A DNA stretch of 64,000 nt from a virus (lineage: Duplodnaviria; Heunggongvirae; Uroviricota; Caudoviricetes), in the IMG/VR virus record IMGVR_UViG_2795385955_000003, one strand, 5' to 3'. This document shows, one piece after another, positions 1 to 64,000 of this stretch. The notes under the pieces were generated by a model. It saw only the letters and a list, made by a program, of their open reading frames with translations, was not told the origin of the DNA and searched no databases. The first letter of the stretch is position 1. Every line of letters begins with the position of its first letter. A program made the position numbers and the translations under genes.

Positions 1-1044
1 CTAGCGCCAGGCGCGCGCGAACTTCAGGAACGCGTCGTTCTCCATCGGTGCTCCGATGGTCACCCGGACGCCATCGGTTCCAAAGGGGCGCACAATGATT
101 CGAGCCTCGGCGGAGGCTTGCGCGAATTCGGTGGAGCGCTCGCCCAGCGGCAACCACACGAAGTTCGCCTGCGACGGCGGCACCTGATAGCCGGCTTCGC
201 GCAGCGCGCTGGTCACCCGGGCGCGTTCGGTGACAACGTCATTGGTGCGCGCGAGCAGCTCCTCGGCGGCGCCGAGGGAAGCCACGGCGGCAGCTTGCGC
301 GAGGCTCGACGCGCTGAACGGTACGTACACCTTGCCCAGTGTGGTGATCACATCGGGATCGCCGACCGCGTAGCCGACTCGCAGCCCCGCCAGGCCGTAT
401 GCCTTTGAGAAGGTGCGTAAGACAACGACATTGGGGTGCTCACGCACCAGTGCGAGGCTGTCGGTGAAGTCCTCGCGCACGTACTCGACGTATGCCTCGT
501 CGATCGCGATCAGGATATGCGGCGGCACCGACTCGACGAACCGCCGCAGTTCGGCGGGCCGCACCACGGTGCCGGTCGGGTTGTTGGGGTTGCAGACGAA
601 GATCAGCCGGGTGACGTCGGTTACGGCGGCCGCCATGGCGGCGAGGTCATAGGTGTGGTCGACCAGCGGTACCTGCACCGGAGTCGCCCCCGCGACCCGC
701 ACCACCAACGGATAGGTCTCAAAGGACCGCCAGCCGAACAGCACCTCGTCGCCCACCGTTGCGGTGATCTGGACCAGCTGCTGGCATAGGCTCACCGACC
801 CGCACCCCACCGCGATGTGTTCGGGTGGCATGTCGACATGCTTGGCCAGGTGCGAGCGCAGCTCGGCGTAGCCGTTATCGGGGTACCGATTGATCAGCGA
901 CCCCGCCTCGGCGAGGGCGGCCCGCACGCTCGGCAGCGGCTCCTGCACGGTTTCATTACTGGCGAGCTTGATGGCGCCGGGGACGTTTCGGCCCGGTGTG
1001 TAGGCCGGTAGTTCGGTCAGCTCGGGGCGAAGTCGTGCGGGCAC
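1..1044 (-). CDS. hisC: histidinol-phosphate / aromatic aminotransferase (class II PLP enzyme, HisC family); complete 347 aa
   Basis: Full ORF. PLP-lysine motif FSKAYGLAGLRVGY and NPNNPTG motif typical of HisC-family aminotransferases. Confidence 0.75.
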   Translation of the reverse strand: MPARLRPELTELPAYTPGRNVPGAIKLASNETVQEPLPSVRAALAEAGSLINRYPDNGYAELRSHLAKHVDMPPEHIAVGCGSVSLCQQLVQITATVGDEVLFGWRSFETYPLVVRVAGATPVQVPLVDHTYDLAAMAAAVTDVTRLIFVCNPNNPTGTVVRPAELRRFVESVPPHILIAIDEAYVEYVREDFTDSLALVREHPNVVVLRTFSKAYGLAGLRVGYAVGDPDVITTLGKVYVPFSASSLAQAAAVASLGAAEELLARTNDVVTERARVTSALREAGYQVPPSQANFVWLPLGERSTEFAQASAEARIIVRPFGTDGVRVTIGAPMENDAFLKFARAWR

Positions 1045-1180
1045 GTCACCAGACTATCGGGGCACGTGGGGCGCGATGACGACCAACGGCTTTGCCTTTG
1101 AGGCGCGCGGCCCTGTACTCTGTGCCCTCGGCGGTTCGGGATCCATTTTTATGGGTTCGGAGTCCCGCTCAGGAAGTTCA

Positions 1181-1269
1181 GGAGGCGTGCCAGAGCGGCC
1201 GAATGGGACTCACTGCTAATGAGTTGTCCCCTTTACGGGGGACCGGAGGTTCAAATCCTCTCGCCTCCG
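1181..1269 (+). tRNA. tRNA-Ser (anticodon GCU), long variable arm
   Basis: Acceptor ggaggcg/cgcctcc, D-arm, anticodon loop cuGCUaa, long variable stem-loop, T-loop ttcaaat. Confidence 0.8.
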
Positions 1270-1317
1270 CGTCGGTCTGCAGGCCAAACCTGTTGACCTG
1301 CAACAATTGAATAGTAA

Positions 1318-1393
1318 GCGCCCGTAGCTCAACGGATAGAGCATCTGACTACGGATCAGAAGGTTAGGGGTTCGAATCCCTTCGGGCGCACCA
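1318..1393 (+). tRNA. tRNA-Arg (anticodon ACG), CCA encoded; probable prophage attachment site
   Basis: Cloverleaf gcgcccg/cgggcgc, D-arm gctcaacggatagagc, anticodon arm tctga-ctACGga-tcaga, T-loop ttcgaat, 3' CCA. Minus-strand phage ORF overlaps its 3' end. Confidence 0.85.
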
Positions 1394-1658
1394 CAGACGG
1401 CCCGTCGCCCTCGGGCGGCTGCTCACCTTCGCCGTCGGCTAACCAACTAACTGGAACACCGCAGGCGAGTGCCCAGGCGTTTAGGACAATTTTCTTGGGG
1501 ACGGTCCGGCCCTTTTCGCAATTGCCAATTACTGACCGGCCGACGCCCATCATTTCGGCCAGTTGCCTTTGATCTAGTTGGGCTTCTTCCCGTGCGATCT
1601 GTAGGCGGTATCGCAGACGCATTGGGGGGATGTTCCCGGTTTCGTATGCAACGGTCAT
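1356..1658 (-). CDS. XRE-family HTH transcriptional regulator, probable prophage immunity repressor; ORF may extend to 1772
   Basis: HTH QRQLAEMMGVGRSVIGNCEKGRTVP. Divergent from a plus-strand Cro/Xis-like gene. Last ~12 codons overlap tRNA-Arg. Confidence 0.6.
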   Translation of the reverse strand: MTVAYETGNIPPMRLRYRLQIAREEAQLDQRQLAEMMGVGRSVIGNCEKGRTVPKKIVLNAWALACGVPVSWLADGEGEQPPEGDGPSVVRPKGFEPLTF

Positions 1659-1671
1659 ATGCGCATGGTAT

Positions 1672-1683
1672 GCGCGTACGCGC
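1672..1683. promoter_or_regulatory. 12-bp perfect palindrome GCGCGTACGCGC in divergent repressor/early intergenic region; candidate operator
   Basis: Seen directly, near an imperfect inverted repeat CATAGATGCGC..GCGCACTATG (1774-1798). Confidence 0.3.
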
Positions 1684-1820
1684 ACACTCGCAAGGTGGTG
1701 CAAATTGACCCGATCCGCAAACACCCCCTGATTGCTACTAAAGCCCAATAAGTTCCCTATCTGCGAAAACATCCATAGATGCGCTTGCGCGCACTATGCG
1801 AATATGCGCAAGATGGGCGT

Positions 1821-2054
1821 ATGGCCGCACCAACCGCTGAGACACCCGAGCAGCCAGACGAGATCACCGTCACCAAGGCCGCGACTACATACAACGTCTC
1901 CAAACGGACCCTCCAGGCACTCGCCGTGTCCGGCCGCATCCCTGCACGATTGGTCGGCAAGACCTACCTGCTCGACCACCAGGCAGTCCGCCTATACGCA
2001 CAGGCGCGCCAGGCCACCCGCGACCTCAACGACTACGCCCAGGCCGCGTCATGA
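1821..2054 (+). CDS. small HTH DNA-binding protein (excisionase/MerR-like or Cro-like); alternative start 1779
   Basis: HTH ITVTKAATTYNVSKRTLQALAVSGRIPARLVGKTYLL. Divergent from the repressor. Confidence 0.45.
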   Translation: MAAPTAETPEQPDEITVTKAATTYNVSKRTLQALAVSGRIPARLVGKTYLLDHQAVRLYAQARQATRDLNDYAQAAS

Positions 2055-2965
2055 GCACCGTCGCAGCCACCGCCATGTCCCCGTCGGCCGCTCGTGACCT
2101 CACCGAGCGCATCCGCACCACCATTGACCGCGCCTGGGACCTCATCGCCAAGGCATACACAGACCGCGCCTGGGCTGTCCTCGGATACCCGACCTGGGAC
2201 GTCTACTGCGAACGCGAGTTCGGGTCCACCTGGTTCAAGCTGCCCCGCGAGACCCGCGGCGAGGTAGTGCAGTCCCTGCGCGACCTCGGCCTGTCCACGC
2301 GCGCCATCGGCTCCGCGATAGGGGTCGATGACCGCACCGTCCGCCGCGACCTGTCAGGCGCGGCATCTGCCGCACCTGCGGCTGTCATGGGCACCGACGG
2401 CAAGACGTACGCGTCCACCCAGCCTGTCCGCCCTCACCTGGCCGTCGTGCCAGACCTCCCCACAACCGAAGACCACCCGGAGACCGCCCCGATGTGCGAA
2501 GGCGGGACGGCCTCCGGGGTTCCACTGACCCCGTCGCTACTCATGACCGGCGACGGGTACTCAGTCGTGCACAACGCACCCGTGACCGACGGTGTAGAGC
2601 CGACCCTCACCTCGTTCGCCATGTGCCCCTGCGGCGCCCGAGCCGAGCTGTACGACAACGCGACCCAGGAAGACCGCGAACGCTTCGACGAGTTCGACGA
2701 CATCCACCGCTACTGCGACGACCTGACAGAACCTGTCGCGGCAGAACCGGAACCCGAGCCAGCGCCAGCCCCAGCGCGCCGGAAACCGATCACAGACTCC
2801 TTCGACGACGCCACCACGGCAGTCACGAAGGCGGTGAAGCGGGTAGAGGCACTGGCGGCCGACGACCGCTTCGACAAGAACGCGGACCAACTCGCCCTTC
2901 GCAAGAGCGACCTGGTCCGCGCACGAGACGCGCTGCAACGCGTCATCGAGAAGTTCCCCTCGTAA
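2051..2965 (+). CDS. hypothetical phage protein with HTH-like segment
   Basis: 304-aa ORF with coding-consistent codon usage. LRDLGLSTRAIGSAIGVDDRTVRRDL. Confidence 0.5.
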   Translation: MSTVAATAMSPSAARDLTERIRTTIDRAWDLIAKAYTDRAWAVLGYPTWDVYCEREFGSTWFKLPRETRGEVVQSLRDLGLSTRAIGSAIGVDDRTVRRDLSGAASAAPAAVMGTDGKTYASTQPVRPHLAVVPDLPTTEDHPETAPMCEGGTASGVPLTPSLLMTGDGYSVVHNAPVTDGVEPTLTSFAMCPCGARAELYDNATQEDRERFDEFDDIHRYCDDLTEPVAAEPEPEPAPAPARRKPITDSFDDATTAVTKAVKRVEALAADDRFDKNADQLALRKSDLVRARDALQRVIEKFPS

Positions 2966-2985
2966 CCACAACAAGGAGTTGCTTC

Positions 2986-3849
2986 ATGTCGAATGCTATA
3001 CCGCTGCACCGGCCACCGGCCATCACGACGGACATCGAAACCATCGACGGCCCGACCGCCGACGCGTACCTCAAGTTCAACACCCACAACCGCCCCCTCA
3101 ACGAGCGCAAGGTCATCCAGCTGGCCGCCGACATGGAGGCAGGCCGTTGGCAGATGAACGGCGAGGCAATCAAATTCGATACCGAGGGCGCTCTGCTGGA
3201 CGGCCAGCACCGCCTACACGCCGTCTCCTTGTGCGGTGTGTCCATCGACTCGGTCGTTGTCCGTAACCTGCCGCCTGAAACCCAGATCACTATGGATCAG
3301 GGCACCAAACGGTCACCCAGCGACCAACTCAACCTGTCCGGCATCACCGCCTCCAAGTCCGATGCCTCGGCCGTCAAGACGCTGATCATCTGGGAGCGCG
3401 GCTGGTTCTACACCGACCGCGCCACCGGCGCAGTCACCAGCTCTGAGATCGTCGAATGGACCCTCGCCAACCCCGACACCTTTGAGTTGATCAGGCGCGG
3501 CACCCACTACACGCGCATCAAGGCGCGCCGCGGCCTCATCATGGCCGTCTACGCGGGCATCGGACGCACCCACGGTGTCGAGGTCACCTCCGAATTCTTC
3601 CAACGCGCCCTCGACGGCGTCGGTCTCGCCGTCGGCTCGCCAATCCTTGCACTGCGCAACAGGTTCGACCGTGTTCGTGGCGAGGGCTTCAAGATGCCCG
3701 ACGCCGAGGCCATCGGCTACTTCGTCGCCGCCTTCAACCACTGGCTATCCGACCACCACGTGGCCCGGTTGCAGCAGCCCAAGGGAGGCTGGAACAAGAC
3801 CAATTTCCCGCAGCTCATCGGCGCGCCAGCGCAGGAAGTACTCCGATGA
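2986..3849 (+). CDS. ParB-like nuclease domain protein
   Basis: RBS aaggag. ParB N-domain motifs ...LLDGQHRLHAV... Confidence 0.6.
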   Translation: MSNAIPLHRPPAITTDIETIDGPTADAYLKFNTHNRPLNERKVIQLAADMEAGRWQMNGEAIKFDTEGALLDGQHRLHAVSLCGVSIDSVVVRNLPPETQITMDQGTKRSPSDQLNLSGITASKSDASAVKTLIIWERGWFYTDRATGAVTSSEIVEWTLANPDTFELIRRGTHYTRIKARRGLIMAVYAGIGRTHGVEVTSEFFQRALDGVGLAVGSPILALRNRFDRVRGEGFKMPDAEAIGYFVAAFNHWLSDHHVARLQQPKGGWNKTNFPQLIGAPAQEVLR

Positions 3850-4124
3850 CCGCCGTTCCGTTGTGCGGAGGTGGCGGCAACTGGGCGACCGATGGCACAG
3901 AGTCGAGCGTCCGGACACGGCCCACCATGGATGTTGTCGCACGCATTGTGAACCCCACACACATGCTCCCGGCGCATATCAGGGTGGACCTAACCGCCAC
4001 TGCCAGGCGAGATCTCGGTGTCGACTGGGGCGATATCAACACCGCAGACCTCCAGTCGGCTCGCCGGGTACTGACGCTCGTAGCGCGGCTGATAGACGCC
4101 CTGCGAACCTTGGAGGCGAAGTAG
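3846..4124 (+). CDS. hypothetical protein
   Basis: ORF with overlapping stop/start coupling. Confidence 0.4.
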   Translation: MTAVPLCGGGGNWATDGTESSVRTRPTMDVVARIVNPTHMLPAHIRVDLTATARRDLGVDWGDINTADLQSARRVLTLVARLIDALRTLEAK

Positions 4125-4224
4125 ATGATCCGCGAGGTTGTGGTCCCTCTGTTCTGGATGCTGCTGTTCGGAGCCTTCGTTGGCGTCGTCCTCACGGTCA
4201 ACGTCATGGCGGCCCGGTGATGAC

Positions 4225-4581
4225 ATGGCGCGCATCCACCAACGCCCTGAGCTGCCAATGCACCTCACGGACATCACGAGCGACCAAACCGTCGCCGACG
4301 CTGCGCGCCTGCTATCCCTCGACCCGGCAATCACCGTCGGCCGCGACCAATTATTCGACGCCATGGCCCGCGAGGAATGGATATTCCGCGGCCGTGACCA
4401 CCGCTGGATCGCCTACGCCGAATCCGTAACGCTCGGCTACCTCGCCCTCCACGACGGCGGCGAATACCAAACGCCCACAGGACAAACCAAAGAACGCCCC
4501 AAACAGATCTACCTAACCCCCAACGGCGTCGCCGAAATGCACTACCGCCTCGGCGGCAGCCAACAACTAGCACTGACCTGA
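4225..4581 (+). CDS. hypothetical protein
   Basis: ORF MARIHQRPELPMH... Confidence 0.4.
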   Translation: MARIHQRPELPMHLTDITSDQTVADAARLLSLDPAITVGRDQLFDAMAREEWIFRGRDHRWIAYAESVTLGYLALHDGGEYQTPTGQTKERPKQIYLTPNGVAEMHYRLGGSQQLALT

Positions 4582-4612
4582 TCAACCACTCACCCAGCAC
4601 AAGGAGACAGCC

Positions 4613-4762
4613 ATGCCCGTACGCGAAACCAAATGGTGGCGCCGCGCCCTATTCGGTGTCCAACCGACCCCGCCACCGACGCCCCCGAGTCCCAACCCGA
4701 TCTGGGACGAGCTTGCCGCCAAGCACGGCAGTCCGGGCGAAATCTGGGGTGCAGCAGCATGA
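4613..4762 (+). CDS. small hypothetical protein (49 aa)
   Basis: Strong RBS aaggagacagcc before ATG. Stop overlaps next start. Confidence 0.35.
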   Translation: MPVRETKWWRRALFGVQPTPPPTPPSPNPIWDELAAKHGSPGEIWGAAA

Positions 4763-5186
4763 TTGAGAACACCTCGCAACGTCACCCCATCGAGCACCTA
4801 GCTGGCTGCCTGGACGGCAACACCTCCAACTACATCGAGGGTATGGAGCGAACTGGGCAACAGCAGCTCCTCAAGTCCGACCTCCTCCCTGCCAACGCCG
4901 GGCGGGTGTGGTCAGGCGAGGGCGGCGCAATGCTCGACATCAGTGGCTGGGATGTTCTGGAACAGTGGGGATTCCAACGCGGCGAACGCGTTGAGGGCGA
5001 CCTGCTATTCGTTCGGGCCACCCTCCCGGAGGGGTGGTCACGCAAGGGCAGTGAACACGCCATGCACTCAACCATCGTCGACGACCGCGGCGTAGAACGC
5101 GTCAGCGTCTTCTACAAGGCCGCCTTCTACGACCGCCGCGCCAGTATGTCCGTGATCACCGACCCCGGAGGCAAAGCGACGCCGCC
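4759..5186 (+). CDS. hypothetical protein; C-terminus uncertain, no in-frame stop before a frame change near 5187
   Basis: ORF MIENTSQRHPIEH... Frame continues Arg-rich and non-coding-like after ~5187. Confidence 0.35.
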
Positions 5187-5351
5187 GTGGCCCTGCCGGA
5201 CGAATGGGCGCTGCTCACCACCGAAGAGCGCGACGGATTCCGAGGCGCGCTCGATAGCTATCTGCGTCGAGCCGAAGAGTATCCAGACATCTACGAGGAC
5301 CGAGTGCCCCGTGTGCGTAGCCTCCTGGCGCTGGTGGAGGCCGCAGCATGA
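5187..5351 (+). CDS. small hypothetical protein (54 aa), or C-terminal part of the upstream gene after a frameshift
   Basis: GTG start. VALPDEWALLTTEERDGFRGALDSYLRR... Stop overlaps next ATG. Confidence 0.3.
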   Translation: MALPDEWALLTTEERDGFRGALDSYLRRAEEYPDIYEDRVPRVRSLLALVEAAA

Positions 5352-5647
5352 TTCGCCAACTTCCCGCCGCCGCTATGGCTGCCGCGCTGGCGCTCGCTAC
5401 CGCAGCGCCTGCGTCGGCCGACAGGGTAAACGACGTCGCCAATGACATCGGCGGCGCAGTCTGCGTCATCGTCGGCGCCGACCCAACCTTCCACGGCATC
5501 AACAGCATCGGCCGGGCGCTCAACCAACGGGGGTTCACCGACCAGGCCGCCGGACGCGTCATCGCTCTCTCGGTATCCGCCTACTGCCCATGGCATCAAC
5601 CACTCATCGACCTGTACACCAAGGCATCCCGCTGGAGGACTGCATGA
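5348..5647 (+). CDS. small secreted protein with signal peptide
   Basis: N-terminus MIRQLPAAAMAAALALATAAPASA-DR. Ala-rich h-region and AxA site. Confidence 0.5.
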   Translation: MIRQLPAAAMAAALALATAAPASADRVNDVANDIGGAVCVIVGADPTFHGINSIGRALNQRGFTDQAAGRVIALSVSAYCPWHQPLIDLYTKASRWRTA

Positions 5648-6216
5648 GCCGCGACGTATGGGTCATCGACCTGGAGACAACCGGACTCGACCGGGCCGTC
5701 CACCTACCCGTGGAAGTGGCCGCGATCAACCTCAAGAACGGACGCGAAATCCACTTCGTGCCCTTCATCACCGGCGAGGCACTAGGACAAGCGGACCGAG
5801 AAGCCATGCGGATCAACAAATACCACGAGCGAGCGCTGTACAAAGACCAGCTCGACCGCAACAACTCGATTCGCTGCTACCAAGACCTGTTCGAGTTGTT
5901 GCACGGCCAAACATTGGCAGGCGCCAACCCCAGGTTCGACGCCGACATGCTCCTCAACGGATACGCGTGGCAGCTAGAACAGGGGCCACTCGTAGCCGGG
6001 GTCAGCACCCGCATCGAAGAGCCCTGGCACCACCGGCTCGCAGACCTATGTGCTTACACCGCAGGCCAACTCGACATCTCGCCGGACGACATACCCGGCC
6101 TCGCCAAGGTCTGCGAACTCGTCGGCGTCACCAACGAAGCCGAACACACCGCGATAGCTGACGCCCGCGCAACCGTCCAATGCTTCCGCCGCCTCTACCC
6201 CGGGAAGGACCAATGA
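5644..6216 (+). CDS. DnaQ-like 3'-5' exonuclease (DEDDh family)
   Basis: Exo I motif VIDLETTGL. Exo III motif HTAIADARAT. Confidence 0.7.
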   Translation: MSRDVWVIDLETTGLDRAVHLPVEVAAINLKNGREIHFVPFITGEALGQADREAMRINKYHERALYKDQLDRNNSIRCYQDLFELLHGQTLAGANPRFDADMLLNGYAWQLEQGPLVAGVSTRIEEPWHHRLADLCAYTAGQLDISPDDIPGLAKVCELVGVTNEAEHTAIADARATVQCFRRLYPGKDQ

Positions 6217-6467
6217 ACGACCCCGTCGCACGCCACAACCAACTGGTGAGCAAGAACATCGAGATCGCCATGAGCGAACTATCGCCCATGGAGCGGCTAC
6301 GGAAGCAGACAGCCGCCAATTCCAACACCCTCGGGTACGCCGTCTTCCTGGGACTGCAACGACAGGCCAACACCTACGCCGGGACAGTGCCCGCAGACGA
6401 GGTCCAGCGTCGGCGCCGCAGGAACCGCGCGGCCCGCAAGGCGCGCCGCAGGAACCGCGCAGCATGA
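6213..6467 (+). CDS. small protein with Arg-rich tail
   Basis: ORF with C-terminal RRRRRNRAARKARRRNRAA encoded by a 17-bp direct repeat. Confidence 0.4.
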   Translation: MNDPVARHNQLVSKNIEIAMSELSPMERLRKQTAANSNTLGYAVFLGLQRQANTYAGTVPADEVQRRRRRNRAARKARRRNRAA

Positions 6468-7249
6468 GGAAAGAATGCACCCGCCCCAACTGCACCGAGT
6501 TGGTGCAGGCCCGCGGGCTGTGCCCCACCCACTACGCAAAGTACCGGCGCCTCGCCGTCTCCGACGGCCGCTGGAGCCCACTACACGTACCAGCGGACGA
6601 CACCCGCACCCGCGTCCTCGCCCTCATGGCAGCGGGCGTCGGCATATCCCGAATCGCGGAACTAGCTGGAGTGACCCACCGCGCCATCGACTTCCTGACC
6701 AGGGAAGACCAACGGCTGGTGAAACGGACCACCCGCGCCGCCATCCTCGCTATCCCGGTGCCTGTATGTCCGTTTGGGCCGCAGATGGCCGCTGGCGCGC
6801 GGATCGATGCCACCGGTTCACGGCGCCGCGTCCTGGCCCTTTCCGCGGTCGGATGGTCTCAACAGCACCTCTCGGTACGCCTCGGGCTAGACCCCGGCGG
6901 CCTGTCCAAGGTCGCGACGGGCGCCGTCAAGAAGGTCACGGTGGCCCGCGCCCGAGAGATCGACGCGCTGTACCGCGAGTTGCAGGAGGTCCCAGGTCCT
7001 TCCGACGTCGCACGGCGCATCGCCACGCAGAGGGGATGGCCGCCGCCGGTGGCATGGGACGACACCGAAATCGACGACCCAGCGGCAACGGCCCACGTCC
7101 GCGGAGGGCAGGTCGTGTGGATCGACCTGTACCGCGACTACCTCGACCTCGGACTGTCCAACGACGAGATCGCCGAACGCATGGGAGTCACAACGGAATC
7201 CGTCGAGGCACGGCTCAAGCGACTACGCAAGAAGGGCATAGCGGCATGA
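6464..7249 (+). CDS. multi-HTH DNA-binding protein (sigma-70 region-4-like repeats)
   Basis: Repeated HTH-like segments (LMAAGVGISRIAELAGV, LSAVGWSQQHLSVRLGL, DEIAERMGVTTESVEARLKRLRKKG) and N-terminal Cys cluster. Confidence 0.5.
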   Translation: MRKECTRPNCTELVQARGLCPTHYAKYRRLAVSDGRWSPLHVPADDTRTRVLALMAAGVGISRIAELAGVTHRAIDFLTREDQRLVKRTTRAAILAIPVPVCPFGPQMAAGARIDATGSRRRVLALSAVGWSQQHLSVRLGLDPGGLSKVATGAVKKVTVARAREIDALYRELQEVPGPSDVARRIATQRGWPPPVAWDDTEIDDPAATAHVRGGQVVWIDLYRDYLDLGLSNDEIAERMGVTTESVEARLKRLRKKGIAA

Positions 7250-7458
7250 CAGCACGCAAAAAGGCCAAGCCGCTACCTGGTGCCATAACCACCCAGGAAC
7301 GCAACGACGGCACCGGTTGGAGCTGGCGCTGGTTCTCCAACAAGGGCAACGTGCACTTTCACCCGGGACCGTTCCCAACTACCGCTGCTGCGCGTGCCGC
7401 AGCCCGTAAGTGGGTACGAGACAACGTTCTTCGTGAGGCCCCTGGTGACGACGAATGA
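7246..7458 (+). CDS. hypothetical protein
   Basis: ORF with atga coupling to flanking genes. Confidence 0.35.
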   Translation: MTARKKAKPLPGAITTQERNDGTGWSWRWFSNKGNVHFHPGPFPTTAAARAAARKWVRDNVLREAPGDDE

Positions 7459-7640
7459 GCGCGCGTCGACGCTGCCCGGTCTGTGGTGCAACCGTGTTCC
7501 GCACACCCAAGGGCAACGTCCTGGCGCATCACGACCCACACGGCATCGCGCGCTGCCCCATGTCGTACGAGAAGTTCGACCTGTGCGAGCCGTGGACCCC
7601 ACGCGTCAAACACATCTGGGAACGGCGAGCCGTAGCGTGA
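7455..7640 (+). CDS. small zinc-ribbon protein
   Basis: CPVCG...H..HGIARCP. Confidence 0.35.
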   Translation: MSARRRCPVCGATVFRTPKGNVLAHHDPHGIARCPMSYEKFDLCEPWTPRVKHIWERRAVA

Positions 7641-7987
7641 CAACGGACGACGTCTGGGCAGAGCCGTACATATCCCAGTGGACCGAAGACCTGACTCGTG
7701 AGCACGTCAAGGGCCGGTCAATGGGCTGGTGCGAGTGGTGCGGCAAGCAGCACGGGACAGACATGCACCACCGCCGCAATCGGTCACAGGGCGGCCAGTG
7801 GCACCCGGCCAACATCGTGCACCTGTGCCGCGACTGCCACCACTGGGTCACCACCAACCCGGTGGACGCCGAAGCAGTCGGACTCACCCTCACCCACGGC
7901 CAGAACCTCTACGACACCCCCATCGCGCTGCCTCTGCACGACATCTACCTGCATGACAACTACCTACCGAAGGGCCGCAACGCATGA
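7637..7987 (+). CDS. HNH endonuclease
   Basis: CEWCG...MHHRRNRSQGG...HLCRDCHHW. Confidence 0.7.
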   Translation: MTTDDVWAEPYISQWTEDLTREHVKGRSMGWCEWCGKQHGTDMHHRRNRSQGGQWHPANIVHLCRDCHHWVTTNPVDAEAVGLTLTHGQNLYDTPIALPLHDIYLHDNYLPKGRNA

Positions 7988-8880
7988 CCGCCGCCGACAC
8001 CAAGCTGATCCCTGCCGTGGACGGTATGTATGCCGGTATCCCCGACGAGGCCTACCACGCAGACCGCGGCAGCCTGTCCTCCTCCGGCGCCCGCGCGCTC
8101 CTGGCGCCGTCATGCCCAGCGATATTCCGCCACTACCAGGACCAGCCGCGGACACCGAAGAAGGAGTACGACTTCGGCCACGCTGCCCACCTGTACGTAC
8201 TCGGCGAGGGCGGGGAGATCGTCGGGCTAGACCCGAAGGAACACGGGTTGACGAAAGACGGCAAGGTGTCCGACTCGCCTACATCGACCGCTATGTGGAA
8301 GGAGGCGGCGAAGGAGGCCCGCGCTAACGGCCAGATACCCATGCACATCGACGATGTCGCGGAGGCAAAGGCTATGGCCGCCAAGGTCCGCGAGCACCCC
8401 ATTGCCCGCATCCTGCTGGCAGACGGAACACCCGAGCTATCCGGGTACTGGCACGACCCTGAAACCGGGGTGCGACTGCGCCTCCGGCCCGACTGGCTCC
8501 CCAACCCGGGCCGCCACCGCCTGGTGGTTGTCGACTACAAGACCTCGACATCGGCGCACCCAGGTCACTTCGCCAAGGCGGCAGCCGAATACGGGTACCA
8601 CATGCAGGCCCCCTGGTACCTCGACGGGCTGGCGGCATGCGAGATAGCCGACGACGCCGCGTTCGTGTTCATCGTCCAGTCCAAGAACCCGCCCTACCTC
8701 GTGTCGGTCAACGAACTAGACCCCGCCGCAATCGATCTCGGCCGACGACGCAACCGCAAGGCCATCGACCTCTACGCGCAATGCGTTGCCAACGACGACT
8801 GGCCGGACTACGGCCAGGGCATCAACTCCATATCCCTGCCCAGCTACGCCATCTACCAGCAAGAAGGAGACCTTGACTAA
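7984..8880 (+). CDS. PD-(D/E)XK family exonuclease (RecB/Cas4/RecE-like)
   Basis: VVVDYKTS (D..K) and QAPWY (QxxxY) motifs. Immediately upstream of a putative annealing protein. Confidence 0.65.
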   Translation: MTAADTKLIPAVDGMYAGIPDEAYHADRGSLSSSGARALLAPSCPAIFRHYQDQPRTPKKEYDFGHAAHLYVLGEGGEIVGLDPKEHGLTKDGKVSDSPTSTAMWKEAAKEARANGQIPMHIDDVAEAKAMAAKVREHPIARILLADGTPELSGYWHDPETGVRLRLRPDWLPNPGRHRLVVVDYKTSTSAHPGHFAKAAAEYGYHMQAPWYLDGLAACEIADDAAFVFIVQSKNPPYLVSVNELDPAAIDLGRRRNRKAIDLYAQCVANDDWPDYGQGINSISLPSYAIYQQEGDLD

Positions 8881-10088
8881 TGACCGTCTCGCAGTACCAG
8901 CCCATCGCCGCCGCACCCCGGACCGCGATCAGCCAAGCCACCTCGGTGGAACAGTCCCGTGCCGTCGCCGAGGTCCAGTCAGCAGTCATTGTGGCGCAAC
9001 AGATTCCCCGTGACCTCCAGCGTGCGGAGGCGGAAATGCGGGACGCGTGCAGCCGCATGGCCATGGCGGTACAGGCGTTCTACCAGGTGCCCAACCGCGG
9101 CACCGGCCCCTCCGTGCACCTCATGCGCGAGCTGGCCCGGCTGTGGGGCAACGTTCAATACGGCGTCAACGAGCTGCACCGCGACGACCTCAAAGCTGAG
9201 TCCGAGATTCAGGCGTTTGCCTGGGACGTCCAGACCAACACGCGCTCCACGCGCACGTTCATCGTGCCGCACGCCCGTATGAAGCAGGGGCGCCGCGAGG
9301 AGCTAAACGACCTCGGCGACATCACGAACAACAACAACAACGCCGGTGCCCGCGCTGTCCGCGAATGCATTTCGTCGGTGCTGCCGAAGTGGTTTACCGA
9401 GATGGCGCAGGACCTGTGCCGCAACACCCTAGAAAAGGGCGAAGGCGTCCCCCTCAAGGACCGCATCGAAACCATGGTCGCCAAGTTCCGGCAGGAACTC
9501 GGTATCACCGAGGCCCAGATGGAGGCCCGGATCGGGAAGAAGCGCGGCGCCTGGGACGCCGGAGACGTCGCCCAGATGGGCATCACGTACACCTCCATCA
9601 CCCGCGACGGCATGGACAAGCGCGAGATCTTCCCGCCTGCCTCACAGTCCACCCAAGACGAAATCGCAGCCCGTGCAACAGAAACAAAGGCCACTCCGAA
9701 GACGGACTCCGCGGCAACGACCACCGGTGATCTGGCGCCCACCATCGGGGACCCGGAAACGGGTTCGGGCGCTACAGAACCCGCGGCCGAGGAGGTCCCC
9801 GCGCCGGACGGCGGTGACCTCATCCCGCCGTCCGGCAGCGGAACCCCTGACGGAGCCGACCCGGCAGAAGTGAACAGCCGAGGCGAGTACCTGGCAACGA
9901 AGAAGGACATCGGCACCGTCCGCGGCCTTCTAGGCAACGCCAAGTATTCGTTCCGCACCAAAGAATCCGCTGTCGACGCACTGGCCTACCTCAAGACGGT
10001 CATCGGCAGGGACATATCGGACGTCAACGACCTGTCCGAAAACGAAGCGGCAAACCTCATCGCCGCACTCAACAGCAAGGAGAACTAA
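8880..10088 (+). CDS. putative single-strand annealing protein (RecT/Redbeta-like), partner of upstream exonuclease
   Basis: Gene coupling taATGa with the exonuclease. Acidic Pro-rich C-terminal tail. Assigned by context, not motif. Confidence 0.4.
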   Translation: MTVSQYQPIAAAPRTAISQATSVEQSRAVAEVQSAVIVAQQIPRDLQRAEAEMRDACSRMAMAVQAFYQVPNRGTGPSVHLMRELARLWGNVQYGVNELHRDDLKAESEIQAFAWDVQTNTRSTRTFIVPHARMKQGRREELNDLGDITNNNNNAGARAVRECISSVLPKWFTEMAQDLCRNTLEKGEGVPLKDRIETMVAKFRQELGITEAQMEARIGKKRGAWDAGDVAQMGITYTSITRDGMDKREIFPPASQSTQDEIAARATETKATPKTDSAATTTGDLAPTIGDPETGSGATEPAAEEVPAPDGGDLIPPSGSGTPDGADPAEVNSRGEYLATKKDIGTVRGLLGNAKYSFRTKESAVDALAYLKTVIGRDISDVNDLSENEAANLIAALNSKEN

Positions 10089-10092
10089 CCAA

Positions 10093-10980
10093 ATGTCCTG
10101 GGAATTCGTATCATTCCTGATCTTCGGCAGTATTGCGTTACTGCTACTGCTGGGCGGGCTTGTCGGCCGCCGATTCAACCGGCGTGCTGATGGCCCCGTA
10201 GTGACACTGTTCATTGGCGGTATCGCCTTGGCTATCGCCGTCCTCGTCCTCGTGATCGGCTCCTTCACGGTCGTTGGTACACGCAAGGTTGGTATCGAGA
10301 CGGTATTCGGAAAGCCGTCCGGCGACACCCTGTCCAACGGTCTGCACTGGAAGAAGCCGTGGGCGACAGTCGATGAGATGGACGCAGCAGTCCAGATCGA
10401 CAAATACGAGGGCACCGGCCGCATCAAGGTCCGCCTGGGCAACTCGTCCACCGCCGACGCTGACGTATCCGTGCGCTGGCAGATCAAGCAGGACGCCGCC
10501 GACGAGCTGTACGTGCAATACCGGTCATTCGACAACGTCCGCACCAACCTCATCACCCGCAACCTCCAGGTCTCACTCAACGACGTGTTCTCCAAGCTCG
10601 ACCCACTGGCAACCAAGTGGGCCAACGGATTACCGCTGGAGACCTTCGCCAAGGAAGCGTCCGAGAAGCTGCGCGCCCTGGTGGGTGACCAGGTCGACAT
10701 CCTGGACGTCGCCGTCCCCACCATCGACTACGACGACGGCACCGAGGCCCGCATCAACGAGCTGAACGCAGAGCGCGCGAACACCGCGAAGGCCGAACAG
10801 GCGAAGAAGACGGCCACCGAACAGGCCGAGGCCAACCGCATCCTCTCCTCATCAGTGTCCAACGACCCCAACGTGATTGTGCAGAACTGCATCACCAAGG
10901 CACTCGACAAGGGCATGTCGCCGTGGGGCTGCTGGCCCGGCACCGGCGCCCTCGCCACCATCCCCGCACCCATCAAGTAA
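10093..10980 (+). CDS. SPFH/band-7 (HflC/stomatin-like) membrane protein
   Basis: N-terminal TM segment. VGIETVFGKPSGDTLSNGLHWKKPW matches start of the band-7 domain. C-terminal coiled-coil. Confidence 0.6.
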   Translation: MSWEFVSFLIFGSIALLLLLGGLVGRRFNRRADGPVVTLFIGGIALAIAVLVLVIGSFTVVGTRKVGIETVFGKPSGDTLSNGLHWKKPWATVDEMDAAVQIDKYEGTGRIKVRLGNSSTADADVSVRWQIKQDAADELYVQYRSFDNVRTNLITRNLQVSLNDVFSKLDPLATKWANGLPLETFAKEASEKLRALVGDQVDILDVAVPTIDYDDGTEARINELNAERANTAKAEQAKKTATEQAEANRILSSSVSNDPNVIVQNCITKALDKGMSPWGCWPGTGALATIPAPIK

Positions 10981-11006
10981 CACCCCACGAAAGGAACACC
11001 GCCCAT

Positions 11007-11372
11007 ATGACCACTCCAGCCCCCGAGGAAGAGGACCGGGTACGCCCGTTCGCCGACTTCCTGCGGGAACTCCAGAAGGGCCGCGTGCACGACGAGCTGT
11101 CCGACGGCCTCAAGGAAGTCGTCGCCGCCGTCCGCGCGACCGGCAAGGCCGGGTCACTCACGTTGAAGCTCAGCGTTTCTGAGCAGGCCAACACCTCCAT
11201 GTTGGTCATCAAGGACGACGTGACTGTCAAGGCGCCGCAGGCCGACCGCCAGGTATCCCTCTGGTTCGTCGACCGCGAGGGCAACGTCACCCGCACCGAC
11301 CCGGCGCAACTCCAGTTCGAGTCCATGAAAGCGGTCGCCGAGAGCACCACGAACATCCGAAAGGAAGCCTGA
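11007..11372 (+). CDS. hypothetical protein
   Basis: ORF with RBS ggaacacc..ATG. Confidence 0.4.
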   Translation: MTTPAPEEEDRVRPFADFLRELQKGRVHDELSDGLKEVVAAVRATGKAGSLTLKLSVSEQANTSMLVIKDDVTVKAPQADRQVSLWFVDREGNVTRTDPAQLQFESMKAVAESTTNIRKEA

Positions 11373-11375
11373 CCC

Positions 11376-12200
11376 ATGACCGACGAAATCCGTACCGAGG
11401 CAGACGCTGTCGCCGAACTCACCAACGCGGCGGAGCGCTACAGCACCGAACAGGTTGTGCCCGACACCGAGCATGTCCTGTCGTACGTCACCAACTCCGA
11501 CGAACACCGCGATTTCGACTCGCTGGAGCGATATCTGCCGAACCCTCGACGCGACCGCGGCACCACCACCGTGCTGGACGTCGACAGCTTCAACAAGCTG
11601 ACCGACGGCGCCCTGCACCTCGATGCCGTCGCGTACGCCGACCGCGGCCCCAGCCGAATCACCGCAGTACTGAACGACAAGGGCTGGCGTGACCACCGCA
11701 TCGTGGTAGCGCTCCAGCTGTCCCGCGAGTGGAACCACTGGGCGGCAGCCGACGGCAAGCTGCTCAACCAGATTGCGTTCGCCGAGCACATCGAGGACGG
11801 CCTGGCCGCCATCACCTCACCACCGGCCGCCGACCTGATGGAGGTCGTGCAGAACTTCCAGACGAAGCGCAAGGTCGAGTTCCAGTCCGGCCACCGCACC
11901 CAGTCCGGCGAGGTGCAGTTCCAGTACAAGGAGGAGGCCACCGCAACCGCTGGCGGCAAGGGCGGACATATCGAGGTGCCCGAGCACTTCACTCTCCGCA
12001 TCCCCGTCTACGAGCGCGGCGACGTGTACGACCTCACCGCCCGCCTGCGGTTCCGCATCGGCCAGGACGGCTTGCTCCTCGGCTACAAGCTGGACCGCGC
12101 CGGGGACGTCAAGGACGCGGCGTTCGACGCCGAGGTGGCGAAGCTCGCGGTCATCAAGTCCGTGTTCGGTCCCGCGCCCGACACGATCCGCGAGCTGTGA
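11376..12200 (+). CDS. hypothetical phage protein (possibly DUF2303/YfdQ-like, common next to RecET)
   Basis: 274-aa ORF. Assignment by recollection of family context only. Confidence 0.4.
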   Translation: MTDEIRTEADAVAELTNAAERYSTEQVVPDTEHVLSYVTNSDEHRDFDSLERYLPNPRRDRGTTTVLDVDSFNKLTDGALHLDAVAYADRGPSRITAVLNDKGWRDHRIVVALQLSREWNHWAAADGKLLNQIAFAEHIEDGLAAITSPPAADLMEVVQNFQTKRKVEFQSGHRTQSGEVQFQYKEEATATAGGKGGHIEVPEHFTLRIPVYERGDVYDLTARLRFRIGQDGLLLGYKLDRAGDVKDAAFDAEVAKLAVIKSVFGPAPDTIREL

Positions 12201-12220
12201 GCAGGAGGAAGGAGTTCCCG

Positions 12221-12598
12221 TTGGTGGCGGTGTTAGCCGTCACCAACGGACTCCCCGAAGGCGCCATCTGCACCGTGGTGCAGGTGCAGGACCTGTTGTC
12301 GCACATGACCGGCAACCGGATCTTCTTGCACCAGATACCGCGGGCGAAGGACGTGTGCGGCAAGTTCCTCCGCGACCAGCACACCTGGCTCGACAACACC
12401 TGCCCCTCGTCGGAGCAGCTGGCCGACGTCGCCAAGTTGCGGCGCTGGGCGAATGCAGTCCAGAAGGTGCGCGGCGAAATGGTGAAGGTAAGCGTGCTAC
12501 CCGGGGACGCGTACACCTACATGGACCCGATCATCGAGAACGCGGTCAACATCAAGGCCGCAGAGCAGGCCGCCAAGGAGAAGGCGGCGGCAGGGTGA
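12221..12598 (+). CDS. hypothetical protein
   Basis: RBS ggaggaaggag upstream of TTG/GTG. Confidence 0.4.
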   Translation: MVAVLAVTNGLPEGAICTVVQVQDLLSHMTGNRIFLHQIPRAKDVCGKFLRDQHTWLDNTCPSSEQLADVAKLRRWANAVQKVRGEMVKVSVLPGDAYTYMDPIIENAVNIKAAEQAAKEKAAAG

Positions 12599-12870
12599 CC
12601 ACACACACCGCCACCGGCTACCTGATCTTGGAGGCGTCCCGCGGCTACCGCACAGGCGATGACGGACTCAAGGTCGTCAACGGCCTGCGTATCGCCGGGT
12701 ACCGGGCCAACCGCCCGGCGAAGCTGGCGCGCGACCAGATCACCGTCAAGGTCGGGGTGACAGTGGATGCGGCTGAATTCTCGCCCATAACAGCGGAAAT
12801 CGCGGTCACCCTCGCCCCGTCACAGGTCATCCACCCGGTCGTCGAAGCACTCGAACCAGGGGAAGTGTGA
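12595..12870 (+). CDS. hypothetical protein
   Basis: GTG start overlapping prior stop. Confidence 0.4.
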   Translation: MTTHTATGYLILEASRGYRTGDDGLKVVNGLRIAGYRANRPAKLARDQITVKVGVTVDAAEFSPITAEIAVTLAPSQVIHPVVEALEPGEV

Positions 12871-13346
12871 TGACACTCGTACGGCTGGAACTGGTCGGAG
12901 AGAAGGGCGACCGGCTGACTGTTACCGCGGACAAAGTGACTGACCACTTCGCGATGCATCCGGCCATCATGGTCGACACCGACACGGGCGAGAAGTTCCT
13001 CAACCCCGCGGTGTGGTCTCTAACCCACATTGTGAGCTGCAAAGAGGTCGTGAAGCTCTACCAGGAAGACCCCATCGAGTGCCCGGGAGAGCCGCGCGCC
13101 GTTGACCCAGACGTGGCCGTCGCGTTCGCTAAATGGCTGGAGCAGCAGACCAATTGGGATGCGGAAGTGCCAGACGTCGGCAAGGACGTTTACCGGCAAC
13201 TATCCCTCTATCAAGGCGACATCAACCACTGGGCTGATCCGCCAGCCTGCGACAAGTGCGCCAATCCAAACGCGATCACCGGCACACGCATGGGCGTCAA
13301 AGCATCCCTGTGCCACGCCTGCGAAAACAACACCAAGGAGCCCTGA
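12870..13346 (+). CDS. hypothetical protein
   Basis: ORF MTLVRLELVGEKGDRL... Confidence 0.45.
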   Translation: MTLVRLELVGEKGDRLTVTADKVTDHFAMHPAIMVDTDTGEKFLNPAVWSLTHIVSCKEVVKLYQEDPIECPGEPRAVDPDVAVAFAKWLEQQTNWDAEVPDVGKDVYRQLSLYQGDINHWADPPACDKCANPNAITGTRMGVKASLCHACENNTKEP

Positions 13347-13642
13347 TGGCGACACTCACACAGGCCGACATGTTCCCCACGGCCAAACGAAACACCCTCA
13401 ACTACCGGGGTGACATCGCCGACCACGTTATGAGTGTCAACCAGCGATGGGGGCCGGACATGTTCGGTGCCCTCTACACACCCGTGGCCGCGGTCTACGA
13501 CCCCGAGGCCGACCAGACGAAGGTCACCTTCCGGTCTATCCCACGCCCACAACCACAACGCGCCCACCAGCGCGACGAGATCCCGTTGGCACATCCGGAC
13601 GGCAACCGGCGCCAGCGCCGAAACAAGGGGAAGAAGTATTGA
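13346..13642 (+). CDS. hypothetical protein
   Basis: ORF with RBS aaggag. Confidence 0.4.
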   Translation: MATLTQADMFPTAKRNTLNYRGDIADHVMSVNQRWGPDMFGALYTPVAAVYDPEADQTKVTFRSIPRPQPQRAHQRDEIPLAHPDGNRRQRRNKGKKY

Positions 13643-14004
13643 CCACCAACGACATTGAGCGCATGGTGAAGGCAGCAGCTGACGTCACCAACCGACTCCT
13701 CCATGGAGTAGCCAACCGGGTCGAGACATTCGTCCAGAGTGTTGATACGGAAGCACTGGCCGACGCGATCACCGGCATGCGGGCCACAGTCTCCCCCGGC
13801 ACGAAGCCTGCGCCAGCTCAGACCGTGTACGTAGGGACCGCGGTGCGGTGCGTCACCTGCCAGGGCGTGTACCGCGTCAAGACCGACGGGCGTAACCCGC
13901 TGTGGGTATGCCAGCCTTGCGCGCGCCAATGGTGCCGCTGGGACGGTGTCGCACCGCAGGTTTCAACACACCTGCGAGTTGTTGGGGCGGGGGAGAAGCG
14001 ATGA
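13639..14004 (+). CDS. hypothetical protein with C-terminal zinc ribbon
   Basis: CVTCQG...CQPCARQWC. Confidence 0.4.
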   Translation: MTTNDIERMVKAAADVTNRLLHGVANRVETFVQSVDTEALADAITGMRATVSPGTKPAPAQTVYVGTAVRCVTCQGVYRVKTDGRNPLWVCQPCARQWCRWDGVAPQVSTHLRVVGAGEKR

Positions 14005-14969
14005 CCGCCACCGGCCCCAACAACCACCACTGGCTCCGCAAGTGGTTGCGCCTGGAACCGCACCAACCCATCGGCGCCGAAGGCGAGGCGCCGTACCTAT
14101 TGCGCTGGTACGTAATCCCGCGCAACCGGTGGCTCAACATCTACCTACACAAGTTCCTGCGTGACGACGACGACCGCGCCCTGCACGACCATCCCTGGTG
14201 GTTCGTCTCCCTGATGTTGTGGGGGCAGTACGTGGAGGTCACTGAGGAGGGTCGGTCCGTCAGGTCCGCCCCGGAGCCGTGGCGCCTGTTCTGGGGCGAC
14301 CGGCCGCTGGCATTCCGGCGCGGCACATGGCGTCACCGCGTGGAGTTGGTACCGGCGGCGACGCACTCAAATCAGTTCCTCGCGCGCCGCGATCAGCGCA
14401 AGCTCTCGTGCTGGACACTCATCGTGACAGGGCGGCGGGTACGCCTTTGGGGGTTCTGGTGCAAAGACCGCGCGGATGAAACCAACCTCGACAACGCCAT
14501 CGACCGTATGCGCGTCCGGCGCGGTGAAGTCTTCGAAGTAGACCGGTTTATCCCATGGGACGAGTTCGGGGCGGCCGGGTGCGGTGAGCCCACAACGGTG
14601 GACGAACAGCAGCGACCGGGCACGTCACCCACCCGCGTAATAGACGCAGCACACCTGGCGCGACAGCGTGCATTCAGCCTCGCAACCTTCGGCCCGGGTG
14701 CCCGAACCAACGGAGTCTTGGACCACATCGGCAAAGAGCTGAACGAGATACGGGACGCCCCTGACGACATCTCCGAATGGGTAGACGTCATCATCCTGGC
14801 CTTCGACGGAGCCTGGCGCGCGGGCTGGGAACCGCAACAGATCATCGACGCGATCCTTGCGAAGCAGACCAGGAACGAGCAACGCACGTGGCCCGACTGG
14901 CGGACCGCAGACCCCAACAAGGCCATCGAGCACGTGCACAGCGACGTAGACAGCGATGTGAACCGATGA
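14001..14969 (+). CDS. DUF550-like N-domain fused to MazG-like nucleoside triphosphate pyrophosphohydrolase
   Basis: C-terminal ...LNEIRDAPDDISEWVDVIILAFDGAWRAGWEPQQIIDAILAKQTRNEQRTWPDW typical of phage MazG. Confidence 0.6.
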   Translation: MTATGPNNHHWLRKWLRLEPHQPIGAEGEAPYLLRWYVIPRNRWLNIYLHKFLRDDDDRALHDHPWWFVSLMLWGQYVEVTEEGRSVRSAPEPWRLFWGDRPLAFRRGTWRHRVELVPAATHSNQFLARRDQRKLSCWTLIVTGRRVRLWGFWCKDRADETNLDNAIDRMRVRRGEVFEVDRFIPWDEFGAAGCGEPTTVDEQQRPGTSPTRVIDAAHLARQRAFSLATFGPGARTNGVLDHIGKELNEIRDAPDDISEWVDVIILAFDGAWRAGWEPQQIIDAILAKQTRNEQRTWPDWRTADPNKAIEHVHSDVDSDVNR

Positions 14970-15436
14970 AGATCATTGATACACAACGGCAGTGGGCCGT
15001 CGTATGCACCGTATGCCCACCCGGACCCGGTGACAGCGACGGCCAAACCTGGGCATTCCCAGGCACCGATGAAGGCAAGGTTCACGCGGAAGCATTCGCC
15101 GTCCGCCATAACTCGCTGCAAGGTCACCGCACTTACGTCAGCGAGCAGTACGTCGTGGCGGCTACCCTGCGCGACGATGGGGCGGGGTACATGGCCCTGC
15201 CTCTGGACGCTGACGGGGATCGCCTGGCCTCCGCTATTGCCGTAAAGGTCAACCTTCCAACGGTATTCCCCGGCCGCCCCGCGGTCTACTACCTCGCCAC
15301 CTGCCAGGAGTGCGTCGATATGAAGCTCCCGTTTGGCACCGAGGACGACCGTGACATCTGGGCCGACACCCACCACAAGGGCACTGGCCACGACATCACC
15401 TCATCCGTCGAAGTACGACCAGACCAAGGGGAATGA
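14966..15436 (+). CDS. hypothetical protein
   Basis: ORF with translational coupling. Confidence 0.45.
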   Translation: MKIIDTQRQWAVVCTVCPPGPGDSDGQTWAFPGTDEGKVHAEAFAVRHNSLQGHRTYVSEQYVVAATLRDDGAGYMALPLDADGDRLASAIAVKVNLPTVFPGRPAVYYLATCQECVDMKLPFGTEDDRDIWADTHHKGTGHDITSSVEVRPDQGE

Positions 15437-15651
15437 CGGTGAGCCAGACAGTCCACATCCGCACCGGCATCTACACCACCAGCGGCGGAATCACTTTCAC
15501 CGTCAACGACACCGACCTCGGCGTATGCGGCATAACCCACTGTGGGCAGACCGCGATGATCGCCATCGACCTGGACGGCCAGGGCGGCGTTCGCTGCCCC
15601 GAGCACTACCAGCCGTGGGCGGACAACCCGGCAGAAACGAGCGAGCAATGA
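15433..15651 (+). CDS. small hypothetical protein
   Basis: ORF with translational coupling. Confidence 0.3.
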   Translation: MTVSQTVHIRTGIYTTSGGITFTVNDTDLGVCGITHCGQTAMIAIDLDGQGGVRCPEHYQPWADNPAETSEQ

Positions 15652-16262
15652 CCATCTACTGCTACGACACAGAGTTCCTGGAAGACGGCCGCACCATTGA
15701 CCTGATCTCAATCGGAATCGTGTGTGAGGACGGCCGCGAATACTACGCCGTCAACAGCGAGGCCGATTGGGACCGTATCCGCAAGGACGACTGGCTCATG
15801 GACAACGTCGTACGTCACTTGCCCACCCACTCCACTGGGGAGGTGAAGAGGCGTCAAGAATTCGGGTCTATCGGTTGGTCGTGGGGCGGAATCGATATGC
15901 GCTCGCCGCTGGTAAAGCCAAAGTGGGTAATTGCCAACGAGGTTCGCCAGTTCGTCGTCGGTGACCTTGCCGACCGAGACGAGGCTGTCGCTGACCACGA
16001 GCTGCCGGTGCTCTGGGCGTACTACGGTGCCTATGACCACGTGGCCCTGTGCCAGCTGTGGGGTCGGATGATTGACCACCCGCGGTTCATGCCCATGTAC
16101 ACCCTGGACCTCAAGCAGGAGATGGACCGCCTCGGTGTCAGCGGCAGCACTGTGCCGAAACCTGATACCGCGCACGACGCTCTTTCCGACGCCCGGTGGA
16201 ACTGGCAAATGCTGCACAAACTGCGCGCGGTGGCGGCCGGGGCCACGGAGGTGCCTTTCTGA
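15648..16262 (+). CDS. DEDDh 3'-5' exonuclease (RNase T/oligoribonuclease-like)
   Basis: YCYDTEF (Exo I)... HDALSDAR (Exo III). Confidence 0.65.
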   Translation: MTIYCYDTEFLEDGRTIDLISIGIVCEDGREYYAVNSEADWDRIRKDDWLMDNVVRHLPTHSTGEVKRRQEFGSIGWSWGGIDMRSPLVKPKWVIANEVRQFVVGDLADRDEAVADHELPVLWAYYGAYDHVALCQLWGRMIDHPRFMPMYTLDLKQEMDRLGVSGSTVPKPDTAHDALSDARWNWQMLHKLRAVAAGATEVPF

Positions 16263-17308
16263 TGGGCGACAAGACCGGCATCGAATGGACCGATGCAACA
16301 TGGAATCCGGTAACCGGTTGCACGAAAGTGGGAACACCAGGCTGCGATCACTGCTACGCCGAGACGTTCGCCGAACGCTGGCGCGGAACCAAGGGGCACT
16401 ACTTCGAGCGCGGGTTCGATGTGCAGCTGCGACCCGACAAGCTCGACTTGCCGCTGCGCTGGACCAAGCCGCGCAAGGTTTTCGTCAACTCGATGTCGGA
16501 TCTGTTCCACGACAAGGTATCTGACGAGTACATAGCGCAGGTGTTCGCGGTGATGGCGCTGGCGCCACAGCATACGTTTCAGCTGCTCACTAAACGTCAC
16601 GGGCGCATGCGTTCGATCATGACCTCTCGCGACCTTAGCGGCACCGGGGCAGGGCTGAGCCTGGAAGCGATGGTGCGCAACGTTGTTGATAACCGGCGCG
16701 GTGCTGAGGGGCGCCTGGATTGGCTGCGGGGCGATGACATTTCGTGGCCGCTGCCCAACGTCTGGCTTGGAGTGAGCGCCGAGGACCAGAAGCGCGCGGA
16801 CCTCCGAATCCCAGCGCTGCTCGATACCCCGGCCGCGGTGCGGTGGATCAGCGCCGAACCGCTACTCGGGCCGGTCAACCTGCACACCGATCCGATCAAG
16901 GCCGGTACGCCATTCTGGGGTAGCCAGCTCGACTGGGTGGTTGTCGGCGGCGAGTCCGGGTCTGGCGCGCGGCCGATGCATCCGTGGTGGGCGGAGAGCC
17001 TGCACCGCCAGTGTGTGGCTGCTGGTGTCCCGTTCCTGTTCAAGCAATGGGGCGATTGGACACCCATGGCGCCGTTGAAGAAGGGCCGTTTCGACTTCTC
17101 AGGTATCGCGATGACCGATGACGGAAACACCTACAACGCGGGTGATCTGGACTGGCCTGACGGCCCACGTCGTGGTGAGGCGATGCGTGCCGACTTCCCG
17201 CACCACCACCCGACTTCCATGTACCGAGTCGGGAAGAAGGCGGCGGGCCGGGAGCTGTACCACGACGGCCGCACCTTTGACGAGTACCCCGGCGTGGTGA
17301 CTGAATGA
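16262..17308 (+). CDS. phage Gp37/Gp68-family protein (DUF5131)
   Basis: GIEWTD...NPVTGC...GCDHCYA...FVNSMSDLFH conserved N-terminal block of this family. Confidence 0.55.
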   Translation: MGDKTGIEWTDATWNPVTGCTKVGTPGCDHCYAETFAERWRGTKGHYFERGFDVQLRPDKLDLPLRWTKPRKVFVNSMSDLFHDKVSDEYIAQVFAVMALAPQHTFQLLTKRHGRMRSIMTSRDLSGTGAGLSLEAMVRNVVDNRRGAEGRLDWLRGDDISWPLPNVWLGVSAEDQKRADLRIPALLDTPAAVRWISAEPLLGPVNLHTDPIKAGTPFWGSQLDWVVVGGESGSGARPMHPWWAESLHRQCVAAGVPFLFKQWGDWTPMAPLKKGRFDFSGIAMTDDGNTYNAGDLDWPDGPRRGEAMRADFPHHHPTSMYRVGKKAAGRELYHDGRTFDEYPGVVTE

Positions 17309-17952
17309 CGACTGTCTGGTTCACCTCCGACCTACACATCGGGCATGCCCTAGTAGCGGAGGAACGCGCCAACCGCGCCAACATCGCGGTCCCGCTGGCC
17401 CCCACGGGGCGTAGTGAGCACTGCATCCGGTGGCACGACCGGACCCTCGCCGAGAATTGGGACGCCGTTATTCAGCCGCACGACCAGGTGTGGGTGCTGG
17501 GCGACCTCAGCGCCGGATCATCTGGGGCACAACGTAACGCGCTGAAATGGATCGAAGAACGGCCCGGCGAGAAGCACCTGGTTTCCGGGAACCACGACCG
17601 CGTCCACCCCATGTATCGGGATGCCCACAAGTGGCAGGCGCACTACCTGGGGGTGTTCCAGTCGGTGCAGCCGTTCGCCCGTCGCCGCGTGGGCGGACAC
17701 ACCGCGCTGCTGTCGCACCTGCCTTACCGCGGCGACCACACCACGGAGCAGCGCTACAACCAGTACCGGCTCCGTGACGAGGGCGAGTGGCTTCTGCACG
17801 GGCACACGCACAGCCGATTCATCAACGAGCCGAAATTCCACCCGCGGCAGCTACATGTCGGCGTCGACGCATGGCACATGGCACCGGTACAAATAGGCCG
17901 TCTCGCCGATCTCATCGCTGTCGCCGAGTGCGCGGACGCTGCACATGGATGA
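17305..17952 (+). CDS. calcineurin-like metallophosphoesterase
   Basis: DLHIGH, GDL, GNHD, GHTH motifs. Confidence 0.7.
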   Translation: MTTVWFTSDLHIGHALVAEERANRANIAVPLAPTGRSEHCIRWHDRTLAENWDAVIQPHDQVWVLGDLSAGSSGAQRNALKWIEERPGEKHLVSGNHDRVHPMYRDAHKWQAHYLGVFQSVQPFARRRVGGHTALLSHLPYRGDHTTEQRYNQYRLRDEGEWLLHGHTHSRFINEPKFHPRQLHVGVDAWHMAPVQIGRLADLIAVAECADAAHG

Positions 17953-19084
17953 GCCCGCTATCCGCGTGCTATCCCTCGGCGCTGGTGTCCAGTCGACGGT
18001 GCTGGCACTGCTGGCCTGCGACGGCACGCTGCCTGGTCTGGACGCGGCAGTGTTCGCCGATACCGGCTGGGAACCACCTGCGGTCTATGAGCAGGTGGAC
18101 CGGCTTGCCTCCGAGCTTGCCCGCGTTGATATCCCGCTGTACCGGGTTTCGTCGGGGAACCTGCGCGCCGACACCCTCGACCCGGAAGCGCGATTCGTGT
18201 CGGTGCCATGGTTCACCTTGGCGCCCAAGGCTACCGAGGTGCCTGTTTATGGCGTATGCGCACCCTGCGGCGGCTCCGGCCGTGGACCATCTGACGAGCC
18301 TGATTCATGTTCGGTGTGCGGTGGCGACGGCCGTGGGTCGATCGTGGGCACCAGGCTAGCCACTGCCACTGAACGGCACGGCATGGGGCGCCGCCAGTGC
18401 ACCAGCGAGTACAAGCTCAAGCCGATCAAGGTCAAGGTGCGCGAGCTGCTGGGCTACCCGCATCCGACACCTGTGCCGCGAGATGTGTTCGCCGAGCAGT
18501 GGATCGGATTCTCTACTGACGAGATTCACCGGGTGCGTGACCGGCTGGATGTGAACTACTCCCGGCCGCGTTACCCACTGCTCGATCTAGGCATGTCCCG
18601 CAAGGACTGCCAGCGCTGGCTGGAACGCGCCGGGTGGGGCCACACCGCCAAGAGTGCGTGCATCGGCTGCCCGTTCCACGGCAATGCCCAGTGGCGGTAC
18701 ATGTACGAGCGGCGCGACATCTGCGCGGCGTGCGGCCACGCCCGCAACGACCACTGGCGCGGTTTCGATGAACCGAAGGCGTGCGCGCATCTGTACAACC
18801 GCGACCAGCCCGAAGAGATCGCCGATCTGTGCATGTGTAAGCGGTTCCACTCCCTCTGGGACGACGCGGTCGATTTCGACCGCCGTATCCGCAAGGGCGG
18901 CGCCTCGGCCAACCCACTCGACGGCGAGGCATTCCTGCACCGCTCACGAGTTCCGTTGGACCTGGCACCAATCGACCGCGTGACACGTGCCGAGTACGCC
19001 GACATGCAGCTCGACCTGTTCGAGGACGGCGACCCGGACGGCTGCTCACCCTACGGCTGCCGCAGCGGCGAGGAGGCGGTGTGA
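17945..19084 (+). CDS. PAPS-reductase-like / PP-loop ATP pyrophosphatase family protein (DndC-like) with Cys-rich insert
   Basis: SLGAGVQSTVL PP-loop. Insert CAPCGGSG..CSVCGGDG. Confidence 0.6.
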   Translation: MDEPAIRVLSLGAGVQSTVLALLACDGTLPGLDAAVFADTGWEPPAVYEQVDRLASELARVDIPLYRVSSGNLRADTLDPEARFVSVPWFTLAPKATEVPVYGVCAPCGGSGRGPSDEPDSCSVCGGDGRGSIVGTRLATATERHGMGRRQCTSEYKLKPIKVKVRELLGYPHPTPVPRDVFAEQWIGFSTDEIHRVRDRLDVNYSRPRYPLLDLGMSRKDCQRWLERAGWGHTAKSACIGCPFHGNAQWRYMYERRDICAACGHARNDHWRGFDEPKACAHLYNRDQPEEIADLCMCKRFHSLWDDAVDFDRRIRKGGASANPLDGEAFLHRSRVPLDLAPIDRVTRAEYADMQLDLFEDGDPDGCSPYGCRSGEEAV

Positions 19085-19461
19085 TGCCCACCCGTATTCA
19101 GTTGCGGCGTAGTGCGGGCTGGCGCAAGCCCGAGGGCGCCATAGTAGTTGTCCGGCCATCTCGGTGGGGCAACCCGTTCAAGGTCGTCTGCGCCGGGACG
19201 GAGCCGGACCTACTGGGCGCCCGCCGTGTACGTGTCTGGACCGTCACAGGACCCGGAAAGTTCTTTCAGGGCACCGGGACACACGAGTGGGCAGCGGCCT
19301 ACGCAGTGCGTCTGTACCGCCGCTGGCTCCTCAGCTCCATGAAACGCGTGGAGGACCTGGTGCCGCTTCTCCGCGGCCACGACCTCTGCTGCTGGTGCCG
19401 ACTCGACGCCCCCTGCCACGCGGACGTCCTACTAGAACTAGCCAACGAGAAGGAGATATAG
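19084..19461 (+). CDS. DUF4326 family protein
   Basis: RPSRWGNPF motif. Confidence 0.5.
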   Translation: MPTRIQLRRSAGWRKPEGAIVVVRPSRWGNPFKVVCAGTEPDLLGARRVRVWTVTGPGKFFQGTGTHEWAAAYAVRLYRRWLLSSMKRVEDLVPLLRGHDLCCWCRLDAPCHADVLLELANEKEI

Positions 19462-19463
19462 CT

Positions 19464-20408
19464 GTGCCGCGCGACCATGGTCGGATTCTTACAATCATTT
19501 GGCGGGACAAAGACTTTCAGCAGCGTTCCGTCGAGGCGCAGCGCATGTACATGCTTTTGTTGTCGCAACCGAATGTGAACAATGCCGGTGTCCTGCCGCT
19601 GCAACTAAGCAAGTGGGCGAAGGGCTGCGACCAGACCAGCGTCGCCGATGTACGCCGCGCTACAAACGAACTCGCCGAGCACCTCTATGTGGCCTACGAC
19701 GAGGACACCGAGGAACTGCTGGTCCGCTCGTACATACGCAACGACGGCGTGCTCAAGCACAAATACCTGTTCGCTAACGCTCTGAAATGCGCCCAGGCCG
19801 TCGAATCACCCAGCCTGCGTGCGGTGCTGGCGGCCGAGTTGCGGCGCACCCGCCGTGCCGATGCGGTGACGGTCGCCAACCAGATCGACCCATCTGGCCC
19901 CGGCCCCGACGGCACCCCGACAGACCCAAGGCCGGACGACGACCCAACGCCCCCAGACAGTGACCTCGACGGCATTTGGATGCCATCCGAAACCGACCCC
20001 AATGGCATCGAAAACCCATCGCAAACCGATGTGCCATTGGAATGCCATTCCGATGGCATCGGGATCACTAGGGGGAAGGGGAAGGGGAGGGGGAAGGGGT
20101 CACCTTGGGTAGGTGGTTACGTTGGGGAGACGCCCACCCGCTGCGCTAAGCACATCAACGACCCACACCCCCCAAACTGCCGCGACTGCATGACAGCCCG
20201 ACTGGCATCCGAGGCAGCCGCCCAGGAGGCAGCTGAACGTCAGAAGTCAGACCGGGCAGCAGCCCTGGCCCGACGCGAGGCGTGCACCCGCTGTCAGGGC
20301 GGCGGCTGGATCGAGGCCGACGACGGTTCCGGCGTCCTGCCCTGCACGTGCCGTAAACCCCTACAGCTCGTCCCACACCCCACCGACGCGCAGAGGGCAG
20401 CAGGATGA
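19464..20408 (+). CDS. putative replisome organizer / replication initiation DNA-binding protein
   Basis: N-terminal domain resembles phage replisome organizer. Central low-complexity linker encoded by iteron-like repeats and a G-tract. C-terminal Zn-binding Cys cluster. Confidence 0.35.
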   Translation: MPRDHGRILTIIWRDKDFQQRSVEAQRMYMLLLSQPNVNNAGVLPLQLSKWAKGCDQTSVADVRRATNELAEHLYVAYDEDTEELLVRSYIRNDGVLKHKYLFANALKCAQAVESPSLRAVLAAELRRTRRADAVTVANQIDPSGPGPDGTPTDPRPDDDPTPPDSDLDGIWMPSETDPNGIENPSQTDVPLECHSDGIGITRGKGKGRGKGSPWVGGYVGETPTRCAKHINDPHPPNCRDCMTARLASEAAAQEAAERQKSDRAAALARREACTRCQGGGWIEADDGSGVLPCTCRKPLQLVPHPTDAQRAAG

Positions 20409-20421
20409 CCGCCAGCGCGAC

Positions 20422-20847
20422 ATGCTGGACCGTGCACGCCGGGGGCTGCCTGTGATGACCGGAGACCGCCTCACTGAACAGCAGATCGCAGCCCTAGTAG
20501 ATACCCAGCTGGTCGGGCTCAACGACCAGTTTGTCGGCCGTCGCCCCACCTGCCAGCACCCGCAACGCACGTGCAGGCGGCCGGTCACCGCGGTCGTCTC
20601 GGTGCATGTCCTGGACAACTGCGACGGCGAGGAGGCCGACGAGTTCGGCAACGAGGTGTTCCTGTTGTGCACGAATTGCGCACGGGCGCTGTGGATGGCG
20701 GCCATGTGGGAGGTACGCGACCGCACCGTCGCCGCTACCCGTGCTGGCGTCATCCCCATGTGCTCTACGTGCCAGGCACCGGTCGTCAAGCCATCGCACA
20801 TCGTCCGCGATGTACGCAAATACGAGGAGGTTTTCAATGCACCGTGA
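20422..20847 (+). CDS. hypothetical Cys-rich protein
   Basis: ORF. Confidence 0.4.
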   Translation: MLDRARRGLPVMTGDRLTEQQIAALVDTQLVGLNDQFVGRRPTCQHPQRTCRRPVTAVVSVHVLDNCDGEEADEFGNEVFLLCTNCARALWMAAMWEVRDRTVAATRAGVIPMCSTCQAPVVKPSHIVRDVRKYEEVFNAP

Positions 20848-21154
20848 GTGGACCCCGGAACAGCTAAAGCGTTGGCGCATACGCAAAGCGCAGAACGGCG
20901 AACAGACACCCTGGCAGCGCCGGGACTGGTCCGCACTGCCCGACGACGTCCTGACCGCGTCGCCGCAATGGTGCATATGGCGGCCCTGGGAGCAACACCC
21001 CATCGCTTGCGTCGACACCCAGCAAGACGCCATACGGCACGTCATCCTCCAGTTGCAGAGTGCGTACCTACGCGCAGCTGAGCGGGAGGAACTGGAGCGA
21101 CAGGGCATGGAGCTAGCACGCATCAACAACCGGCCGCGGGGGTTGGAGTCGTGA
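20837..21154 (+). CDS. hypothetical protein
   Basis: ORF. Confidence 0.4.
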   Translation: MHREWTPEQLKRWRIRKAQNGEQTPWQRRDWSALPDDVLTASPQWCIWRPWEQHPIACVDTQQDAIRHVILQLQSAYLRAAEREELERQGMELARINNRPRGLES

Positions 21155-21762
21155 GCGTGATTCTTGAGGCCCTGGCGCTAGTTCTTGCGGCTAGTGGCGG
21201 ATTCACCGCGTACCTGTTGACGCTCGGGCATCGCCGACGCGGCAACCAGATCCAGATCTCCGGCGAGAAATCCGTCGCTATCCAGGCTGGCGGTACCATC
21301 ACGGTGCAGGCCAGCCGCGGTAGCATCGCCGCCCACACCATCGTCGGCAACGTGAACGTCGGTGGTGAGCGCTGGGTCGGAGTCGAACCGAACCCGCTAC
21401 GGCGTGCACTACTTGCCCGCTCCGGTCCAGGCCAGCCGCTGTACATGTTCGGCGAGGTCGACTCCTACGACGAGTTGCCCAGCATGGTCAACGCAGCCAC
21501 CGACCACATCGGCAAGTGGTGGTGGGACCGCACTAGCGAGGTCGCATACCTCTGGCTCGGCCAGGGCTACAAGGTCCTAGGCGCACCCGAGATAGCCAAA
21601 CCGACACGACCCGACACCTACCGAATATCTGAGTTCGCCGCACAATGCGCCTGCCCCCGTTGCGGATTCATCAACACCCACTACATCCAGCCATGCACAC
21701 AGGACCCCGGCTCTATCACCCGGGAGTGCACGGAGTGTGGACAGACTTGGAGGCAGCAGTGA
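21151..21762 (+). CDS. hypothetical membrane-anchored protein with C-terminal zinc ribbon
   Basis: N-terminal hydrophobic helix. CPRCG...CTECG. Confidence 0.45.
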   Translation: MSVILEALALVLAASGGFTAYLLTLGHRRRGNQIQISGEKSVAIQAGGTITVQASRGSIAAHTIVGNVNVGGERWVGVEPNPLRRALLARSGPGQPLYMFGEVDSYDELPSMVNAATDHIGKWWWDRTSEVAYLWLGQGYKVLGAPEIAKPTRPDTYRISEFAAQCACPRCGFINTHYIQPCTQDPGSITRECTECGQTWRQQ

Positions 21763-22211
21763 CCTATCAGACCGTTCGCCTGGACGATCCGACAACCCCA
21801 GTTGCGTTGCACCGCAACGGTAAGAAGTGGCCAATACCCTTCCGCCTGAACCTCGCACACGACGATTTCGTTCGCGCCAGGCTGACCGACACCCTGCACC
21901 CCGGCGACATCCTGGACCTGCCGTTCAACGTCACCGGCACCATAGTGGAGATCGCCGTATGGCCGCCGAAAGCCCGCGACAACGACCGCCACTGGTTCGC
22001 ACGCAAGACCCACCCATACCGAATCGACCTGCAATTCCACGCCTTCGACACCTGCGCCCAATGCGACACCCAGGCAGCACACCAGGTCGAGATACCCGAG
22101 TACGAGACGTGGTGGGACAGTCCGCTAACCGCCGAGTTCCCGCACCGCAGGTACGTCCTCCGCACCTGCATCACATGCCGCAACTCATGGGAACAGGACG
22201 AGGTGCAGTGA
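21759..22211 (+). CDS. hypothetical protein
   Basis: GTG start coupled to upstream stop. Confidence 0.4.
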   Translation: MTYQTVRLDDPTTPVALHRNGKKWPIPFRLNLAHDDFVRARLTDTLHPGDILDLPFNVTGTIVEIAVWPPKARDNDRHWFARKTHPYRIDLQFHAFDTCAQCDTQAAHQVEIPEYETWWDSPLTAEFPHRRYVLRTCITCRNSWEQDEVQ

Positions 22212-22213
22212 GC

Positions 22214-23263
22214 ATGAGTAACCCGGTGACGCAACGTGATACGCACCGCTGCGCGTTCGGACACCGATGCGTAAACCACGACTGGTCAACCGTCGTCGAC
22301 GAAGATGACGCACCCTCCGGCCAACTCATTGCCGACGGTGTGATCTGCGGCGGCTGCCTAACCCGCCTGCGGTACGCCGTCAACGGCCTACCCCGGGACT
22401 GGGACCGGCTCCACGAAGGCATCGGCGAACGCGTGTACGTCGACCGAGCACGCGTCACCATGACCTCCACCGCAGCCATCAACCTCAACACCCAACGCGA
22501 CGCTCTCCAACGCGACATCGTCGAGACCGCCGACCGCGCAGCGGAAATGGTTGAACACGCGATGAACCTGACCGGCAGGCAGCGCCACGGCCGCCAGGGC
22601 TTCACCGTCCACCAACGTCAGGTAGTCGCCCGTTCCGTCGCCGTCGTCGGCGAAAACCTGGACGTACTCCTGGCTCAACCCGCCCAACCCATGCTCGTCT
22701 GGGGCCGAGTACCCGACGGCGACGAGGGCTGGCATCCCCAGCACGGACAACCCCGCCACCTCGTAGACCGCGACGGCGTCGACATCGCCCTCCAACTAAT
22801 CGAGCTGTCCCGCAACGTCTACCAGGCCCTCGGACTACCCCGACTACGCCACCACTCCGCCATGCCCTGCCCTGCAGTCAAACGGGACGGCCAGCAGTGC
22901 GGCGCCTACACCGTCGGCCGCTGGGACGGCACCTCCCAATACGACTGCACCACCTGCGGCCGAACATATGGCGAACGGGAATACCCCTGGCTCCAGCGCG
23001 GCGTCATCGACCTCATGCGCGAACTCGAAGAACGGGAGAAAAACATGCAACTACTCGACCAACTCAAACACCTACTAGCCGAGGCATACTGGCGCCTCGA
23101 CGGCATCAACGACATGGTCCAGCGTGTCGCCGACGAGCCGCTGCTGGACGAGGCGGGCGCCGGACGACTGGTCGTCGACAAGGTGACCGCGATACTCAAC
23201 GACGGGCTGGTACCGCACCAGACACCCGAGCAGCGGCAGACCACCCCGGCGGGGGGTAACTGA
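22214..23263 (+). CDS. hypothetical protein (349 aa)
   Basis: ORF. Confidence 0.45.
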   Translation: MSNPVTQRDTHRCAFGHRCVNHDWSTVVDEDDAPSGQLIADGVICGGCLTRLRYAVNGLPRDWDRLHEGIGERVYVDRARVTMTSTAAINLNTQRDALQRDIVETADRAAEMVEHAMNLTGRQRHGRQGFTVHQRQVVARSVAVVGENLDVLLAQPAQPMLVWGRVPDGDEGWHPQHGQPRHLVDRDGVDIALQLIELSRNVYQALGLPRLRHHSAMPCPAVKRDGQQCGAYTVGRWDGTSQYDCTTCGRTYGEREYPWLQRGVIDLMRELEEREKNMQLLDQLKHLLAEAYWRLDGINDMVQRVADEPLLDEAGAGRLVVDKVTAILNDGLVPHQTPEQRQTTPAGGN

Positions 23264-23619
23264 TGGGCGTGCAGACGGTCGTCAGCACGATCTACAAATG
23301 CGACCGGTGCGGGTCCGAGTCCACCAGCTCCCGGGACTATGAGCGCGGCGCCCACGCAGGCGCCAAAGGTGAGAAGTACTGGTGGTGCGCCGCCTGCTAC
23401 ACCGCCTTCCTCCGGTTCGCCGCCAACCAGGGCACCACGCAGGAGGTCTGGCTGGGGTACCAGGGCGACGGCACCGCCCTCCAGGGAGGCTCCCGGCTGC
23501 AAGTGGTGTTCGGCGACGAGAGCACCGCCCAGGCGTGGTATTCAGGGCTGGAGCCGGGGTCGTGGGACTACCGCAGCATCACCCGGCACAAGGTCGTCAA
23601 CGCGGGGCAGACCACGTGA
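23263..23619 (+). CDS. hypothetical protein
   Basis: ORF. Confidence 0.4.
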   Translation: MGVQTVVSTIYKCDRCGSESTSSRDYERGAHAGAKGEKYWWCAACYTAFLRFAANQGTTQEVWLGYQGDGTALQGGSRLQVVFGDESTAQAWYSGLEPGSWDYRSITRHKVVNAGQTT

Positions 23620-23969
23620 CCGGCGCCGCGGTGGAGGACCTGCACGTTATGGAGACACGGGTCTACCGCCGGTACGCCGAGGCAGTCGCCGCCAGCATCC
23701 CCGCTATGCCGGACTTCTCCGACTGGCTGGACATGCTGTCCGCGCCAACCAAGTACACCGTCGACACCGCGCTGGTATGCCCCGACACCGTCACCGAGGT
23801 TCCGCAGTTCCCGCCCGAACGCTGGATCACATACCCAGCCCGGCGCCGCGTGTCGCTGATGCTGGCTGACGAAATGCTCAACCGCATCAACGGCGGCAAC
23901 ACCGCGCACGACTGGCTCGCCATGGTTGGCATCCTGTTGACCTTCGGGGGACGGAGCCGCGACGCATGA
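23616..23969 (+). CDS. hypothetical protein
   Basis: GTG start coupled. Confidence 0.35.
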   Translation: MTGAAVEDLHVMETRVYRRYAEAVAASIPAMPDFSDWLDMLSAPTKYTVDTALVCPDTVTEVPQFPPERWITYPARRRVSLMLADEMLNRINGGNTAHDWLAMVGILLTFGGRSRDA

Positions 23970-24053
23970 AACCGCGTACCCCGCACCTGCTTCCATGGAA
24001 TCCAGAGACGGGACATACCAACGTGTGCCGCAGCCCAGCGATAGGGCACGACT

Positions 24054-24479
24054 ATGACTGATCAGAAGGTTTGGAAGTGGACCGGCGACAGCCGCGAGGA
24101 CAAGGCGAAACGTGTCGCCCTGTCCTATCGCCAGCTCCTTGAAGATGTCGCCGCCGGACGCATCACCGACCCCATGCAGGCCCTCATCGAACGCGACAGG
24201 TACTGGCAAGACCTCGGCGTCTACTGGTCGGTGCCATCCGTCGCCCCCATCGACCAGGAGGCGTGGTTGTCGGCCGCCGACCTCGTCATCCACCTCGCCC
24301 ACATAGTCCAGCTCACCGAGCACCAGGTCCGAAACTGGGCATACCGGCGACGAAAAGGACTGGGCGACGGCATAACCGAGCGCACCGGGCAGGAAGGAAA
24401 ACCGGAATACAACGTCGCTGACGTCCTGGCCTACCTCACCCGCCAACGCGTCCGCCGACAGGGAGGCACCAGCGCATGA
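24054..24479 (+). CDS. hypothetical protein
   Basis: ORF. Confidence 0.4.
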   Translation: MTDQKVWKWTGDSREDKAKRVALSYRQLLEDVAAGRITDPMQALIERDRYWQDLGVYWSVPSVAPIDQEAWLSAADLVIHLAHIVQLTEHQVRNWAYRRRKGLGDGITERTGQEGKPEYNVADVLAYLTRQRVRRQGGTSA

Positions 24480-24820
24480 TCTGGGAACTATGGGCCACCC
24501 CGTCCGGCCAGATCTTCTGGCAGCTCGACAACTGGGGCGGCTTCTACAAATGCGAACCACCCAGCCGCGGCCGTGAGACGGTGGAGACGCTGCCCGCCGA
24601 CGCCCGGCCGCTGATCAACGATGGCAAGTGGATCACCGGGGTGATGGAGGCCGCCGAGGACGAGGCCCAACGCCGCATCATGGAGCCCGACTGGCCAACC
24701 CAACGTGTAGAACGCCCCTACGAGAAAGCCCAGCGCGAGAGGTTCGAGCGGTACATGGCAGAGGTCAAAAGCATGACCGCAGCGGCAATCGCCACACCTC
24801 AGAACGGCGGAACACCATGA
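24476..24820 (+). CDS. hypothetical protein
   Basis: ORF. Confidence 0.4.
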   Translation: MIWELWATPSGQIFWQLDNWGGFYKCEPPSRGRETVETLPADARPLINDGKWITGVMEAAEDEAQRRIMEPDWPTQRVERPYEKAQRERFERYMAEVKSMTAAAIATPQNGGTP

Positions 24821-25251
24821 CCGGCATCGCCTTCGTTGACGTAACCCTGGCATGGAAACGCATCGAGGACCGTTGGCACAAGGGCCGCTGGTTGTGGATC
24901 GCCCACCACCGCGACGACATCGGCGGGACGTACACCCTGTTGCCGCGGACAACGGAGTACCGCCTCTGGGACCCGCCGACCAACACCACCACCGAGGTCG
25001 TTAAACGCTGCTGGATCACTGAATACGTGCCCGGCTCGCGCGACTGGGACGACTTCGTCAAACCCAGGGACCTCTACTGCGGCAACGACCTACGCGCCGC
25101 CCGCAGGGCCGCTGAGAAACACCACGCCGAGACCCGCCGCCGTTCCGCGTGGGAACGCTACATGCGGAACAACGACCCGCCAGCACCCACAACCCCCGAG
25201 GAGCAGCAGCGGATGGACGCCCGTATCTACTGGCCGCCGGATGACGTTTAG
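24817..25251 (+). CDS. hypothetical protein (last gene of rightward early/middle operon)
   Basis: ORF. Convergent with minus-strand operon. Confidence 0.4.
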   Translation: MTGIAFVDVTLAWKRIEDRWHKGRWLWIAHHRDDIGGTYTLLPRTTEYRLWDPPTNTTTEVVKRCWITEYVPGSRDWDDFVKPRDLYCGNDLRAARRAAEKHHAETRRRSAWERYMRNNDPPAPTTPEEQQRMDARIYWPPDDV

Positions 25252-25308
25252 TTGCTGGACAGTTCAGCCACGATTTCGTCGACCGTCGCAATCATCTCGC
25301 CGTCCACT

Positions 25309-25644
25309 TCATCGCTGTACTTCCACATATGAGACGCCGTACGTTTCTATCTCGGGGTGTTCGTCGAGTATTTCTGACCCTGTAGCAGGGTCGTAGTGCT
25401 CGATCGGGACGCCGACATCGCGTGCCCACTTAACCAGGGCCGCGGCTGCGCCTTCCGGGGTGACGTAGACGCCGATCCAGCCGCCCCGGTGCTCAATCAG
25501 TTCGAGTTGCGCGACCCACACCTTGGCTACTACGGCGTATCCGGCGCGGTCGAGCGCGTCCAGCGCGGCATCTGCCTGTGGCCATCCGCCGCCCAGGCTG
25601 TCGGCGATGATGTCGCGCGGTGCGGCGACGTCGGGGCCGGTCAC
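25309..25644 (-). CDS. hypothetical protein, third gene of minus-strand 3-gene operon
   Basis: ORF coupled (overlapping start/stop) to upstream gene. Confidence 0.4.
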   Translation of the reverse strand: MTGPDVAAPRDIIADSLGGGWPQADAALDALDRAGYAVVAKVWVAQLELIEHRGGWIGVYVTPEGAAAALVKWARDVGVPIEHYDPATGSEILDEHPEIETYGVSYVEVQR

Positions 25645-25835
25645 GGTCGGATGTTCTGGCGTCGGACCTCGGCCAGTGTCTCGTCGACCATCTTGTCTGC
25701 CGCGTCGTTGGTCAGTCGGATGCCGTCGCCGACAAGGAACTCTTCCTTGTCGAGGTCGATGTCGTCGACGACCAGGTCATCGCCGAAGGTGAGGCGTTTG
25801 AGGTCGGCTTCGCTGTGACTGCTCATGAGGGTCAT
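25641..25835 (-). CDS. small protein, possible RHH-type antitoxin-like (BrnA-like)
   Basis: C-terminal GIRLTNDAADKMVDETLAEV resembles ribbon-helix-helix strand plus helix. Coupled to flanking genes. Confidence 0.3.
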   Translation of the reverse strand: MTLMSSHSEADLKRLTFGDDLVVDDIDLDKEEFLVGDGIRLTNDAADKMVDETLAEVRRQNIRP

Positions 25836-26083
25836 TGTGCCCCTCCTTTCCGGTACTTGGTGGGCATGGCGTGGATACATACCCAGGTCCAGTCCTGGGT
25901 GGCGTGTGGGACCAGGATCAGCTCCAGCTCTACACCGGTGTCGTCGGTGCCTATGAAGTAGAGGCGCCAGATGCCGTCGCGGTTGTCGACGAGCAGCGGC
26001 ATACCGGCGTTGCGGAGTGCTGCCGTGACGCGGCGCTTGTTGGCGCGCATCCGCGCTTTCGCTGTGAGTGTCACTCTTGCCAT
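25832..26083 (-). CDS. small protein with weak BrnT/RelE-fold toxin-like C-terminal pattern
   Basis: WRLYFIGTDDTGVELELILVPH...WTWVCIHAMPTKYRK resembles DUF497/BrnT (F.IG..G.LL.VV...RIISARKAT). First gene of operon 11 bp from the palindromic operator. Confidence 0.35.
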   Translation of the reverse strand: MARVTLTAKARMRANKRRVTAALRNAGMPLLVDNRDGIWRLYFIGTDDTGVELELILVPHATQDWTWVCIHAMPTKYRKGGAQ

Positions 26084-26093
26084 GACTCAGAAT

Positions 26094-26109
26094 GTATAGT
26101 GCACTATAC
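26094..26109. promoter_or_regulatory. 16-bp perfect palindrome GTATAGTGCACTATAC: operator embedding divergent -10-like TATAGT hexamers
   Basis: Seen directly. Identical copy at 29602-29617. Additional GTATAG / GTATAC half-sites at 26142-26157. Confidence 0.5.
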
Positions 26110-26167
26110 GAAAGAACAAGCCGTAACGGCCTTGCTTATGTGTATAGCTTTGTATACGTTTCGAGTC

Positions 26168-26506
26168 ATGAAAAGCCTTTATGTAAAACGTATTGCCGTC
26201 ATGGGTGCCGCCATTGCCGCCCTAACGGCACTCCCAACTGCCACCGCTTCCGCGTTCCCGGAACGTTGCCTGTACGCCGCGACAGACGCCAAGACCTGCC
26301 TGGGTGCCCGACCGGCACCCTTCACGCCAGCAGGCGGCGGCGGATACAAGCCCCCGGAGGACCCGGAATGCCCCGAGGGCCAGCACCATCCACCTACAGC
26401 TCCGGCAAGTCCTGCCGCGGGCGAAACTGGAGGTAACAGCGCTGGTAGCGGGTCTGCCGGTAGCGGTGGGTCCTCGGCGAGTGGAGGGGCTGGTACCGGA
26501 AGGTGA
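26168..26506 (+). CDS. small secreted protein with Gly/Ser-rich C-terminus
   Basis: Signal peptide MKSLYVKRIAVMGAAIAALTALPTATASA. AT-rich 5' codons. GS-rich tail. Confidence 0.5.
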   Translation: MKSLYVKRIAVMGAAIAALTALPTATASAFPERCLYAATDAKTCLGARPAPFTPAGGGGYKPPEDPECPEGQHHPPTAPASPAAGETGGNSAGSGSAGSGGSSASGGAGTGR

Positions 26507-26560
26507 TGGTCGCGGCTACCGAGCGGCTATACAGCCAATCCCCAATTCTGTTGCCGCACC

Positions 26561-26590
26561 GCTATACCGCGGTATAGCTTCGTTTTCAGA
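26561..26590 (+). terminator. intrinsic terminator-like hairpin GCTATAC-CGCG-GTATAGC followed by CTTCGTTTTC
   Basis: 18-bp perfect palindrome then U-rich tract. Arms carry the same GTATAG/CTATAC half-site as the operator, in everted order. Confidence 0.45.
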
Positions 26591-26603
26591 CAACAAAACA
26601 GCG

Positions 26604-26728
26604 GACGACGTGAACAGGATGCAGGTCGGTTATCTCGGGGTACGCCCCCGTAGTTCAAGTTAGAACGCCCCGAGCCAAGCGGGGAAATGGAGCCAAACCC
26701 GCCCAGCGCCAACCACGTTCACGTCGTC
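26604..26728 (+). ncRNA. Y-RNA-like module A (Ro60-binding-type stem motif, non-tRNA-like interior)
   Basis: 12-bp closing stem GACGACGTGAAC/GTTCACGTCGTC. 5' strand carries shared motif GAACAGGATGCAGGTCGGTTATC. Internal hairpins. Confidence 0.4.
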
Positions 26729-26763
26729 CCCCAGACCACAACTACATAGACACCAGATGGTGC

Positions 26764-26886
26764 GAGCAGGACGCAGGTCGGTTACCACTTGCTAATGGAG
26801 AGGTCGCGGGTTCGAGTCCCGCCAGCCAGCCCCCGGCTGTAGCTCAGTTGGCAGAGCGCTAAACCCCGGTCAGCACACACACGTTC
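26764..26886 (+). ncRNA. Y-RNA-like module B with tRNA-like domain (T-arm, closed acceptor hairpin, D-arm)
   Basis: 5' motif GAGCAGGACGCAGGTCGGTTACC. T-arm gcggg-ttcgagt-cccgc. Acceptor strands cagccag/ccggctg joined by 2-nt linker. D-arm gctcagttggcagagc. 3' strand AACCCCGGTCAGCACACACACGTTC. Confidence 0.55.
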
Positions 26887-26925
26887 GCCCCATCACCCAA
26901 CACAACTCCATACATAACAAGGTGT

Positions 26926-27050
26926 GAACAGGACTTCGTTCGGTTATCTCCTTTCCCGAGAGAGACGCGGGTTCGAATCCCGTCAACCACGAAAGTGGTT
27001 GTAGCTCAGTGGCCTAGAGCGCTAAAACCCGGACGACACCCACACGCTCA
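26926..27050 (+). ncRNA. Y-RNA-like module C with tRNA-like domain
   Basis: 5' motif GAACAGGACTTCGTTCGGTTATC. T-loop ttcgaat. Acceptor hairpin caaccac-gaaa-gtggttg (7 bp perfect). D-arm gctcagtggcctagagc. Conserved 3' strand. Confidence 0.55.
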
Positions 27051-27092
27051 CACCACCTCAAACACCAGCAGACGCACGCGCGCAGGCGGTGT

Positions 27093-27222
27093 GGACAGGA
27101 CGCAGGTCGGTTACCAAAACAGTCAGGTGTGGGTTCGAGCCCCACCACCTCGCTCGCGGGGTGTAGCCCAATTGGTAGAGGCAATTGTCCACATACGCCG
27201 GTCAGCAGCCCACACGCCCACA
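27093..27222 (+). ncRNA. Y-RNA-like module D with tRNA-like domain
   Basis: 5' motif GGACAGGACGCAGGTCGGTTACC. T-arm gtggg-ttcgagc-cccac. Acceptor cacctcg-ctcg-cggggtg (one G.U). D-arm-like segment. 3' strand CGCCGGTCAGCAGCCCACACGCCC. Confidence 0.55.
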
Positions 27223-27257
27223 CCACCTACGCGCACGCACGACAGACAACCCGATGT

Positions 27258-27370
27258 GAACAGGACGCTCGGTCGGTTATCACTCAATTGGTAATGCAGG
27301 TTCAAGCCCTGTCGCCCGCACCCAGTGCGGGTGTAAAAGCGAAATCCCGGTCAGCACACACACGTTCACA
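27258..27370 (+). ncRNA. Y-RNA-like module E (T-arm plus closed acceptor hairpin, no D-arm)
   Basis: 5' motif GAACAGGACGCTCGGTCGGTTATC. T-arm cagg-ttcaagc-cctg. Hairpin cccgcac-cca-gtgcggg. 3' strand AAATCCCGGTCAGCACACACACGTTC. Confidence 0.5.
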
Positions 27371-27402
27371 TCACCCGCCCAATAGCCCCCCGCGGGTGGC
27401 AC

Positions 27403-27472
27403 GAGCAGGATCGCAGTCGGTTACCCCACCCCTCGCAAGGATGACGAACCCCGGCCGCCCTTCACACGTTCG
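27403..27472 (+). ncRNA. minimal Y-RNA-like module F (conserved stem strands only, ~20-nt interior)
   Basis: 5' motif GAGCAGGATCGCAGTCGGTTACC and 3' strand GAACCCCGGCCGCCCTTCACACGTTC with no tRNA-like insert. Immediately upstream of rsr. Confidence 0.35.
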
Positions 27473-27504
27473 CGCCGCCCGCACCTCTAACAAGGAGATG
27501 CACG

Positions 27505-29220
27505 GTGGACGTTCTCACCACTATCGGAACCCGTAAGACGCCGCAGTCGCAGCAGGCGGACCCCCGGCAGGTGAAGAACTCCGCTGGTGGCTACACCTTC
27601 ACCATCGACGACGAGGCCCTGCTGCACCGCTTCCTCACCCTCGGCACCGACGGCGGCACCTACTACACCAACGCCGCCGAACTCACCAGGGACACAGCGG
27701 CCGTCGTGCTCCGCGCAGCAGCGGCCGACCCGGTCCGCCTCGTCCAGCACATCGTCGAGGTGTCCGTGGATGGACGCGCACCCCGGCAGAACCCGGCCCT
27801 GTTCGCCCTCGCCATCGCCGCAGCAGCAGAGGACGTCGACGGCCGCCGCGCCGCCGCCGCAGCCCTGCCCACGGTCGCCCGTACCGGCACCCAGCTCTAC
27901 ACGTTCGTCAAGTACATGGAGCAGTTCCGCGGGTGGGGCCGCGCCATGCAGCGCGCCGTCGGTGGCTGGTACCTCGACAAGCCCGTCGACCGCCTCGCCT
28001 ACCAGCTGGTCAAGTACCGGCAGCGCGAAGGCTGGATGCACCGAGACCTCCTACGCCTGTCCGGCCCCACCACGGCGGACCCGGCCCGCCGCCTCGCCTT
28101 CAACTGGGCAGTCGGCAAGGGCCTGAACGACTACATCGGCAAGGTCCAGCCCCTCACCGCCGAGCAGTTGAAGGCAGGGGAGCGCAACGCCTCCCGACCC
28201 AAGCTGCCTAACGTCGAGCTGGCGGTTGACCACCCCCTTGCGATCATCGAGGACTTCGAGGACGCCCAGCGCGCCACCCAACCCAAGGAATGGGTGAGCA
28301 TCATCCGACGCGGCAACGGTCTTCCCTGGGAAGCGCTGCCAGACGTCGCGCTCAACTTCACGGCCGTGTGGGAAGCGCTGATTGAGCACGGGCTGCCGCA
28401 GACGGCTTTGATGCGCCAACTGCCTCGCCTGACCCGGCACGGAGTCCTACACGGTGAATATCTGGACCGTGTCGTAGCTCAGCTCCAGGACCCCGACCGC
28501 CTACGCAAGGGCCGCGTCCACCCAGTCAACGTCCTGATCGCTCAGCGCACCTACGCGTCCGGGCGGTCAGCGCGCGGCGACTCCACCTGGACACCGGAAC
28601 GCAAGGTCGTGGACGCCCTGGACGCCGCGTTCTACAACGCCTACGGCGCGGTAGAGCCGTCGGGCAAGCGCACCCTGCTGGCGCTGGACGTGTCCGGCTC
28701 CATGGGCGCCGCAATCTCAGGTATGCCGCTGACATGCCGCGAGGCCGCAGCCGCACTCGCACTCGTCACCGCCAATGTCGAGCCCGACCACGAGGTCGTC
28801 GGCTTCACCGACGGCCAGCAGGCATCCCGCATGGGTTACGGCTCCCCCTCCCGGCGGCTCATCTCCCCGCTGGACATCACACCGCGCCGTCGCCTCGACG
28901 ACGTGTGCCGGTACACCGCGAACCTCGCATTCGGCCGCACCGACTGCGCGCTCCCCATGCTGTGGGCGCAGAAGGCCAAGTGCGAGTTCGACACGTTCGT
29001 GGTCATCACCGACAACGAGACCTGGTTCGGCGACGTCCACCCGCACCAGGCGCTCCGCGACTACCGCAACAAGATGGGCATCAACGCCCGCCTGATCGTT
29101 GTCGGCATGACGGCAACCCGCTTTACCATCGCCGACCCCGCCGACCCCGGCCAGCTCGACGTGTCCGGTTTCGACTCAGCTGTCCCGCAGCTGATCTCGG
29201 ACTTCTCGGCCGGACTGTAG
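27505..29220 (+). CDS. rsr: Ro60 / Rsr ortholog (TROVE domain + von Willebrand A domain with MIDAS)
   Basis: N-terminal TROVE signature (GGYTFTIDDEALLHRFLTLGTDGGTYY). C-terminal vWA with DVSGSM MIDAS motif. RBS aaggag. 571 aa. Confidence 0.85.
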   Translation: MDVLTTIGTRKTPQSQQADPRQVKNSAGGYTFTIDDEALLHRFLTLGTDGGTYYTNAAELTRDTAAVVLRAAAADPVRLVQHIVEVSVDGRAPRQNPALFALAIAAAAEDVDGRRAAAAALPTVARTGTQLYTFVKYMEQFRGWGRAMQRAVGGWYLDKPVDRLAYQLVKYRQREGWMHRDLLRLSGPTTADPARRLAFNWAVGKGLNDYIGKVQPLTAEQLKAGERNASRPKLPNVELAVDHPLAIIEDFEDAQRATQPKEWVSIIRRGNGLPWEALPDVALNFTAVWEALIEHGLPQTALMRQLPRLTRHGVLHGEYLDRVVAQLQDPDRLRKGRVHPVNVLIAQRTYASGRSARGDSTWTPERKVVDALDAAFYNAYGAVEPSGKRTLLALDVSGSMGAAISGMPLTCREAAAALALVTANVEPDHEVVGFTDGQQASRMGYGSPSRRLISPLDITPRRRLDDVCRYTANLAFGRTDCALPMLWAQKAKCEFDTFVVITDNETWFGDVHPHQALRDYRNKMGINARLIVVGMTATRFTIADPADPGQLDVSGFDSAVPQLISDFSAGL

Positions 29221-29226
29221 GAACGC

Positions 29227-29457
29227 GTGGACCCAAGGGCACAGCAGGCGCGGGAGCATCACCGGTTGCAGCGTGATGCCTCCCGCGTCGGCGAACAACA
29301 CCGGTACGAACGGGACCGGCTAGTTCGCGAGCTATGGGCCACCGAACGAGAGAAGTGGACCTACGCCACGCTGGCCGCAGCGGTGACGTGCAGCCCGGGA
29401 CTGATCCAGAAGATTCTCGACGGCCGCACCCCAACCGCCCAACACGTCACCAGGTAA
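29227..29457 (+). CDS. small HTH DNA-binding protein
   Basis: C-terminal HTH WTYATLAAAVTCSPGLIQKIL. GTG start. Confidence 0.45.
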   Translation: MDPRAQQAREHHRLQRDASRVGEQHRYERDRLVRELWATEREKWTYATLAAAVTCSPGLIQKILDGRTPTAQHVTR

Positions 29458-29475
29458 GGAAGGCAGACGCCGCAA

Positions 29476-29588
29476 TGGATTTCAACACTCCGCTCCAGAG
29501 CCTGAACGGCTGGCCCGCCGCGGTCGTCGTTGTCGTTGCGGTGCTCTGCGTGACCGCCGTGATCATCGCGGTTATCCGCGCCGACTGA
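29476..29588 (+). CDS. small hydrophobic peptide (37 aa)
   Basis: GWPAAVVVVVAVLCVTAVIIAVI single TM. Short ORF, speculative. Confidence 0.25.
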
Positions 29589-29601
29589 CGCTCGACATAA
29601 C

Positions 29602-29617
29602 GTATAGTGCACTATAC
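29602..29617. promoter_or_regulatory. second copy of 16-bp palindrome GTATAGTGCACTATAC, 11 bp upstream of downstream operon ATG
   Basis: Identical to 26094-26109. Embeds TATAGT -10-like hexamer. Confidence 0.5.
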
Positions 29618-29627
29618 AGTTCGTGTT

Positions 29628-29957
29628 ATGAACGAGACCCTGACCGCCGAGCAGCTGACCTCCTTCGAGGACACCCTCAAAAACTACGCGGGCGACGGCG
29701 AATTACCCACTGTCCAAGCGGACTACAGCGGGCGAGGCATGTACGGCAAGGAATGCCTAGCCGTCATCCTGGACGACTCCAACCTCACCCCCGCGGTCAC
29801 CGCCGAGCTGGCCTACGTCTTGGCAGACGCCGACGATGACGTTGCAGACCTCATCGACCGTATTTGGTCGCTGCCCACCTACACCGACAGCATGGGCCGC
29901 CGCACCGTCATCTACTGGCCAAACGTCAAGGCCCCCCACACCGCCGGAAAAGACTAG
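29628..29957 (+). CDS. hypothetical acidic protein, first gene of 7-gene accessory operon
   Basis: ORF directly downstream of palindromic operator. Confidence 0.45.
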   Translation: MNETLTAEQLTSFEDTLKNYAGDGELPTVQADYSGRGMYGKECLAVILDDSNLTPAVTAELAYVLADADDDVADLIDRIWSLPTYTDSMGRRTVIYWPNVKAPHTAGKD

Positions 29958-29963
29958 ACGACC

Positions 29964-30350
29964 ATGAGCACACCCACCCCGCGCACCTTCGGCCTGGGCG
30001 CCATCCTGACCGTCACCACAGACGTGTTCCTGGTAGCCGACATCGGCGACATCTACGAACTCCTCAACTACATGACCGGCGACAACCTGTTCACCCACCA
30101 ACTGCCCCGCGCCGCAGGCGAATGCAAGCCAGCGCTGCTGGCACAACATCCTCAACTGGCCGACGTCGACATACCCGAACTGCCGGACGCCGACGCCTAC
30201 ATGACATGCCTGGCCAACCTGGAAAAAGTGCACGGCACCGAACTGGCCGTCACACCGCTTGCCGCGGGCGCGCACAGGCGCATCAATCCGTTGACCGAGC
30301 TAGCCGACATGATGCCCGGCAAGCCCATCATCACCGTGGTCGCACCATGA
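29964..30350 (+). CDS. hypothetical protein
   Basis: ORF. Confidence 0.45.
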   Translation: MSTPTPRTFGLGAILTVTTDVFLVADIGDIYELLNYMTGDNLFTHQLPRAAGECKPALLAQHPQLADVDIPELPDADAYMTCLANLEKVHGTELAVTPLAAGAHRRINPLTELADMMPGKPIITVVAP

Positions 30351-30778
30351 CCACCGACACCCGAGAAGGGCTGCCGGACTGGCTGACCGTCGGCGCCAAG
30401 GTCGTGCAGGTACATGACCGCCGCCACTACGGACAGACCGTCATTACCGGCACCGTTCACCGCATCCTGGCCCGAGGCGTCGTTGTCCTCAACAGCGAAG
30501 GTGCGGAACTGACACGATTCCGGCGCACCGACTACGTCCCGAGCAACGACTACTTCCGGCGCAGGTCCAGCTCCTATGTCTACGCCGACTGGGTGTACCT
30601 GTACCGCGCCGACGACCCACGGGCGGTAGCCGCTCGGGCGAAGGCCAACATGCAAATCGACATCCGGCGCTTCAAGGAAGCGGTCGACAAAATCGACACC
30701 GACAGCGGAGCGGAGGCCTTCGCCGAGATCGCTGCCGCTGCTGCCAAACTCGCCGGACAGGTCAGGGAGCGTCGATGA
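30347..30778 (+). CDS. hypothetical protein
   Basis: ORF coupled. Confidence 0.45.
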   Translation: MTTDTREGLPDWLTVGAKVVQVHDRRHYGQTVITGTVHRILARGVVVLNSEGAELTRFRRTDYVPSNDYFRRRSSSYVYADWVYLYRADDPRAVAARAKANMQIDIRRFKEAVDKIDTDSGAEAFAEIAAAAAKLAGQVRERR

Positions 30779-31080
30779 TCCGGGAGTTGGGTGTCCGCCG
30801 CTGGTTGGCGTGGCGTCTGGTGCAACTGGCTCACCGCATCGCCGACACCACGGTCATCGAGCGCATCGTGATAGTGGGACCAGACGCCCGCCCGGTCGTT
30901 GAGTGGGAGATCGAGGGCGACGCCTACGGCGGCGGTGTGTTCAGCCAGACCGGCCTCACCCACTTCGCGCCCGGCTACACCGCGCTGCACATCTTCGACG
31001 GCGAGCCCACCTACCCGCGCGACCTCCCGGCGATGGCCATGTGGGAGCGGCTGCGCGCCTGGGAGGCAGCGCACCGGTGA
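30775..31080 (+). CDS. hypothetical protein
   Basis: ORF coupled. Confidence 0.4.
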   Translation: MIRELGVRRWLAWRLVQLAHRIADTTVIERIVIVGPDARPVVEWEIEGDAYGGGVFSQTGLTHFAPGYTALHIFDGEPTYPRDLPAMAMWERLRAWEAAHR

Positions 31081-31751
31081 GGAATCCGGAGGCTGATGTC
31101 GTCGACGCGATTGCCGCACTCGTCGACGAGCAGCTCCAACAAGAGGCGTCAGGCTACGACCACAACATCAACCAGGACTCCTGCCCGAAGTGCGGCGGCC
31201 CCTGGCACGGCCTCGTACGCGGCTCCTGCCCCGGCGCGACCGGCATACAGGGAAGCGACCCGGAGCAACTACCAGCGCCTCTCCTTGCCCAGCTGACAAT
31301 TCCTGCCACGCCGCTGCCCTGGACTGAGCAGCGTCACTCGTACCCCATCATTCCCAGCGACGACCAACCGCTCCTATCAGAGTTCATTCTGGTCATCGCT
31401 GAACCGATGCCCATCGAGTTCCGGGCAGTTGAGACGCCCGAGGAATACCGGCTACTTCCGAGCCACCACCGGACAGTCGACATCAGGTGTGAGTCGTCCT
31501 ACGCCCATGCAACAGACATGCTCTGGCTTCGGATCCGGTTCGGCGACCAATATCTGAGGCACATCGTCCCGTACGAAGCCGTATATGGTGCGCGTCCTGG
31601 CGTACGCCTGCTCCACACCTCGATTCCGAACCTGGCGGACAGCTACGTGGAGTTGTTCACCGACTCCACCTACGGGGTTGTCGCATGGTTCCGCATCAAA
31701 GGTGGTGCCGTTCAACGGCGCCTACGCTTCGCAGGGCTGGGGCATCCGTGA
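31077..31751 (+). CDS. hypothetical protein
   Basis: GTG start coupled. Confidence 0.45.
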   Translation: MRNPEADVVDAIAALVDEQLQQEASGYDHNINQDSCPKCGGPWHGLVRGSCPGATGIQGSDPEQLPAPLLAQLTIPATPLPWTEQRHSYPIIPSDDQPLLSEFILVIAEPMPIEFRAVETPEEYRLLPSHHRTVDIRCESSYAHATDMLWLRIRFGDQYLRHIVPYEAVYGARPGVRLLHTSIPNLADSYVELFTDSTYGVVAWFRIKGGAVQRRLRFAGLGHP

Positions 31752-32188
31752 CCGGCAACCTGCCCGCCCCCGCGCCGCAGCCGGTGATCGCGCGTCGACT
31801 GCCCGGTCCTGCCGACTGCTGGTGGCGCCTTGGCCCCAATCTCCGTAGCAGCAGGACGGCTGAGGAGCGCGGCTTGGTCAACGTGGTGCAACACGTCGAC
31901 TTCGACAGCAAGGGCTTCTACCTCACTATCGAGTTGCGCGACGGCTACACACAAGACGTCTGGCCCTCCGACTGCAACGTGGTGCTGACCGACTCAGACA
32001 ACATCGACTTCTACCCACCGACACGTGTTGTGCCGCAGCGTTTGAAGGCGCTCGACCTTCTTATGACGCGCCCGCCACTGCTTCGTATGCCGCTGGATTG
32101 GCAGCAGATAACCCGTCGGGGCGACCACGTGCACCCCGGCGAAGACATGCGCAATTGGCGGTACGACAACCCCGGGGCGTTCCTATGA
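31748..32188 (+). CDS. hypothetical protein
   Basis: GTG start coupled. Confidence 0.4.
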   Translation: MTGNLPAPAPQPVIARRLPGPADCWWRLGPNLRSSRTAEERGLVNVVQHVDFDSKGFYLTIELRDGYTQDVWPSDCNVVLTDSDNIDFYPPTRVVPQRLKALDLLMTRPPLLRMPLDWQQITRRGDHVHPGEDMRNWRYDNPGAFL

Positions 32189-32373
32189 CCGACAGTGTGA
32201 CCCGGGTGCGCGACGCTATCTGGACAGAGCTGGAGCGGCAGGCCCAACGATTCGGTCATGTCGACCGTGATCAGTTGGTCATCGACATAACCGCCATCGA
32301 GCTGGACATGGATCAAGTCGCTACAGCTGCTATTAGCGCCGTCCATGAATTCGACGGCCGACTGAGTAACTGA
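32185..32373 (+). CDS. small hypothetical protein
   Basis: ORF coupled. Confidence 0.35.
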   Translation: MTDSVTRVRDAIWTELERQAQRFGHVDRDQLVIDITAIELDMDQVATAAISAVHEFDGRLSN

Positions 32374-32540
32374 CTCCGAGTTACGGTCTGGGGGATGAGG
32401 GTGCGACGCGTATCTGCCAGCTCTACCCCGCAACTACAAGATCCATCGTTTCAGCACGGCCGCGGCGCACCTTAATGCTGCATTAGAAGGTTTTCCACAC
32501 AGGGTTTCGTACCCGGTAGTAATGGTTTACGGTGTTTACT

Positions 32541-34013
32541 ATGTCGGACCAAGACCGCGACGAGCACCTCAAGTCAACCGCCATGTGGTGCCGCGACCTG
32601 CAATTCCCCGCCGGGGCTCGACGGGTGGAACCGAAGGCACCTGCAAGGCTACGGCGTGCGCTGATTGTGGTTGCTGTCGTTGCCGTCGCTTTTGGCGGCA
32701 CTAGAGTTATCGACGATCACATCCCGCCAGGCAGTGGGTTCTCCACCCTTGCCACCGTGGGAGCCGAGCCGACTGGGCCGCCCGGACCGACTGGTGGAAT
32801 GACTGACGGGGGTGGCTCTCAATTCCAGCCTCCAGGACAACCGCCGTCCATGCCGGACTACCAGGGCGGGAACAACTTACCGCCCCTAGATCAGAACTCA
32901 GGTATCTCAATTTACAATTCCGGCGCGCCACAGGCCGGGCAACAAGCTGGCGGGCAGCAAGGTGCACAGCAGCCGCAACAAGGTTGGGACCAACCGGCGC
33001 ACGGCACCCAGCCCCCTAACTACTCCACCGCACCCGGTTACACGCAGGGGCCAGGCAAGCCGAACCCTGATTATCAGGTGCCGCAACAGAATTCACCCCA
33101 GCAAGGTCAACAGTCGCCCCAGCAGGGGCAGCAGCAGCCGAGCCAGGCGCCCTCGCAGACCCAGCAACCCGAGCGGCCTGAGCAACAACAACAGCAGCAG
33201 GAAGACCAGTCCCAGCAGGATCAGGGAGACCAACAGCGCCAGCAGCGCTGCCAGGCGATGTCGCAGCAGATGGACCAGGTCACCCAGACCGCCGGACAAG
33301 TCGCTGACGTAGCTCAGCAGGTCGGAGATGCGGCCGAGATCGTGCTCCCCAAGGGAGGCGGTGGATCTCTAGGTCCCGACGGTGAGCGCTCTCCTGGCCG
33401 CTTACCTGTCGAGCCACTGGAGTGTGGGGATTGCCCACCTGATCGGCAGCCGCAGAATCCCCTCTGCAAAGCCATACCTAACGCCGCAGCCAAGCAAGTA
33501 TGCGAGGGCTTCATCGATGACTGGATGGAGAACTTTGAGGATAAATGCGAGGTTGGTAAGCCGAACTGCATGGGTAAGGTGGCTATCTGCCTGCCAAGGG
33601 ATATAGTCAACCCATCGGAATTCACCAAAAAGGGACTACAGGCATACATTGATGGCGGCAATGATCTAATAAAAAGAAATGAAAAGTTGGGCGGAATGGT
33701 GATTAAACGTTCAACTAAGGGCATGCAGGGCCGCAAAGATGCCGATAAGGACAGGGCGATACTTAGATATGGTGCCGACGCATTCAAGGATAAAGCTCCT
33801 GGGCATATTCCAGACCTTACGTGGATGGGCACCGAAGACGATGACCGCGACGTGATTCCTATGGACAAGAGCTTGAACTGGTCCATAGGTGGTCAATCGA
33901 ATCGCTTCAAGGAGAACTTCCAGGCCACAGAGTTCGTGCAAGGGTTCTGGCAGCAGGTGCCATGGTCAAAGACCACGCAGTGCCTCGCGAACGGGGTGGT
34001 GACAGGAGCGTGA
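32541..34013 (+). CDS. membrane-anchored protein with long P/Q/G-rich linker and low-GC C-terminal domain; polymorphic-toxin-like
   Basis: TM ALIVVAVVAVAF near N-terminus, ~250-aa Gln/Pro/Gly low-complexity region, Cys-containing C-terminal domain. GC drops to ~50% from ~33400 to the end of the gene. Confidence 0.5.
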   Translation: MSDQDRDEHLKSTAMWCRDLQFPAGARRVEPKAPARLRRALIVVAVVAVAFGGTRVIDDHIPPGSGFSTLATVGAEPTGPPGPTGGMTDGGGSQFQPPGQPPSMPDYQGGNNLPPLDQNSGISIYNSGAPQAGQQAGGQQGAQQPQQGWDQPAHGTQPPNYSTAPGYTQGPGKPNPDYQVPQQNSPQQGQQSPQQGQQQPSQAPSQTQQPERPEQQQQQQEDQSQQDQGDQQRQQRCQAMSQQMDQVTQTAGQVADVAQQVGDAAEIVLPKGGGGSLGPDGERSPGRLPVEPLECGDCPPDRQPQNPLCKAIPNAAAKQVCEGFIDDWMENFEDKCEVGKPNCMGKVAICLPRDIVNPSEFTKKGLQAYIDGGNDLIKRNEKLGGMVIKRSTKGMQGRKDADKDRAILRYGADAFKDKAPGHIPDLTWMGTEDDDRDVIPMDKSLNWSIGGQSNRFKENFQATEFVQGFWQQVPWSKTTQCLANGVVTGA

Positions 34014-34519
34014 TGACTTCCCTTCGAGACAGGGTCAGTCGACGCGGAATTGCAGTCGCGGTGGCCTGGGTCGCAACTATTGCAGTTGCCTCTCTGCTGA
34101 CATACGTTCTGTGCATGCAACATCCCAGCGACAAATCAGACAAGTATGACGCAGAGGTGCGCTCAGTAGTCGAGCAATATATTGATGCCCTGAACTCTGG
34201 CGACCTTAAGCAAATCGAATCTTTGTCAACTGGACTTGCAGAGGAAGAGCTTAATCCTCAAGCCAGGGCAGGCTACGTCCGCAAAATGGCGTACCAAATT
34301 GAGAAGCACGGCCCGATGCATATTCACGATTTCAGCATCCTTGCGCGAGGGGATCTGGTCTATGTTGCGTACGTCTACACGGAATACGAAGACCAAAAGA
34401 ATCCAAAGCCTGAGGATATCTATTTCTCTCCAGGGGCACGGGTTCGATACAACATGTACCGAACTGGCGGGAAGTGGAAAGTCATGAGCGTCGACCGATA
34501 CATCGGCGACGAGCGGTGA
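34013..34519 (+). CDS. low-GC membrane-anchored small protein, candidate immunity protein
   Basis: Start overlaps upstream stop (gtgATGa). N-terminal TM. Same low GC as the upstream C-terminal domain. Confidence 0.45.
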   Translation: MTSLRDRVSRRGIAVAVAWVATIAVASLLTYVLCMQHPSDKSDKYDAEVRSVVEQYIDALNSGDLKQIESLSTGLAEEELNPQARAGYVRKMAYQIEKHGPMHIHDFSILARGDLVYVAYVYTEYEDQKNPKPEDIYFSPGARVRYNMYRTGGKWKVMSVDRYIGDER

Positions 34520-35058
34520 GCAGACCAGCCGCCTTAACGGTGGGGTTCCTGACGGCCACGATGGCTCTGTTTGGGTGCCAAAGTCCTCCGCCTGCGGAGA
34601 CTGGACCGAATTACACACAGATCCCCGGACAGTTCCCTGACCCTGCAACCACAACCGCAGCAGGAGCAGAGGACGCCCCAGTGCGTGCATGCGTCAAGAT
34701 CACCGGCAAGCGCAACGATGCCGCCATGGTGCTCACCAAATGCGACTCTGGCGATGCCACGCATCGCATCGTGCAACGGGTCGTGGAGCCAAAGGACTGC
34801 GTGCGCGACGTCGACCGGCGCTACTACCGCAACACTGCCGCCGGTGAATGGACCGCATGCTTGGACCTGTACTGGACCAGCTCCAATTGCCTGAGCATCA
34901 CCAACGAAGCCACCCGCGCTGTGGCATGCGACGATGCGACCGCGCCACGTAGATTCCGTGCCACCAAACTCGTGCTCAACACCACCAAAGGCGACATGTG
35001 CACCGGATACGCGCACCCGGTGCGCCAGTTCACCATCTGCACGGAGATGCAGAAGTAG
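34516..35058 (+). CDS. Cys-rich lipoprotein
   Basis: GTG start overlapping prior stop. Signal plus lipobox LFGC. Multiple paired Cys. Confidence 0.5.
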   Translation: MSRPAALTVGFLTATMALFGCQSPPPAETGPNYTQIPGQFPDPATTTAAGAEDAPVRACVKITGKRNDAAMVLTKCDSGDATHRIVQRVVEPKDCVRDVDRRYYRNTAAGEWTACLDLYWTSSNCLSITNEATRAVACDDATAPRRFRATKLVLNTTKGDMCTGYAHPVRQFTICTEMQK

Positions 35059-35093
35059 GCAGCGCTGTCGGTGGCATCTGATAGAAACCGGAC

Positions 35094-35498
35094 ATGGGAC
35101 GCCGTGTTGAGGCATTGATCAGGCAAGCCATCGCGGGCATACCCAATCTGCTGGGCACTACGCAAACACGCTTGGGCGACATTCACCCCACCACGCTTGT
35201 TTACACCCCGGAGGAGGTAGCAGCCCGGATAGCGTCGGTTCTGCCGCCACTTCTCCAATCGGTTGGCTGTCTGTTGGTGGAGCTGCCAGACGTTGCTCGG
35301 GACGCGTTCGGGTCCGAGTCGGTCCGGGTACCACTAGGCGGTCAACCGTGGGCCGATGGCACTATCCGGCTGCACCGCACGCCGCGTGGCAACCGGCTAA
35401 CCCTGTCCGGCATACCAACACCGCTCTCCGCTGCCGACGCACCCGCGGTCGCCGCCGCTCTGCTCGCTGCACACGCGGCTTCCTGCCGAACGGCCTAG
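35094..35498 (+). CDS. hypothetical protein
   Basis: ORF. Confidence 0.35.
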   Translation: MGRRVEALIRQAIAGIPNLLGTTQTRLGDIHPTTLVYTPEEVAARIASVLPPLLQSVGCLLVELPDVARDAFGSESVRVPLGGQPWADGTIRLHRTPRGNRLTLSGIPTPLSAADAPAVAAALLAAHAASCRTA

Positions 35499-35540
35499 TA
35501 GGGCGCTCTGCTGTCCGGCCGCCCGTGGCACGATTGCTGC

Positions 35541-35870
35541 ATGACACTGGTATGGGATGCCGACCACCTACGTAGGGCTGTCGATGAGCTGCGCCACCTT
35601 GAGGACAGCGCGCGCCGCGAACCCAACCTGATTTATTGGTCCGAGCTAAAGCGGATCGCCAAATCGGTTGGTGTCGACACGAATGACCCAGTTACTCGAC
35701 CGCTGGCCCAACTGATTGCCGAGAAGGAACAAACGCAGAAGGTCACCGGAGACGTCGTGCGCTTGTTCGTTGACGTGGTGTGGCGCACCGCTCGGTTGGT
35801 CGAGGGATTGCAGGCTGACATCTATCACATGGCGCGGCCGGTCATTCACGATCAGCCCTACACGGGGTAG
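35541..35870 (+). CDS. hypothetical protein
   Basis: ORF. Confidence 0.4.
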   Translation: MTLVWDADHLRRAVDELRHLEDSARREPNLIYWSELKRIAKSVGVDTNDPVTRPLAQLIAEKEQTQKVTGDVVRLFVDVVWRTARLVEGLQADIYHMARPVIHDQPYTG

Positions 35871-35952
35871 GCCCGACACACCCGTCTGACCTGCGTACGG
35901 GCATGCGCCCGTATCACGTGTTATACATATGTCGTTGGCACCGCTGTGCCTT

Positions 35953-35990
35953 GAACGCCCCCGGTACTCACCCCGGGGGCGTTTCGTTTA
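35953..35990 (+). terminator. strong intrinsic terminator (11-bp GC stem AACGCCCCCGG/CCGGGGGCGTT then TTCGTTTAT)
   Basis: Seen directly downstream of the cargo cassette. Preceded by hairpin tacgggc-atgc-gcccgta at 35897-35914. Confidence 0.55.
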
Positions 35991-36328
35991 TCCGCTTCCC
36001 GACCCGCGCCGCGTCAACCCGGTACCGCTGATACTGCCGGTAAGCGCGCGGCCCCAGGTTCGCCGCGTGCTCGGCGCCGGGGTCACCAGGTACGCCACCA
36101 CATCGCCGCCCGGCCTGTCGGGCGGGTGGTACGCCGATGCCCAGGACGCCCCAACTCCTTGGGGGTGAGGGCGCGCTGCGCCGCGCTGGCGGGAAGCCCC
36201 AAAGGCCGGTGCACCGGGCCGCCATTTGCCCTCGCGTGGAACAAGCTGGGCAGCTATCGCGTCACGGCCGAACGGGTAACTAGGCCCGGTGCACCCCAAA
36301 CACTTTGTTACACAGGGAGATACGCGCA

Positions 36329-36634
36329 ATGGATGATTCCCAAGTCCAGCCCGCTCGGCGTCCATCAAACACACTGATCGACCGCCTGCTGGACAAGCTG
36401 ATCGACCGGGTACTGGACCGCGTATTCGCGCGAATCGGCGAACTTGACGACAAGCTGCCCGTGATCGCCGACGCCGTTACCCGCGCAATCCTGGACCGCA
36501 CTGGCCTCAACAAACTCGACGAACTCGCAAAAACCATTGTGACGGAGCTGCTTTCACGCCTACGCGGTCTCCCGTCCATCCCCTTCAAGTCCCTCTTCCC
36601 CAACTTAGGAGACTCCGATGGCCGCACGCCTTGA
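36329..36634 (+). CDS. hypothetical protein, first gene of late operon
   Basis: ORF with upstream GGTGCACC palindromes. Confidence 0.35.
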   Translation: MDDSQVQPARRPSNTLIDRLLDKLIDRVLDRVFARIGELDDKLPVIADAVTRAILDRTGLNKLDELAKTIVTELLSRLRGLPSIPFKSLFPNLGDSDGRTP

Positions 36635-36962
36635 GATCCGCTTCAACGACCGCGTCATCTACTTGCAGGACGTCGACGAATACACCATCGACACCACTGC
36701 GGAAGGCACAGTAACGCTGGCCGCCATCGAGTCCGGGCATCGCGCCGACCCCGCCACCCCGACCGGCACCGTCATGGACGGCGTCATCAGCCTCGACAAC
36801 CTGCCGCCAGAGTCCGTCGTCATCGCGCCCGACGCCCACCTCAGCGACGTCACCAATCAGGACCCCGAGGTGCTGGAGACCGTGCACACCGGCGAGGCGT
36901 ACACGACCGGCGGCGAGGACGGGACCACAGCCGACACCGGTAAGGGCGCCAAGGGCAAGTGA
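36618..36962 (+). CDS. hypothetical protein
   Basis: RBS aggagac. Confidence 0.4.
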   Translation: MAARLEIRFNDRVIYLQDVDEYTIDTTAEGTVTLAAIESGHRADPATPTGTVMDGVISLDNLPPESVVIAPDAHLSDVTNQDPEVLETVHTGEAYTTGGEDGTTADTGKGAKGK

Positions 36963-37441
36963 GCGCTCTGCCAGAGTCGTTCACGGTCAGCTACGACACC
37001 TGGGCAGGTGTCACCGACCGCCAGACCGACCCGGACAACGAGCCGGACATCCGACCCGTCACCGGCACCATCCTGTTCCGGTACCGGGTGCCGTCCGGCT
37101 GGGCGTTCCGCGCCGCCGAGTACGACCCACGCCCCACCGACTTCGCGCTCGACACCTTCACCGCCCGTCTCGACGAGGGCCGGTTAAAGCAGCTGGATGG
37201 CACGGTCAACGTCAAGCTCATCGCCAACACCCCGCTCCTGGCGTGGGATCAACCGCTGTACATCGACATCAGCTTCTCCAACATCGTGTTCAACCGCGGT
37301 GACCGGTCATGGCGGAACTTCGCCATCGTCGCCCCCACCACCGGTGGTGGGACGGTCAACCTGACGACGGTGCAGCGGTATCCGTTCCTCACGCCGCAGC
37401 AGTACGAGGGCTGGTTCCAGAACCACCCGGCGCCCGTCTGA
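36959..37441 (+). CDS. hypothetical protein
   Basis: ORF coupled. Confidence 0.45.
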   Translation: MSALPESFTVSYDTWAGVTDRQTDPDNEPDIRPVTGTILFRYRVPSGWAFRAAEYDPRPTDFALDTFTARLDEGRLKQLDGTVNVKLIANTPLLAWDQPLYIDISFSNIVFNRGDRSWRNFAIVAPTTGGGTVNLTTVQRYPFLTPQQYEGWFQNHPAPV

Positions 37442-37812
37442 TGCGCGCCGGTGTCGTAGTCGCACGCAGCCGTGAGGACGGCGAGCGGCTGGCCGACCTA
37501 CTGGACCTGACCGGCTGGCAGATCATCACACCGGGGCAGTCGCGTAAGGGGCGCCGCTGCAAGCCCGTGGTGATCACCACCGACCCCGACCTCTTCACCC
37601 CGGACGTCGTGGACACCGTCGCAGGCATGGCGTACCCGGCGTCCCAGCCGCTGACCTTCTACACCCTGCTCCTCACACTGCCCACTCCCGCCGCACCGGC
37701 ACCGCGCGCCCCAGAGGTGTGCGGGCACTGCGGCCAGCAGCTCGGCGGCACATGCCCCGGTTGCCACCGCCGCCAGCACGACCACACCAAGAAGAAGTGC
37801 TACCTGTGCTGA
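37441..37812 (+). CDS. hypothetical protein with C-terminal Cys/His zinc-binding motif
   Basis: CGHCG...CPGCHRRQHDH. Confidence 0.4.
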   Translation: MRAGVVVARSREDGERLADLLDLTGWQIITPGQSRKGRRCKPVVITTDPDLFTPDVVDTVAGMAYPASQPLTFYTLLLTLPTPAAPAPRAPEVCGHCGQQLGGTCPGCHRRQHDHTKKKCYLC

Positions 37813-37906
37813 CCCAGCCCGCCCTCCACGACCCGCTGCTGCGAGCAGTGATCGACGAGGCAGGTCTGACCATGACCTGCAACCTATGGCTCCAAGGAGA
37901 CCCGCC

Positions 37907-38197
37907 ATGTTCCACAGCACCCCCGCCAGTCACGTCGACATCGAGCACCGGTTCAACTACCACCGACCCGATGTCGACCAGGTCACCCGCCACGAGAGCA
38001 TCCGTGGGAAGTGCCGGGACCTGGCGCACGATCTCGACTCGATCCTCCCGCCGGGCCGCGAGAAGTCCCTCGCGTTGACCAAGCTGGAGGAAGTCCTGAT
38101 GTGGGGCAACGCCGCCATCGCCCGCGAGGTCCCGCGGGAGCCGATCGCCAACGCCCACCAGCCCGTCATCCAGGACATCCAGGACCACCACGCGTGA
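37907..38197 (+). CDS. hypothetical protein
   Basis: RBS aaggagac. Confidence 0.4.
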   Translation: MFHSTPASHVDIEHRFNYHRPDVDQVTRHESIRGKCRDLAHDLDSILPPGREKSLALTKLEEVLMWGNAAIAREVPREPIANAHQPVIQDIQDHHA

Positions 38198-38637
38198 CCA
38201 CCGCGGAGCAGGTCCACCAGGATGCCGTCGCTGGCCCGAGGGTCACCGTGGTCACCGTCAGCGGCGACCGCCAGCACGGCAAGACGCACATCCTGCTCGA
38301 CCTCGTCGCCGGTGAGCTTCGGCGCGGCCGGTTGGTGCTGTACGAGACGTCGGATTGGCCCGTGGCACAGGAACACCACCGCAACCTCGTCGACGTCCAT
38401 CTCATGCCGGGCATCGATGTGCTGGAGCGGGTCGGCCGCAGTGCTAACGACCTGTCCGTCCGACACCGCTCCGGCGGCCGGGTCCAGTTCCTGTCCATCG
38501 GACGGAGCCGCAGCGGTGCGCACTACCGGGCCGACACCTACGTGTTCGATGACGTCCCGGTACCGCGGGAGCTGCTGTACGGGCCGCCCGCCCGCATCTA
38601 CCACGCGCCACGCGCCGATGATCGGCCGTTCTGGTGA
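38194..38637 (+). CDS. small P-loop protein
   Basis: Walker A SGDRQHGKT. Confidence 0.4.
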   Translation: MTTAEQVHQDAVAGPRVTVVTVSGDRQHGKTHILLDLVAGELRRGRLVLYETSDWPVAQEHHRNLVDVHLMPGIDVLERVGRSANDLSVRHRSGGRVQFLSIGRSRSGAHYRADTYVFDDVPVPRELLYGPPARIYHAPRADDRPFW

Positions 38638-39065
38638 GCAACCAGCGCACCATCCGCGCCGTCATCCCGGTCCTTCCCGACATGGACATGGACCAGGTGC
38701 TCTGGCACACCCGCGAGTCGATTGAGACCACCGCGGCGGCCGACGGCCTCACCGTTGTCGCGGTCACGTCGGCCGTAATACCGGTCGACGCCCTGCCGAA
38801 GGACCCGAACACCGGGGTGCCGCTCGCAGCCGCCAACCTTGACCGGCCACTCGCCGAGTACACGTTCTGCGAGTTCGTAGCGACCGTGGAGCGACCCGAG
38901 GCTGACACCAGTAACCCCCCATGCGGCTACTGCGGACACCCCTCCCACGCCGACGGCAAGTGCGAGCACCCGGCACCCGACTGGCTCGGCGGCCCAGACG
39001 CCCTGTGCACCAGCTGCCCCGGTGACGCCGACGTCCGCGGCCACAAACCCGTGGGTCTCCACTGA
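38634..39065 (+). CDS. hypothetical Cys-rich protein
   Basis: CGYCGH...CEH...CTSCPG. Confidence 0.4.
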   Translation: MSNQRTIRAVIPVLPDMDMDQVLWHTRESIETTAAADGLTVVAVTSAVIPVDALPKDPNTGVPLAAANLDRPLAEYTFCEFVATVERPEADTSNPPCGYCGHPSHADGKCEHPAPDWLGGPDALCTSCPGDADVRGHKPVGLH

Positions 39066-39370
39066 TGACCGGCCAGCGCGTAGGCGTCGTGATCGACGGC
39101 GTTGTGTACATCGACCACGTAAGTGGCAAGAAATATTCAGGGGTCCACGTCACTGACGGACTTACACCTGATTTAGAACCACCCGCCTGCCCGTCGCGCC
39201 GGTCACCGGACCCACTCGCCCGTGCCCTCGCGCTTATCACCGACGCTCACGACACGGTCCGCTATCTGACCGCGCCCCACTGGAAGCGGCCACTGCTGCG
39301 CATGCTCACCAAATACAAGCATTGCCGCGGTCGAGCACTCCGGCTCCTGCGACCTGGGCGTTACCAGTGA
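39065..39370 (+). CDS. hypothetical protein
   Basis: ORF. Confidence 0.35.
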   Translation: MTGQRVGVVIDGVVYIDHVSGKKYSGVHVTDGLTPDLEPPACPSRRSPDPLARALALITDAHDTVRYLTAPHWKRPLLRMLTKYKHCRGRALRLLRPGRYQ

Positions 39371-39612
39371 AGGAGCAGGTCAACCAGTCGAGCGGTTCCG
39401 TCATCCGTCTGGACGACCACCGCACCCCGCCTACCTCGAACCACCGCTGCATCAAGTGCGGTAGTGAGTGGTTCCGGCTGGACGGCACCCTGGCCGGACC
39501 CGGCGCACCCGCCCACGGAGCCGTGGTCCTGGCCGCGGACGACCGCATCCGCATCACCGGCTACTGCGGCACACCCCGCTGCCTGGAGTGCGGCCACCTG
39601 GTGGCGGTCTAG
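39367..39612 (+). CDS. small zinc-ribbon protein
   Basis: CIKCG...CLECG. Confidence 0.35.
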   Translation: MKEQVNQSSGSVIRLDDHRTPPTSNHRCIKCGSEWFRLDGTLAGPGAPAHGAVVLAADDRIRITGYCGTPRCLECGHLVAV

Positions 39613-40364
39613 TGCTGTACGTAGTGACTGGCCCGCCTGCCGCAGGCAAGTCCACGTGGGTACAGGCCAACGCCCAGCCCGGCGACATCACCATCGACTA
39701 CGACGCCATCGCCAACGTCCTCACCCCGCCCCACGGTGACCCCCACACCCACCCCGAGCACGTGAAGGCCGTAACGAAGGCAGCCCGGCAGGCAGCCATA
39801 GACGCCGCCGTCCTACTGATCGCCACCACCGACGTGTACGTCATCCACTCCACCCCCAGCGAGGCCCTGCTCACCAAGTACCGCGCACTGGGCGCAGAGG
39901 TCGTAACCATCAACCCCGGCAAGGACGTAGTACTCGCCCGCGCCCAGCAGCAGCGGCCCCACAACATCCAGCAGGCAGCACGCCACTGGTACGAGACCCA
40001 CGACGAAGCACCCACCACACCCGTGGACCCCGCCGACGTACCCGGCCTGGACGCAGACGGACGCCCACGCTCCCGCGCCTACCGCAAGCTCGTCACCGAC
40101 TTCCGCACAGCCTGCGCCCACCACACCAACGACGACGGCACCACCGGCGCACCCTGCTGGATCTGCCACCACCCCATCGACTACACCATCACCGACCCCT
40201 ACCACCCCGACGTCTTCAACGCCGACCACGCCGCACCCGTCAAGGAACGCCCCGAGCTGGCCATGGACATCAACAACCTCCGGCCCTCCCACCGCGACTG
40301 CAACCTCAAACGCGGCACCGACGACGCCCACATCGACATCGGTTTGCCCTCAGAGCAGTGGTGA
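39612..40364 (+). CDS. P-loop NTPase/kinase domain fused to HNH endonuclease
   Basis: Walker A GPPAAGKST. C-terminal CWICHH...ADHAAPV...HRDCNLKRG. Located just upstream of the terminase region. Confidence 0.6.
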   Translation: MLYVVTGPPAAGKSTWVQANAQPGDITIDYDAIANVLTPPHGDPHTHPEHVKAVTKAARQAAIDAAVLLIATTDVYVIHSTPSEALLTKYRALGAEVVTINPGKDVVLARAQQQRPHNIQQAARHWYETHDEAPTTPVDPADVPGLDADGRPRSRAYRKLVTDFRTACAHHTNDDGTTGAPCWICHHPIDYTITDPYHPDVFNADHAAPVKERPELAMDINNLRPSHRDCNLKRGTDDAHIDIGLPSEQW

Positions 40365-40544
40365 CGCTGAAACGCCCTGTACGCCCCCCGTGCCACAGAG
40401 GGCCGATGACACCCGACACCCCACAAACGGCCGTCTCAGGGCCAACCAGAGGGGTAAGGGGCCTCCGAAACTTCAAACGCCTAGCCGAGGCCCATGCCGC
40501 CCGGCTTGTGTCCTCCCCCCCCGACGAAAGTTGACGGAATCCAC

Positions 40545-42056
40545 ATGGCCATGACCCCCGAGGACCTGGTCGTCCGAGTGTTTGCTGTAACCGACTTGAG
40601 GACTTTCGCCGGCAATCCGCGCCGGGGCCAGGTCGATGCCATCGTCCAGTCGCTGGCCCGTCATGGCCAGTACCGGCCAATTGTCGTCAATGCGGGCACT
40701 AAGACCGGTCGGCCGATGGAGGTGCTGGCGGGCAACCACACCCTTCTGGCTGCCCGCAAGCTGGGCTGGGACACCATCAGTGCCACGTTGCTGGACGTGT
40801 CCGAGCAGCAGGCCAAGGCCATCGTCGCGGCCGACAACCGTTTGTCCGACCTGGGTGACTACGACACCGCCGAACTGCTGGCGCTCCTGGACGGCCTGGA
40901 CGAGCTGGACGGCACCGGCTACAAGGCGGCCGACCTGGAGGAGCTGGCGGCCGAGCTGACCGTGCCGGACGGAGACGGTGCGGTGTCCGATGCCAAGAGC
41001 ACGCTGGCCTCCCGGTTCGGGGTTCCACCGTTCACGGTGCTCGATGCCAAGCAGGGCGCCTGGAAGCAACGGGTTAAGGCGTGGAAGGCGCTCGGAATCG
41101 CCTCGGCGTCCGGCCGCTCGGTCGATACAGAAGATGGGTCGGATGCCCGCGCTGCAACGGGCATCATGGCGTTCAAGGCGCCTCAGTCGATCTACGCCAA
41201 CTGGTACGAGATCAAGAACGCCGCTGAGAAGAAGATCGGCCGGACGTTGACCACGGCCGAGATCATGGAGCGCTACGGCGACGAGCTGAAGTTCTACGCC
41301 GAGGGCGGCGCCATCTCGGTATTCGACCCGGTGCTCGCCGAGCTGCTGGTGTCGTGGTTCTCACCGGTGGAGGCCGATGTCATCGACCCGTGGTCCGGCG
41401 GCTCGGTCCGGGGTGTCGTATCGGCCGCGCTCGGCCGCAGGTACACCGGCATCGACCTGTCCGGTGACCAGCTGGCGGTAAACGGGGAACAGTGGGCGGT
41501 GGTGGAGCCGCGACTCCCGCAGATGGCCACGACCGTCACGGCACCGCGGTGGATTCAGGGCGACTCTCGCGACGTTCTCAAGACCCTGGATGACGAGTCG
41601 TTCGACATGATGATCGGCTGCCCGCCCTATTACGACTTGGAGCAGTACTCCAAGGACCCGGCCGACCTGTCAGCCATGTCCACGGACGAGTTCGATGCCG
41701 CCTTCATCGAGACCATCGCCGAGGTGGCCCGGGTGCTGCGGCCCGACTCATTCGCGGCACTCGTGGTCGGGTCAGCCCGCGACAAGCGCGGGGACCTACG
41801 CGATATGCGATCCCTGGTTTGCCGCGCGGCCGAGGCCACCGGAATGAAGCTCGCCAACGACGCCGTACTCCTGACCGCCATCGGGTCCAACGCGGCCCGC
41901 GCGGCACGCCCCTTCTCGAAAGGTCGCGCACTGGGCCGGGTGCACCAGGACATCTTGGTGCTGGTGAAGGGCGACCGGATACGGGCTGCACGCCGTTGCG
42001 GGGAGGAAGTCACCTTGATCGCGGAACCGGAGCTGGACGAGGACGGTGAGGATTGA
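40545..42056 (+). CDS. ParB N-domain fused to DNA methyltransferase (N6A/N4C, DPPY motif)
   Basis: N-terminal ParB-like (VVNAGTKTGRPMEVLAGNHTLLAARKLGW). Motif IV IGCPPYYD. AdoMet-binding region. Confidence 0.75.
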   Translation: MAMTPEDLVVRVFAVTDLRTFAGNPRRGQVDAIVQSLARHGQYRPIVVNAGTKTGRPMEVLAGNHTLLAARKLGWDTISATLLDVSEQQAKAIVAADNRLSDLGDYDTAELLALLDGLDELDGTGYKAADLEELAAELTVPDGDGAVSDAKSTLASRFGVPPFTVLDAKQGAWKQRVKAWKALGIASASGRSVDTEDGSDARAATGIMAFKAPQSIYANWYEIKNAAEKKIGRTLTTAEIMERYGDELKFYAEGGAISVFDPVLAELLVSWFSPVEADVIDPWSGGSVRGVVSAALGRRYTGIDLSGDQLAVNGEQWAVVEPRLPQMATTVTAPRWIQGDSRDVLKTLDDESFDMMIGCPPYYDLEQYSKDPADLSAMSTDEFDAAFIETIAEVARVLRPDSFAALVVGSARDKRGDLRDMRSLVCRAAEATGMKLANDAVLLTAIGSNAARAARPFSKGRALGRVHQDILVLVKGDRIRAARRCGEEVTLIAEPELDEDGED

Positions 42057-42505
42057 TGCGGGCTGCCGAGCGCCTGGAGCGGGACATGAAGGCGGTGAGG
42101 CTGTTCATCGCCGGTAAGTCCTTCCGCTCCATCCAGGAGGCGTGCGGCTACAACACCCTGGCCGCCTGCCACAAGGCGGTACGCCGCGAGATGGCGAAGT
42201 CAGAACGGCGCGACCTGCTGCGCGACAAGGCATTCGACGTCTACCTAGAGCGGCTGGAGGCGTTGTGGGCCGCCCACTACCCGCGGGCTGTCGCCGGAGA
42301 CACCCGATCTGCTGAACACTGCCGCCGCGTCGCCCAACAGGAGGCCCGGCTATTCGGGCTTGAGCCTGCCGCCGGAAGCCGGGTCGGCGGAGACCCGCCG
42401 GACCCCGACGGCACCGAAGACGACGAGAGCACCGAGGGCAGCGGCGACGCCACCGGTGACAACGTGAGTGACCTCGACGAGTGGCGTTCTCGACAGAACG
42501 CTTAG
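42056..42505 (+). CDS. putative terminase small subunit
   Basis: Position immediately upstream of terminase large subunit. Acidic C-terminus. Confidence 0.4.
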   Translation: MRAAERLERDMKAVRLFIAGKSFRSIQEACGYNTLAACHKAVRREMAKSERRDLLRDKAFDVYLERLEALWAAHYPRAVAGDTRSAEHCRRVAQQEARLFGLEPAAGSRVGGDPPDPDGTEDDESTEGSGDATGDNVSDLDEWRSRQNA

Positions 42506-44078
42506 GGGGCACACGGTCCCCAGGCTGTTCACGCCACCCCTAGCTGAGCACTGCGACCCCGACCTACCCGAGACCTGCGAATGCGGGTGTGGCCTAAACC
42601 CCGCTACCTCGTGGGGCTTTGGCTGCATCGACTTTCTCGAAAACGTCGTCAACTGGGAACTTCTGCCGTACCAGAAGTGGCTCTACATCCACGCCCTGGA
42701 GAAGGGCGCCAACGGAACCGGATTCAGGTTCCGCACCGTCTGCATTTTGATCGCCCGCCAGAACGGCAAAACCCAGTGGCTGCGCGGCCTCGGCCTCTGG
42801 CGCCTGTACCTCAACAAGACCGGCCGCCCGATGGTCGGGAAGCCACCGGCGGCGAAAACGGTCCTGATCGCCGCGCAGGGCCTGGAGTACGCCGAGGCGA
42901 CGCTGGGCGAAGTCGTCATCAACGTCGACGAATGCCCAGCCCTCAAGCGGGAATTCGTCAAGCACGTACAGACGAACGGCAAGCACCGCATGCTGCTGAC
43001 TGGCCGCCGGTCATGGCGCGCGGTCGCCGCCAACCGCAAGGGCGGCCGTTCCTTCTCCGTCGACCTGGCGCAGCTGGACGAGCTGCGCGAGCACCACGAC
43101 TGGCTGGCCTGGGATGCCATCGTCCCGACCACTACGGCCCGGCCGAACAGCCAAGTTGTCTGCGCATCCAACGCCGGTGACAAGCGCTCCATGGTGCTTC
43201 GTTCTGTCCGGCAGGGCTGCCTAGAAGACATCTACCGGCGGGACACCGACGGCACCAGCACCGGCCTATTCGAGTGGTCGGCGCCGGACGACGCCGAGCC
43301 GAGCAACCGGTCGGTGTGGCCCATGGCCAACCCTGCCCTCGGCTGGCTGCCGGGCCACGACGAGGAGTCACTGGCCGCCAAGTACGAGGCGAAGCGCGGC
43401 GACATCGCCGGATTCAAGACCGAGCACCTATGCCAATGGGTCGACACCTTGTTGCCCGGAATCATCGAGCCCGAGCACTGGGCGGAAACGATGGACCCGG
43501 ACTCACGCAGGGCTGAGGGGGCGCCTGTGTGGGCTGCCGTAGACGTCAACTTCCAACGCTCCCGCGCATATATCGCCATCGCGGCGCGCCGTGCGGACGG
43601 CCTTCTGCACGTCGAGGTCGTGAAGGCCGGACGCGGAACCGACTGGATCATCCCGTGGTTCACCGACTCCACACGCGCCGGAAAGTTCGTCGCAGTGGCT
43701 GTACAGGTCCGCGGTGCGCCAGCCTCCGGGCTGATCGAGGGCATGGAAAAGGCTGAAATCCCGGTGCTGGAGTGGGGCGGCCCGGACCTCGCGAAGGCGT
43801 GCGGCGACTTCTACGACGGCCTGGTGCAACGCGGCATCAAGCACCGGCCCCAGGCAGCACTAGATACCGCCGCCGCATCCGCCGCAGCGAAATCACTAGG
43901 CGACGCATGGGTATTCGACCGCAAGGGAAGCCCAGTCGACGCCTCTCCGCTGGTTGCCTGCGCCGCGGCGGCGTGGGCCGAATCCAAGGGGATACCGGAG
44001 CCAGACCCGGTACCTGAAATCCATGAATGGCCCGACGACGAGGAGATCGCGCGATGGGAACGAGGGGAGTTTGAGTGA
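42468..44078 (+). CDS. terminase large subunit (start uncertain)
   Basis: ATPase plus nuclease architecture. Size and position before portal. Confidence 0.7.
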   Translation: MTSTSGVLDRTLRGHTVPRLFTPPLAEHCDPDLPETCECGCGLNPATSWGFGCIDFLENVVNWELLPYQKWLYIHALEKGANGTGFRFRTVCILIARQNGKTQWLRGLGLWRLYLNKTGRPMVGKPPAAKTVLIAAQGLEYAEATLGEVVINVDECPALKREFVKHVQTNGKHRMLLTGRRSWRAVAANRKGGRSFSVDLAQLDELREHHDWLAWDAIVPTTTARPNSQVVCASNAGDKRSMVLRSVRQGCLEDIYRRDTDGTSTGLFEWSAPDDAEPSNRSVWPMANPALGWLPGHDEESLAAKYEAKRGDIAGFKTEHLCQWVDTLLPGIIEPEHWAETMDPDSRRAEGAPVWAAVDVNFQRSRAYIAIAARRADGLLHVEVVKAGRGTDWIIPWFTDSTRAGKFVAVAVQVRGAPASGLIEGMEKAEIPVLEWGGPDLAKACGDFYDGLVQRGIKHRPQAALDTAAASAAAKSLGDAWVFDRKGSPVDASPLVACAAAAWAESKGIPEPDPVPEIHEWPDDEEIARWERGEFE

Positions 44079-44248
44079 TCAGGTTTGCCGTAGCAACGCT
44101 CGTTGAGCTGCTAGGAATCTTCGCGATTGTCGCTGGCGTATGGGTAATTTACCCCCCAGCAGGGCTAATCGTCACCGGAATAGGTTGTGTAGCAATAGGT
44201 TTAGCAATAGACCCGCCTCCTAGCCGTGAGTGGCGGACTGAGCAGTGA
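44076..44248 (+). CDS. small membrane protein (57 aa), unannotated in ORF track
   Basis: GTG start overlapping terminase stop. Two hydrophobic helices. Stop overlaps portal GTG. Confidence 0.25.
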
Positions 44249-45552
44249 GCTTCCTGTCCCGCATCTTCACCGGCGCACCCGCGGTGGAGGAGCGGGCCAT
44301 CACCAGCTCGTCGTTTGTGCCTACCCCGGCCGAGGACGCCGCGATGAACGGCATGTACGGGTACGGGTCCATGACGCCGACGGGCACCCGCGAGATGCAG
44401 GTCGCCGCCTTCTCTGCCTGCGTAACGCTTCTCGCCGACACCATCGCCGCGCTGCCGCTTGTCGCGTACCGGCGTCAGGGCAAGACCAAGGTGGCCCTCG
44501 ACCCTCAGCCCGTCATCGTCCAACAGCCTTACGTAGAAAACACGATCTTCGACTGGGTCTGGATGCTGGTTGAAGCGCTGGCTGTAACTGGAAACGGGTA
44601 CGGCTACGTAACATCCCGTGGACCCGACGACCGGCCACGTGGCATCATGCCCGTCCATCCCGACTGCATCACAGTGGAGATGCCCGACAAGGACCGGTGG
44701 CCCAACCCCAACTATTACGTTGAGGGCAGCAAGGTCGACCGCTCCGACATCCTCCATATCAAGCGATACCCCATCGCCGGAGCGGCACTCGGACTGTCCC
44801 CCGTGCAACGCGCAGCAGCAGCCGTCGGCATCGCCCTTGCCGCAGAACGATACGGCCTCAACTACTTCCGCGACTCAGCCAATCCCAGCTCCGTCCTTGA
44901 AACAGACCTCGTCCTAGACGCCACCGCAACCAAGAATCTGCAACAGCAATGGATCGCCAGCCATGGCGGCCGTCGCCGCCCCGCGATCCTGTCCGGCGGG
45001 GTGAAGTGGCGTCCAATCGCCATATCGCCCAACGAGTCCCAGTTCCTGGAGACGCGCAAGTACCAGCGCGGCGAGATCGCCATGCTGTTCCGTATCCCGC
45101 CCCACATGATCGGCGACACCGAGAAGACGACCTCATGGGGTACTGGCATCGAGCAGCAGTCCACCGGCTTCGTCCGGTACACCCTGCGCCCCTGGCTCAC
45201 CTGCATTGAGCAGCAACTGTCCGCACTGCTTCCGCGCGGCGTTTTCGTGAAGTTCGACGTCAACGACCTGCTCCGCGGCGACATCAAGTCCCTATGGACG
45301 TCCTACAAGGCCGGTCGCGACGCCGGTGTCTACAGCGTCAACGACATCCGCGAACGCGAGGACATGGAACCCGTGGAGGGCGGTGACATCCGGCTGCAAC
45401 CCACCAACATGGCGCCCCTGGGCTGGACGCCCCCGGACCCACCCGGGACGTCCGAGGCAGAGCCAGAACCAGAGGACGACGAGACCCCCGAAGAAGAACC
45501 GGCCGACGAACCCGACGAGGACGAAGAAGGCACGGGACAGGAGGACCAATGA
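44245..45552 (+). CDS. portal protein (HK97 family)
   Basis: Position after terminase. Acidic C-terminal tail. Confidence 0.7.
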   Translation: MSFLSRIFTGAPAVEERAITSSSFVPTPAEDAAMNGMYGYGSMTPTGTREMQVAAFSACVTLLADTIAALPLVAYRRQGKTKVALDPQPVIVQQPYVENTIFDWVWMLVEALAVTGNGYGYVTSRGPDDRPRGIMPVHPDCITVEMPDKDRWPNPNYYVEGSKVDRSDILHIKRYPIAGAALGLSPVQRAAAAVGIALAAERYGLNYFRDSANPSSVLETDLVLDATATKNLQQQWIASHGGRRRPAILSGGVKWRPIAISPNESQFLETRKYQRGEIAMLFRIPPHMIGDTEKTTSWGTGIEQQSTGFVRYTLRPWLTCIEQQLSALLPRGVFVKFDVNDLLRGDIKSLWTSYKAGRDAGVYSVNDIREREDMEPVEGGDIRLQPTNMAPLGWTPPDPPGTSEAEPEPEDDETPEEEPADEPDEDEEGTGQEDQ

Positions 45553-46433
45553 CCACCAACACCATTCGCGCCGAACGCGACAACCGCAAGGACGTCTGGG
45601 AGCACCGCCGGACATCCTCGTTCGAAGTCCGCGAGGACTGCGACACCATCACCCTCACCGGGTACGCGTCGACGTTCGAGCCGTACGAGATGTACGGCGG
45701 CCCCGACGCTGGCGGCTGGATCGAGCAGCTGGACAGGGCCGCTTTCACCAACACCCTCCGTGAGAAGCCGGACCTCCACCTGCTGATCAACCACGAGGGC
45801 ATGCCGCTTGCGCGCACCAAGTCCGACACTCTCCAGCTAGGCGTCGACCGGCACGGCCTCAAGGTCACAGCCCAGCTCGACCGGTCCGACCCCGACGTAC
45901 AACGGCTGGAGCCGAAGATGCGCCGCGGGGACATGGACGAGATGTCCTTCGCTTTCCGCGTGAAGGGCCAGAAGTGGGAGTGCACCGAGGAATTCCCGGA
46001 GGACAACTACGCCCTGCGCACCATCACTGAGGTCTCGCTGCACAAGGGAGATGTGTCCGTGGTCAACTTCGGCGCCAACCCCACCACCAGCGCCGAACTC
46101 AAGTCAGTCGACCAGGCCCTCGCGTTCCTGGCCGACTGCGACCCCGGCGCGCTCGCTGAAATCCGATCCGACGGGGAACTTCTCCGCCGAGCACGCGCCG
46201 TCCTGAACTCCCTCGGCAGCATCGACAAGGTTGCCGCGGTGCAGGCGGCCCATACCACTGCCCGCGCCGCCGCAGACGCTGCGTCTGCCGCAGCCCAGGT
46301 TCTGCAATCTCGGTCCGAGGATGACGCCCCCAAGGGCATGTCGCTGCGAGAGGCCATGGCCCGCCAGGGCTTTGCGTCTGAGGACGGCTCCGTGCTGTCC
46401 CTCAACGACGCGCTCGCAGTCATCGACCGGTAA
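45549..46433 (+). CDS. prohead protease (HK97 family)
   Basis: Order portal-protease-capsid. Ser-protease-like N-terminal region. Confidence 0.65.
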   Translation: MTTNTIRAERDNRKDVWEHRRTSSFEVREDCDTITLTGYASTFEPYEMYGGPDAGGWIEQLDRAAFTNTLREKPDLHLLINHEGMPLARTKSDTLQLGVDRHGLKVTAQLDRSDPDVQRLEPKMRRGDMDEMSFAFRVKGQKWECTEEFPEDNYALRTITEVSLHKGDVSVVNFGANPTTSAELKSVDQALAFLADCDPGALAEIRSDGELLRRARAVLNSLGSIDKVAAVQAAHTTARAAADAASAAAQVLQSRSEDDAPKGMSLREAMARQGFASEDGSVLSLNDALAVIDR

Positions 46434-46622
46434 CACCCGGCGCCAGTAGGCGCCCCACAAATTCCACCCGACGCACCAACCGCAAGGCCCCCGGCACCCC
46501 GGGGGCCTTTTTCGTGCGCCGGGTCGAACGGCCTGCCCCTGCTCGGGGCCGCCGGTGCCCAGCTCGGGCCGCCCACCAAATCGAAACGCCCACAAGGGCA
46601 TACACGAAAGGAACGAACCTCA

Positions 46623-48017
46623 ATGACTGAGTCTGTTGAGGAAGCACGCATCAAGCGGCTGGGTTCGCTGCGTGCCACGGCCGAGTCCGAGCTGGAGACC
46701 CTCGTGGCACAGCGGACGGCCATCACCGAAATCGTCAAGGAAGAGGCCCGTGAGGACCTCACCCCTGAGGAAGACGTCGATTTCCGCGCGAAGTCGGCCG
46801 CGATCAAGGCGAAGCAGGGTGAGATCGCGGGCTACAACGAGCGCATCCAGGAGCTGTCCGACGAGATCGAGCGGTCCGGGAAGCTGAACGACGAGGCCGC
46901 CAAGGTCCGTCGCGCACAGGCCCGGGTCGAGTCGGTCAAGGAAGCAGCCGCCTACGCCAAGGGCAACGGCCGGTCCTACCTCCAGGACCTCATGCGGGTC
47001 CAGCGGAACATGGACCCCAACGGCAAGAGCCTGGAACGGCTCCAGCGTCACGCCCAGGACGTCGCCAGCGACTCCGAGTACCGCGACCTGGACCGTACCG
47101 ACGGCAACGGCGGCTACTTCGTGCCCCCGGCCTGGCTGGTCAACCAGTACGTGCCCCTGGCGCGCGCTGGCCGCGCCTACGCCAACCTGGTCACCTCCCA
47201 GCCGCTGCCGTCTGGCACCGACAGCATCAACATCCCCAAGGTCACCGCGGGGACCGCGACTGCTGTACAGACGGCCGATAACGCGGCCGTCGCCGAGCAG
47301 GACCTCGACGACAACTTCATCGAGGCCAAGGTCCGGACCGTCGCCGGTCAGCAGGACGTCGCCATCCAGCTCCTGGATCAGTCGCCCGTCAACTTCGACG
47401 AGGTCGTCTTCCAGGATCTGATCGCGGACTTCGGCACCAAGCTGGACCTCCAGGTCCTTGCAGGTTCCGGGGCCAGTGGCCAGGTGCTGGGTGTCCACGG
47501 CACCCCGGGCATCGGCACCATCGCCATTACCGCGCTGACGGTGGCCTCGTTCTACGCGGCCATCGCCGACGCTATCCAGCGGGTACACACCAGCCGATTC
47601 CTGCCCCCGACGCACATCGTGATGCACCCCCGCCGTTGGGGCTGGCTCACCGCGTCGCTGGACGGCGACCAGCGCCCGCTCGTGCTGCCTGCGGCCAACG
47701 CGCCGCAGAACGCCCTCGCCACCTTGGACGCCGTCGCGTCCCAGCAGGTGGTCGGCCAGCTCCAGGGCCTGCCGGTGGTGACCGACCCCAACATCGGCAC
47801 CGCGTACGGCACCGGCACCAACGAGGACGTTGTGTACGTGCAGCGCTCCGCGGACCTGCTGCTGTTCGAGTCGGGTATCCGTACCCGCACCCTGCCGGAG
47901 CCGGGCGCGAAGAACCTGACGGTGTGCCTCCAGGTGTACGGCTACCTGGCCTTCACCGCCGGGCGCTACCCGCAGTCCGTGGTCGAGATCGGCGGACTGA
48001 CCCCGCCCGCTTTCTGA
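46623..48017 (+). CDS. major capsid protein (HK97 fold) with N-terminal coiled-coil delta domain
   Basis: N-terminal ~110-aa coiled coil then capsid domain. Position. Confidence 0.75.
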   Translation: MTESVEEARIKRLGSLRATAESELETLVAQRTAITEIVKEEAREDLTPEEDVDFRAKSAAIKAKQGEIAGYNERIQELSDEIERSGKLNDEAAKVRRAQARVESVKEAAAYAKGNGRSYLQDLMRVQRNMDPNGKSLERLQRHAQDVASDSEYRDLDRTDGNGGYFVPPAWLVNQYVPLARAGRAYANLVTSQPLPSGTDSINIPKVTAGTATAVQTADNAAVAEQDLDDNFIEAKVRTVAGQQDVAIQLLDQSPVNFDEVVFQDLIADFGTKLDLQVLAGSGASGQVLGVHGTPGIGTIAITALTVASFYAAIADAIQRVHTSRFLPPTHIVMHPRRWGWLTASLDGDQRPLVLPAANAPQNALATLDAVASQQVVGQLQGLPVVTDPNIGTAYGTGTNEDVVYVQRSADLLLFESGIRTRTLPEPGAKNLTVCLQVYGYLAFTAGRYPQSVVEIGGLTPPAF

Positions 48018-48106
48018 CCCACCGCTAGGCCACCCACCGCCCCGTAACCCGGGCGGTGGGTGCGCCCAGCACCACGACACCACAACAACAGAGGAGCCGA
48101 AATCCC

Positions 48107-48436
48107 ATGGCACTAAAGAAGCGCGACGCCGTCGCCGACACCGTCGCCGCACTGGAGACCAAGCGCGAGCTGCTGGCGTCCCTCGGCGAAGACACGTCTG
48201 CCATCGACGCCAAGCTCGCCGAGTGGCGCGCCGACGATGACGTCGTCGTTGATATCACCCCGCCGGTCGAGAACAAGGTCGCCCCCGCGGCGCCGGAGAA
48301 GGCAACCCCGCCCGCATCTGACAACGCAGCCGCCAAGCCCACCAAGGCAACCGCCGCCAAGTCAGAACCCGCACCGGCACAGGCGAAGACCGAGGAGACC
48401 AAGGCCGCTAATGGCGGACCTGGTAACGACAACTGA
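48107..48436 (+). CDS. hypothetical head-associated protein (Ala/Pro-rich)
   Basis: RBS gaggagccga. Confidence 0.4.
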   Translation: MALKKRDAVADTVAALETKRELLASLGEDTSAIDAKLAEWRADDDVVVDITPPVENKVAPAAPEKATPPASDNAAAKPTKATAAKSEPAPAQAKTEETKAANGGPGNDN

Positions 48437-48965
48437 CCTCGGCAAGTTCGAGGCCGGTGACCCGCAGTGGTTCCTCGACACCGCTGAATCGGCGGTGCGT
48501 GACTACTGCGACTGGCACATCGCACCGTCTCGCCGCGAGGTGGATCGCCGATGCGAGATAGGGGAGCGCGGCATCATCATGCTGCACTCCCTGCATGTCA
48601 CCGATGTCGAGTCCGTGAAGGTCGACGGCCAGGTGCTCGAACCAGACGAATACGACTGGGACGAGGCGGGATTCATCACACGGACCCGCACCACCTGGCC
48701 GCGCGGCCGGTACTGGCCAGTGTTCGGGCTGCCCTCACCGCGCTACGCCTACGTCACCTTCACTCACGGCTACCCGGAGGTACCGCTGGCCGTGAAGGCG
48801 GTAATCCTGGAGTTGGCGTCCAGCGGCATCGAGCTGCCGTCATCGGTAGCCACCGAGGCCACCGGCGGCCCGTTCCGCATCAAGTTCAAGGGCACGGCGG
48901 GCCTGTCGCTCAACGACGACCACCGGTCCCGGCTGGCCGACTACCGCATCCAGGCCATCGCGTGA
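48411..48965 (+). CDS. head-tail connector (gp6-like)
   Basis: Position and size. Confidence 0.45.
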   Translation: MADLVTTTDLGKFEAGDPQWFLDTAESAVRDYCDWHIAPSRREVDRRCEIGERGIIMLHSLHVTDVESVKVDGQVLEPDEYDWDEAGFITRTRTTWPRGRYWPVFGLPSPRYAYVTFTHGYPEVPLAVKAVILELASSGIELPSSVATEATGGPFRIKFKGTAGLSLNDDHRSRLADYRIQAIA

Positions 48966-49339
48966 GCATCTTCCCCGAGCCCTACGACATCGCGCACTAC
49001 CCGTACAGCGCGACAGCGGGAAAGAACGCACACGGCAACACCATTGGCGGCGTGGCGCAGACCCCGACAACCCGGCGGGCCATGGCCTTCTACCCCCGCG
49101 GTGAACGCGCCGCCGACAGAGTCGAGCCGGTAGCACCGGAGTACGTGGCCCGGCACATCGCCGAGCTGACAATGCTGGTGAAAGACCCAACGGTCTACAA
49201 AACCCAGGACCAGGTCGACATCCACGGCGCCCGCTTCGATGTCGTCGGCATGGGAGCTGACGGTGACTGGCGCAACGGGCCGTGGCGGAAGTACTCGCAG
49301 ATGTTCGGCGGGGAAATCTCCCTCAAGCGAGTCGGCTAG
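48962..49339 (+). CDS. head-tail adaptor / head closure protein
   Basis: Position. GTG coupled. Confidence 0.45.
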   Translation: MSIFPEPYDIAHYPYSATAGKNAHGNTIGGVAQTPTTRRAMAFYPRGERAADRVEPVAPEYVARHIAELTMLVKDPTVYKTQDQVDIHGARFDVVGMGADGDWRNGPWRKYSQMFGGEISLKRVG

Positions 49340-49587
49340 TGGCCGTACGCATCAAGTACAACATGGCAGGGTTCCGCAAGATCCGACACGCATACGGGGA
49401 GTACGTCGAGCAGATCGCCCGGCAGGCAGCCGAAGGACTACCAGACGGCTACACCATTGTCGTGCAACGCGATCCGAATACGCAGCGTCCGCGTATCTTC
49501 ATCGTCGCCGCATCCCATGCAGCCCGCCGCGACGACGCCGCCAACTCACGGCTCCTCAAACTGATCGCTGGATTACGGGGCCGCTGA
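49339..49587 (+). CDS. tail completion protein (gp10-like)
   Basis: Position. Confidence 0.4.
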   Translation: MAVRIKYNMAGFRKIRHAYGEYVEQIARQAAEGLPDGYTIVVQRDPNTQRPRIFIVAASHAARRDDAANSRLLKLIAGLRGR

Positions 49588-50024
49588 TGCCCGCCCTATA
49601 CCCGGCCATGCTGCCCGCCGACATGGTGGCCCTTGCCGTCACCTACCTGACACCCCAACCCGCCCTGACGGTTCCAGTCGGCTCCAAACTGCCGCCCACC
49701 CGCACCGACACCACGCTGCCCGACGGATTCCTGCGAGTCGAGTTCGGCGGCGGCTCCCGCGCCAACCTCCTCGAATGGGACCTCGACCTCATCCTGTTCG
49801 GCTATCACCCCGATGAGGTTGAAGCGTCGACTATCTCGCGGACCGCGACAGCACTCATGGACGCCGCGACTGGCCTCACCATCGACACCTGGTACGTCGT
49901 CTGGGCACGCGCCACGAGCCTGACACACGAGTCGAAGGACCCGAACGTGGCGACACCCCGGTACCGGTCGATGGTCACCTGGCGCGTCCAGGGCCAACCC
50001 ATCGGCTCACCCATCACCCCATAA
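49587..50024 (+). CDS. tail terminator protein
   Basis: Position before major tail protein. Confidence 0.45.
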   Translation: MPALYPAMLPADMVALAVTYLTPQPALTVPVGSKLPPTRTDTTLPDGFLRVEFGGGSRANLLEWDLDLILFGYHPDEVEASTISRTATALMDAATGLTIDTWYVVWARATSLTHESKDPNVATPRYRSMVTWRVQGQPIGSPITP

Positions 50025-50100
50025 CTCACCGCCCCCGCGCGGGAGATCAGGCCGTCCCGTCCGGGGCGGCCTTTCGCATATCACGAGAGGAAAGCCCCGC

Positions 50101-50682
50101 ATGGCTCTCAACAATGTGCTGGAGCTGGCCGCCCCGTCCCCGCGGGTCACCGGCGGCGTCCTGCGTGCACCGGTCGGCACCACCCTGCCGACCACCGCTA
50201 TCGGCGCCCCCGCCGTGGCCTTCAACAACCTTGGCCACGTCGGTAAGGACGGCCTGGAACGCACCGAAGACCGGTCGAACCAGGAAGAGTACAACTGGGG
50301 CGGCGACCTAGTCGCGGTGCTCCAGGAAAAGTACGGCCTGGAAATCAAGTTCAAGCTGCTCCAGGTCATGAACGCCGACGTGCAGAAGGCCGTGCACGGT
50401 GCGTCCAACGTCACCGTCACCCCCGCCAGCACCACGTCCGGCACGGAGATCAAGGCCGAACTGAACGCCAAGCTCCTGGACACGGGCGCATGGATTTTCG
50501 ACGGCTTCTACAACCTGATCTCCATGCGCCTGGTCATCCCGATCGGTCGTATCACCGCCGTCGCGCCCATCAAGTGGACGCACTCCGAGCTGGCGGCCTA
50601 CGAGTGCACGCTCAAGCCGTTCCCCGACGCCGACGGTAACCACGGCTACCAGTACTGGAACGACGGCGTGGTGACGATTTGA
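50101..50682 (+). CDS. major tail protein
   Basis: Position. Strong RBS gagaggaaag. Confidence 0.6.
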   Translation: MALNNVLELAAPSPRVTGGVLRAPVGTTLPTTAIGAPAVAFNNLGHVGKDGLERTEDRSNQEEYNWGGDLVAVLQEKYGLEIKFKLLQVMNADVQKAVHGASNVTVTPASTTSGTEIKAELNAKLLDTGAWIFDGFYNLISMRLVIPIGRITAVAPIKWTHSELAAYECTLKPFPDADGNHGYQYWNDGVVTI

Positions 50683-51077
50683 GCACCACCACCGCGCGCA
50701 AGGCATCGCCCCGCAAGACGGGTGCGAAGAAGGCAACCGCACCAGCGGCAGCCGACGCACCGGTGGACGAGACGAAGGAGGCCCCCGCTCCGGCGGGGGC
50801 ACCTTCTCCGTACCCCGACGGAACGGCCCTGTTCGAATTCACGACCAGCGGCGGGTATGTCGTCCAGTTTCCGAAGTACTCGGAGATCACGCCGCCTACC
50901 CGCCAATTCTGGTGGGCGCTATACCAACTGGACGAGACCTTCCAGGCGTTCGAGTGGATGGACTGGGCAGGAGTGCCCAAGGAAATCCAGCTCCGCGTCG
51001 TCGGCCTCGACGATGACGAGTACAAGGCTGTCTTCGACGCCTGGTTCGCCGACTCGAAACTGACCGCGGGGGAATAG
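50679..51077 (+). CDS. tail assembly chaperone G
   Basis: Between major tail and tape measure genes. -1 frame stays open to 51511. Confidence 0.55.
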   Translation: MSTTTARKASPRKTGAKKATAPAAADAPVDETKEAPAPAGAPSPYPDGTALFEFTTSGGYVVQFPKYSEITPPTRQFWWALYQLDETFQAFEWMDWAGVPKEIQLRVVGLDDDEYKAVFDAWFADSKLTAGE

Positions 51078-51511
51078 GTGCGCTCACCCGGGCCATCGGC
51101 CAGCACTGGCACGCGGTCGAGCGCGACCTGATATCGCTAGACAAGGACTCCGATTTCGACGACCAGCGGCTGCCTGTGGCCAAGCTCGGGTCCATCGTGC
51201 TGGCCGCGCCCCCCGGCACCGCGGTCTACTACGCCATCCACGGCGGGTGGACCCGGGAGTCTCACCTGCTAGCTGCCCAGATGGAGCAGCACGCGGGCCT
51301 GGTCACCATGCCCCAGCGCATCGCCCGCGAGGGCGTCGACCCGAACACCCCTGTACCGCAACCTGAGCGGCCGGTGGGACCCCCACCGCCAGGGCTACTC
51401 ACCTGCGACGAGATGCCACTTGAGGAATTCGAGCGGCTACGCGCAGCCAACTACGCGCTGGGCGAGTCCCCCGGTCGCGTCATCGGAATGAAGAAAGGAG
51501 TAACCGGTTGA
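50679..51511 (+). CDS. tail assembly chaperone G-T fusion via programmed -1 frameshift near GCGGGGGAA (~51065-51073)
   Basis: -1 frame open from inside G through 51511 with no start of its own. Canonical G/GT synteny. Confidence 0.45.
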
Positions 51512-54500
51512 GTCCAGCAGTCGCCGCCGTTGAACTGGCGCAAGTATGGGTGCCACTCATGCCCGAGGCGTCTGGCCTCGCCGCGGGCGTCGAACGCATC
51601 GGCCGCGACGCGGAACGCCGCTTCGGTCGTGCCACCCGCACCATGGGCGCCGACATGGCCCGCAACCTTGCCGCCAGCGGCAAGTCGGCGGTCGACGCAC
51701 TCCGCCAGGTCGAACGTGCGGAGAAGGCACTCGCGACTGCGAAGAAGGCAGACGCGGACGCCACTGGCCGCCTCACCGTCGCCCAGACACGACTCAACGA
51801 ACTCAACGAGAAGGGCAGGGCCACAGCCACACAGCGGGCCACCGCCGAGGAAGGAGTGGCGCGGGCGCGACGCGCGCAGGAACTGTCGACACAGAATCTG
51901 ACCCGCGCCACCCGGGACCTGGAGCGTGCCCAGAAGGCGCAGTCGCAGGCGTCTAGTCAGGTCAAGATGCCGTTCGGTGCCGGGCTGATTATGCGGGCCG
52001 AGGCGTACGGATCGGACTCCGGCGCCCGCTTCGCGCAGGGCTTCCAGCGCGCCCTCAACACCGGCGCCGCGCTCGCTGTCGGCGGAGGCTTCATCGCCGC
52101 CGTCAAAGGTGTTGTAGACACTGGACTCTCATTCGACTCCGCGCTCAACGTCATGCAGGGCGTCACCAGCGCCACGGCCGACCAGATGACACTCATCCGC
52201 CAACGGGCACGGGAACTAGGTGCCGACACCACACTGGCCGGGGTATCGGCTACCGATGCCGCCCAGGCAATGAACGAGTTGGCCAAGGGCGGCCTCAACG
52301 TCCAGCAGTCCATGGAAGCGGTCCGCGGCACGTTAGAGCTGGCAACGGCTGCCGAGATCAGCGCCACCGAGGCCGCGAAAGTCCAGTCGAGCGTTCTCAA
52401 CGCATTTGACCTCAAGCCCGAGGCAGCAGGACACGTCGCCGACCTGCTCGCTAACGTCGCCAACGCCACACAGGGCGAAATACCCGAATTTGCACTAGGA
52501 CTCCAGCAGGCGTCCGCAGTAGCCAAGACGTTCGGGCTCTCTGTCGACGACACCGTCGCCGCCTTGGGTATGTTCGCCAAGGCCGGTATCCGTGGCTCTG
52601 ACGCGGGCACCTTGATGAAGACCTCCATGCAGGCCATCACCGACACCGGTAACCCCGCGCAGGGCGCCATCCAGGAACTCGGACTCACCCTCTACGACAC
52701 ACACGGCAAGTTCGTCGGATACCGCGAAATGCTCCGCCAGGTCGGCGAGGCATCAAAGCGTATGACGGACGAACAGTTCCAGGCCAACACAAACATATTG
52801 TTTGGATCTGACGCCATGCGGGCCGCCGCAATCGCTGGAGACCGTGGCGTTGGCGCCTTCGACGAGGTTGCGAACGCACTGCAACGCGTTGGGGGCGCCC
52901 ATGACATGGCCGCCGCCCGCATGCAGGGACTTCCGGGTGTCGTCGAAGGACTCAAGAACACCGCCGAAGGCGCGAGACTGGCGCTGTACGACCTGGTTTC
53001 GCCGTCTTTGCAGTCGGCCGGTAGGGGGATGACCGGCTGGCTGGACAAGGCAGCCGACGCCATGCGTGACCTCAGGACCGGCGGTGGCGGCAGCGGTACC
53101 GCGGTCGATCAGATCCGGCAGGGCTGGCGCGACATCTCCAGCGCCGCCAAGGACCTGGCGCCCTCTCTCGCTGCCGCGTCCAAGGCCATCGCAATGGGTG
53201 CTGGAGCAACTGCCGTAGCAGGTTGGCGTGCACTAGGTTTCGCCATGCAGGCGTTGGAGCCGCCGCTGAAACTGGTAGCCGACATCCTCGGCAACAACCA
53301 GTGGCTCACCACCGGCCTCGTCGCTGTCCTCACCGCCCTCTACCTCAAGTCCAAGCTGACCGGCCCTGCCCTACAGGTTGCCGCCAAGGCCACCCAGGCA
53401 TGGGGCACCGCCTTCGCGGGATGGCGTACCCCCGCCGCACAGGCACAGCAAGCCATGGAGAACGCGACACGCGCTGCTGGCGAATCGACACGCGCACAAC
53501 GCGGATGGGTCACGCAGATGCGGGACAGCTACAACCAGGCTGCCGACCGGTCCCTGTTCTTCTCCCGCACCGCAGGAACCGCCGGGGCGGCCATGACCGG
53601 CATGAAGCTCGCCGGGTCCGGGGTCCTGTCCATGCTCGGCGGCCCGTGGGGCATCGCCGCCGCCGGTGTCGGCATCGCTATGGGCATGATCGCCGACGCC
53701 CACCAGAAGGCCGCGCAGAAGGCGCAGGAGCAGAAGCAGGCCGAAGAGGAATTGCGCGCCACCCTGGACCAGGACACCGGTCGCGTCACCGACGAAACCC
53801 GTAGGAAGGCCGCCGAGCGGTTCGGCAAGGAAGACCCCTACAAGACCACCGACATCGGGCGCGCCAAGGGCCTAGGAATCGACCCAAACATGTTGGTAGA
53901 TGCTGCAACTGGAACAGGCAACGCGCAGGCGTACGACATCATCAAGAAGCTGGCGCTAGACAAGGGCGTCCGGGAGGGCCTGGACAAGGTCTCCATCACC
54001 GGAGCAGGCGGCACGAAGCTGGACTGGAAGGTCATCCAGCAGCAGTACCAGGCCATGGGGGTGTCATCCGACGAGCTGTACAACGCGCTCCTCAAGGAGG
54101 GCAACGGCTGGGACACCGTCAACGAGAAGATCGCAAAATACCGCACGGCCAACCCCGGCGACCAGAACATCGTTGGACTGCAACAGATTATCGACGCCAT
54201 GCCCGACGCCAATGAGTCGCTTATCACGCTAACTCAGAACGTCAACGAGCAGCGACGCGAGACGGACAAAGGCGCACAGTCGTTGCGGGACATGGCACAA
54301 GCCCAGTACGGCTTGTGGAAGCCAACCGAGGAAGGCACCGCCAGGTTCAAGGAACTCGGCGCCGCCATCGTGTCGGTGCCCAACAACAAGTCGATAGACC
54401 TCAAGGTCGACCCGGCGAAGTACGACGAGACGAAGAAGAAACTCGAAGAACTCGGGTACACCGTCACGCAGCTGCCCGGCGGAATCGTAAAGGTCACCGC

Positions 54501-56217
54501 CGCAACCGATGAGGCGCAGAAGCGTTTCAACGACCTGGTGTACAAGGTCAACAACACGACCGCCACCCTTCCCATCGACCTCAAACTGGCCAACTCACTC
54601 GGCGCGATTCTGCCGCCCGGATTGCAGGGCGTATTCAGCGCAGCCACCCTCGCCGGGCAGATACCCGGCCGCGCCTCCGGTGGACATGTCGACAGCCGCG
54701 GCGTCATCAGCGGCCCAGGGACGGGCACCAGCGACTCCATCCTCGCCCGCGTAATAGGCGGTGGCGCAGGGGGATTCATCAGAGTATCGAACCAAGAGTC
54801 GATCAACACTGCGCAGTCCACACGCGACAACATGCCGCTCATCAACGCCATGAACCGCGGCTGGGTACCGTCCGCCAACTTCCTGCGAATCCTCACCGGC
54901 ATACCCGGATACGCGGGCGGAGGCCCCGTCTCAATCGAAGATGCAGCCAACGACATGGCAGGCGCGCCCTACGTACGCGGCGGCCACAGCCCATCCGGCA
55001 CCGACTGCTCCGGCGCCGCGTCCGTCCTCGTCAACGCCGCCGTCGGCCAGCCTCTCTATGGGGAACGGATGGCGACAGGTAATGCAGCCGATTGGCTCGC
55101 CGCACGCGGCGCCATCATGGGCCGCGGACCAGCAGGCACCCTCCGGGTCGGATGGAAGAACGGCGGTCCCGGCGGCGGCCACATGGCCGTCACGCTGCCC
55201 GACGGCCGCAACGCCGAATCCGGTGGCAGCGTAGGCAAGTTCACCGTCGGTGCCGGTGCCGCAGGCGCCGACGACCCCCAGTTCACCAACCAGGCGTACA
55301 TCCCCGTCAACGCCATGTACCCCGACGGCTGGCCCAGCGGCGCAGCAGGCGGCGGCTACAGCATGTACGGCTCCGGCAGCGGAGGAGGCGGGGGTGGCGG
55401 ATACGGCGGTGGGGGAAGCGGTGGGGGCGGTGCATCCCCCGCACAGCGACGCCAACTGCGCGACGCAGAGCAGAAGGTCCAGGACAAGCAGTTCGACATC
55501 GAACAGGCCCAACGGAAGCTCGACGAACTACAGAGCAAGAAGAACGTGAAGCCGTCCGAGCAGGCAGCCGCCGAGGAGCGGCTATCCCGGGCGCAGCGCG
55601 AGCACAAGGACGCGCTGGACGACCTGGCCACGAAGCAAGAACAAGTCAACGACGCCGACGCCCGGGGCCGCGGCGGACGCAACGGCCAGCAGCCGGGCAG
55701 CGGTCCCGATGGTAAGAGCTTCGCCAAGGACATGATGTCCGGCGCCATGGAGATGCTCGGCCTCGACGGCTCCATCTTCTCCAACCCCATGGAGTGGGGC
55801 ATCTTCAAGCTGTTCACCGGAGGTGCAAACGCCATCGGCGGAATGCTCAAGAACGCATTAGGCGGACCGCAGCAACAGCAGCAGAACCCCTTGGGTACTC
55901 AGGCCCTGCGCAACAACCGCCATGGTCCAGGCGGCGCCCCCGGCCCCGGCAACGGAGGCCTTGGAGAGTTCGACTTCGGCGACGGCGGCATGGGCGTGGT
56001 CGGCGACGCACTCCAGGCGGCGCTCCCACAGGTCGGCGACTTCCTGCCCAACAGCCAGAACCCGGGCGGGAACAACTACACGACCAACCAGAACAGCAAC
56101 AACAGCAACGCCACCGGTGCCGCGTTCTACGGTCCCGTCACCATCAACGACCCAGGAGGTCTGGTGAAGCCGCCCGACCGGATGAACACCCGGATGACGG
56201 GACTGCCTCGGCCGTGA
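51508..56217 (+). CDS. tape measure protein (1569 aa) with NlpC/P60-like peptidoglycan hydrolase motif and Gly-rich repeat
   Basis: Size, coiled coils and TM-like segments. DCSGAASVL...H motif. GGGYGGGGSGGGG tract. Confidence 0.8.
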   Translation: MSPAVAAVELAQVWVPLMPEASGLAAGVERIGRDAERRFGRATRTMGADMARNLAASGKSAVDALRQVERAEKALATAKKADADATGRLTVAQTRLNELNEKGRATATQRATAEEGVARARRAQELSTQNLTRATRDLERAQKAQSQASSQVKMPFGAGLIMRAEAYGSDSGARFAQGFQRALNTGAALAVGGGFIAAVKGVVDTGLSFDSALNVMQGVTSATADQMTLIRQRARELGADTTLAGVSATDAAQAMNELAKGGLNVQQSMEAVRGTLELATAAEISATEAAKVQSSVLNAFDLKPEAAGHVADLLANVANATQGEIPEFALGLQQASAVAKTFGLSVDDTVAALGMFAKAGIRGSDAGTLMKTSMQAITDTGNPAQGAIQELGLTLYDTHGKFVGYREMLRQVGEASKRMTDEQFQANTNILFGSDAMRAAAIAGDRGVGAFDEVANALQRVGGAHDMAAARMQGLPGVVEGLKNTAEGARLALYDLVSPSLQSAGRGMTGWLDKAADAMRDLRTGGGGSGTAVDQIRQGWRDISSAAKDLAPSLAAASKAIAMGAGATAVAGWRALGFAMQALEPPLKLVADILGNNQWLTTGLVAVLTALYLKSKLTGPALQVAAKATQAWGTAFAGWRTPAAQAQQAMENATRAAGESTRAQRGWVTQMRDSYNQAADRSLFFSRTAGTAGAAMTGMKLAGSGVLSMLGGPWGIAAAGVGIAMGMIADAHQKAAQKAQEQKQAEEELRATLDQDTGRVTDETRRKAAERFGKEDPYKTTDIGRAKGLGIDPNMLVDAATGTGNAQAYDIIKKLALDKGVREGLDKVSITGAGGTKLDWKVIQQQYQAMGVSSDELYNALLKEGNGWDTVNEKIAKYRTANPGDQNIVGLQQIIDAMPDANESLITLTQNVNEQRRETDKGAQSLRDMAQAQYGLWKPTEEGTARFKELGAAIVSVPNNKSIDLKVDPAKYDETKKKLEELGYTVTQLPGGIVKVTAATDEAQKRFNDLVYKVNNTTATLPIDLKLANSLGAILPPGLQGVFSAATLAGQIPGRASGGHVDSRGVISGPGTGTSDSILARVIGGGAGGFIRVSNQESINTAQSTRDNMPLINAMNRGWVPSANFLRILTGIPGYAGGGPVSIEDAANDMAGAPYVRGGHSPSGTDCSGAASVLVNAAVGQPLYGERMATGNAADWLAARGAIMGRGPAGTLRVGWKNGGPGGGHMAVTLPDGRNAESGGSVGKFTVGAGAAGADDPQFTNQAYIPVNAMYPDGWPSGAAGGGYSMYGSGSGGGGGGGYGGGGSGGGGASPAQRRQLRDAEQKVQDKQFDIEQAQRKLDELQSKKNVKPSEQAAAEERLSRAQREHKDALDDLATKQEQVNDADARGRGGRNGQQPGSGPDGKSFAKDMMSGAMEMLGLDGSIFSNPMEWGIFKLFTGGANAIGGMLKNALGGPQQQQQNPLGTQALRNNRHGPGGAPGPGNGGLGEFDFGDGGMGVVGDALQAALPQVGDFLPNSQNPGGNNYTTNQNSNNSNATGAAFYGPVTINDPGGLVKPPDRMNTRMTGLPRP

Positions 56218-57227
56218 GGTACATCCGGCAGTCCGAGATCCCCGCCTACGACCAATGGGACAAGCTGCCGAAGGCCCTCCAGGGGCTCGACACCCGGATC
56301 GTCCACATCTCGCCGGACGGCGACTTCACCGACATGTACGGCGGAGTCAACGCCGGACGTCAGGGCGTGCAGCTGTCCGAAGACATTGAGGGCGAGCACC
56401 ACTGGCCTTTCGAGCTACTGCTAACCGAAGGCGCCTACGAGCTTGGGGCAACAGTCGAACGCGCCAACATCCTCAAACGAGAAATCAACTTCACCGTCTC
56501 CATCGGCGGTAAAGGAGTGCCGTTCAACAACTTCCAGTACCGAATGGCTGAGGACCGCTGGTTCCGCGGCCAGGACGAGAACCGTGACGGTTGGCTCGGC
56601 ATCTACACCCGCTTCTCCGGCTGGCGTTGGATCAGGGTCCGGCCCGCCCAGACTGTAGGCGGCAGCCAAAAGCGCGACCCCGTCGCCTTCGGAAACAACT
56701 TCGCCAAGTGGCCGATGAAGTGGCTGGCGCAGAAGCCCTACTACAGCAAGCCATCCATCTGGGCGACGTGGCAGAACAACCCCGCCACCGCAGCACAATT
56801 CGGTGGCGACGGCGAAGGCATCATCGTGATGCCCAACCGCGGCGACCTGGAGTCCTACACCCAATTCATAGTCCCGCCCGGCCGGTGCTGGGTTGAGGAC
56901 GGCGACAGCGGACGCATGGTCGAGCTACCCCTCATAGCCCCTTCCGACGGATACGTCCTCGTCGACACCGACCCCAAGGAGCGGACACTCACCGCATCCA
57001 ACGACCCGGTCGACAACATCTTCTACCAGATCGCCAGGCGCTCAAAGATACTGGATTTCCTACTGCACGACCTGGCAGCCACCGGTGAGCCGGTGTGGAA
57101 GCGATTCGACAAGCGGTTCCAAGCATCAGTCCCATCCAGGCACGTCGCGCAGATCCGGGTTAAGCACAGCAACCCCAACGCCAAGATCACCGCGATACTG
57201 CCGCAACGCTATAAGAGGTCTCGGTAG
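56214..57227 (+). CDS. minor tail protein (distal tail)
   Basis: Position after tape measure. Confidence 0.55.
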   Translation: MRYIRQSEIPAYDQWDKLPKALQGLDTRIVHISPDGDFTDMYGGVNAGRQGVQLSEDIEGEHHWPFELLLTEGAYELGATVERANILKREINFTVSIGGKGVPFNNFQYRMAEDRWFRGQDENRDGWLGIYTRFSGWRWIRVRPAQTVGGSQKRDPVAFGNNFAKWPMKWLAQKPYYSKPSIWATWQNNPATAAQFGGDGEGIIVMPNRGDLESYTQFIVPPGRCWVEDGDSGRMVELPLIAPSDGYVLVDTDPKERTLTASNDPVDNIFYQIARRSKILDFLLHDLAATGEPVWKRFDKRFQASVPSRHVAQIRVKHSNPNAKITAILPQRYKRSR

Positions 57228-59063
57228 GTGACTAGCGCACTCCTAGATGGCGTACCGCACGGATTGACCACAGCGCCACTGGAGTTCACGCGCTGGCTCA
57301 ACGACGCCCTCGTAGACACGATGAACCGGCCGACCAAGCCGGACCCGGCCACAGACCCCATGTCGGCCTACAAGTACCTGCGCGGCCGACGCGACGCCAT
57401 TGAAGGTGCGGCACGCCAACGGCCCATGCTGCGCCTCTTCGACAAGAACATGGACCCCATCGCCCAAATCGCGGGCGAGCGGCTGGCGTCCGTCGAAGAG
57501 ATGAACTCGGACTCCGGCCAGGCGAATGTCGTACTGCGGTACGACAACTGGCTCACCGACTTCATCCTCCAACAGACGAAGATCCACGAGGACCTGCACC
57601 TCGTCGTCGACCCCATCCCGACACAGCCAACCTGGCGGACCCGGTGGGGAGGGAAGGTCACCGGCATCAACGCCAAGCGCGACTCGTCCGGCGTCCACAC
57701 GCTGGAGCTGGAGGCGATCAGCAACCGGCAGCACGCAAAGAACCTGCTCTTCGCCGCTAACCCCGTGTTTCCACCCGAGGTCCAGCTGCCGAAAATGTGG
57801 GTGCTACCAGGCAATACACGCACCATCTTGTCCGCGTCCATGTTCATCAACCTGGCGCGCCTGTTCTTCCCGCTCCTGTCCATCCCAACCAACGTCTTCA
57901 ACCCGTTCGGCTGGCTCAACGGAGGCATCAGCGGCCTCGACCCGCTGTCCTGGCCGCTGCAAGTCGCGTTCGTCAACCCCATCCTCGACCAGTCCCGCCT
58001 CTCCGTCATCGGCGCCGCATGGACCGACTGGCACTCGGCGATGAACGACATGTTGAAGGACGCTGGCTGCGACTTCCGCGCCTACACCTGGCTCAAGGAA
58101 GACAAGGACTCCCCGCACACCGAACTAGTAGACCTGGTGCGCGGCACCGTCGCTGAGGACGCCGTCAACGACGCCACTCGGCCGCACCGCAACTGCATCG
58201 TCTTCGCCATCGAGGACAAGTCGGGCGTGACCGGCCCAACCGGAACGGCCGCCGACGGCGTCATCAACCTCATCGGCGCCACGTTGGACGACATGATCAC
58301 CGAAACCCTCATCAACCTCGATGAGGACGGCGACGGCGAGACCGACCCGGTGTTCCGAAAGCTGCTCGGCGTCGCACCCGAGAAGCCGAAAACCATATGG
58401 TACGACGGCCAATTCAGCGGAATCATCGAGTCAGAGCGCCGACAACACAAGGGTCCAGTCAAGACGGTGATGACGGGCTCCCGTAGCCCGCAGATAGTCA
58501 ACCAGGCTCAGACATTTGCTATCAGATACGCGCTGTCGCAGCTGGCGCAGGTAATCAACTATGCAATAGGCGCATACCAGCAGCCGGGCACCGAAGGTCT
58601 GGACAACCTCTACCAAGGCCAGCTGGACAACACTTTGCTGGCGTGGATGCGCTTCACCGATCCGCGGCGCGCGCTCTGGACCGGCGACATGGCCTGGCAA
58701 GAGCATTTCGAGAAGGGCGGCGGCACCGCCTACACCCTGTCCGGCGTCGTCACCATGCGCGTCGGCCACTACAAAACCCGTGCCTGGCAGGGCTTTACGG
58801 TCAAGGTAGTCAACGGCCGACCACATGCCATAGACATAGACATCGGCCTGGGCGACCGGGCCGGGTTCGAGCAGGGCGGCATCATCTTCGTCGACCAGAT
58901 CACCGCCATAAAACGAACCTGGTCCCGAAGTGAGCCAGTCACAGTGCAACTGGCCATCGGCGACGACAGCGACAAAGAAGACCCCGCAGCGCGGGGTCTT
59001 CGTGCATTGCAGGCCGTTTGGACGACCCTGTCCCAATTCCTTGGCGAAGGAACCATCTTCTGA
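57228..59063 (+). CDS. minor tail protein (hub-like)
   Basis: Position and size. Confidence 0.55.
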   Translation: MTSALLDGVPHGLTTAPLEFTRWLNDALVDTMNRPTKPDPATDPMSAYKYLRGRRDAIEGAARQRPMLRLFDKNMDPIAQIAGERLASVEEMNSDSGQANVVLRYDNWLTDFILQQTKIHEDLHLVVDPIPTQPTWRTRWGGKVTGINAKRDSSGVHTLELEAISNRQHAKNLLFAANPVFPPEVQLPKMWVLPGNTRTILSASMFINLARLFFPLLSIPTNVFNPFGWLNGGISGLDPLSWPLQVAFVNPILDQSRLSVIGAAWTDWHSAMNDMLKDAGCDFRAYTWLKEDKDSPHTELVDLVRGTVAEDAVNDATRPHRNCIVFAIEDKSGVTGPTGTAADGVINLIGATLDDMITETLINLDEDGDGETDPVFRKLLGVAPEKPKTIWYDGQFSGIIESERRQHKGPVKTVMTGSRSPQIVNQAQTFAIRYALSQLAQVINYAIGAYQQPGTEGLDNLYQGQLDNTLLAWMRFTDPRRALWTGDMAWQEHFEKGGGTAYTLSGVVTMRVGHYKTRAWQGFTVKVVNGRPHAIDIDIGLGDRAGFEQGGIIFVDQITAIKRTWSRSEPVTVQLAIGDDSDKEDPAARGLRALQAVWTTLSQFLGEGTIF

Positions 59064-59674
59064 TGGCCGCCGACCGGCCAGGCAAGGCCCACCGCGTACC
59101 GGCAGACCAGACGCCCCCACCGGCGGCCGACACAGCGACGCTATCCCCACGCGACCTTGCCGTCTGTGCGGCAGCCGACGACGCCGAAAATGGCGACCTC
59201 ACACCAGATATGCAGGTCGGCCTCGACGCCGGACTGGACATCGAGCAGGCAGCGAAGGTCGCAGAAATGCGCGAGATACAGCGCGCATACCTGGAGCTGC
59301 TGGAGGTCATGGAGTACCCGGTCGACCAGAACGGGCGCGTCCACGACCTCAACCACATGTCCGCCACCATCCTCGCAATCGCCTGGACCGCAGTGCTGTA
59401 CGGCTTCCGCCGCACCGCCACCGCGCACATCAAGAAGCGCCGCATGCACGGCCCAGGCATCTACGAGAACGCGTGCACATGGGTGGACGTCAACGCTCCA
59501 GACGACGCCGAACGAGACCTACAGCCAGGCGATTACAGCGACGACCGACTCCGCCCACCCGACGTCCGCGGCCTAGCCGCGCGCCGCGACGGCGAGGGGC
59601 CGGTCTTGACCGCCGAGTGGCACACGAAGCCAGAGGTCCGCTACACCGACGCACCCCGTCCCAAGGAGGACTAG
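59063..59674 (+). CDS. hypothetical tail-region protein
   Basis: ORF. Confidence 0.4.
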   Translation: MAADRPGKAHRVPADQTPPPAADTATLSPRDLAVCAAADDAENGDLTPDMQVGLDAGLDIEQAAKVAEMREIQRAYLELLEVMEYPVDQNGRVHDLNHMSATILAIAWTAVLYGFRRTATAHIKKRRMHGPGIYENACTWVDVNAPDDAERDLQPGDYSDDRLRPPDVRGLAARRDGEGPVLTAEWHTKPEVRYTDAPRPKED

Positions 59675-61078
59675 ATGACCGCACCGGTACCACCCATCGG
59701 CCTGATGGTGTACCTCAAGTCCCTGCTGACGAACACCCACATCTACGCCGTGGTGTCCGACGGCGCGACACCGGACCAGTACGCGGTCACCATGGAAATC
59801 CAAGGCGACCAGGCAACTTTGGTGGTTCCCGCTCTCATGGGTCCGCAGGGTCCGGCCGGTACCAACGCCTTCGCCCTGCGCCTCCAGAAGTCGATGATCG
59901 ATGACCCCGAGGACCTGCCGACCAACCTCCAGGACATCGAGGAGGACATCGGCAAGTACTGGATCATGAACCACTACGCCACCGTCAACGAGGTCCAGAC
60001 GGTGACACTCAACGGCAACCCCACCTCCTTCACCATCGCGTACGACGGCCAGCCGACCGCATCCATCGCCGGGAACGCCACCGCCCAGGCATTCGAGGAC
60101 GCGCTGGTTGCCCTGCCCAACGTCTCGACCGGCGACGTCGAGGTCGTCGGCAACCCCGGCGGCCCCTACACGGTGACATTCGCCGGTTCCAAGGCCGGTA
60201 TTGGGCAGCCGCAGATGACCGGCACGCCCACCGGCGGCACCAGCCCCTCAGTGGTCGTGACAACCGAGCAGGAGGGCGTCACTAACCTCATCGGGTCCCG
60301 CGCCTACATCTGGTTCGGCACCGAATACCGCATCCTGATGATGGGATCGGAAGGCCCCCCGGGACCGGTGCCCCAGATCAGCTGGAGCGTTGAGCTTCTC
60401 CCGCCGGAGGGCGCCCAGGACTCCTACGTCCACCAGACCGGCTCCCCGTACGCGCCGTCGTGCCGCCTGTACTTGAAGGTCCCGCGCGGCCCGCAAGGCG
60501 TTGCCGCCAGCCTTGGGCAGGCCCCGGACGTGGACATGTCCACCCCGCCACAACATCTCCAGGTTCTGGGCTTCGACGAGAACATCGGGGCGTCCGGTAA
60601 GTGGCGGCCAATGTCCATCGGGTCGATCCTGCCCAGGCCGTTCACGGTGCCCGAGGCAGCGTTCACCAACTTCCAGGGCTTCTCGACCCGGGCACCCATC
60701 GGGTCCTTTGCCATTCCTGCGCAACCGTTCCCGTGGAAGCCGATTGTGTTCGGGAAGATCAAAGCGACCGGCGTGGAGCTGGATCAGGACCCGCTCATCA
60801 TCGGCTGCGAGGTCCGGCTGGGGCACCCCACCTCCGGCCAGCTCATTGCCCGTGGCTTCGGCAACACCTCCCAGTGGGCGCACATGTCGCCGCATGCGTC
60901 GACACCGTCCGACCCCACCATGGCCATCACGCCAGACAACACCTACGCCCTGGTGCCTGCCAACCACACCGGCAACCAGGGCACCATCTACGTGAACCTG
61001 TACAACGACGGCCTCGCCGGTGCCTACCTGTTCGACAAGGCCAACGCCCAGCTGTACGTCGAGGTCATGCCGGTCTAA
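59675..61078 (+). CDS. minor tail protein
   Basis: Position. Beta-rich sequence. Confidence 0.5.
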   Translation: MTAPVPPIGLMVYLKSLLTNTHIYAVVSDGATPDQYAVTMEIQGDQATLVVPALMGPQGPAGTNAFALRLQKSMIDDPEDLPTNLQDIEEDIGKYWIMNHYATVNEVQTVTLNGNPTSFTIAYDGQPTASIAGNATAQAFEDALVALPNVSTGDVEVVGNPGGPYTVTFAGSKAGIGQPQMTGTPTGGTSPSVVVTTEQEGVTNLIGSRAYIWFGTEYRILMMGSEGPPGPVPQISWSVELLPPEGAQDSYVHQTGSPYAPSCRLYLKVPRGPQGVAASLGQAPDVDMSTPPQHLQVLGFDENIGASGKWRPMSIGSILPRPFTVPEAAFTNFQGFSTRAPIGSFAIPAQPFPWKPIVFGKIKATGVELDQDPLIIGCEVRLGHPTSGQLIARGFGNTSQWAHMSPHASTPSDPTMAITPDNTYALVPANHTGNQGTIYVNLYNDGLAGAYLFDKANAQLYVEVMPV

Positions 61079-63594
61079 TGCCTCGGTCAGTCGATCTGGT
61101 CCCACAGAACTTCAAGACGGAATACGACCCGACCAACCAACTCGCCCAGGACCCGGCCCTCAAGAAGACCATCAACAACCTCGGCGACGTCCTCAAGCAG
61201 CTGCCGGTGATGATCCAGAAGGAACTCCAACGGCTCATCGACTCCCTGCTGGGCATCGCCACCAACCCCATCCCCGAAATCATCGAGTGGTTGGACGAGC
61301 TGAAAAAGGGCATCGCCAACGTCCTGTCGTGGATCAAGCCCGGACTGCTGCCGCTTATCCCCCTGTCACAGATCGGCGAGTGGTTCCCGAACCTGCTCCT
61401 CAACGGCGGCTTCGACACCGACGCCGCGGTCGTCGACAACCCGGACTGGTTGTGGGACGGCACCATCGGCCGCACCAGCCCTTTGGGTTCGGTCAAGGCC
61501 GTCATGGCAGGGACCGCAAAATACCTGCACTCCAACGCCATACCGGTGGCCAAAAAGCAGCACTTGGAACTGGAGGTATTCACCCGCTGGCAGGGCCTTA
61601 CCGCCGGTGCTGGTACCAACCCCATCCGACTGGTCGTCACCTCGTACCTGGCGGGCAACCCCGTCTCGTCGACAGTCGTTGCCCAGCATCAACCGTCGGC
61701 GGCCGACAGCAGCGGATGGGTGGAACTGCACGGCACCTACACCGTGCCCGACACCGGCGTCGACGAAGTCCGCACCACGCTCCTAGTGACCGGCGACGCC
61801 ACCACAGGCACCGTATGGTTCGACGACGCCGACACCTGGAAGACCGGAAAGCTCCCGCAGGACTACGTCCAGGATCTGGTTACCCAGCTGGAACAGTTCG
61901 GCACCGACATCGGCAACGCCTTGGAGGAGCTGGCGCACAAGGTCGGACTGGACCGCTTCAAGGAGTTCTTCGACACCGTCGCCGGTCAGGTCAACGCCGA
62001 AATCGGCGACATCCAAAACCGTCTCGCGGCAATCACCGCTGACGGCAAGATCGACGCAGCAGAGATCCTGGGCTTGCTCGGCCTAGGCAACATCCCGCTA
62101 CTCCCGCAGACCAAGGTCGCCGATCTCCCCGATCTCAACGCCCAGCTGAACCAGATACGGGACATCTTCGCCGGGCTCGTTGTCACACCCATCAACTCGA
62201 CCATCCAGGCCGTCAAGGACTGGTTCGGGCTGAGCAACAACAAGACTCAGAAGCTCACCGCTGGCGGGACACTGAACGCGGGCGACGTCGTCGGCAATTT
62301 CGACATGGGCCGGGTCAACGATCTGGTCAGCAACCTCGGCAACATGCTAACCGGCGTCAAAACCGGCGCCGACGGAACAGCCACGGGCACAACGGGAACC
62401 ATCGGCGAGCAGATCAACCAGGCCAAGGAATCACTACTCTCGCTGCTCGGCCTGTCCCGCGATGCCCTCAAGAGCGCCATCGCGGCACAGACAACGCTCC
62501 AAGAGCAGGAAACCGAACAGAACACCGGCGGCGGCAACAGCTACAGCTTCACCTTCTCCGGTGCCGACGGCGCCGCGCTGAACTCGACAGACTGGACCAC
62601 CGGACCCAACCCTGGCGACATCACCATCCGCGGGGACTCGGGGTACGCGGGCGTCAAGAACGGCAACCCAGACGGGTACTTCTTCGCCAGCCCGAACTAC
62701 ACCTACGCCACCGACGGCCAATCAGCCTCATTTGTGTTGGGCGACACCCAAAACGGCAACTACTACTCCGGTGTCTACATCCGATGCGACTCGGGCCGCA
62801 CGCAGGGCGCCTACTGCCTGGCCCGCGAGGGCGAGATCCGTATCGGCAAGTTCACTCGCTCGGGTTCTAGCTGGTCGTTCAGCTCGCCCCTGACGTTGCA
62901 GACCGGACTCTCGGCAGTCAAGCAGGGCGCGCGTATCGAGATCCGCTGCTCGGGCACCAACTACTTCGTGCGCGTCAACGGCCGCCAAATCCTGTCGGCC
63001 ACCGACGCGGGCAACACCATCAACATCGGTGCGGCGTACCGGTATTCGATGTTCAGCGTGCAGCGGGCAAGCCCGTTCTTCACCTACGACTCCTACCGCA
63101 TCGCCGCCTTCGCGATGTCCGACTACACCTCTGCGGGAGCGGGATTCTCGATGTCAAACTCGTGGAGCATCAGACGCGACAGCACCGCCGACGTCACCTA
63201 CGGCCCCTACTCGTACGGTGCGTTCCCGTCCGGGTTCTTCACATTCAACGACTACACCACCGACGTCACCCTCGACGACCTCGGCACGGCCCGCATCGAG
63301 ATCGCCACCACCGGCCTGTACCGTATCAACACCACCTACCGATCGGTCACCGCCAAGGGCACATCTGTGCCCTATTGGGCGCTGTACAAGAACGGCACCC
63401 GCATCACCGGCGCCATCCCGTCGGGATGCCCGTTTGAGATTCCTTTGGTAGCTGGGGATGTCGTGCAGCCAGGATTCATCGCGGTCGACTACGACATACG
63501 GTCCAACGGCTCAACCGGCTCGGAAACCGTTGTCTCACGAAGCATCACAGCGCTATCCGGCATAGCCACATTCGACGGCCGCCGCATCGCATAA
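61078..63594 (+). CDS. minor tail protein (838 aa, putative tail fiber/host recognition)
   Basis: Size and position. Confidence 0.5.
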   Translation: MPRSVDLVPQNFKTEYDPTNQLAQDPALKKTINNLGDVLKQLPVMIQKELQRLIDSLLGIATNPIPEIIEWLDELKKGIANVLSWIKPGLLPLIPLSQIGEWFPNLLLNGGFDTDAAVVDNPDWLWDGTIGRTSPLGSVKAVMAGTAKYLHSNAIPVAKKQHLELEVFTRWQGLTAGAGTNPIRLVVTSYLAGNPVSSTVVAQHQPSAADSSGWVELHGTYTVPDTGVDEVRTTLLVTGDATTGTVWFDDADTWKTGKLPQDYVQDLVTQLEQFGTDIGNALEELAHKVGLDRFKEFFDTVAGQVNAEIGDIQNRLAAITADGKIDAAEILGLLGLGNIPLLPQTKVADLPDLNAQLNQIRDIFAGLVVTPINSTIQAVKDWFGLSNNKTQKLTAGGTLNAGDVVGNFDMGRVNDLVSNLGNMLTGVKTGADGTATGTTGTIGEQINQAKESLLSLLGLSRDALKSAIAAQTTLQEQETEQNTGGGNSYSFTFSGADGAALNSTDWTTGPNPGDITIRGDSGYAGVKNGNPDGYFFASPNYTYATDGQSASFVLGDTQNGNYYSGVYIRCDSGRTQGAYCLAREGEIRIGKFTRSGSSWSFSSPLTLQTGLSAVKQGARIEIRCSGTNYFVRVNGRQILSATDAGNTINIGAAYRYSMFSVQRASPFFTYDSYRIAAFAMSDYTSAGAGFSMSNSWSIRRDSTADVTYGPYSYGAFPSGFFTFNDYTTDVTLDDLGTARIEIATTGLYRINTTYRSVTAKGTSVPYWALYKNGTRITGAIPSGCPFEIPLVAGDVVQPGFIAVDYDIRSNGSTGSETVVSRSITALSGIATFDGRRIA

Positions 63595-63616
63595 CCACCA
63601 GAGAGAGGCATCAGCG

Positions 63617-63778
63617 ATGACTACATTCACCATGCCTGAACTGCCCGGCATCACCTTCACCGCCGAGCGCGGCGGCCTGGACCCCGACGGAAAACTCAAC
63701 CCGTCCTGGATACAGATCACCGGCACCAACGACGCAGACGGTCAGATGGTCTCCTGCATAGGATTCGCCGGTCCGTAG
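63617..63778 (+). CDS. small hypothetical protein
   Basis: RBS gagagagg. Confidence 0.3.
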   Translation: MTTFTMPELPGITFTAERGGLDPDGKLNPSWIQITGTNDADGQMVSCIGFAGP

Positions 63779-64000
63779 ATGAGCTGGACCACCAACCCGC
63801 AACCGGAATCATCAGAGCCGCAACTGGGTTGGTGGAAAGAACCACCCCAAACACAGCAGCAAGATCCGGTCACTGGCTGGTTCTGGATACCCGATAGAAC
63901 AGCCGCCCTCACCGCCGAGGGCACCATGGCCGTCGACGTTGCGCAGGTGTACACCGTCGGTGCCGACATGGCGGGAGCGGGCACCCTCAACGCCCAGGTC
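63779..64000 (+). CDS. hypothetical protein (5' partial; runs off window)
   Basis: ATG overlapping upstream stop. Confidence 0.3.
   Translation, partial: MSWTTNPQPESSEPQLGWWKEPPQTQQQDPVTGWFWIPDRTAALTAEGTMAVDVAQVYTVGADMAGAGTLNAQV

Follow-up and report, generated by a model that had tools for sequence, protein, structure and literature searches.

Promoter-embedded inverted repeats around a prophage Y-RNA/rsr module are candidate operators of two classes

Two identical 16-bp palindromes lie on either side of a Y-RNA/rsr module in a 64,000-nt stretch of viral DNA (the window), raising the question of whether they mark a regulon and, if so, which protein reads them. The initial annotation proposed a small regulon under a dedicated dimeric regulator, with the small helix-turn-helix (HTH) protein at 29227-29457 and the immunity repressor as candidates. 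The window belongs to a cluster MabK Mycobacterium abscessus prophage with approximately 95% identity to prophiGD43A-5. Comparison genomes (13-14 MabK relatives) were gathered via Rsr homology rather than via the dyad.

A search of the whole window recovered GTATAGTGCACTATAC as exact copies at 26094-26109 and 29602-29617, and no third copy was found in the 64 kb even with up to three mismatches. Two copies compare with 0.07 expected, and none of 100 shuffles contained two or more, confirming that the duplication is beyond chance. The hexamer GTATAG occurs four times in the window (26094, 26142, 26572 and 29602), and the core TATAS-N4-STATA matches only at 26095, 26143, 26563 and 29603 (4 found versus 0.27 expected; at least 4 in 0 of 100 shuffles). 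The additional half-sites suspected at 26142-26157 are real and complete a third dyad, GTATAG-CTTT-GTATAC. The window thus holds four dyads against about 0.3-0.5 expected, all at promoter-like positions. Complete MabK genomes carry three further class A sites outside the window span, giving seven dyads per prophage; in prophiGD43A-5 all seven, spread over 76.5 kb, occupy promoter-like positions and none lies elsewhere. The proposed regulon is partly supported: the repeats sit on predicted accessory-gene promoters flanking Y-RNA/rsr, and there are more sites than the two first described.

What is conserved is not the 16-mer itself but a 6-N4-6 dyad, GTATAG-N4-CTATAC. Across 13-14 relatives the half-sites are constant and the central N4 varies; the identical pair is unique to the window, and N4 differs between the two sites in 14 related genomes. 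At O1 (14 genomes) N4 is TGCA, TGCG or TGAA in the brnT orientation, at O2 (13 genomes) it is TGCA, CAGA, CGAA, CGCA or CGGA, and at O3 (14 genomes) it varies likewise. These sites conform to a class A consensus, GTATAG-N4-[C/G/T]TATAC, present six times per MabK prophage. The seventh dyad, class B, has the half-sites everted (CTATAC-N4-GTATAG); it is unchanged in 14 MabK genomes and has CGTG as N4 in another M. abscessus variant. Site 6 of the seven extends to a perfect palindrome of 22 bp in which each strand reads TACGTT.

Closer examination of the four window dyads reveals one common promoter register, in which a -35 element is followed by 17-18 nt and a TANNNT -10 hexamer whose first three bases are the last three of the right half-site. 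The TATAGT hexamers first noted within the repeats are present in the window; at the gp55-like and secreted-protein sites, however, they are not conserved (TATAGC in most relatives), and it is the TAC[A/G][T/G]T hexamer overlapping the right half-site that is invariant. Start codons lie just downstream of both 16-mers, as had been noticed, with 10 bases between each repeat and its ATG (26083, minus strand; 29628, plus strand). The divergent secreted-protein gene, which the first 16-mer had been noted to precede, starts at ATG 26168, has its own dyad, O3, and does not depend on that 16-mer. Because the ATG follows the -10 by 7 nt at all three class A sites and a Shine-Dalgarno sequence is absent, the corresponding mRNAs are predicted to be leaderless. 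P2 was also called independently by a consensus scan (9 of 12 matches). Among relatives its -35, both half-sites, -10 and ATG are invariant, whereas 3-4 bases after the -35, three of the four central bases and all seven discriminator bases vary (functional columns 0/15, other columns 13/15; Fisher p = 8.8e-7), a footprint-like pattern. Invariant half-sites, a variable spacer and a distance of 10 bp between half-site centres support reading the dyads as operators for a dimeric DNA-binding protein.

Table 1. Dyads, predicted promoters and genes of the locus (window coordinates).
Feature	Position	Strand	Basis or remark
Class A dyad O1, GTATAG-TGCA-CTATAC	26094-26109		Within spacer and -10 of P1, the predicted leftward promoter for brnT; exact match
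Class A dyad O3, GTATAG-CTTT-GTATAC	26142-26157		Hexamer and core scans
Class B dyad, CTATAC-CGCG-GTATAG	26562-26577		Candidate operator for the operon of Y RNAs, rsr and HTH gene
Class A dyad O2, GTATAG-TGCA-CTATAC	29602-29617		Exact match
Predicted promoter P1	26084-26119	-	-35 TTGTTC 26114-26119, 17 nt, -10 TACATT 26091-26096, 7 nt, ATG 26083; sequence reading
Predicted promoter P3	26132-26170	+	-35 TTGCTT 26132-26137, 17 nt, -10 TACGTT 26155-26160, 7 nt, ATG 26168
Predicted promoter P4	26551-26580	+	-35 TTGCCG 26551-26556, 18 nt, -10 TAGCTT 26575-26580; predicted start near 26588
Predicted promoter P2	29592-29630	+	-35 TCGACA 29592-29597, 17 nt, -10 TACAGT 29615-29620, 7 nt, ATG 29628
Third leftward-operon gene, 111 aa, function unknown	25309-25644	-	PHROG 30044, E 4e-32; GTGA overlap with antitoxin stop
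Putative antitoxin, 64 aa	25641-25835	-	ATGA overlap with toxin stop; strong Shine-Dalgarno
BrnT-like toxin, 83 aa	25832-26083	-	PHROG 36779 'toxin', E 4e-35; GenBank annotation of 98% identical homologues
Small secreted protein, 112 aa	26168-26506	+	N-terminal signal peptide, Gly/Ser-rich tail; translation
YrlA-like Y-RNA array, about six units	26611-27470	+	Rfam YrlA matches; repeated GAACAGGAYGCAGGTCGGTTAYC ... CCGGTCAGCACAC units
rsr (Ro60/TROVE orthologue), 571 aa	27505-29220	+	'Ro-like RNA binding protein' annotation in 95% identical relatives
Small HTH protein, 76 aa (gp53 of prophiGD43A-5)	29227-29457	+	Proposed repressor at the class B dyad
Predicted membrane peptide, 37 aa	29475-29588	+	Translation; annotated in relatives
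gp55-like gene, 109 aa, function unknown	29628-29957	+	PHROG 14658, E 5e-13; heads rightward gene string
DUF7736 protein	29964-30350	+	Next after gp55-like gene; DUF7736, E 6e-25

The class A dyads precede genes of disparate kinds. The BrnT-like toxin has no Pfam match at E < 0.1, and the putative antitoxin lacks the C-terminal ribbon-helix-helix part of the 102-aa BrnA of Gordonia phage Eyre. The secreted-protein gene is conserved among relatives and is unannotated in both GenBank relatives.

The everted dyad lies 5' of the Y-RNA array, in which Rfam YrlA matches fall below the gathering score (26778-26891, 26964-27020 and 27104-27207), and of rsr, a homologue of which (L071) has Pfam TROVE and vWA_Ro60 matches. 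An equivalent, usually CTGTAN-N4-NTACAG, stands 5' of Y RNAs in about 15 other phage or chromosomal lineages, a Pseudonocardia chromosome among them. There the 6-N4-6 dyad overlaps a TACAGT or TATAGT -10 some 15-25 nt before the first Y RNA, and N4 is different in each lineage. The register of P4 matches TTGnnn-N16/17-TACAGT in Sparky, Nocardia puris, Pseudonocardia and others. The everted half-sites described at 26561-26578 are real, but the 'terminator' to which they were assigned is better read as a promoter and operator, a site conserved among lineages at which the Y-RNA/Ro (rsr) operon would be controlled, and probably the ancestral form of the element. A point against pairing this site with the HTH protein is phage LinStu, which has rsr and a Y RNA and no detectable homologue of that protein, yet shows a partial CTATAG-N5-GTATAGT repeat at its Y-RNA promoter.

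The reader of class B is probably a small, previously undescribed regulator that accompanies rsr across Actinobacteria. All rsr loci retrieved from IMG/VR, Logan, GTDB and NCBI have a homologue of the 76-aa protein directly downstream or one gene further, and this family comprises 703 clusters, always adjoining rsr. The protein shows a weak HTH_31 match (E 9e-4, under the Pfam cut-off); its AlphaFold2 model is a long helix plus a helix-turn-helix (pLDDT 81), with non-significant structural matches to generic HTH regulators. It is a good candidate DNA-binding regulator, although the sub-threshold Pfam match and the non-significant structural matches count against the assignment. Across lineages a recognition helix of the form CSP-E-LIA.. 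pairs with the half-site CTGTA, and a change of the Glu to Gln (or Gly) pairs with CTATA. Glu with C and Gln with A are the usual amino-acid/base preferences. The shift from Glu to Gln together with CTGTA to CTATA occurs twice, independently, in clades that are not mutually nearest once the helix is masked. As a point against, one Q-type lineage (L072, L085-L087) has only a half-dyad, CATTAC-TGAG-GTATAG. The covariation makes the everted site the most likely target of the 29227-29457 protein. In the rsr-linked family an N-terminal motif, RAQQAREHH, is better conserved than the HTH itself, a hint that these proteins may have another function as well.

Which protein, then, reads the 16-mers? All 12 class A half-sites have G as their outer base, and almost every class B half-site in the family has C; the inner base is unconstrained in both classes. 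The TATA core is self-complementary, and the two classes differ solely at the flanking bases. Because the outermost base differs consistently, binding of the 16-mers by the 29227-29457 protein is doubtful, and the comparative evidence ties this protein, one of the two original candidates, to the everted site instead. Our best guess, with something close to an even chance, is gp109 of prophiGD43A-5, a 73-aa protein encoded about 5 kb past the right end of the window. Its own predicted leaderless promoter bears a class A dyad, gp109 and class A sites are both confined to MabK, and it resembles a resolvase DNA-binding domain weakly. Like the 76-aa protein, it is predicted to form a long helix plus a C-terminal helix-turn-helix. 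Co-occurrence does not separate the two proteins, since both accompany class A sites in every genome seen.

A single regulator could also serve both classes, the 76-aa protein binding all seven dyads and gp109 being merely a regulon member. One tolerant protein could do so because the difference is limited to flanking bases: the TATA core and 10-bp spacing are alike in both classes, the inner flanking base is free, and a long helix joined by a short linker to the HTH could allow some flexibility. In the MabK lineage alone, moreover, the recognition helix shows a further A-to-Q change that could broaden specificity, and the 76-aa protein is the sole predicted DNA-binding protein encoded within the cluster in the window. 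Against this, the outer base C of nearly all class B sites, kept over large distances, and the class A G (12/12) are unmixed, the Q-type lineage has the protein and no class A dyad in the 9.7-16 kb examined, and gp109 carries its own class A site, as expected of an autoregulator. We regard one regulator for both classes as unlikely, though a serious contender.

The remaining alternatives fare worse. The binder might be a regulator of the M. abscessus host or some other DNA-binding protein of the prophage; candidates include the immunity repressor, a 141-aa HTH protein at 24054-24479 and the product of a TetR-like gene close to the integrase. Host genomes may hold such sites, and several further DNA-binding proteins are annotated in the prophage. 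The promoters of these three genes, however, carry no dyad, and neither does the intergenic stretch between repressor and excise (about 1500-1818), which makes the immunity repressor an unlikely binder. A module-encoded binder is favoured because the class B dyad and the rsr-HTH pair move jointly through unrelated phages and chromosomes sharing no other genes, and an outside binder is improbable. The dyads might instead need no dedicated protein, being copies of a promoter cassette whose symmetry is non-binding or provides bidirectional -10 elements. Promoter duplication is suggested by the upstream CTCGACAnAAC common to sites 2 and 6 and the TTGCYT common to sites 3, 5 and 7, and site 6, with its TACGTT on each strand, fits bidirectionality. 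Yet the left half-site, at about -25 to -20 and outside the sigma-A contact regions, changes no more than the -10 does, although its neighbouring bases are free to vary; the brnT promoter homologue in Eyre (TTGACT-N18-TATACT-N6-ATG) has the same -35/-10 register without a dyad; and the helix/half-site covariation requires a protein reader; we give this account little credence. Very little attaches to RNA hairpins, an account in which 26561-26578 would end transcription of the secreted-protein gene as an intrinsic terminator and the 16-mers would form 5' stem-loops. A terminator scan does list 26561-26578 (tail TTCGTTTTCA; predicted energy -9.2 kcal/mol), and a secondary part in halting read-through from that gene is possible. 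The T-tract, however, is not conserved among relatives (TTCGTGTTC, TTCGTTTAC), the dyads of other lineages lack one and overlap a -10 just 5' of the Y RNA, and hairpins of the class A sites are predicted to be weak (-5 to -6 kcal/mol) and, being 5' of the predicted starts, would be absent from the mRNAs. Type II toxin-antitoxin systems are normally autoregulated and the first 16-mer lies on such a promoter, so binding by the antitoxin or the toxin-antitoxin complex was considered. We reject it as extremely improbable: the 64-aa antitoxin lacks the second ribbon-helix-helix helix of Eyre's BrnA, Eyre itself has no such dyad, and a MabK variant lacking the brnT cassette (L084/L106) keeps class A sites at four other promoters.

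The explanation that we favour, and hold as a whole to be rather probable, is that the 16-mers are operators within two circuits. Inside each predicted sigma-A-type promoter the dyad fills the spacer and reaches three bases into the -10 hexamer. As 10 bp separate the half-site centres, a dimeric helix-turn-helix protein on both half-sites would sit on one DNA face and block RNA polymerase. The class A promoters, perhaps read by gp109, a second small protein of like architecture, would drive leaderless mRNAs of the brnT-like toxin operon, the small secreted protein and the gp55-like gene string. The dyad at 26562-26577 would govern the Y-RNA array, rsr and the HTH gene, whose product would act as an autorepressor there, a pairing that may be the ancestral rsr control circuit in Actinobacteria and their phages. 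Published RNA-seq is described as showing prophiGD43A-5 mostly silent in lysogens except for the toxin-immunity locus (PMC8092301); this prophage-wide statement fits repression.

The closest known parallels are classical dimeric HTH repressors such as phage Cro/CI and TetR at tetO, in which an inverted repeat with half-site centres 10 bp apart and an unconserved spacer overlaps the -10 of a sigma-70-type promoter. As in those systems, the regulator gene sits in the operon that carries the operator, which implies autoregulation. The proteins here differ in being about 75 aa, with one long N-terminal helix and the HTH predicted at the extreme C-terminus, and for both the 76-aa protein and gp109 no Pfam family scores above threshold and no relative has a solved structure. 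BrnTA autoregulation likewise has an operator overlapping a toxin-first operon promoter; here, in contrast, the antitoxin lacks a complete DNA-binding domain, one operator would serve genes that are unrelated to one another, and a genome that has lost the cassette still has the other sites.

Mycobacteriophages BPs and Brujita have integration-dependent immunity, with 12-bp palindromic operators bound by the immunity repressor. These too are short palindromes reused at several promoters of a temperate mycobacteriophage. MabK phages share that immunity type (PMC8092301), but the present dyads are absent from the repressor/early-promoter region, lie at the promoters of accessory genes and accompany the rsr module even in chromosomes that are not of phage origin. 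The stoperators of cluster A and MabJ phages are also short repressor-binding motifs in many copies per genome; they are asymmetric, number in the tens, show an orientation bias within transcribed regions and are recognised by an immunity repressor that acts as a monomer (PMC9283540; PMC9934374). Here there are seven symmetric sites, every one at a promoter.

In cluster K mycobacteriophages, start-associated sequences lack symmetry and contain the ribosome-binding site. They resemble the present sites as a conserved motif at a fixed short distance 5' of several start codons, but the motif here is a dyad without a ribosome-binding site, its distance fixed because the -10 is placed for predicted leaderless transcription. 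Finally, the Salmonella rsr-yrlBA-rtcBA operon is under RtcR/sigma-54 control, RtcR being a large, divergently encoded sigma-54 activator. In both cases a dedicated transcription factor would govern an operon with rsr and Y RNAs; here the part of RtcR would fall to a 70-aa HTH protein, encoded downstream of rsr, that probably acts as a repressor at a sigma-A promoter.

The 16-mer that the initial annotation singled out, GTATAGTGCACTATAC, is indeed present as two exact copies: a search of the whole window finds no further match at up to three mismatches, with 0.07 matches expected and two or more occurring in 0 of 100 shuffled sequences. GTATAG hexamers number only four in the 64 kb (26094, 26142, 26572, and 29602), and the looser core TATAS-N4-STATA is found at exactly four sites (26095, 26143, 26563, and 29603) versus 0.27 expected. 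Three of these sites are class A dyads, GTATAG-N4-[C/G/T]TATAC, the type to which both 16-mers belong; the fourth, CTATACCGCGGTATAG, is an everted class B dyad upstream of the Y-RNA array. The finding is real and richer than first described, namely a small prophage regulon built on a single operator/promoter design. Two details of the first description have to be given up. The first 16-mer does not serve the divergent secreted-protein gene, which starts at ATG 26168 and has a complete dyad of its own at 26142-26157, and at the gp55-like and secreted-protein sites, two of the three, relatives do not keep the internal TATAGT hexamer.

The window shares approximately 95% identity with two Mycobacterium abscessus prophages, prophiGD43A-5 and prophiT37-1. 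Both are members of cluster MabK, which has integration-dependent immunity (PMC8092301, PMC9934374). The left end of the prophage is window base 1357, and the right end of the window falls within tail/late genes at approximately base 63,770 of prophiGD43A-5. The left junction carries two tRNA genes, consistent with MabK integration at a tRNA attB (PMC8092301).

Coordinates of the dyads, proposed promoters, and associated features (window positions unless another record is named)
Feature	Coordinates	Strand	Details
tRNA genes, left prophage junction	1181-1390		two genes
Putative antitoxin	25641-25835		64 aa
P1, toxin operon promoter	ATG 26083	minus	-35 TTGTTC, spacer 17 nt, -10 TACATT, 7 nt, ATG; brnT-like toxin, 64-aa putative antitoxin, 111-aa protein
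Class A dyad, toxin site	26094-26109		first exact 16-mer; N4 in relatives TGCA, TGCG, TGAA
Class A dyad, secreted-protein site	26142-26157		N4 in relatives CTTT, CTCT, CGCT, TTCT, CTCG
P3, secreted-protein promoter	ATG 26168	plus	-35 TTGCTT, spacer 17 nt, -10 TACGTT, 7 nt, ATG; 112-aa secreted protein, no annotation in GenBank relatives
Class B dyad	26562-26577		CTATAC-CGCG-GTATAG
P4, Y-RNA array promoter		plus	-35 TTGCCG, spacer 18 nt, -10 TAGCTT, then Y-RNA array, rsr, 76-aa gene, 37-aa membrane peptide
YrlA-like Y-RNA array	26611-27470		approximately 6 tandem units upstream of rsr
rsr	27505-29220
Small HTH gene	29227-29457		76 aa
Class A dyad, gp55 site	29602-29617		second exact 16-mer; N4 in relatives TGCA, CAGA, CGAA, CGCA, CGGA
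P2, gp55-like gene promoter	ATG 29628	plus	-35 TCGACA, spacer 17 nt, -10 TACAGT, 7 nt, ATG; 109-aa protein, DUF7736 protein, further unknowns
Class A dyad, gene 109	beyond window		upstream of gene 109 (73-aa protein); TATACT-N6-ATG, leaderless geometry
Class A dyad, divergent intergenic region	beyond window		perfect 22-bp palindrome AACGTATAGCGCGCTATACGTT
Class A dyad, gene 115	beyond window		upstream of gene 115
Gene 115, prophiGD43A-5	L062 42715-43899		394 aa
Oppositely annotated gene	L062 42201-42560 = L070 40191-40570		gene 114, minus strand (prophiGD43A-5); gene 107, plus strand (prophiT37-1)
Annotated 'tRNA-Thr (tgt)', prophiGD43A-5	L001 5683-5761 (approximately window 26753-26831)		overlaps a Y-RNA unit
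Eyre BrnT-like toxin start region	L063 2460-2505		annotated start TTG 2465
LinStu Y-RNA promoter	L069 2436-2470		TTGTGG-N17-TATAGT
Environmental IMG/VR contigs	L006, L011, L012, L018, L031, L038, L042, L043, L050, L055, L056		43-52% GC, unrelated

Because circularity had to be avoided, loci for the conservation analysis were chosen through Rsr protein homology and not through the motif. Across prophiGD43A-5, prophiT37-1, and 11-12 other M. abscessus prophage contigs the GTATAG/CTATAC half-sites are invariant and the N4 is variable; the identity of the two 16-mers to each other is peculiar to this window. At P2, the most variable site, the Rsr-retrieved relatives show no change in the ATG, in either half-site, in the -35 TCGAC, or in the TACAGT hexamer; the changes fall on the three bases 3' of the -35, on three bases of the N4, and on the whole 7-nt stretch from hexamer to ATG (0 of 15 functional columns vary versus 13 of 15 others; Fisher p = 8.8e-7). 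Such a pattern is what one would expect of a protein-binding site lying inside a promoter. Half-site centers are 10 bp apart (6-N4-6) at all four window sites and at 7/7 sites in prophiGD43A-5. Inverted half-sites about one helical turn apart, with their sequences kept and spacer and flanks drifting, mark these dyads as putative operators of a dimeric HTH repressor.

A scan for the core TRTA-N6-TAYA over the complete prophiGD43A-5 and prophiT37-1 genomes reveals seven dyads and none elsewhere. The three beyond the window are all class A, lie in the right arm, and are kept in every MabK relative whose retrieved DNA spans them. Searches of other phages for class A dyads return MabK relatives only, plus singletons in low-GC or unrelated contigs, whose number is close to chance expectation, and neither the 16-mers nor the dyad of Mycobacterium phage Sparky appears in the searchable literature. 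Eleven environmental IMG/VR contigs share CGTATAG-N4-CTATACAAT-N7-ATGCC(C/G)TAGC, with dyad, -10, and start geometry as in MabK in a different sequence background; one phage family may have been sampled by chance, or the design may have been used in parallel.

The four window dyads share one register with their proposed promoters, in which the three final bases of the right half-site open a TANNNT hexamer; each dyad therefore spans about -25 to -10. P2 was picked up independently by a consensus promoter scan. The start codons at P1, P3, and P2 are preceded by CTGAGTC, TCGAGTC, and TCGTGTT, respectively, with no GGAGG-like motif in any of them. Because these three genes have no Shine-Dalgarno sequence, unlike the antitoxin and rsr genes where it is clear, leaderless mRNAs are predicted for P1, P3, and P2 on the sequence criterion of a -10 ending 6-8 nt before the start and no Shine-Dalgarno. 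Leaderless mRNAs are common in mycobacteria. The internal TATAGT was rejected as the -10: relatives do not keep it at the gp55 and secreted-protein sites, and a transcript starting from it would have a short leader lacking a ribosome-binding site; a hairpin between P1 and P3 (26118-26132) is likewise not conserved among relatives. In Gordonia phage Eyre, the brnT-like homologue is preceded by TTGACT-N18-TATACT-N6-ATG with no dyad, suggesting that the operator was added onto a pre-existing leaderless promoter. The annotated Eyre toxin start coincides with the -35 hexamer TTGACT; a tblastn match and the TATACT-N6-ATG geometry suggest that the start is instead a leaderless ATG at 2501. Published RNA-seq of strain GD43A (GSE161710) describes most of prophiGD43A-5 as silent in lysogens (PMC8092301), which, as a description of the prophage at large, is compatible with repression.

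The dyads mark prophage accessory promoters that are likely co-regulated in lysogens: those of a toxin-antitoxin operon, of a secreted-protein gene, and of genes close to the polymorphic-toxin locus. The brnT-like toxin matches a PHROG toxin family (E 4e-35) and no Pfam family. Its putative antitoxin stops after a single helix, where the 102-aa Eyre BrnA has the full ribbon-helix-helix domain, and is directly followed, with a GTGA overlap, by the 111-aa gene of unknown function. In the right arm, one stretch of DNA is annotated on opposite strands in prophiGD43A-5 and prophiT37-1; the plus-strand gene is favored because the class A promoter TCGACA-17-TACGTT faces rightward. Gene 115, which stands behind a class A promoter, belongs to no Pfam family. 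Its homologues, at 42-55% identity, are spread over approximately 245 phage records, among them those of large lytic mycobacteriophages and a cyanophage. The contexts of gp115 and gp55 homologues in other phages are uninformative.

The class B dyad belongs to a bacterial Rsr/Y-RNA module: homologues of the encoded Rsr carry TROVE and vWA_Ro60 domains, and a 'Ro-like' annotation is found at 95% identity. YrlA covariance-model matches have E values of 3.5e-6 to 4e-3, all under the Rfam gathering score (38.9, 28.8, and 28.5 bits vs a threshold of 69). The feature annotated as 'tRNA-Thr (tgt)' in prophiGD43A-5 is probably no tRNA but a Y RNA's tRNA-like domain; ARAGORN finds no tRNA at its position. 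In about 15 of the lineages that encode a homologue of the 76-aa protein beside rsr, a 6-N4-6 dyad overlaps a TACAGT/TATAGT -10 located 17 nt 3' of TTGnnn and approximately 15-25 nt 5' of the first Y RNA, with a different N4 in each, as exemplified by CTGTAC-TGCG-GTACAG in Sparky, CTGTAA-CTGC-TTACAG in Nocardia puris, and CTGTAT-CGCG-TTACAG in Pseudonocardia. Each locus of approximately 10 kb contains exactly one match versus 0.03-0.08 expected. On this comparison of sequences, we take the everted site to be the ancestral element.

The initial annotation had called 26561-26578 a terminator with everted half-sites. The half-sites stand; a primary terminator role is doubtful. The hairpin has a 7-bp stem with three G-C pairs (-9.2 kcal/mol), its T-tract is interrupted and variable among relatives, and the equivalent dyads in other lineages have no T-tract, which leaves termination weak as a primary function and possible as a secondary stop for secreted-protein read-through. 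The M. smegmatis YrlA 5' end used in PMC4201824 lies 12 nt before GTGAGCCG; from this primer sequence we infer agreement with a start 7-8 nt after TACAGT in homologous loci. The same Y-RNA survey paper mentions no such regulator. LinStu, a lytic cluster C1 phage, has rsr and Y RNA, and no small-HTH homologue is detected nearby; it is an imperfect negative control, as its Y-RNA promoter nevertheless bears a partial TATA-rich repeat, CTATAG-AACAT-GTATAG.

The dyads lead to what is apparently a widespread and undescribed regulator-operator pair attached to bacterial rsr/Y-RNA genes, in which the candidate regulator is a protein of 67-90 aa whose gene follows rsr directly or after one intervening gene. 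This apparently undescribed family, defined here, is recognized by the motif RAQQAREHH near the N-terminus and by the helix-turn-helix WTY..LA.AV.CSP.LI..I at the C-terminus, and both are present in the window 76-aa protein, whose gene begins 6 nt after the rsr stop. A profile search recovers 703 protein clusters; every one is 67-90 aa long, and no cluster has an informative name. A genome-collection scan with the 76-aa protein gives at least two loci. Synteny with rsr holds in every context examined, including Mycobacterium phage Sparky, Gordonia phages Cashline and BearBQ, many metagenomic phages, and the bacteria N. puris, Pseudonocardia (chromosome), Actinophytocola, M. fortuitum, and a Pseudonocardiaceae metagenome-assembled genome. 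The AlphaFold2 model of the 76-aa protein (pLDDT 81) has a long helix (3-39) and a helix-turn-helix (46-53 and 57-65). Its Pfam HTH_31 match is under threshold, its Foldseek neighbors in the PDB are generic HTH regulators, none significant, and a sequence search of solved structures with the family finds nothing. Many homologues (P0032-P0122) have a weak precomputed match to Pfam PF12824 (mitochondrial ribosomal protein L20), and a yeast mitoribosome chain is among the non-significant Foldseek matches; this resemblance is probably generic helical similarity. The N-terminal D-x-R-A-Q-Q-A-R-E-H-H motif (29227-29260 and aligned homologues) is invariant in all lineages and exceeds the helix-turn-helix in conservation, which suggests a second function such as partner or ligand contact.

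Covariation between recognition helix and half-site is the strongest indirect support for the proposal that this family reads the CTGTA/CTATA dyad. Nearly all of the 120 best family members have the helix CSP-E-LI-A-x-I, as does Sparky gp37 with CSPELIAKI, and every lineage with that helix has CTGTA half-sites. The MabK clade combines CSP-Q/G-LI-Q-KI with CTATAC, and a separate clade (L120, L122, L124, and L126) combines CSP-Q-LI-A-H/Y-I with CTATAA-N4-TTATAG; one Q-type lineage has a half-dyad only. Masking the helix places each Q-type clade nearest to E-type proteins and not to the other Q-type clade, and therefore Glu-to-Gln and half-site G-to-A changed together at least twice. Glutamate usually contacts cytosine, and glutamine adenine.

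Which protein binds the 16-mers is a separate matter, for which the initial annotation offered the 76-aa protein or the immunity repressor. The repressor fares poorly, since its own control region and the surroundings lack a dyad: neither window 1300-2000 nor the first 21 kb of prophiGD43A-5 contains a dyad or half-site pair. The antitoxin was also rejected, since it lacks the second ribbon-helix-helix helix seen in Eyre BrnA and a MabK variant without the toxin cassette retains the other class A sites. A single regulator of both classes, with the 76-aa protein as its candidate, would account for the TATA core and spacing that classes A and B have in common and for an innermost base that is free in both. 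The outermost half-site base points the other way, being, by our own count, G in 12/12 class A half-sites and C in nearly all class B half-sites family-wide. We read this difference as two specificities and consider one regulator for both the less likely model.

For class A our best guess, to which we give close to an even chance, is gp109, a second small protein encoded approximately 5 kb past the window end in prophiGD43A-5. Its own leaderless promoter holds a class A dyad; gp109 and class A sites are both confined to M. abscessus MabK-type prophages, and they occur together wherever the retrieved DNA covers the gp109 position. It is put forward only as a best guess because presence and absence do not separate gp109 from the 76-aa protein. 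The modeled topology resembles that of the 76-aa protein (helices 3-45, 50-56, and 61-69; pLDDT 77), a sequence search of solved structures gives a weak C-terminal likeness to a resolvase DNA-binding domain (E 0.29), and Foldseek matches in the PDB are generic HTH proteins, none significant.

To our knowledge, induction of Ro60 (Rsr)/Y-RNA is understood only for the enteric RtcR/sigma-54 system and not for Deinococcus, mycobacteria, or phages; UV, RNA damage, and stationary phase are known inducers of rsr in other systems. A conserved 70-aa protein and operator beside rsr in approximately 700 clusters from Actinobacteria and their phages is a concrete handle on rsr control, and the predicted specificity switch (Glu-CTGTA, Gln-CTATA) is directly testable. 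More speculatively, and with little expectation of being right, we can picture the rsr-linked HTH as more than a repressor, namely a feedback sensor whose invariant RAQQAREHH helix would monitor the condition of Rsr, Y RNA, or damaged RNA, free the CTGTA/CTATA operator, and so induce the RNA-quality-control module, a circuit that would have been duplicated in MabK as gp109 with the class A sites. If so, the toxin-antitoxin, secreted protein, and other lysogeny cassettes would fire alongside the Ro/Y-RNA response or in counterpoint to it. M. abscessus is an important and hard-to-treat pathogen, and the likely co-regulation of the dyad-bearing accessory promoters bears on prophage-conferred phenotypes and on phage therapy. 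For mycobacteria, these compact promoter/operator units with their predicted leaderless mRNAs are also possible regulated expression parts.

The kind of mechanism proposed here, a putative HTH repressor acting on a promoter-embedded dyad, is classical. BrnTA autoregulation would place an operator at the toxin-antitoxin promoter alone, whereas the dyad here is found at six other promoters as well. The stoperators of clusters A and MabJ are asymmetric 13-14-bp sites present in tens of copies, in one orientation, within transcribed regions; the MabK dyads, in contrast, are symmetric, number seven copies, and are all intergenic and promoter-associated.

What the first reader, a model, noticed from the sequence alone, without database searches (positions are those of the whole stretch)
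26604..29220. Prophage-borne Ro60/Rsr gene preceded by a tandem array of six Y-RNA-like noncoding modules
ORF 27505-29220 encodes a TROVE-domain plus vWA/MIDAS protein, the signature architecture of Ro60 (Rsr). Directly upstream on the same strand, 26604-27472 holds six ~70-130 nt units. Each starts with a ~23-nt motif (GARCAGGAYGCAGGTCGGTTAYC) and ends with a partially complementary strand (..CCCGGTCAGCACACACACGTTC). Together these can form a bulged helix like the Ro60-binding stem of Y RNAs. In bacteria, Ro60 partners with Y RNAs, some of which mimic tRNA, in RNA surveillance and decay complexes. A six-copy array with graded complexity (full tRNA-like, truncated, minimal) inside a prophage is unusual. 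It suggests phage-encoded RNA-quality-control or RNA-decoy functions that could affect host stress tolerance or phage-host conflict.
Basis: partly seen in the sequence, partly recalled or inferred. Interest (0 to 1): 0.85.

Follow-up and report, generated by a model that had tools for sequence, protein, structure and literature searches.

The report
Prophage Ro60 gene with six Y-RNAs

Summary
ORF 27505-29220 is a full-length Ro60/Rsr protein (TROVE + Ro60-type vWA; E 1e-103 to D. radiodurans Rsr). Upstream on the same strand lie exactly six modules (26602-27481).

Each module is closed by a two-part helix. Covariation across 77 distinct modules from 33 Rsr loci supports it: 87.8% of cells paired versus 28-39% when the partners are slid, and 14 of 19 pairs show double changes.

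A covariance model built only from distant loci finds these six modules and nothing else significant in the 64 kb (132.8 to 31.5 bits).
- U2-U4 have the YrlA layout: T arm, 7-bp acceptor-like hairpin, D arm.
- U5 is partial.
- U1 has a head that is not tRNA-like.
- U6 is minimal and ends 24 nt before the rsr start codon.

The window from position 1357 onward is a cluster MabK M. abscessus prophage, 96% identical to prophiT37-1 and prophiGD43A-5.

Novelty is modest. Ro genes occur in 355 phage records, and YrlA-like RNAs next to Ro60 were reported in 254 bacteria and 22 phages in 2014. What is new is detail:
- Six to seven modules per array in this prophage group, against one to five elsewhere in my sample.
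- Diverse heads.
- No annotation in GenBank, plus one module miscalled tRNA-Thr.
- A linked small HTH gene and a palindrome over the putative promoter.

Function is inferred, not shown.

The parts
26561..26578 (+). Palindrome GCTATACC/GGTATAGC. It overlaps a -10-like TATAGC and lies 16 nt after a -35-like TTGCCG. This is the putative promoter/operator of the array; in this window it also scores as a terminator-like hairpin followed by TTCGTTTTC.
   Evidence: The equivalent CTGTAC-N4-GTACAG(T) block sits at the same place upstream of the first module in L019, L022, L024-L026, L028 and L030. Both half-sites are changed together in the window. The consensus sigma-70 scan found no promoter, so the promoter role is inferred.
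26602..26730 (+). U1: Y-RNA-like module with a perfect 13-bp terminal stem (26603-26615 with 26717-26729). Its head is three short hairpins and is not tRNA-like.
   Evidence: MFE z -4.0; R1 36.6 bits, E 5.9e-7; only the stem strands align.
26754..26896 (+). U2: YrlA-like module with closing stem, V hairpin, T arm, acceptor-like hairpin and D arm. It is the closest to M. smegmatis YrlA.
   Evidence: Rfam YrlA 38.9 bits, E 8.7e-7, full length; R1 132.8 bits, E 3.5e-30; the reverse complement of the M. smegmatis YrlA 5' probe, TTACCACTTCTAATGGAATGGTC, resembles U2 TTACCACTTGCTAATGGAGAGGTC.
26916..27059 (+). U3: YrlA-like module with a perfect 7-bp acceptor-like stem (CAACCAC-GAAA-GTGGTTG).
   Evidence: 28.8 bits over T arm, acceptor and D arm; R1 109.9 bits, E 1.2e-24; MFE z -2.8.
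27083..27229 (+). U4: YrlA-like module with a 7-bp acceptor-like stem (CACCTCG-CTCG-CGGGGTG, one G.U) and an 11-nt insertion after the D arm.
   Evidence: 28.5 bits; R1 76.7 bits, E 1.3e-16.
27248..27377 (+). U5: partial module with closing stem, T arm and a 9-bp hairpin. It has no D arm; a D-loop-like AATTGGTAA lies 5' of the T arm.
   Evidence: (R1 70.6 bits, E 3.6e-15; D arm replaced by a local end). Homologues are in L016-L018.
27393..27481 (+). U6: minimal module with closing helices and a head of about 21 nt. It ends 24 nt before the rsr start codon and lies in the presumed rsr leader.
   Evidence: (R1 31.5 bits, E 1.1e-5). A minimal or T-arm-only module sits in this rsr-proximal position in most sampled loci, not in L028 or L031.
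27492..27497 (+). Ribosome-binding site AAGGAG, 7 nt upstream of the GTG start of rsr.
   Evidence: Read directly from the sequence. The M. smegmatis rsr cloning primer also starts GTGGAC.
27505..29220 (+). rsr: Ro60 orthologue, 571 aa, with a TROVE ring and a Ro60-type vWA domain carrying DxSxS (LDVSGSM).
   Evidence: Annotated 'Ro-like RNA binding protein' in OQ417969 and MW584167.
29227..29457 (+). Small helix-turn-helix protein (76 aa) that starts 7 nt after the rsr stop. It is linked to rsr in every sampled prophage or phage locus whose Ro is 54% or more identical; it is a candidate regulator.
   Evidence: HTH_31, 19.9 bits, below the cutoff of 27; tblastn: homologues downstream of rsr in L001, L002, L007-L028 and L030; none in L003-L006 or L029, L031-L033.

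Best explanation
This is a Ro60/Y-RNA (Rsr-YrlA) cassette carried by a cluster MabK Mycobacterium abscessus prophage.

Shown here:
- A full-length Rsr gene.
- Six same-strand upstream modules that share one conserved, covarying terminal structure. From the outside in, this is: an outer helix of 9-13 bp made by the module's 5' and 3' ends; an asymmetric internal loop carrying C(A/C)GGA on the 5' side and a C/A-rich run on the 3' side; an inner GGUCGG/CCGGUC helix of 6-9 bp; and an unpaired UUAYC.
- Variable heads. U2-U4 have the circularly permuted tRNA-like head that defines YrlA.

Inferred:
- The array and rsr are transcribed as one precursor from a promoter at about 26540-26585. There are no terminators or promoter-like sites between modules, and the spacers are only 20-35 nt and C/A-rich.
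- The precursor is cut in the spacers and trimmed back to the terminal stems.
- Rsr binds the conserved stem/loop of every module.
- The heads act as effector-binding parts. By analogy with D. radiodurans Yrn1-PNPase and with M. smegmatis YrlA (cut by RNase P and given CCA), they would tether Rsr to host RNA-handling enzymes or control access to the Rsr cavity.
- U6, in the rsr leader next to the ribosome-binding site, is well placed for Rsr to regulate its own translation.

Net effect: the prophage supplies its own set of Ro60 RNPs that redirect host RNA decay or repair, during stress or during lytic growth.
For: - Protein identity.
- Six modules, same strand, far from chance.
- Closing helices: 77 distinct modules were anchored on sequence motifs only. 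87.8% of cells pair against 28-39% with slid partners; 14 of 19 pairs show changes on both sides (215 cells); the covariation score is 0.405 against 0.174 in shuffles (0 of 500 shuffles reach it).
- Strand specificity: a conserved U.G pair (70 of 77) and a frequent G.U pair (32 of 77) would be A.C mismatches on the other strand.
- RNAalifold on 18 distant modules independently returns closing stems, T arm, a 7-bp acceptor-like stem and D arm. 20 of 33 pairs have compensatory changes.
- A covariance model from those 18 finds exactly the six window modules (132.8, 109.9, 76.7, 70.6, 36.6 and 31.5 bits). The next hit, at E 0.021, spans two real tRNAs.
- The model gives 141 hits at E <= 0.01 in 33 loci, all on the rsr strand and all upstream of rsr except a few in the tRNA array downstream of Ro in Forza (L032).
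- Rfam YrlA gives sub-threshold but locally significant hits to U2-U4.
- Within a locus all modules carry the same variant of the loop motif (CAGGA in the window and L016-L021; CCGGA or CCGAA elsewhere). This fits one shared protein partner.
- Precedent: Rsr-bound YrlA and YrlB upstream of rsr in M. smegmatis, and YrlA-like RNAs in 22 phages (PMC4201824). Thermus phage Ro60 binds two upstream Yrl RNAs and forms a complex with host PNPase (PMC12135203).
Against: - No expression, end-mapping or binding data exist for this prophage. The papers on MabK prophages do not mention Ro or Y RNAs.
- No module reaches Rfam's gathering score.
- The published GNCGAAN0-1G motif is altered here to GCAGGA.
- Single-sequence folding is unremarkable for U2, U4 and U6 (z +1.1, +0.07, +0.34).
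- U1 and U6 match only through the stem.
- The promoter is inferred; the consensus scan found none, and the palindrome also looks like a terminator.
- Much of the covariation is between paralogous modules and related sequences, so the counts are not independent events.
Confidence: 0.85

Rival explanations
1. The repeats are mainly cis-acting parts of a long rsr mRNA leader, not a set of stable trans-acting small RNAs. They would be Rsr-binding sites that titrate Rsr or control its translation or stability.
For: U6 ends 24 nt before the start codon, next to the RBS. A minimal or T-arm-only module holds this position in most sampled loci. No internal promoters or terminators were found.
Against: Homologous modules in M. 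smegmatis accumulate as discrete Rsr-bound RNAs (PMC4201824). Conserved, covarying tRNA-like heads are not needed for a simple protein-binding leader. In phage Forza a module lies downstream of Ro inside a tRNA array. The two models are not exclusive, and U6 may be cis-acting.
Confidence: 0.08
2. The array is a decayed or rearranged phage tRNA gene cluster (tRNA pseudogenes) that happens to lie next to rsr.
For: T-arm and D-arm sequences are close to canonical. ARAGORN calls a 'tRNA-Thr' in the homologous module of prophiGD43A-5. Phage tRNA arrays are common and sit next to Ro in Sparky and Forza.
Against: No tRNA is called in the window's array by ARAGORN or the Rfam tRNA model. The arm order is T, acceptor, D, with no anticodon arm. 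The closing helix and acceptor hairpin covary, which indicates selection. The modules are linked to rsr and on its strand in all sampled Ro loci except Streptomyces phage Yaboi, L033. U1 and U6 have no tRNA parts but keep the stem.
Confidence: 0.02
3. The repeats act at the DNA level, as binding sites for a phage regulator (stoperator- or iteron-like) or as recombination sites.
For: Short conserved motifs recur at a regular spacing of about 150-165 bp. An HTH gene is linked to the locus.
Against: Conservation is of pairing, not of sequence. G.U pairs work on one strand only. Spacing and head length vary from 54 to 170 nt between loci. The one palindromic, operator-like site lies upstream of the array, not inside it.
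Confidence: 0.02

Closest known systems
Mycobacterium smegmatis Rsr with YrlA and YrlB (Chen et al. 2014, RNA 20:1715; PMC4201824)
   Same: Actinobacterial Rsr with Y RNAs encoded directly upstream on the same strand. YrlA is about 147 nt with T arm, 7-bp acceptor stem and D arm. The reverse complement of its 5' probe nearly matches U2. YrlB carries only a T arm, like the rsr-proximal module of loci L003-L005.
   Different: Two RNAs there against six here. The locus there is chromosomal and here is on a prophage. The window has a head that is not tRNA-like (U1), a minimal module (U6), the loop motif variant GCAGGA, and a linked small HTH gene.
Ro plus YrlA-like RNA in cluster C mycobacteriophages (ET08, Bxz1; Pedulla 2003; Chen 2014)
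   Same: Phage-encoded Ro (about 55% identical) preceded by modules with the same closing stem. In Bxz1 I found three: one tRNA-like and two minimal.
   Different: Those are lytic 155-kb myoviruses with 2-3 modules and the canonical GCCGAA motif. The small HTH gene is absent.
Salmonella Typhimurium YrlA/YrlB in the rsr-yrlBA-rtcBA operon (Rfam RF02553; crystal structure of the tRNA-like domain, bioRxiv 10.1101/312249)
   Same: The same two-part design: a Ro60-binding stem plus a circularly permuted tRNA-like head with T arm, acceptor stem-loop and D arm.
   Different: That operon is controlled by sigma54/RtcR and linked to RtcB/RtcA repair enzymes. It has a 6-bp acceptor stem and is not an RNase P substrate. 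The window modules score only 28-39 bits on the Rfam model.
Thermus phage phiLo Ro60 with Yrl1 and Yrl2 (NAR 2025; PMC12135203)
   Same: Phage Ro60 with Y-RNA-like genes immediately upstream. Binding to the phage Ro60 and a ternary complex with host PNPase were shown in vitro. This is the nearest functional precedent for a phage cassette.
   Different: Two RNAs, described as stem-bulge-stem with a CGAA motif; the paper never uses 'tRNA-like' or 'YrlA'. The host phylum is unrelated.
Deinococcus radiodurans Rsr-Yrn1-PNPase (RYPER)
   Same: It gives the working model: the Y RNA stem binds Rsr, the head tethers an exoribonuclease, and several Y RNAs are encoded upstream of rsr.
   Different: The Ro-binding helix and the arm order differ, reflecting a separate lineage. 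No link to PNPase was tested here.

Membership tests
Ro60/Rsr protein family | TROVE (HEAT-repeat ring) domain | tested here: met
   PF05731, E 6.2e-47, 161 bits against a cutoff of 23, residues 23-347.
Ro60/Rsr protein family | C-terminal Ro60-type vWA domain with a MIDAS DxSxS motif | tested here: met
   PF25045, E 1.9e-63, residues 389-567. LDVSGSM is read from the sequence at about 28690-28710.
Ro60/Rsr protein family | Full-length similarity to Ro60 proteins with solved ring structures | tested here: met
   2NVO 1e-103; 1YVP 8.5e-101 over residues 13-569; 9NEN 2.3e-100.
Bacterial Y RNA / YrlA (Rfam RF02553) | Encoded within 4 kb of rsr on the same strand (criterion of Chen et al. 2014) | tested here: met
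   All six modules lie 24-903 nt upstream of rsr on the + strand.
Bacterial Y RNA / YrlA (Rfam RF02553) | Score at or above the Rfam gathering threshold (69 bits) | tested here: not met
   Best scores are 38.9 (U2), 28.8 (U3) and 28.5 (U4) bits. There are no hits for U1, U5 or U6. A lineage-specific model gives 31.5-132.8 bits.
Bacterial Y RNA / YrlA (Rfam RF02553) | Ro60-binding module: a helix formed by the 5' and 3' ends, interrupted by an internal loop or bulge | tested here: met
   Two covarying helices flank a conserved loop. 87.8% of cells pair against 28-39% for slid partners, and 14 of 19 pairs show double changes.
Bacterial Y RNA / YrlA (Rfam RF02553) | GNCGAAN0-1G motif in the 5' strand | tested here: inconclusive
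   The window has GCAGGA at the homologous position, matching 3 of 5 specified bases. Related loci form a series: GCCGAA (Bxz1), GCCGGA (L003, L024), GCAGGA (L016, window).
Bacterial Y RNA / YrlA (Rfam RF02553) | tRNA-like head in the order T arm, acceptor-like stem-loop, D arm, with no anticodon arm | tested here: met
   Met for U2, U3 and U4. U5 has the T arm and hairpin only. U1 and U6 do not meet it and are Y-RNA-like but not YrlA-type.
Bacterial Y RNA / YrlA (Rfam RF02553) | Accumulates as a discrete small RNA bound by Rsr; carries tRNA-type modifications or processing | not testable with these tools
   This needs Northern blots or RNA-seq, RIP, and modification mapping. It was shown only for the M. 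smegmatis and S. Typhimurium homologues.
tRNA genes | Cloverleaf with an anticodon arm, detected by ARAGORN or Rfam RF00005 | tested here: not met
   The only tRNAs in the window are at 1181-1270 and 1318-1393. The 'tRNA-Thr' of MW584167 is the 5' half of a module.

The most novel reading that the evidence does not exclude
The expanded array is a functional toolkit, not redundant copies. Each head would mimic a different tRNA class or a non-tRNA ligand. In related loci, class-I-like and class-II-like D arms occur in different modules, and here U3 and U4 have 7-bp RNase-P-competent acceptor stems. Each head would then recruit or sequester a different host tRNA-handling or RNA-decay enzyme. The whole cassette would be switched by the linked small HTH protein acting on the palindrome over the promoter. 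That would make it a prophage-controlled, multi-adaptor Ro60 system used in phage-host conflict or in stress survival of the lysogen.
Probability: 0.12. Interest if true: 0.7.

Novelty: new member of a known kind. Interest (0 to 1): 0.35.

Why it matters
What bacterial and phage Ro60/Y-RNA particles do is still largely unknown. Arrays of six to seven divergent Y RNAs in prophages of a clinical pathogen (M. abscessus) offer a natural series of heads on one common Ro-binding stem. That series could be used to ask what each head recruits, and whether the cassette affects lysogen stress tolerance or phage growth.

Practically, about 0.9 kb that is currently blank in GenBank MabK prophage records can be annotated as ncRNA genes, and one 'tRNA-Thr' call should be corrected. 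None of this changes the accepted picture of Ro60 biology.

Tried and rejected
- Rfam at gathering thresholds gave nothing in the array. I re-ran it with E-value thresholds.
- ARAGORN found no tRNA in the array.
- Single-sequence MFE z-scores were mixed and not informative.
- The consensus sigma-70 scan found no promoter. Its one + strand terminator-like hit is the palindrome, which I read as an operator because relatives keep the palindrome without the T-run.
- My first regex extractions of modules mis-picked the 3' anchor when the outer stem itself contained CACG or when an acceptor hairpin resembled the motif. This was fixed. The L006 search end was bounded by hand.
- Modules that lack the anchors were left out of the covariation set: Bxz1 third, Myrna first, Forza third, Yaboi.
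- The supplementary tables of Chen et al. 2014, which give per-genome counts of YrlA-like sequences, are not held. Two reviews (PMC10870794, PMC6542706) are not held either. I therefore cannot say whether six-module arrays were already tabulated.
- The G3.U70-like pair in the U4 acceptor stem is not conserved in U4-type modules of L021, L022 or L024, so I rejected it as evidence for alanine identity.
- I considered and rejected protein-coding ORFs across the array (26995-27294 and 27129-27536). The conservation pattern is one of pairing, and no CDS is annotated there in the relatives.
Full report
**What is there**

The ORF at 27505-29220 (+) starts at GTG, 7 nt after an AAGGAG ribosome-binding site. 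It encodes 571 aa with a TROVE domain (E 6.2e-47) and a Ro60-type vWA domain (E 1.9e-63). It aligns over its full length with the solved Ro60 proteins of Deinococcus (2NVO, 1e-103), Xenopus (1YVP, 8.5e-101) and human (9NEN, 2.3e-100). The MIDAS-type LDVSGSM is present. It is a Ro60/Rsr orthologue.

Upstream on the same strand there are exactly six repeated modules. The pattern CAGGA-N3-8-TCGGTTAYC occurs six times in 64 kb against zero expected. The repeat finder recovers matching 5' and 3' repeat families with a spacing of about 150-165 nt. Counting the closing stems, the modules are:
- U1: 26602-26730
- U2: 26754-26896
- U3: 26916-27059
- U4: 27083-27229
- U5: 27248-27377
- U6: 27393-27481

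**Where it is**

The region is 96% identical to the Mycobacterium abscessus prophages prophiT37-1 (OQ417969) and prophiGD43A-5 (MW584167). Similarity to these prophages begins at window position 1357, inside tRNA-Arg 1318-1393, and runs collinearly to the end of the window. These are cluster MabK prophages that integrate at attB-1, which overlaps the 3' end of a tRNA gene (PMC9934374, PMC8092301). So 'prophage-borne' is correct.

In both GenBank records the protein is annotated 'Ro-like RNA binding protein'. The 1.4 kb upstream is blank, except that MW584167 carries a 'tRNA-Thr(tgt)'. ARAGORN reproduces that call at L001 6252-6330. My covariance model, however, aligns the whole 134-nt module there at 131.6 bits. 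The tRNA-Thr is therefore the 5' half of the U2 homologue. The three papers that describe these prophages never mention Ro or Y RNAs.

**Is the closing stem real?**

I collected Rsr loci from several sources: 22 IMG/VR contigs, 4 genome contigs and 7 phage records. I extracted modules using conserved sequence anchors only, not pairing. The anchors were C[CA]G[GA]N...TCGGTTA on the 5' side and CCGG...CAYG on the 3' side. This gave 136 modules and 77 distinct stem constructs.

The structure I tested has an outer helix of 10 pairs and an inner helix of 9 pairs. The results are:
- 87.8% of cells form standard pairs, against 28-39% when the 3' partners are slid by 1-3 columns.
- 14 of 19 pairs show changes on both sides, in 215 cells.
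- The covariation score is 0.405 against 0.174 in shuffles, and 0 of 500 shuffles reach it.
- Individual pairs alternate cleanly, for example G-C 36 / A-U 35, U-A 42 / C-G 24, and U-A 47 / C-G 28.
- A conserved U.G pair (70 of 77) and a G.U/G-C/A-U position make the fold specific to the + strand, which means RNA.

Many of these sequences are paralogues or close relatives, so the cell counts overstate the number of independent events. The contrast with the slid controls, which keep relatedness, is still large.

**Is the head tRNA-like?**

I took 18 modules from loci whose Rsr is only 55-75% identical to the window's. On these, RNAalifold independently predicts the two closing helices, a T arm, a 7-bp acceptor-like hairpin and a D arm. 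20 of 33 pairs have compensatory changes, most of them in the acceptor-like stem. This order, T arm then closed acceptor stem then D arm with no anticodon arm, is the defining layout of YrlA (PMC4201824; bioRxiv 10.1101/312249).

A covariance model built from those 18 sequences finds exactly six hits in the window, all on the + strand:

| Module | Bits | E-value |
|---|---|---|
| U2 | 132.8 | 3.5e-30 |
| U3 | 109.9 | 1.2e-24 |
| U4 | 76.7 | 1.3e-16 |
| U5 | 70.6 | 3.6e-15 |
| U1 | 36.6 | 5.9e-7 |
| U6 | 31.5 | 1.1e-5 |

The next hit (E 0.021) bridges the two genuine tRNAs at 1181-1393, which is a known type of false positive.

U2-U4 align through the whole head. U5 aligns through the T arm and hairpin but lacks the D arm. 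U1 and U6 align only through the stem. Rfam's own YrlA model hits U2 full-length (38.9 bits, E 8.7e-7), and also U3 and U4 (28.8 and 28.5 bits). All are below the gathering score of 69, and nothing passes at gathering thresholds.

U2 also nearly matches the reverse complement of the M. smegmatis YrlA 5' Northern probe. U3 and U4 have 7-bp acceptor-like stems, the feature that made M. smegmatis YrlA a substrate for RNase P and CCA addition.

The published 5'-strand motif GNCGAAN0-1G reads GCAGGA here. Related loci form a graded series: GCCGAA in Bxz1, GCCGGA in L003 and L024, and GCAGGA in L016 and the window. All modules in one locus share the same variant. That is what one expects if they all serve one co-evolving protein, although gene conversion would give the same pattern.

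**How unusual is it?**

Ro genes are found in 355 phage records: 212 Mycobacterium, 115 Streptomyces, and others from Gordonia, Microbacterium and further hosts. Chen et al. 2014 reported 355 putative YrlAs near Ro60 in 254 bacteria and 22 phages, including mycobacteriophage ET08. They also showed Rsr-bound YrlA and YrlB in M. smegmatis. A Thermus phage Ro60 binds two upstream Y-RNA-like RNAs and forms a complex with host PNPase.

With my model and reading by eye, the number of modules upstream of rsr is:

| Loci | Modules |
|---|---|
| Window and ten near-identical prophages | 6 |
| L009, L013, L015 | 7 |
| L016-L018, L024 | 5 |
| L021, L025, L026 | 4 |
| L028, Bxz1 | 3 |
| Sparky (L022), BearBQ, Myrna, L019/L020, chromosomal-looking L003-L005 | 2 |
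| L006 | 1, plus a degenerate remnant seen by eye |

The kind is well known. This array sits at the top of the range I sampled, and I found no description of such arrays in the searchable literature. The 2014 supplementary tables were not available to me, so they may already list several hits for M. abscessus genomes.

**How it most likely works**

Shown: the gene, the six modules, their conserved fold and the tRNA-like heads.

Inferred from the anatomy: a single transcription unit. Upstream of the first module, nearly all phage loci have a TTGCNN -35-like element, about 16-17 nt of spacer, and a TACAGT -10-like element embedded in a palindrome, CTGTAC-N4-GTACAG. The window has TTGCCG-N16-TATAGC inside GCTATACC/GGTATAGC at 26561-26578, with both half-sites changed together. 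No promoter- or terminator-like sites lie between modules. Spacers are 20-35 nt and C/A-rich, and often carry ACAACT-N2-4-AT(A/T)G.

I therefore expect a precursor that is cut in the spacers and trimmed to the Rsr-protected stems.

By analogy with Deinococcus, Salmonella, M. smegmatis and Thermus phage phiLo, the stem binds Rsr and the head recruits or blocks partners. U6, and the minimal or T-arm-only module that holds the same position in most other loci (not L028 or L031), abuts the rsr ribosome-binding site. It could let Rsr regulate its own synthesis.

None of these steps has been tested for this element.

**Verdict**

The observation and the core interpretation are right. The rarity and significance were overstated. 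This is a new, well-supported and unusually large member of the known Rsr/YrlA family, with some annotation value and a few leads: diverse heads, the linked HTH gene with its operator-like palindrome, and a possible autoregulatory U6.

Noticed in passing
window 26540-26585; L019 about 2775-2800, L022 about 2575-2600, L024 about 2320-2345, L025/L026 about 2470-2495, L028 about 2607-2630, L030 about 2225-2245: A promoter-like block sits upstream of the first module: -35-like TTGCNN, 16-17 nt of spacer, then -10-like TACAGT inside a palindrome CTGTAC-N4-GTACAG. The window keeps the palindrome with both half-sites changed (GCTATACC/GGTATAGC). Chromosomal-looking loci L003-L005 keep only GTTACAGT plus a different palindrome, GCGTCGACGC.
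   Followed up: partly
window 29227-29457 (+): A 76-aa protein with a weak HTH_31 match starts 7 nt after the rsr stop. Homologues (54-99% identity) lie downstream of rsr in L001, L002, L007-L028 and L030. None is found in L003-L006, Bxz1, Myrna, Forza or Yaboi. It is found only in loci with a palindrome over the -10 (clear in about eight, degenerate in L016-L018), so the two may be a regulator/operator pair.
   Followed up: partly
L001 (MW584167) 6252-6330 = record 26001-26079: The annotated tRNA-Thr(tgt), gene 51 of prophiGD43A-5, is the 5' half of a YrlA-like module (131.6 bits over 6257-6390). The mBio 2021 table lists 1 tRNA for this prophage and 0 for the same-length, same-site MabK prophage prophiGD43B-2.
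   Followed up: yes
L032 (Gordonia phage Forza, NC_070763) 5236-5369: A strong YrlA-like hit (93.6 bits, full length) lies downstream of Ro, inside the phage's tRNA/tmRNA array, in the gap between tRNA-Gln and tRNA-Ile. Other hits there (5030-5159, 5612-5734) span adjacent real tRNAs and are probably false positives.
   Followed up: no
L016 2235-2403, L018 2238-2403, L024 2661-2801, L025 2757-2894, L026 2760-2893: Some modules in related arrays have a class-II-tRNA-like D arm (GTGGCAGAGCGGCCGAATGCA, similar to the window's tRNA-Ser) plus an extra hairpin. Others have class-I-like D arms. Modules within one array thus mimic different tRNA types. The window itself has none of the class-II-like type.
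   Followed up: no
spacers before modules, e.g. window 26738-26752 and 26901-26915; many loci: The motif ACAACT-N2-4-AT(A/T)G recurs about 10-15 nt upstream of many internal modules. It or a looser variant is present in 48 of 92 distinct upstream flanks. It does not fit the TANNNT -10 consensus and may be a processing signal.
   Followed up: partly
window 27148-27165 (U4 acceptor-like stem): If the stem is numbered like a tRNA acceptor stem, U4 has a G.U at position 3:70, the alanine identity pair. It is kept in the MabK group but is G-C in U4-like modules of L021, L022 and L024, so it is probably just a wobble pair.
   Followed up: partly
window 25641-26083 (-) and 26084-26600: The relatives annotate a BrnT-like toxin and antitoxin pair on the opposite strand just upstream. 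My two ORF choices gave no Pfam hit. The 0.5 kb between that pair and the array contains a + strand reading frame ending at 26506 with a Gly/Ser-rich tail; it is unannotated in the relatives.
   Followed up: no
L022 (= phage Sparky, IMG/VR contig of 63334 bp) 2000-2560 and 2852-3000: Genuine tRNA-like sequences lie directly upstream of the promoter block and the two modules. A short ORF separates the last module from rsr, unlike in the other loci.
   Followed up: no

Follow-up and report, generated by a model that had tools for sequence, protein, structure and literature searches.

Infections with the pathogen M. abscessus are difficult to treat, and prophages are believed to influence both its virulence and the competition between its strains. 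The toxin cassettes described in such prophages by Dedrick et al. 2021 (PMC8092301) and for McProf (PMC8191103) are all of the WXG100/ESX type. Their toxins carry an N-terminal WXG100 domain, are accompanied by a small WXG100 partner gene and are located next to attL or attR. The cassette described here, found in a 64-kb stretch of M. abscessus prophage DNA (the window), resembles them in having a conserved N-terminal trafficking part, variable C-terminal toxins (there including Ntox15, Endo-NS2 and Tox-REase-5) and, next to the toxin gene, an immunity gene that varies with it. Moreover, both occur in the same hosts and often in the same prophages, and some of the WXG100/ESX cassettes are expressed in lysogeny (PMC8092301, PMC8191103). 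However, the toxin gene of our cassette (gene A) has no WXG100 domain but a hydrophobic export signal and a P/Q/G-rich module, lies in the middle of the genome and is followed by genes for a probable membrane-anchored immunity protein (gene B) and a conserved LppU-like lipoprotein (gene C). In prophiGD43A-5, T46-2 and T48-1 none of the neighbours of the cassette is annotated as WXG, as far as annotation goes.

Two further groups of systems are comparable. S8-PTS comprises a toxin with signal peptide and BetaH domain, an S8 peptidase and an immunity protein; these Sec-type polymorphic toxins of Firmicutes and Actinobacteria, M. abscessus included, likewise combine toxin, immunity and a conserved accessory gene (PMC9424270). 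The accessory protein is a subtilase there and an LppU-like lipoprotein here, and no peptidase is annotated within 6-12 kb at four prophage loci. The N-terminal module of our system also differs in being P/Q/G-rich, mostly non-globular and restricted to Mycobacteroides. Colicin-type bacteriocins and CdiA-CT/CdiI share with it a delivery part, a pre-toxin boundary at which nuclease and immunity are exchanged, and a low-GC variable module. Nevertheless, there is no sequence relationship, and here the envelope is a mycomembrane and the predicted immunity protein is membrane-anchored. We consider it probable, at roughly 70%, that this prophage-borne locus is a polymorphic toxin–immunity cassette, belongs to a family specific to Mycobacteroides and acts by the mechanism proposed below.

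Organization of the cassette and its low-GC block

The cassette is located about 32 kb into a 76.5-kb prophage, with all genes on the + strand. Gene A (32532..34013) encodes 493 amino acids from a GTG at 32532 or 490 from an ATG at 32541, gene B (34013..34519) 168 from an ATG at 34013 or 169 from a GTG at 34010, and gene C (34516..35058) 180. The TGA stop of gene A (34011-13) overlaps the start of gene B, and the stop of gene B (34517-19) overlaps the GTG start of gene C at 34516. With these overlaps, the genes have the appearance of a single, coupled operon. Gene A is a homologue of prophiGD43A-5 gp63 (~98-99% amino acid identity) and matches phrog_30921, a family without assigned function (E=2.6e-247). 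It has no significant Pfam match and was not recognised by NCBIfam or PADLOC. In related GenBank prophage records the genes of the cassette are labelled 'hypothetical protein'.

Upstream of gene A the preliminary description had proposed an AT-rich promoter region of ~170 bp containing a 13-bp palindrome. A gap and possible promoter region is present on the + strand (32374..32531), with a length of 158 bp, but it is only mildly AT-rich (GC ~0.56, window mean 0.647) and aligns only patchily with other alleles. A scan for sigma-70-type promoters found no + strand site in it, and no terminator-like site was found either. The palindrome TAATGC-T-GCATTA (TAATGCTGCATTA) exists at 32473..32485, one base from the position first given (~32474-32486). 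The window contains 29 perfect palindromes of the 6-1-6 kind, of which this is one; in prophiGD43A-5, which is 97% identical, it is disrupted, and other alleles lack it. We therefore gave it no weight, rejected it as a regulatory element and regard it as probably a chance feature.

GC content was calculated in 300-bp segments over the whole 64 kb (sd 0.036 around the mean). Values below 0.54 occurred only in segments starting at 33400-33700 and 34000-34250, with a minimum of 0.473, about 4.8 sd under the mean. The recalculation thus bears out a sharp fall inside gene A from ~33400 which continues through the downstream gene, as originally described. The sole stretch of the window below 54% GC (~33400-34550) coincides with the block in which alleles diverge. 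GC3 drops in this block as well, to 0.45-0.60, so that the dip is not only an effect of amino acid composition; gene C returns to a GC of 0.62 and a GC3 of 0.73. The dip is present in all alleles compared. The low-GC, allele-variable block (33432..~34600, + strand, GC 0.43-0.56) runs through the toxin domain and gene B to the signal-peptide end of gene C and appears to be a swappable toxin/immunity module.

Comparison with the prophiT48-1 allele gave a DNA identity of 55-88% up to 33431, 40-59% from 33432 to ~34631 and 66-74% thereafter. This is in line with the replacement of the C-terminal domain at a conserved junction that had been suggested. At the protein level, identities of the window to GD43A-5, 79-1, T46-2 and T48-1 were 98/88/88/85% for the stalk, 99/91/71/39% for the toxin domain, 99/93/71/42% for gene B and 98/81/81/67% for gene C.

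Open reading frame, hydropathy and composition agree with the four parts ascribed to gene A, namely an N-terminal tail, one transmembrane segment, a Q/P/G region and a Cys-containing C-terminal domain. Residues 1-40 form a charged tail and residues 43-57 a hydrophobic segment (Kyte-Doolittle 19-residue mean 2.03, maximum at residue 43). Together with a preceding Arg-Arg (residues 41-58, RRALIVVAVVAVAFGGTR; 32652..32705, + strand) this segment, which has an equivalent in all homologues, is predicted to be a signal-anchor or an uncleaved or cleavable export signal. Residues 59-236 contain 25% Q, 16% P and 15% G. The stalk had been regarded as low complexity, yet it is largely a conserved sequence module (residues 66-184; 32727..33083, + strand): alignment of eight prophage proteins with different toxins revealed 45 invariant columns, with the motifs PGSGFS…QFQPP…MPDYQGGNN.PP[LM]DQNSGISIYN…QPAHGTQ.P.Y…YTQGPGKPNPDYQ. 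This is presumed to be a trafficking or delivery module. Residues 237-305 (33240..33446, + strand) form a Cys-bracketed pre-toxin junction consisting of QQRC, an amphipathic stretch, LPKGGGGSLGPDGERSPGRLPVEPLE and C-G-D-C. The junction is invariant in four alleles, and its layout, C…GG[AG]G…C-x(1,2)-C, recurs in most members of the family whose toxin gene is followed by an LppU-like gene. DNA identity collapses directly after it and, judged by these alignments, it is a conserved recombination boundary before the variable domain.

The predicted toxin domain and its partner genes

The C-terminal domain (residues 297-493; 33420..34010, + strand) is probably a Mg-dependent nuclease of the HxxD or beta-beta-alpha type. 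A word-index protein search with this domain alone gave no match, and relatives surfaced only by an exhaustive search of representatives, which yielded 35 representatives and 117 profile matches. The domain is always C-terminal and occurs on RHS, PAAR-like and WXG/LXG-context proteins; its carriers include proteins with RHS repeats and Rhs core, DUF4280/IglG-like and PT-HINT proteins and 'YxiD' proteins. At three loci unrelated to each other, WXG100_2 genes precede it and an SMI1_KNR4/SUKH gene follows directly downstream. On the basis of these contexts we regard the C-terminal domain of gene A as a genuine domain of polymorphic toxins. It counts against this reading that the domain is matched by no model of Pfam or NCBIfam. 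The domain adds an unclassified toxin domain family, possibly bridging Ntox15 and the beta-beta-alpha-metal nucleases.

The domain has the invariant signature H-x-P-D…N-x-S-I-G-G-Q, and a 24-sequence family alignment showed H, P, D, W, N and G to be invariant. In gene A the putative active site corresponds to G424-H425-I-P427-D428…W431 (33801-33815, + strand) and S-L-N449-W-S-I-G-G-Q (33870-33896, + strand), and in the predicted structure the His lies where a strand ends and the Asn where the next helix begins. A four-sequence profile found no match in the PDB. The best match of the family profile was Ntox15 chain 8fzz, a weak hit (E=0.21) which aligns H-x-P-D and N-S-S-I-G-x-Q, and Foldseek with the model of the domain ranked Ntox15 Tde1 and NucB as the top two, again as weak matches.

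Ntox15 is a Mg-dependent DNase with its HxxD active site within PD(X)3GG (PMC10470768, PMC13556189). Like our domain, Ntox15/Tde proteins (Agrobacterium Tde1, Bacteroidales and Bacillota Tde) are C-terminal toxin domains of polymorphic effectors (PMC4096383, PMC10470768, PMC13556189), and both have an invariant H-x-P-D followed ~21-24 residues on by [LIV]-N-x-[SA]-[IL]-G. There are also differences. Ntox15 has been described as predominantly alpha-helical (PMC10470768), whereas our predicted model is alpha/beta. The motif here is PD-x3-x-G instead of PD(X)3GG: in H425-I-P-D428-L-T-W-M-G the H, P, D and W are invariant and the last G nearly so, unlike the first G of GG, which varies. The immunity protein is Tdi for Ntox15/Tde, while the partner of our domain is a putative NTF2-like protein here and SMI1_KNR4/SUKH in other taxa. 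Moreover, at E<=1 the Pfam model of Ntox15 (PF15604) matched neither the window protein nor any of 55 family members. As Pfam also sees no Ntox15 in McProf gp98, this missing match is not very informative. NucB (PDB 6ejs), a minimal beta-beta-alpha-metal nuclease, is a free secreted enzyme and not a toxin module, and it shares only 9% identity without profile-level sequence similarity. Comparing the family profile by hhalign with the NucB sequence and with the McProf Tde-like toxin gave 3-column alignments only, and hmmsearch of the profile against McProf gp98 was negative. Therefore, we claim resemblance to Ntox15 or NucB and not homology. With moderate support from these comparisons, the domain most likely cleaves nucleic acid via the invariant His-x-Pro-Asp and Asn, and the toxin tip is probably DNA-cutting.

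Nine Cys residues of gene A lie after the signal (240, 298, 301, 312, 324, 339, 346, 353 and 484), whereas the same toxin domain is Cys-poor on carriers made in the cytoplasm. This would fit an oxidising compartment.

Both downstream genes had been described as immunity-like. For gene B this is well compatible with our results. Its product has an N-terminal transmembrane helix in N-in orientation, with Arg residues before the helix, and a predicted extracytoplasmic NTF2-like domain. Genes of its family were found only beside this toxin domain (genome loci 3/3, prophages 5/5, i.e. 8/8 co-occurrence), and it diverges with the domain in step (99/93/71/42% and 99/91/71/39% identity). From this strict co-occurrence and co-divergence we infer that gene B neutralises the toxin domain with which it is paired; as the probable cognate immunity protein, it would be an example of a membrane-anchored, NTF2-like type. 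Part of the co-divergence could result from physical linkage in one recombination tract. Besides, the McProf cassette, which has a different C-terminus, also includes an Rv0361-like NTF2 protein; NTF2-like partners are thus found beyond this toxin. A nuclease whose site of action must be the cytoplasm is not usually paired with an immunity protein located outside it. The toxin domain is accompanied elsewhere by a cytoplasmic SUKH protein and here by the gene B product, predicted to be extracytoplasmic, an observation that counts against the main reading.

For gene C the immunity label is less likely. It encodes the Cys-rich lipoprotein that had been noticed as the third gene, with the lipobox L-F-G-C and eight further Cys. 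It scores 35.2 bits against the NCBIfam LppU/SCO3897 domain NF049863 (cut-off 25) and 79 bits against the LppU equivalog NF049864 (cut-off 135) and is accordingly a relative of LppU/SCO3897 and not an LppU orthologue. About 20 toxins of the family, belonging to many different types, have a gene C homologue downstream, and gene C is 67-98% identical where toxin domain and gene B are 39-99%. Because of this conservation across toxin types it is more likely a conserved accessory of the toxin family than an immunity protein.

Our analysis also corrects several database annotations. The 'LpqN' label of gene C in GenBank records was rejected, as the protein is LppU-like and has no PDB sequence match. 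Likewise, the prophiT48-1 'oxidoreductase' is a gene B homologue; upstream extension restores its transmembrane helix, and its start therefore appears to be mis-called.

A probable toxin family of Mycobacteroides

Using tblastn, the N-terminal P/Q/G module was found in 24 prophage records of M. abscessus/chelonae. A genome scan detected it at 52 loci, all in Mycobacteroides and about 3 to 9 per genome; most are on chromosomal contigs, not sorted by prophage status. By these searches the family is limited to the M. abscessus–chelonae group, and it is labelled hypothetical in the prophage annotations consulted.

The C-terminus is not conserved among homologues. Within the C-terminal 300 amino acids Pfam matched Tox-REase-5 (2 members), Tox-REase-7, Endonuclea_NS_2, GH-E, ADPrib_exo_Tox, Amidase_2, Amidase_6, Glyco_hydro_19, Peptidase_M10 (3 members), Abhydrolase_8, Cutinase and Gly-zipper. 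In total, at least 15 recognisable unrelated domains occur on the same N-terminal module, which also carries many C-termini that Pfam does not recognise. The prophiGD12-2 member combines a metzincin-type C-terminus with an annotated inhibitor lipoprotein, and the members in prophi88-1, prophi91-1 and McProf have glycine-zipper-like C-termini with small membrane proteins. Conserved neighbours in the genome loci are the LppU-like gene, an HTH protein, an MspA-like gene and protein X; at some chromosomal loci the MspA-like porin gene and the secreted Cys-rich protein X lie ahead of the toxin gene.

Three features of polymorphic toxin systems in the sense of Zhang et al. 2012 (PMC3482391) were found here: one module with unrelated alternative C-terminal toxin domains, a toxin domain that is mobile between trafficking modules, and a putative immunity gene immediately downstream that co-varies with the toxin domain. 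The polymorphic-toxin reading of the preliminary description is thereby supported. The locus suggests that the same genomes harbour, besides the ESX/WXG100-type cassettes, a second toxin family that has been overlooked. This family would be highly diversified, as each genome has several copies and at least 15 types of effector can be recognised.

Proposed mechanism and alternatives

In the mechanism that we propose, the hydrophobic signal of gene A would insert the protein into, or export it through, the cytoplasmic membrane, so that P/Q/G module, Cys-bracketed junction and toxin domain come to lie on its outer side. The toxin domain would cut nucleic acid with its His-x-Pro-Asp and Asn residues. 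The membrane-anchored gene B product, facing the same compartment, would bind and neutralise it, and gene C may serve a shared part of the system, e.g. maturation, anchoring, release or delivery. New toxin/immunity pairs would enter by recombination that extends from the conserved junction to the B/C boundary, leaving a low-GC block. By means of the cassette, lysogens would inhibit relatives that lack immunity. The homologues McProf gp48-50 are transcribed in lysogeny (PMC8191103). However, according to Dedrick et al. most of prophiGD43A-5, its WXG cassette apart, is transcriptionally silent in the lysogen (PMC8092301), which counts against the proposal and leaves lysogenic expression of this particular copy putative. 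Tentatively, the P/Q/G module, the junction and the LppU-like lipoprotein might constitute an undescribed non-ESX route for toxin export or delivery across the mycomembrane in Mycobacteroides, with prophages carrying toxin/immunity 'cartridges' that plug into a host-encoded apparatus. With its genus-restricted module and accessory lipoprotein, the family offers a handle on how mycobacteria pass large toxins over the outer membrane without a type VII signal.

A polymorphic effector whose C-terminal domain is not a nuclease but acts in the envelope, e.g. on cell wall or membrane components, would explain the extracytoplasmic immunity protein, since gene B and the toxin domain are both predicted outside the cytoplasm. 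Family members do carry amidases, Glyco_hydro_19, a cutinase and glycine zippers, and every nuclease similarity is weak. We nevertheless regard this as unlikely: nucleases ranked first in three independent searches, H-x-P-D…N-x-S-I-G corresponds to the active site of Ntox15, at a similar spacing (PMC13556189), and other taxa pair the domain with cytoplasmic SUKH and T7SS or T6SS carriers, as is usual for toxins acting in the cytoplasm.

Two further explanations dispense with interbacterial toxicity. The envelope-located products could block phages or trigger abortive infection, given that the cassette is prophage-borne, that several prophages have it as an insert with an orientation of its own between lytic operons, that all three products are predicted to face the envelope and that the McProf homologues are expressed in lysogeny like many mycobacteriophage defence genes (PMC8191103). 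An anti-phage or superinfection-exclusion role is nonetheless improbable, as PADLOC matched none of A, B or C, most of the 52 loci are on chromosomal contigs (not sorted by prophage status) with several per genome, paralogues bear classic interbacterial toxin domains, and carriers of the toxin domain elsewhere are RHS, PAAR-like or WXG-context proteins, accompanied by SUKH immunity. Least probable of all, and rejected by us, is that gene A lacks toxin function and is a structural or lysis protein of the envelope. A transmembrane protein with a long periplasmic region next to a Cys-rich lipoprotein does resemble the i-spanin/o-spanin layout, and GC1 and GC2 fall in the block too, as a Lys/Asp/Asn/Ile-rich composition would predict. 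Yet GC3 falls as well, the block is the allele-variable part, paralogues have recognised toxin domains and the domain itself is carried by RHS and PAAR proteins. Moreover, the prophiGD12-2 cassette adjoins separately annotated lysin A, lysin B and holin genes and is transcribed opposite to them.

Organisation and composition of the cassette

The cassette region was 97% identical over its full length to genes 62-65 of Mycobacterium phage prophiGD43A-5 (MW584167), every one of which is labelled 'hypothetical protein' in that record, and diverged copies of the A-B-C unit were found in prophi79-1, prophiT46-2 and prophiT48-1/T36-1. Because of this near-identity and the diverged copies in other prophages, we assign the window on its sequence to an M. 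abscessus prophage. ORF listing and translation verified the three genes of the preliminary description, all on the + strand: gene A from 32532 (GTG) or 32541 (ATG) to 34013, gene B from 34013 (ATG) or 34010 (GTG) to 34519 and gene C from 34516 to 35058. Stop and start codons overlap at the A/B and B/C junctions alike, and the three genes appear coupled as an operon. Gene A has the architecture claimed for it, namely a charged tail followed by one hydrophobic segment (residues 43-57), a Q/P/G stretch (56% Q+P+G over residues 59-236) and, behind a junction at residues 237-305, a Cys-containing C-terminal domain. Gene B encodes a protein with an N-in TM helix, and the product of gene C combines a lipobox with eight additional Cys.

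The reported drop in GC content is real and unique, as the only 300-bp windows below 0.54 in the 64 kb begin at 33400-34250 (whole 64 kb: mean 0.647, sd 0.036, minimum 0.473). GC3 drops within the dip too, which is present in all alleles compared. The 13-bp palindrome noted upstream of gene A does exist, at 32473-32485; however, it is one of 29 of that kind in the window, is not preserved in prophiGD43A-5 despite 97% identity, and is missing from the other alleles, and we treat it as a chance feature rather than an element. A promoter scan found no sigma-70-type promoter on the + strand upstream of A. For the 45-aa gene 62 that prophiGD43A-5 carries in this gap, the window interval 32381-32518 is not open and has an in-frame stop after five codons, which suggests either a spurious annotation of gene 62 or a frame shifted by an indel. 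A strong AT skew of up to 0.68 at 33000-33300, over the Gln-rich part of A, presumably stems from CAG/CAA codon runs and is a compositional oddity without evident separate function.

A modular family sharing the P/Q/G-rich N-terminus

Residues 1-270 of gene A, used as tblastn query against phage records, matched 24 M. abscessus/M. chelonae prophage records, only over residues 1-181. The matched proteins have the motifs PGSGFS…QFQPP.MP..MPDYQGGNN.PP[LM]DQNSGISIYN…QPAHGTQ.P.Y…YTQGPGKPNPDYQ in common, and an alignment of the module from eight proteins contains 45 invariant columns. Their C-termini are wholly unlike one another. That of prophiGD12-2 gp80 is a metzincin with the sequence HEIGHALGLIH, and the lipoprotein after it carries the annotation metalloproteinase inhibitor; glycine-zipper-like hydrophobic ends with small membrane proteins next downstream occur in prophi88-1, prophi91-1, prophiGD44-1/phiGD57-1 and McProf; the family member of prophi68-1 has 984 aa and a multi-TM N-terminus. 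When each species was scanned through a single genome, we found 52 module loci, exclusively in Mycobacteroides and at about 3 to 9 per genome. Pfam, run on the C-terminal 300 residues of 47 genome-locus proteins, returned Tox-REase-5 (n=2), Tox-REase-7, Endonuclea_NS_2, GH-E, ADPrib_exo_Tox, Amidase_2, Amidase_6, Glyco_hydro_19, Peptidase_M10 (n=3), Abhydrolase_8, Cutinase, Gly-zipper, DUF6973 (n=3) and a calpain-like protease. The same N-terminal module is thus joined to entirely different C-termini, as the preliminary description would have it, and it is this modular build that defines a polymorphic toxin family. The module itself is restricted to the genus, and neither Pfam nor NCBIfam nor the annotated PHROGs contain a model for it.

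Moderate expression in lysogeny was reported by Cushman et al. for McProf gp48-50, to which no function had been assigned (PMC8191103). We found that gp50-gp48 (McProf locus L005:4055-5658) form a homologous cassette of this family, in which gp50 joins a glycine-zipper-like end to the P/Q/G module, the small gp49 is a membrane protein and gp48 matches the Rv0361-family NTF2 model (44 bits, cut-off 37). Dedrick et al. described prophage polymorphic toxins of the WXG100 type only, beside attachment junctions, and most other prophage genes were silent in the lysogens profiled, prophiGD43A-5 included (PMC8092301). The kind of system is already known; in the literature, S8-PTS (PMC9424270) comes nearest to it as a concept, being Sec-dependent and built from three components, which differ from those of the A-B-C cassette. 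Within the papers searched, four features appear to be undescribed: the N-terminal module, an accessory of LppU-like type, an NTF2-like immunity protein with a membrane anchor and the still unclassified toxin domain family.

Two further arrangements were observed. A long form of about 970-1220 aa carries the P/Q/G module behind a multi-TM N-terminus of ~300 residues (prophage loci L011:1924-4878, which is prophi68-1 gp40, and L012; genome loci L022, L024-L026, L032, L033, L035, L037, L040, L041 and L044), with different C-termini and the LppU-like gene absent downstream. Following gp40, prophi68-1 gp41 (117 aa) is a likely cytoplasmic immunity protein. In Mycobacteroides, the toxin gene of about 12 chromosomal loci comes immediately after two others, one for an MspA-like porin (Pfam MspA, E=5.7e-31) and one for a secreted, Cys-rich protein of ~420 aa without family match (L027:1658-3819, also L045, L049, L053, L055, L056, L057 and L062; inverted in L030 and L051, diverged in L058, L060, L063 and L064). 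The position after this gene pair holds differing toxins. Both genes are absent from the window and the prophage loci, and they may be a lead to an export or delivery apparatus.

Co-variation of the toxin domain and gene B

Relative to the window proteins, the identities of stalk, toxin domain, B and C were 98%, 99%, 99% and 98% in prophiGD43A-5, 88%, 91%, 93% and 81% in prophi79-1, 88%, 71%, 71% and 81% in prophiT46-2, and 85%, 39%, 42% and 67% in prophiT48-1. DNA identity to prophiT48-1 was 55-88% up to 33431, fell to 40-59% over 33432-~34631 and was 66-74% beyond; therefore, the allele-variable block is the low-GC block. The collapse of identity from 33432 bears out the proposed C-terminal replacement at a conserved junction, and the alignments point clearly to conserved recombination boundaries. 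The toxin domain occurred in just 3 of the 49 complete genome-locus toxins, a B-family gene adjoined exactly those three, and with the five prophage copies both co-occurred in 8/8 cases. This co-variation and co-occurrence, evident at the sequence level, agree with the immunity-like role suggested for gene B. Weak matches of gene B to DUF4440/SnoaL and Rv0361-family models and the NCBI name of its close homologues, 'nuclear transport factor 2 family protein', are several weak lines of evidence for an NTF2-like protein. In M. tuberculosis, both the membrane fraction and the cell surface were found to contain Rv0361 (PMC2891697).

Gene C had also been taken for a cognate immunity gene, which did not hold. 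C-family genes lie downstream of about 20 short-type toxins, with a gap that fits one variable gene, and because these toxins are of differing kinds, gene C reads as a conserved accessory and not as a specific immunity protein. Most toxins with a downstream C-family gene share a junction of QQxC, an amphipathic stretch, GG[AG]G, P..[RK]..P and then C-x(1,2)-C ahead of the variable domain; metallopeptidase-type members have neither this junction nor a C-family gene. One may speculate that this flexible loop between Cys residues, placed at the boundary of the toxin, is akin to the loops of AB toxins that are nicked and held by a disulfide. Gene 45 of prophiT48-1 (L003:7211-7762), labelled 'oxidoreductase', is a B homologue; its in-frame upstream extension gives MNGREKMPFSLNPARWSARSRRTLYVLLSILAVAAAVAV…, and a TM helix encoded upstream is probably left out by the start given in the record. 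The label 'lipoprotein LpqN' (genes 46/48 of prophiT48-1/T46-2) is not supported: for the homologue in the window, LppU/SCO3897 models gave matches and the PDB chains gave none.

Activity of the toxin domain and role of the cassette

No Pfam or NCBIfam model matches the C-terminal domain of gene A. An exhaustive HMMER search returned 35 representative relatives, with the domain at the C-terminus in every one, and a profile search added 117 more. Carriers include proteins with RHS repeats and an Rhs-associated core, DUF4280/IglG-like PAAR-type domains or PT-HINT, and others bear the source names 'toxin YxiD' or 'RHS repeat-associated protein'; the domain is thus mobile between carriers. An SMI1_KNR4/SUKH gene lies directly 3' of the toxin-domain gene in Microbacterium, Asanoa and one metagenome contig, and WXG100_2 genes lie upstream in both actinobacterial loci. 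In these non-mycobacterial loci (L065:3001-4133, L066:3001-4169 and L067:3001-4506) a short stand-alone or WXG-associated toxin precedes the SUKH protein of ~182 aa. A single family of toxin domains thus has two unrelated immunity folds as partners, according to how the toxin is exported. Extra conserved Cys residues in mycobacterial and some other actinobacterial domains, missing from the RHS, PAAR and WXG versions, would be compatible with folding outside the cytoplasm.

An alignment of 24 sequences revealed invariant H, P, D, W, N and G within the pattern G-H-[VI]-P-D-x-x-W-x-G … [LM]-D-x-x-[LV]-N-x-S-[IL]-G-G-Q. The closest PDB match of the profile was weak (Ntox15 chain 8fzz, E=0.21), with an alignment that spans exactly H-N-P-D…N-S-S-I-G-S-Q. 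Ntox15 effectors are Mg-dependent DNases with an HxxD active site within a conserved PD(X)3GG (PMC10470768, PMC13556189). In the AlphaFold2 model (54 homologues, pLDDT 74.9, pTM 0.67) H425 ends a strand and N449 begins the following helix, and the top two Foldseek matches, both weak, were Ntox15 Tde1 and NucB. Profile comparisons gave negative results for both the NucB sequence and the Tde-like toxin of McProf. On this evidence, the domain is most likely a nuclease that uses an HxxD/Asn active site, with a probability of roughly 60%; it resembles Ntox15 but is not placed in that family. An envelope-acting, non-nuclease domain is possible because the immunity protein is predicted to be extracytoplasmic and the nuclease evidence is weak.

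In the proposed mechanism, the hydrophobic signal would export A to a putative extracytoplasmic location, B would neutralise the toxin in the same compartment, and the cassette would serve competition between strains. An anti-phage role is not supported, as PADLOC lent it no support and it fits poorly with a multi-copy family in genomic contigs and with classic toxin domains; that the cassette serves phage structure or lysis is very unlikely.

The only tRNAs that ARAGORN called in the window are tRNA-Ser(GCT) and tRNA-Arg(ACG) at 1181-1393, close to its left end and probably in host flank or attachment region; it did not call the tRNA-Thr of prophiGD43A-5 (record 26001-26079). A BrnT-like toxin/antitoxin pair is annotated as prophiGD43A-5 genes 49-50 (L001:5251-5684), by offset at about 25.6-26.1 kb of the window. 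The distance to the cassette, which lies downstream on the other strand, is about 6 kb, and a gene for a Ro-like RNA-binding protein is located further downstream; prophiT48-1 has similar BrnT pairs just upstream of its cassette.
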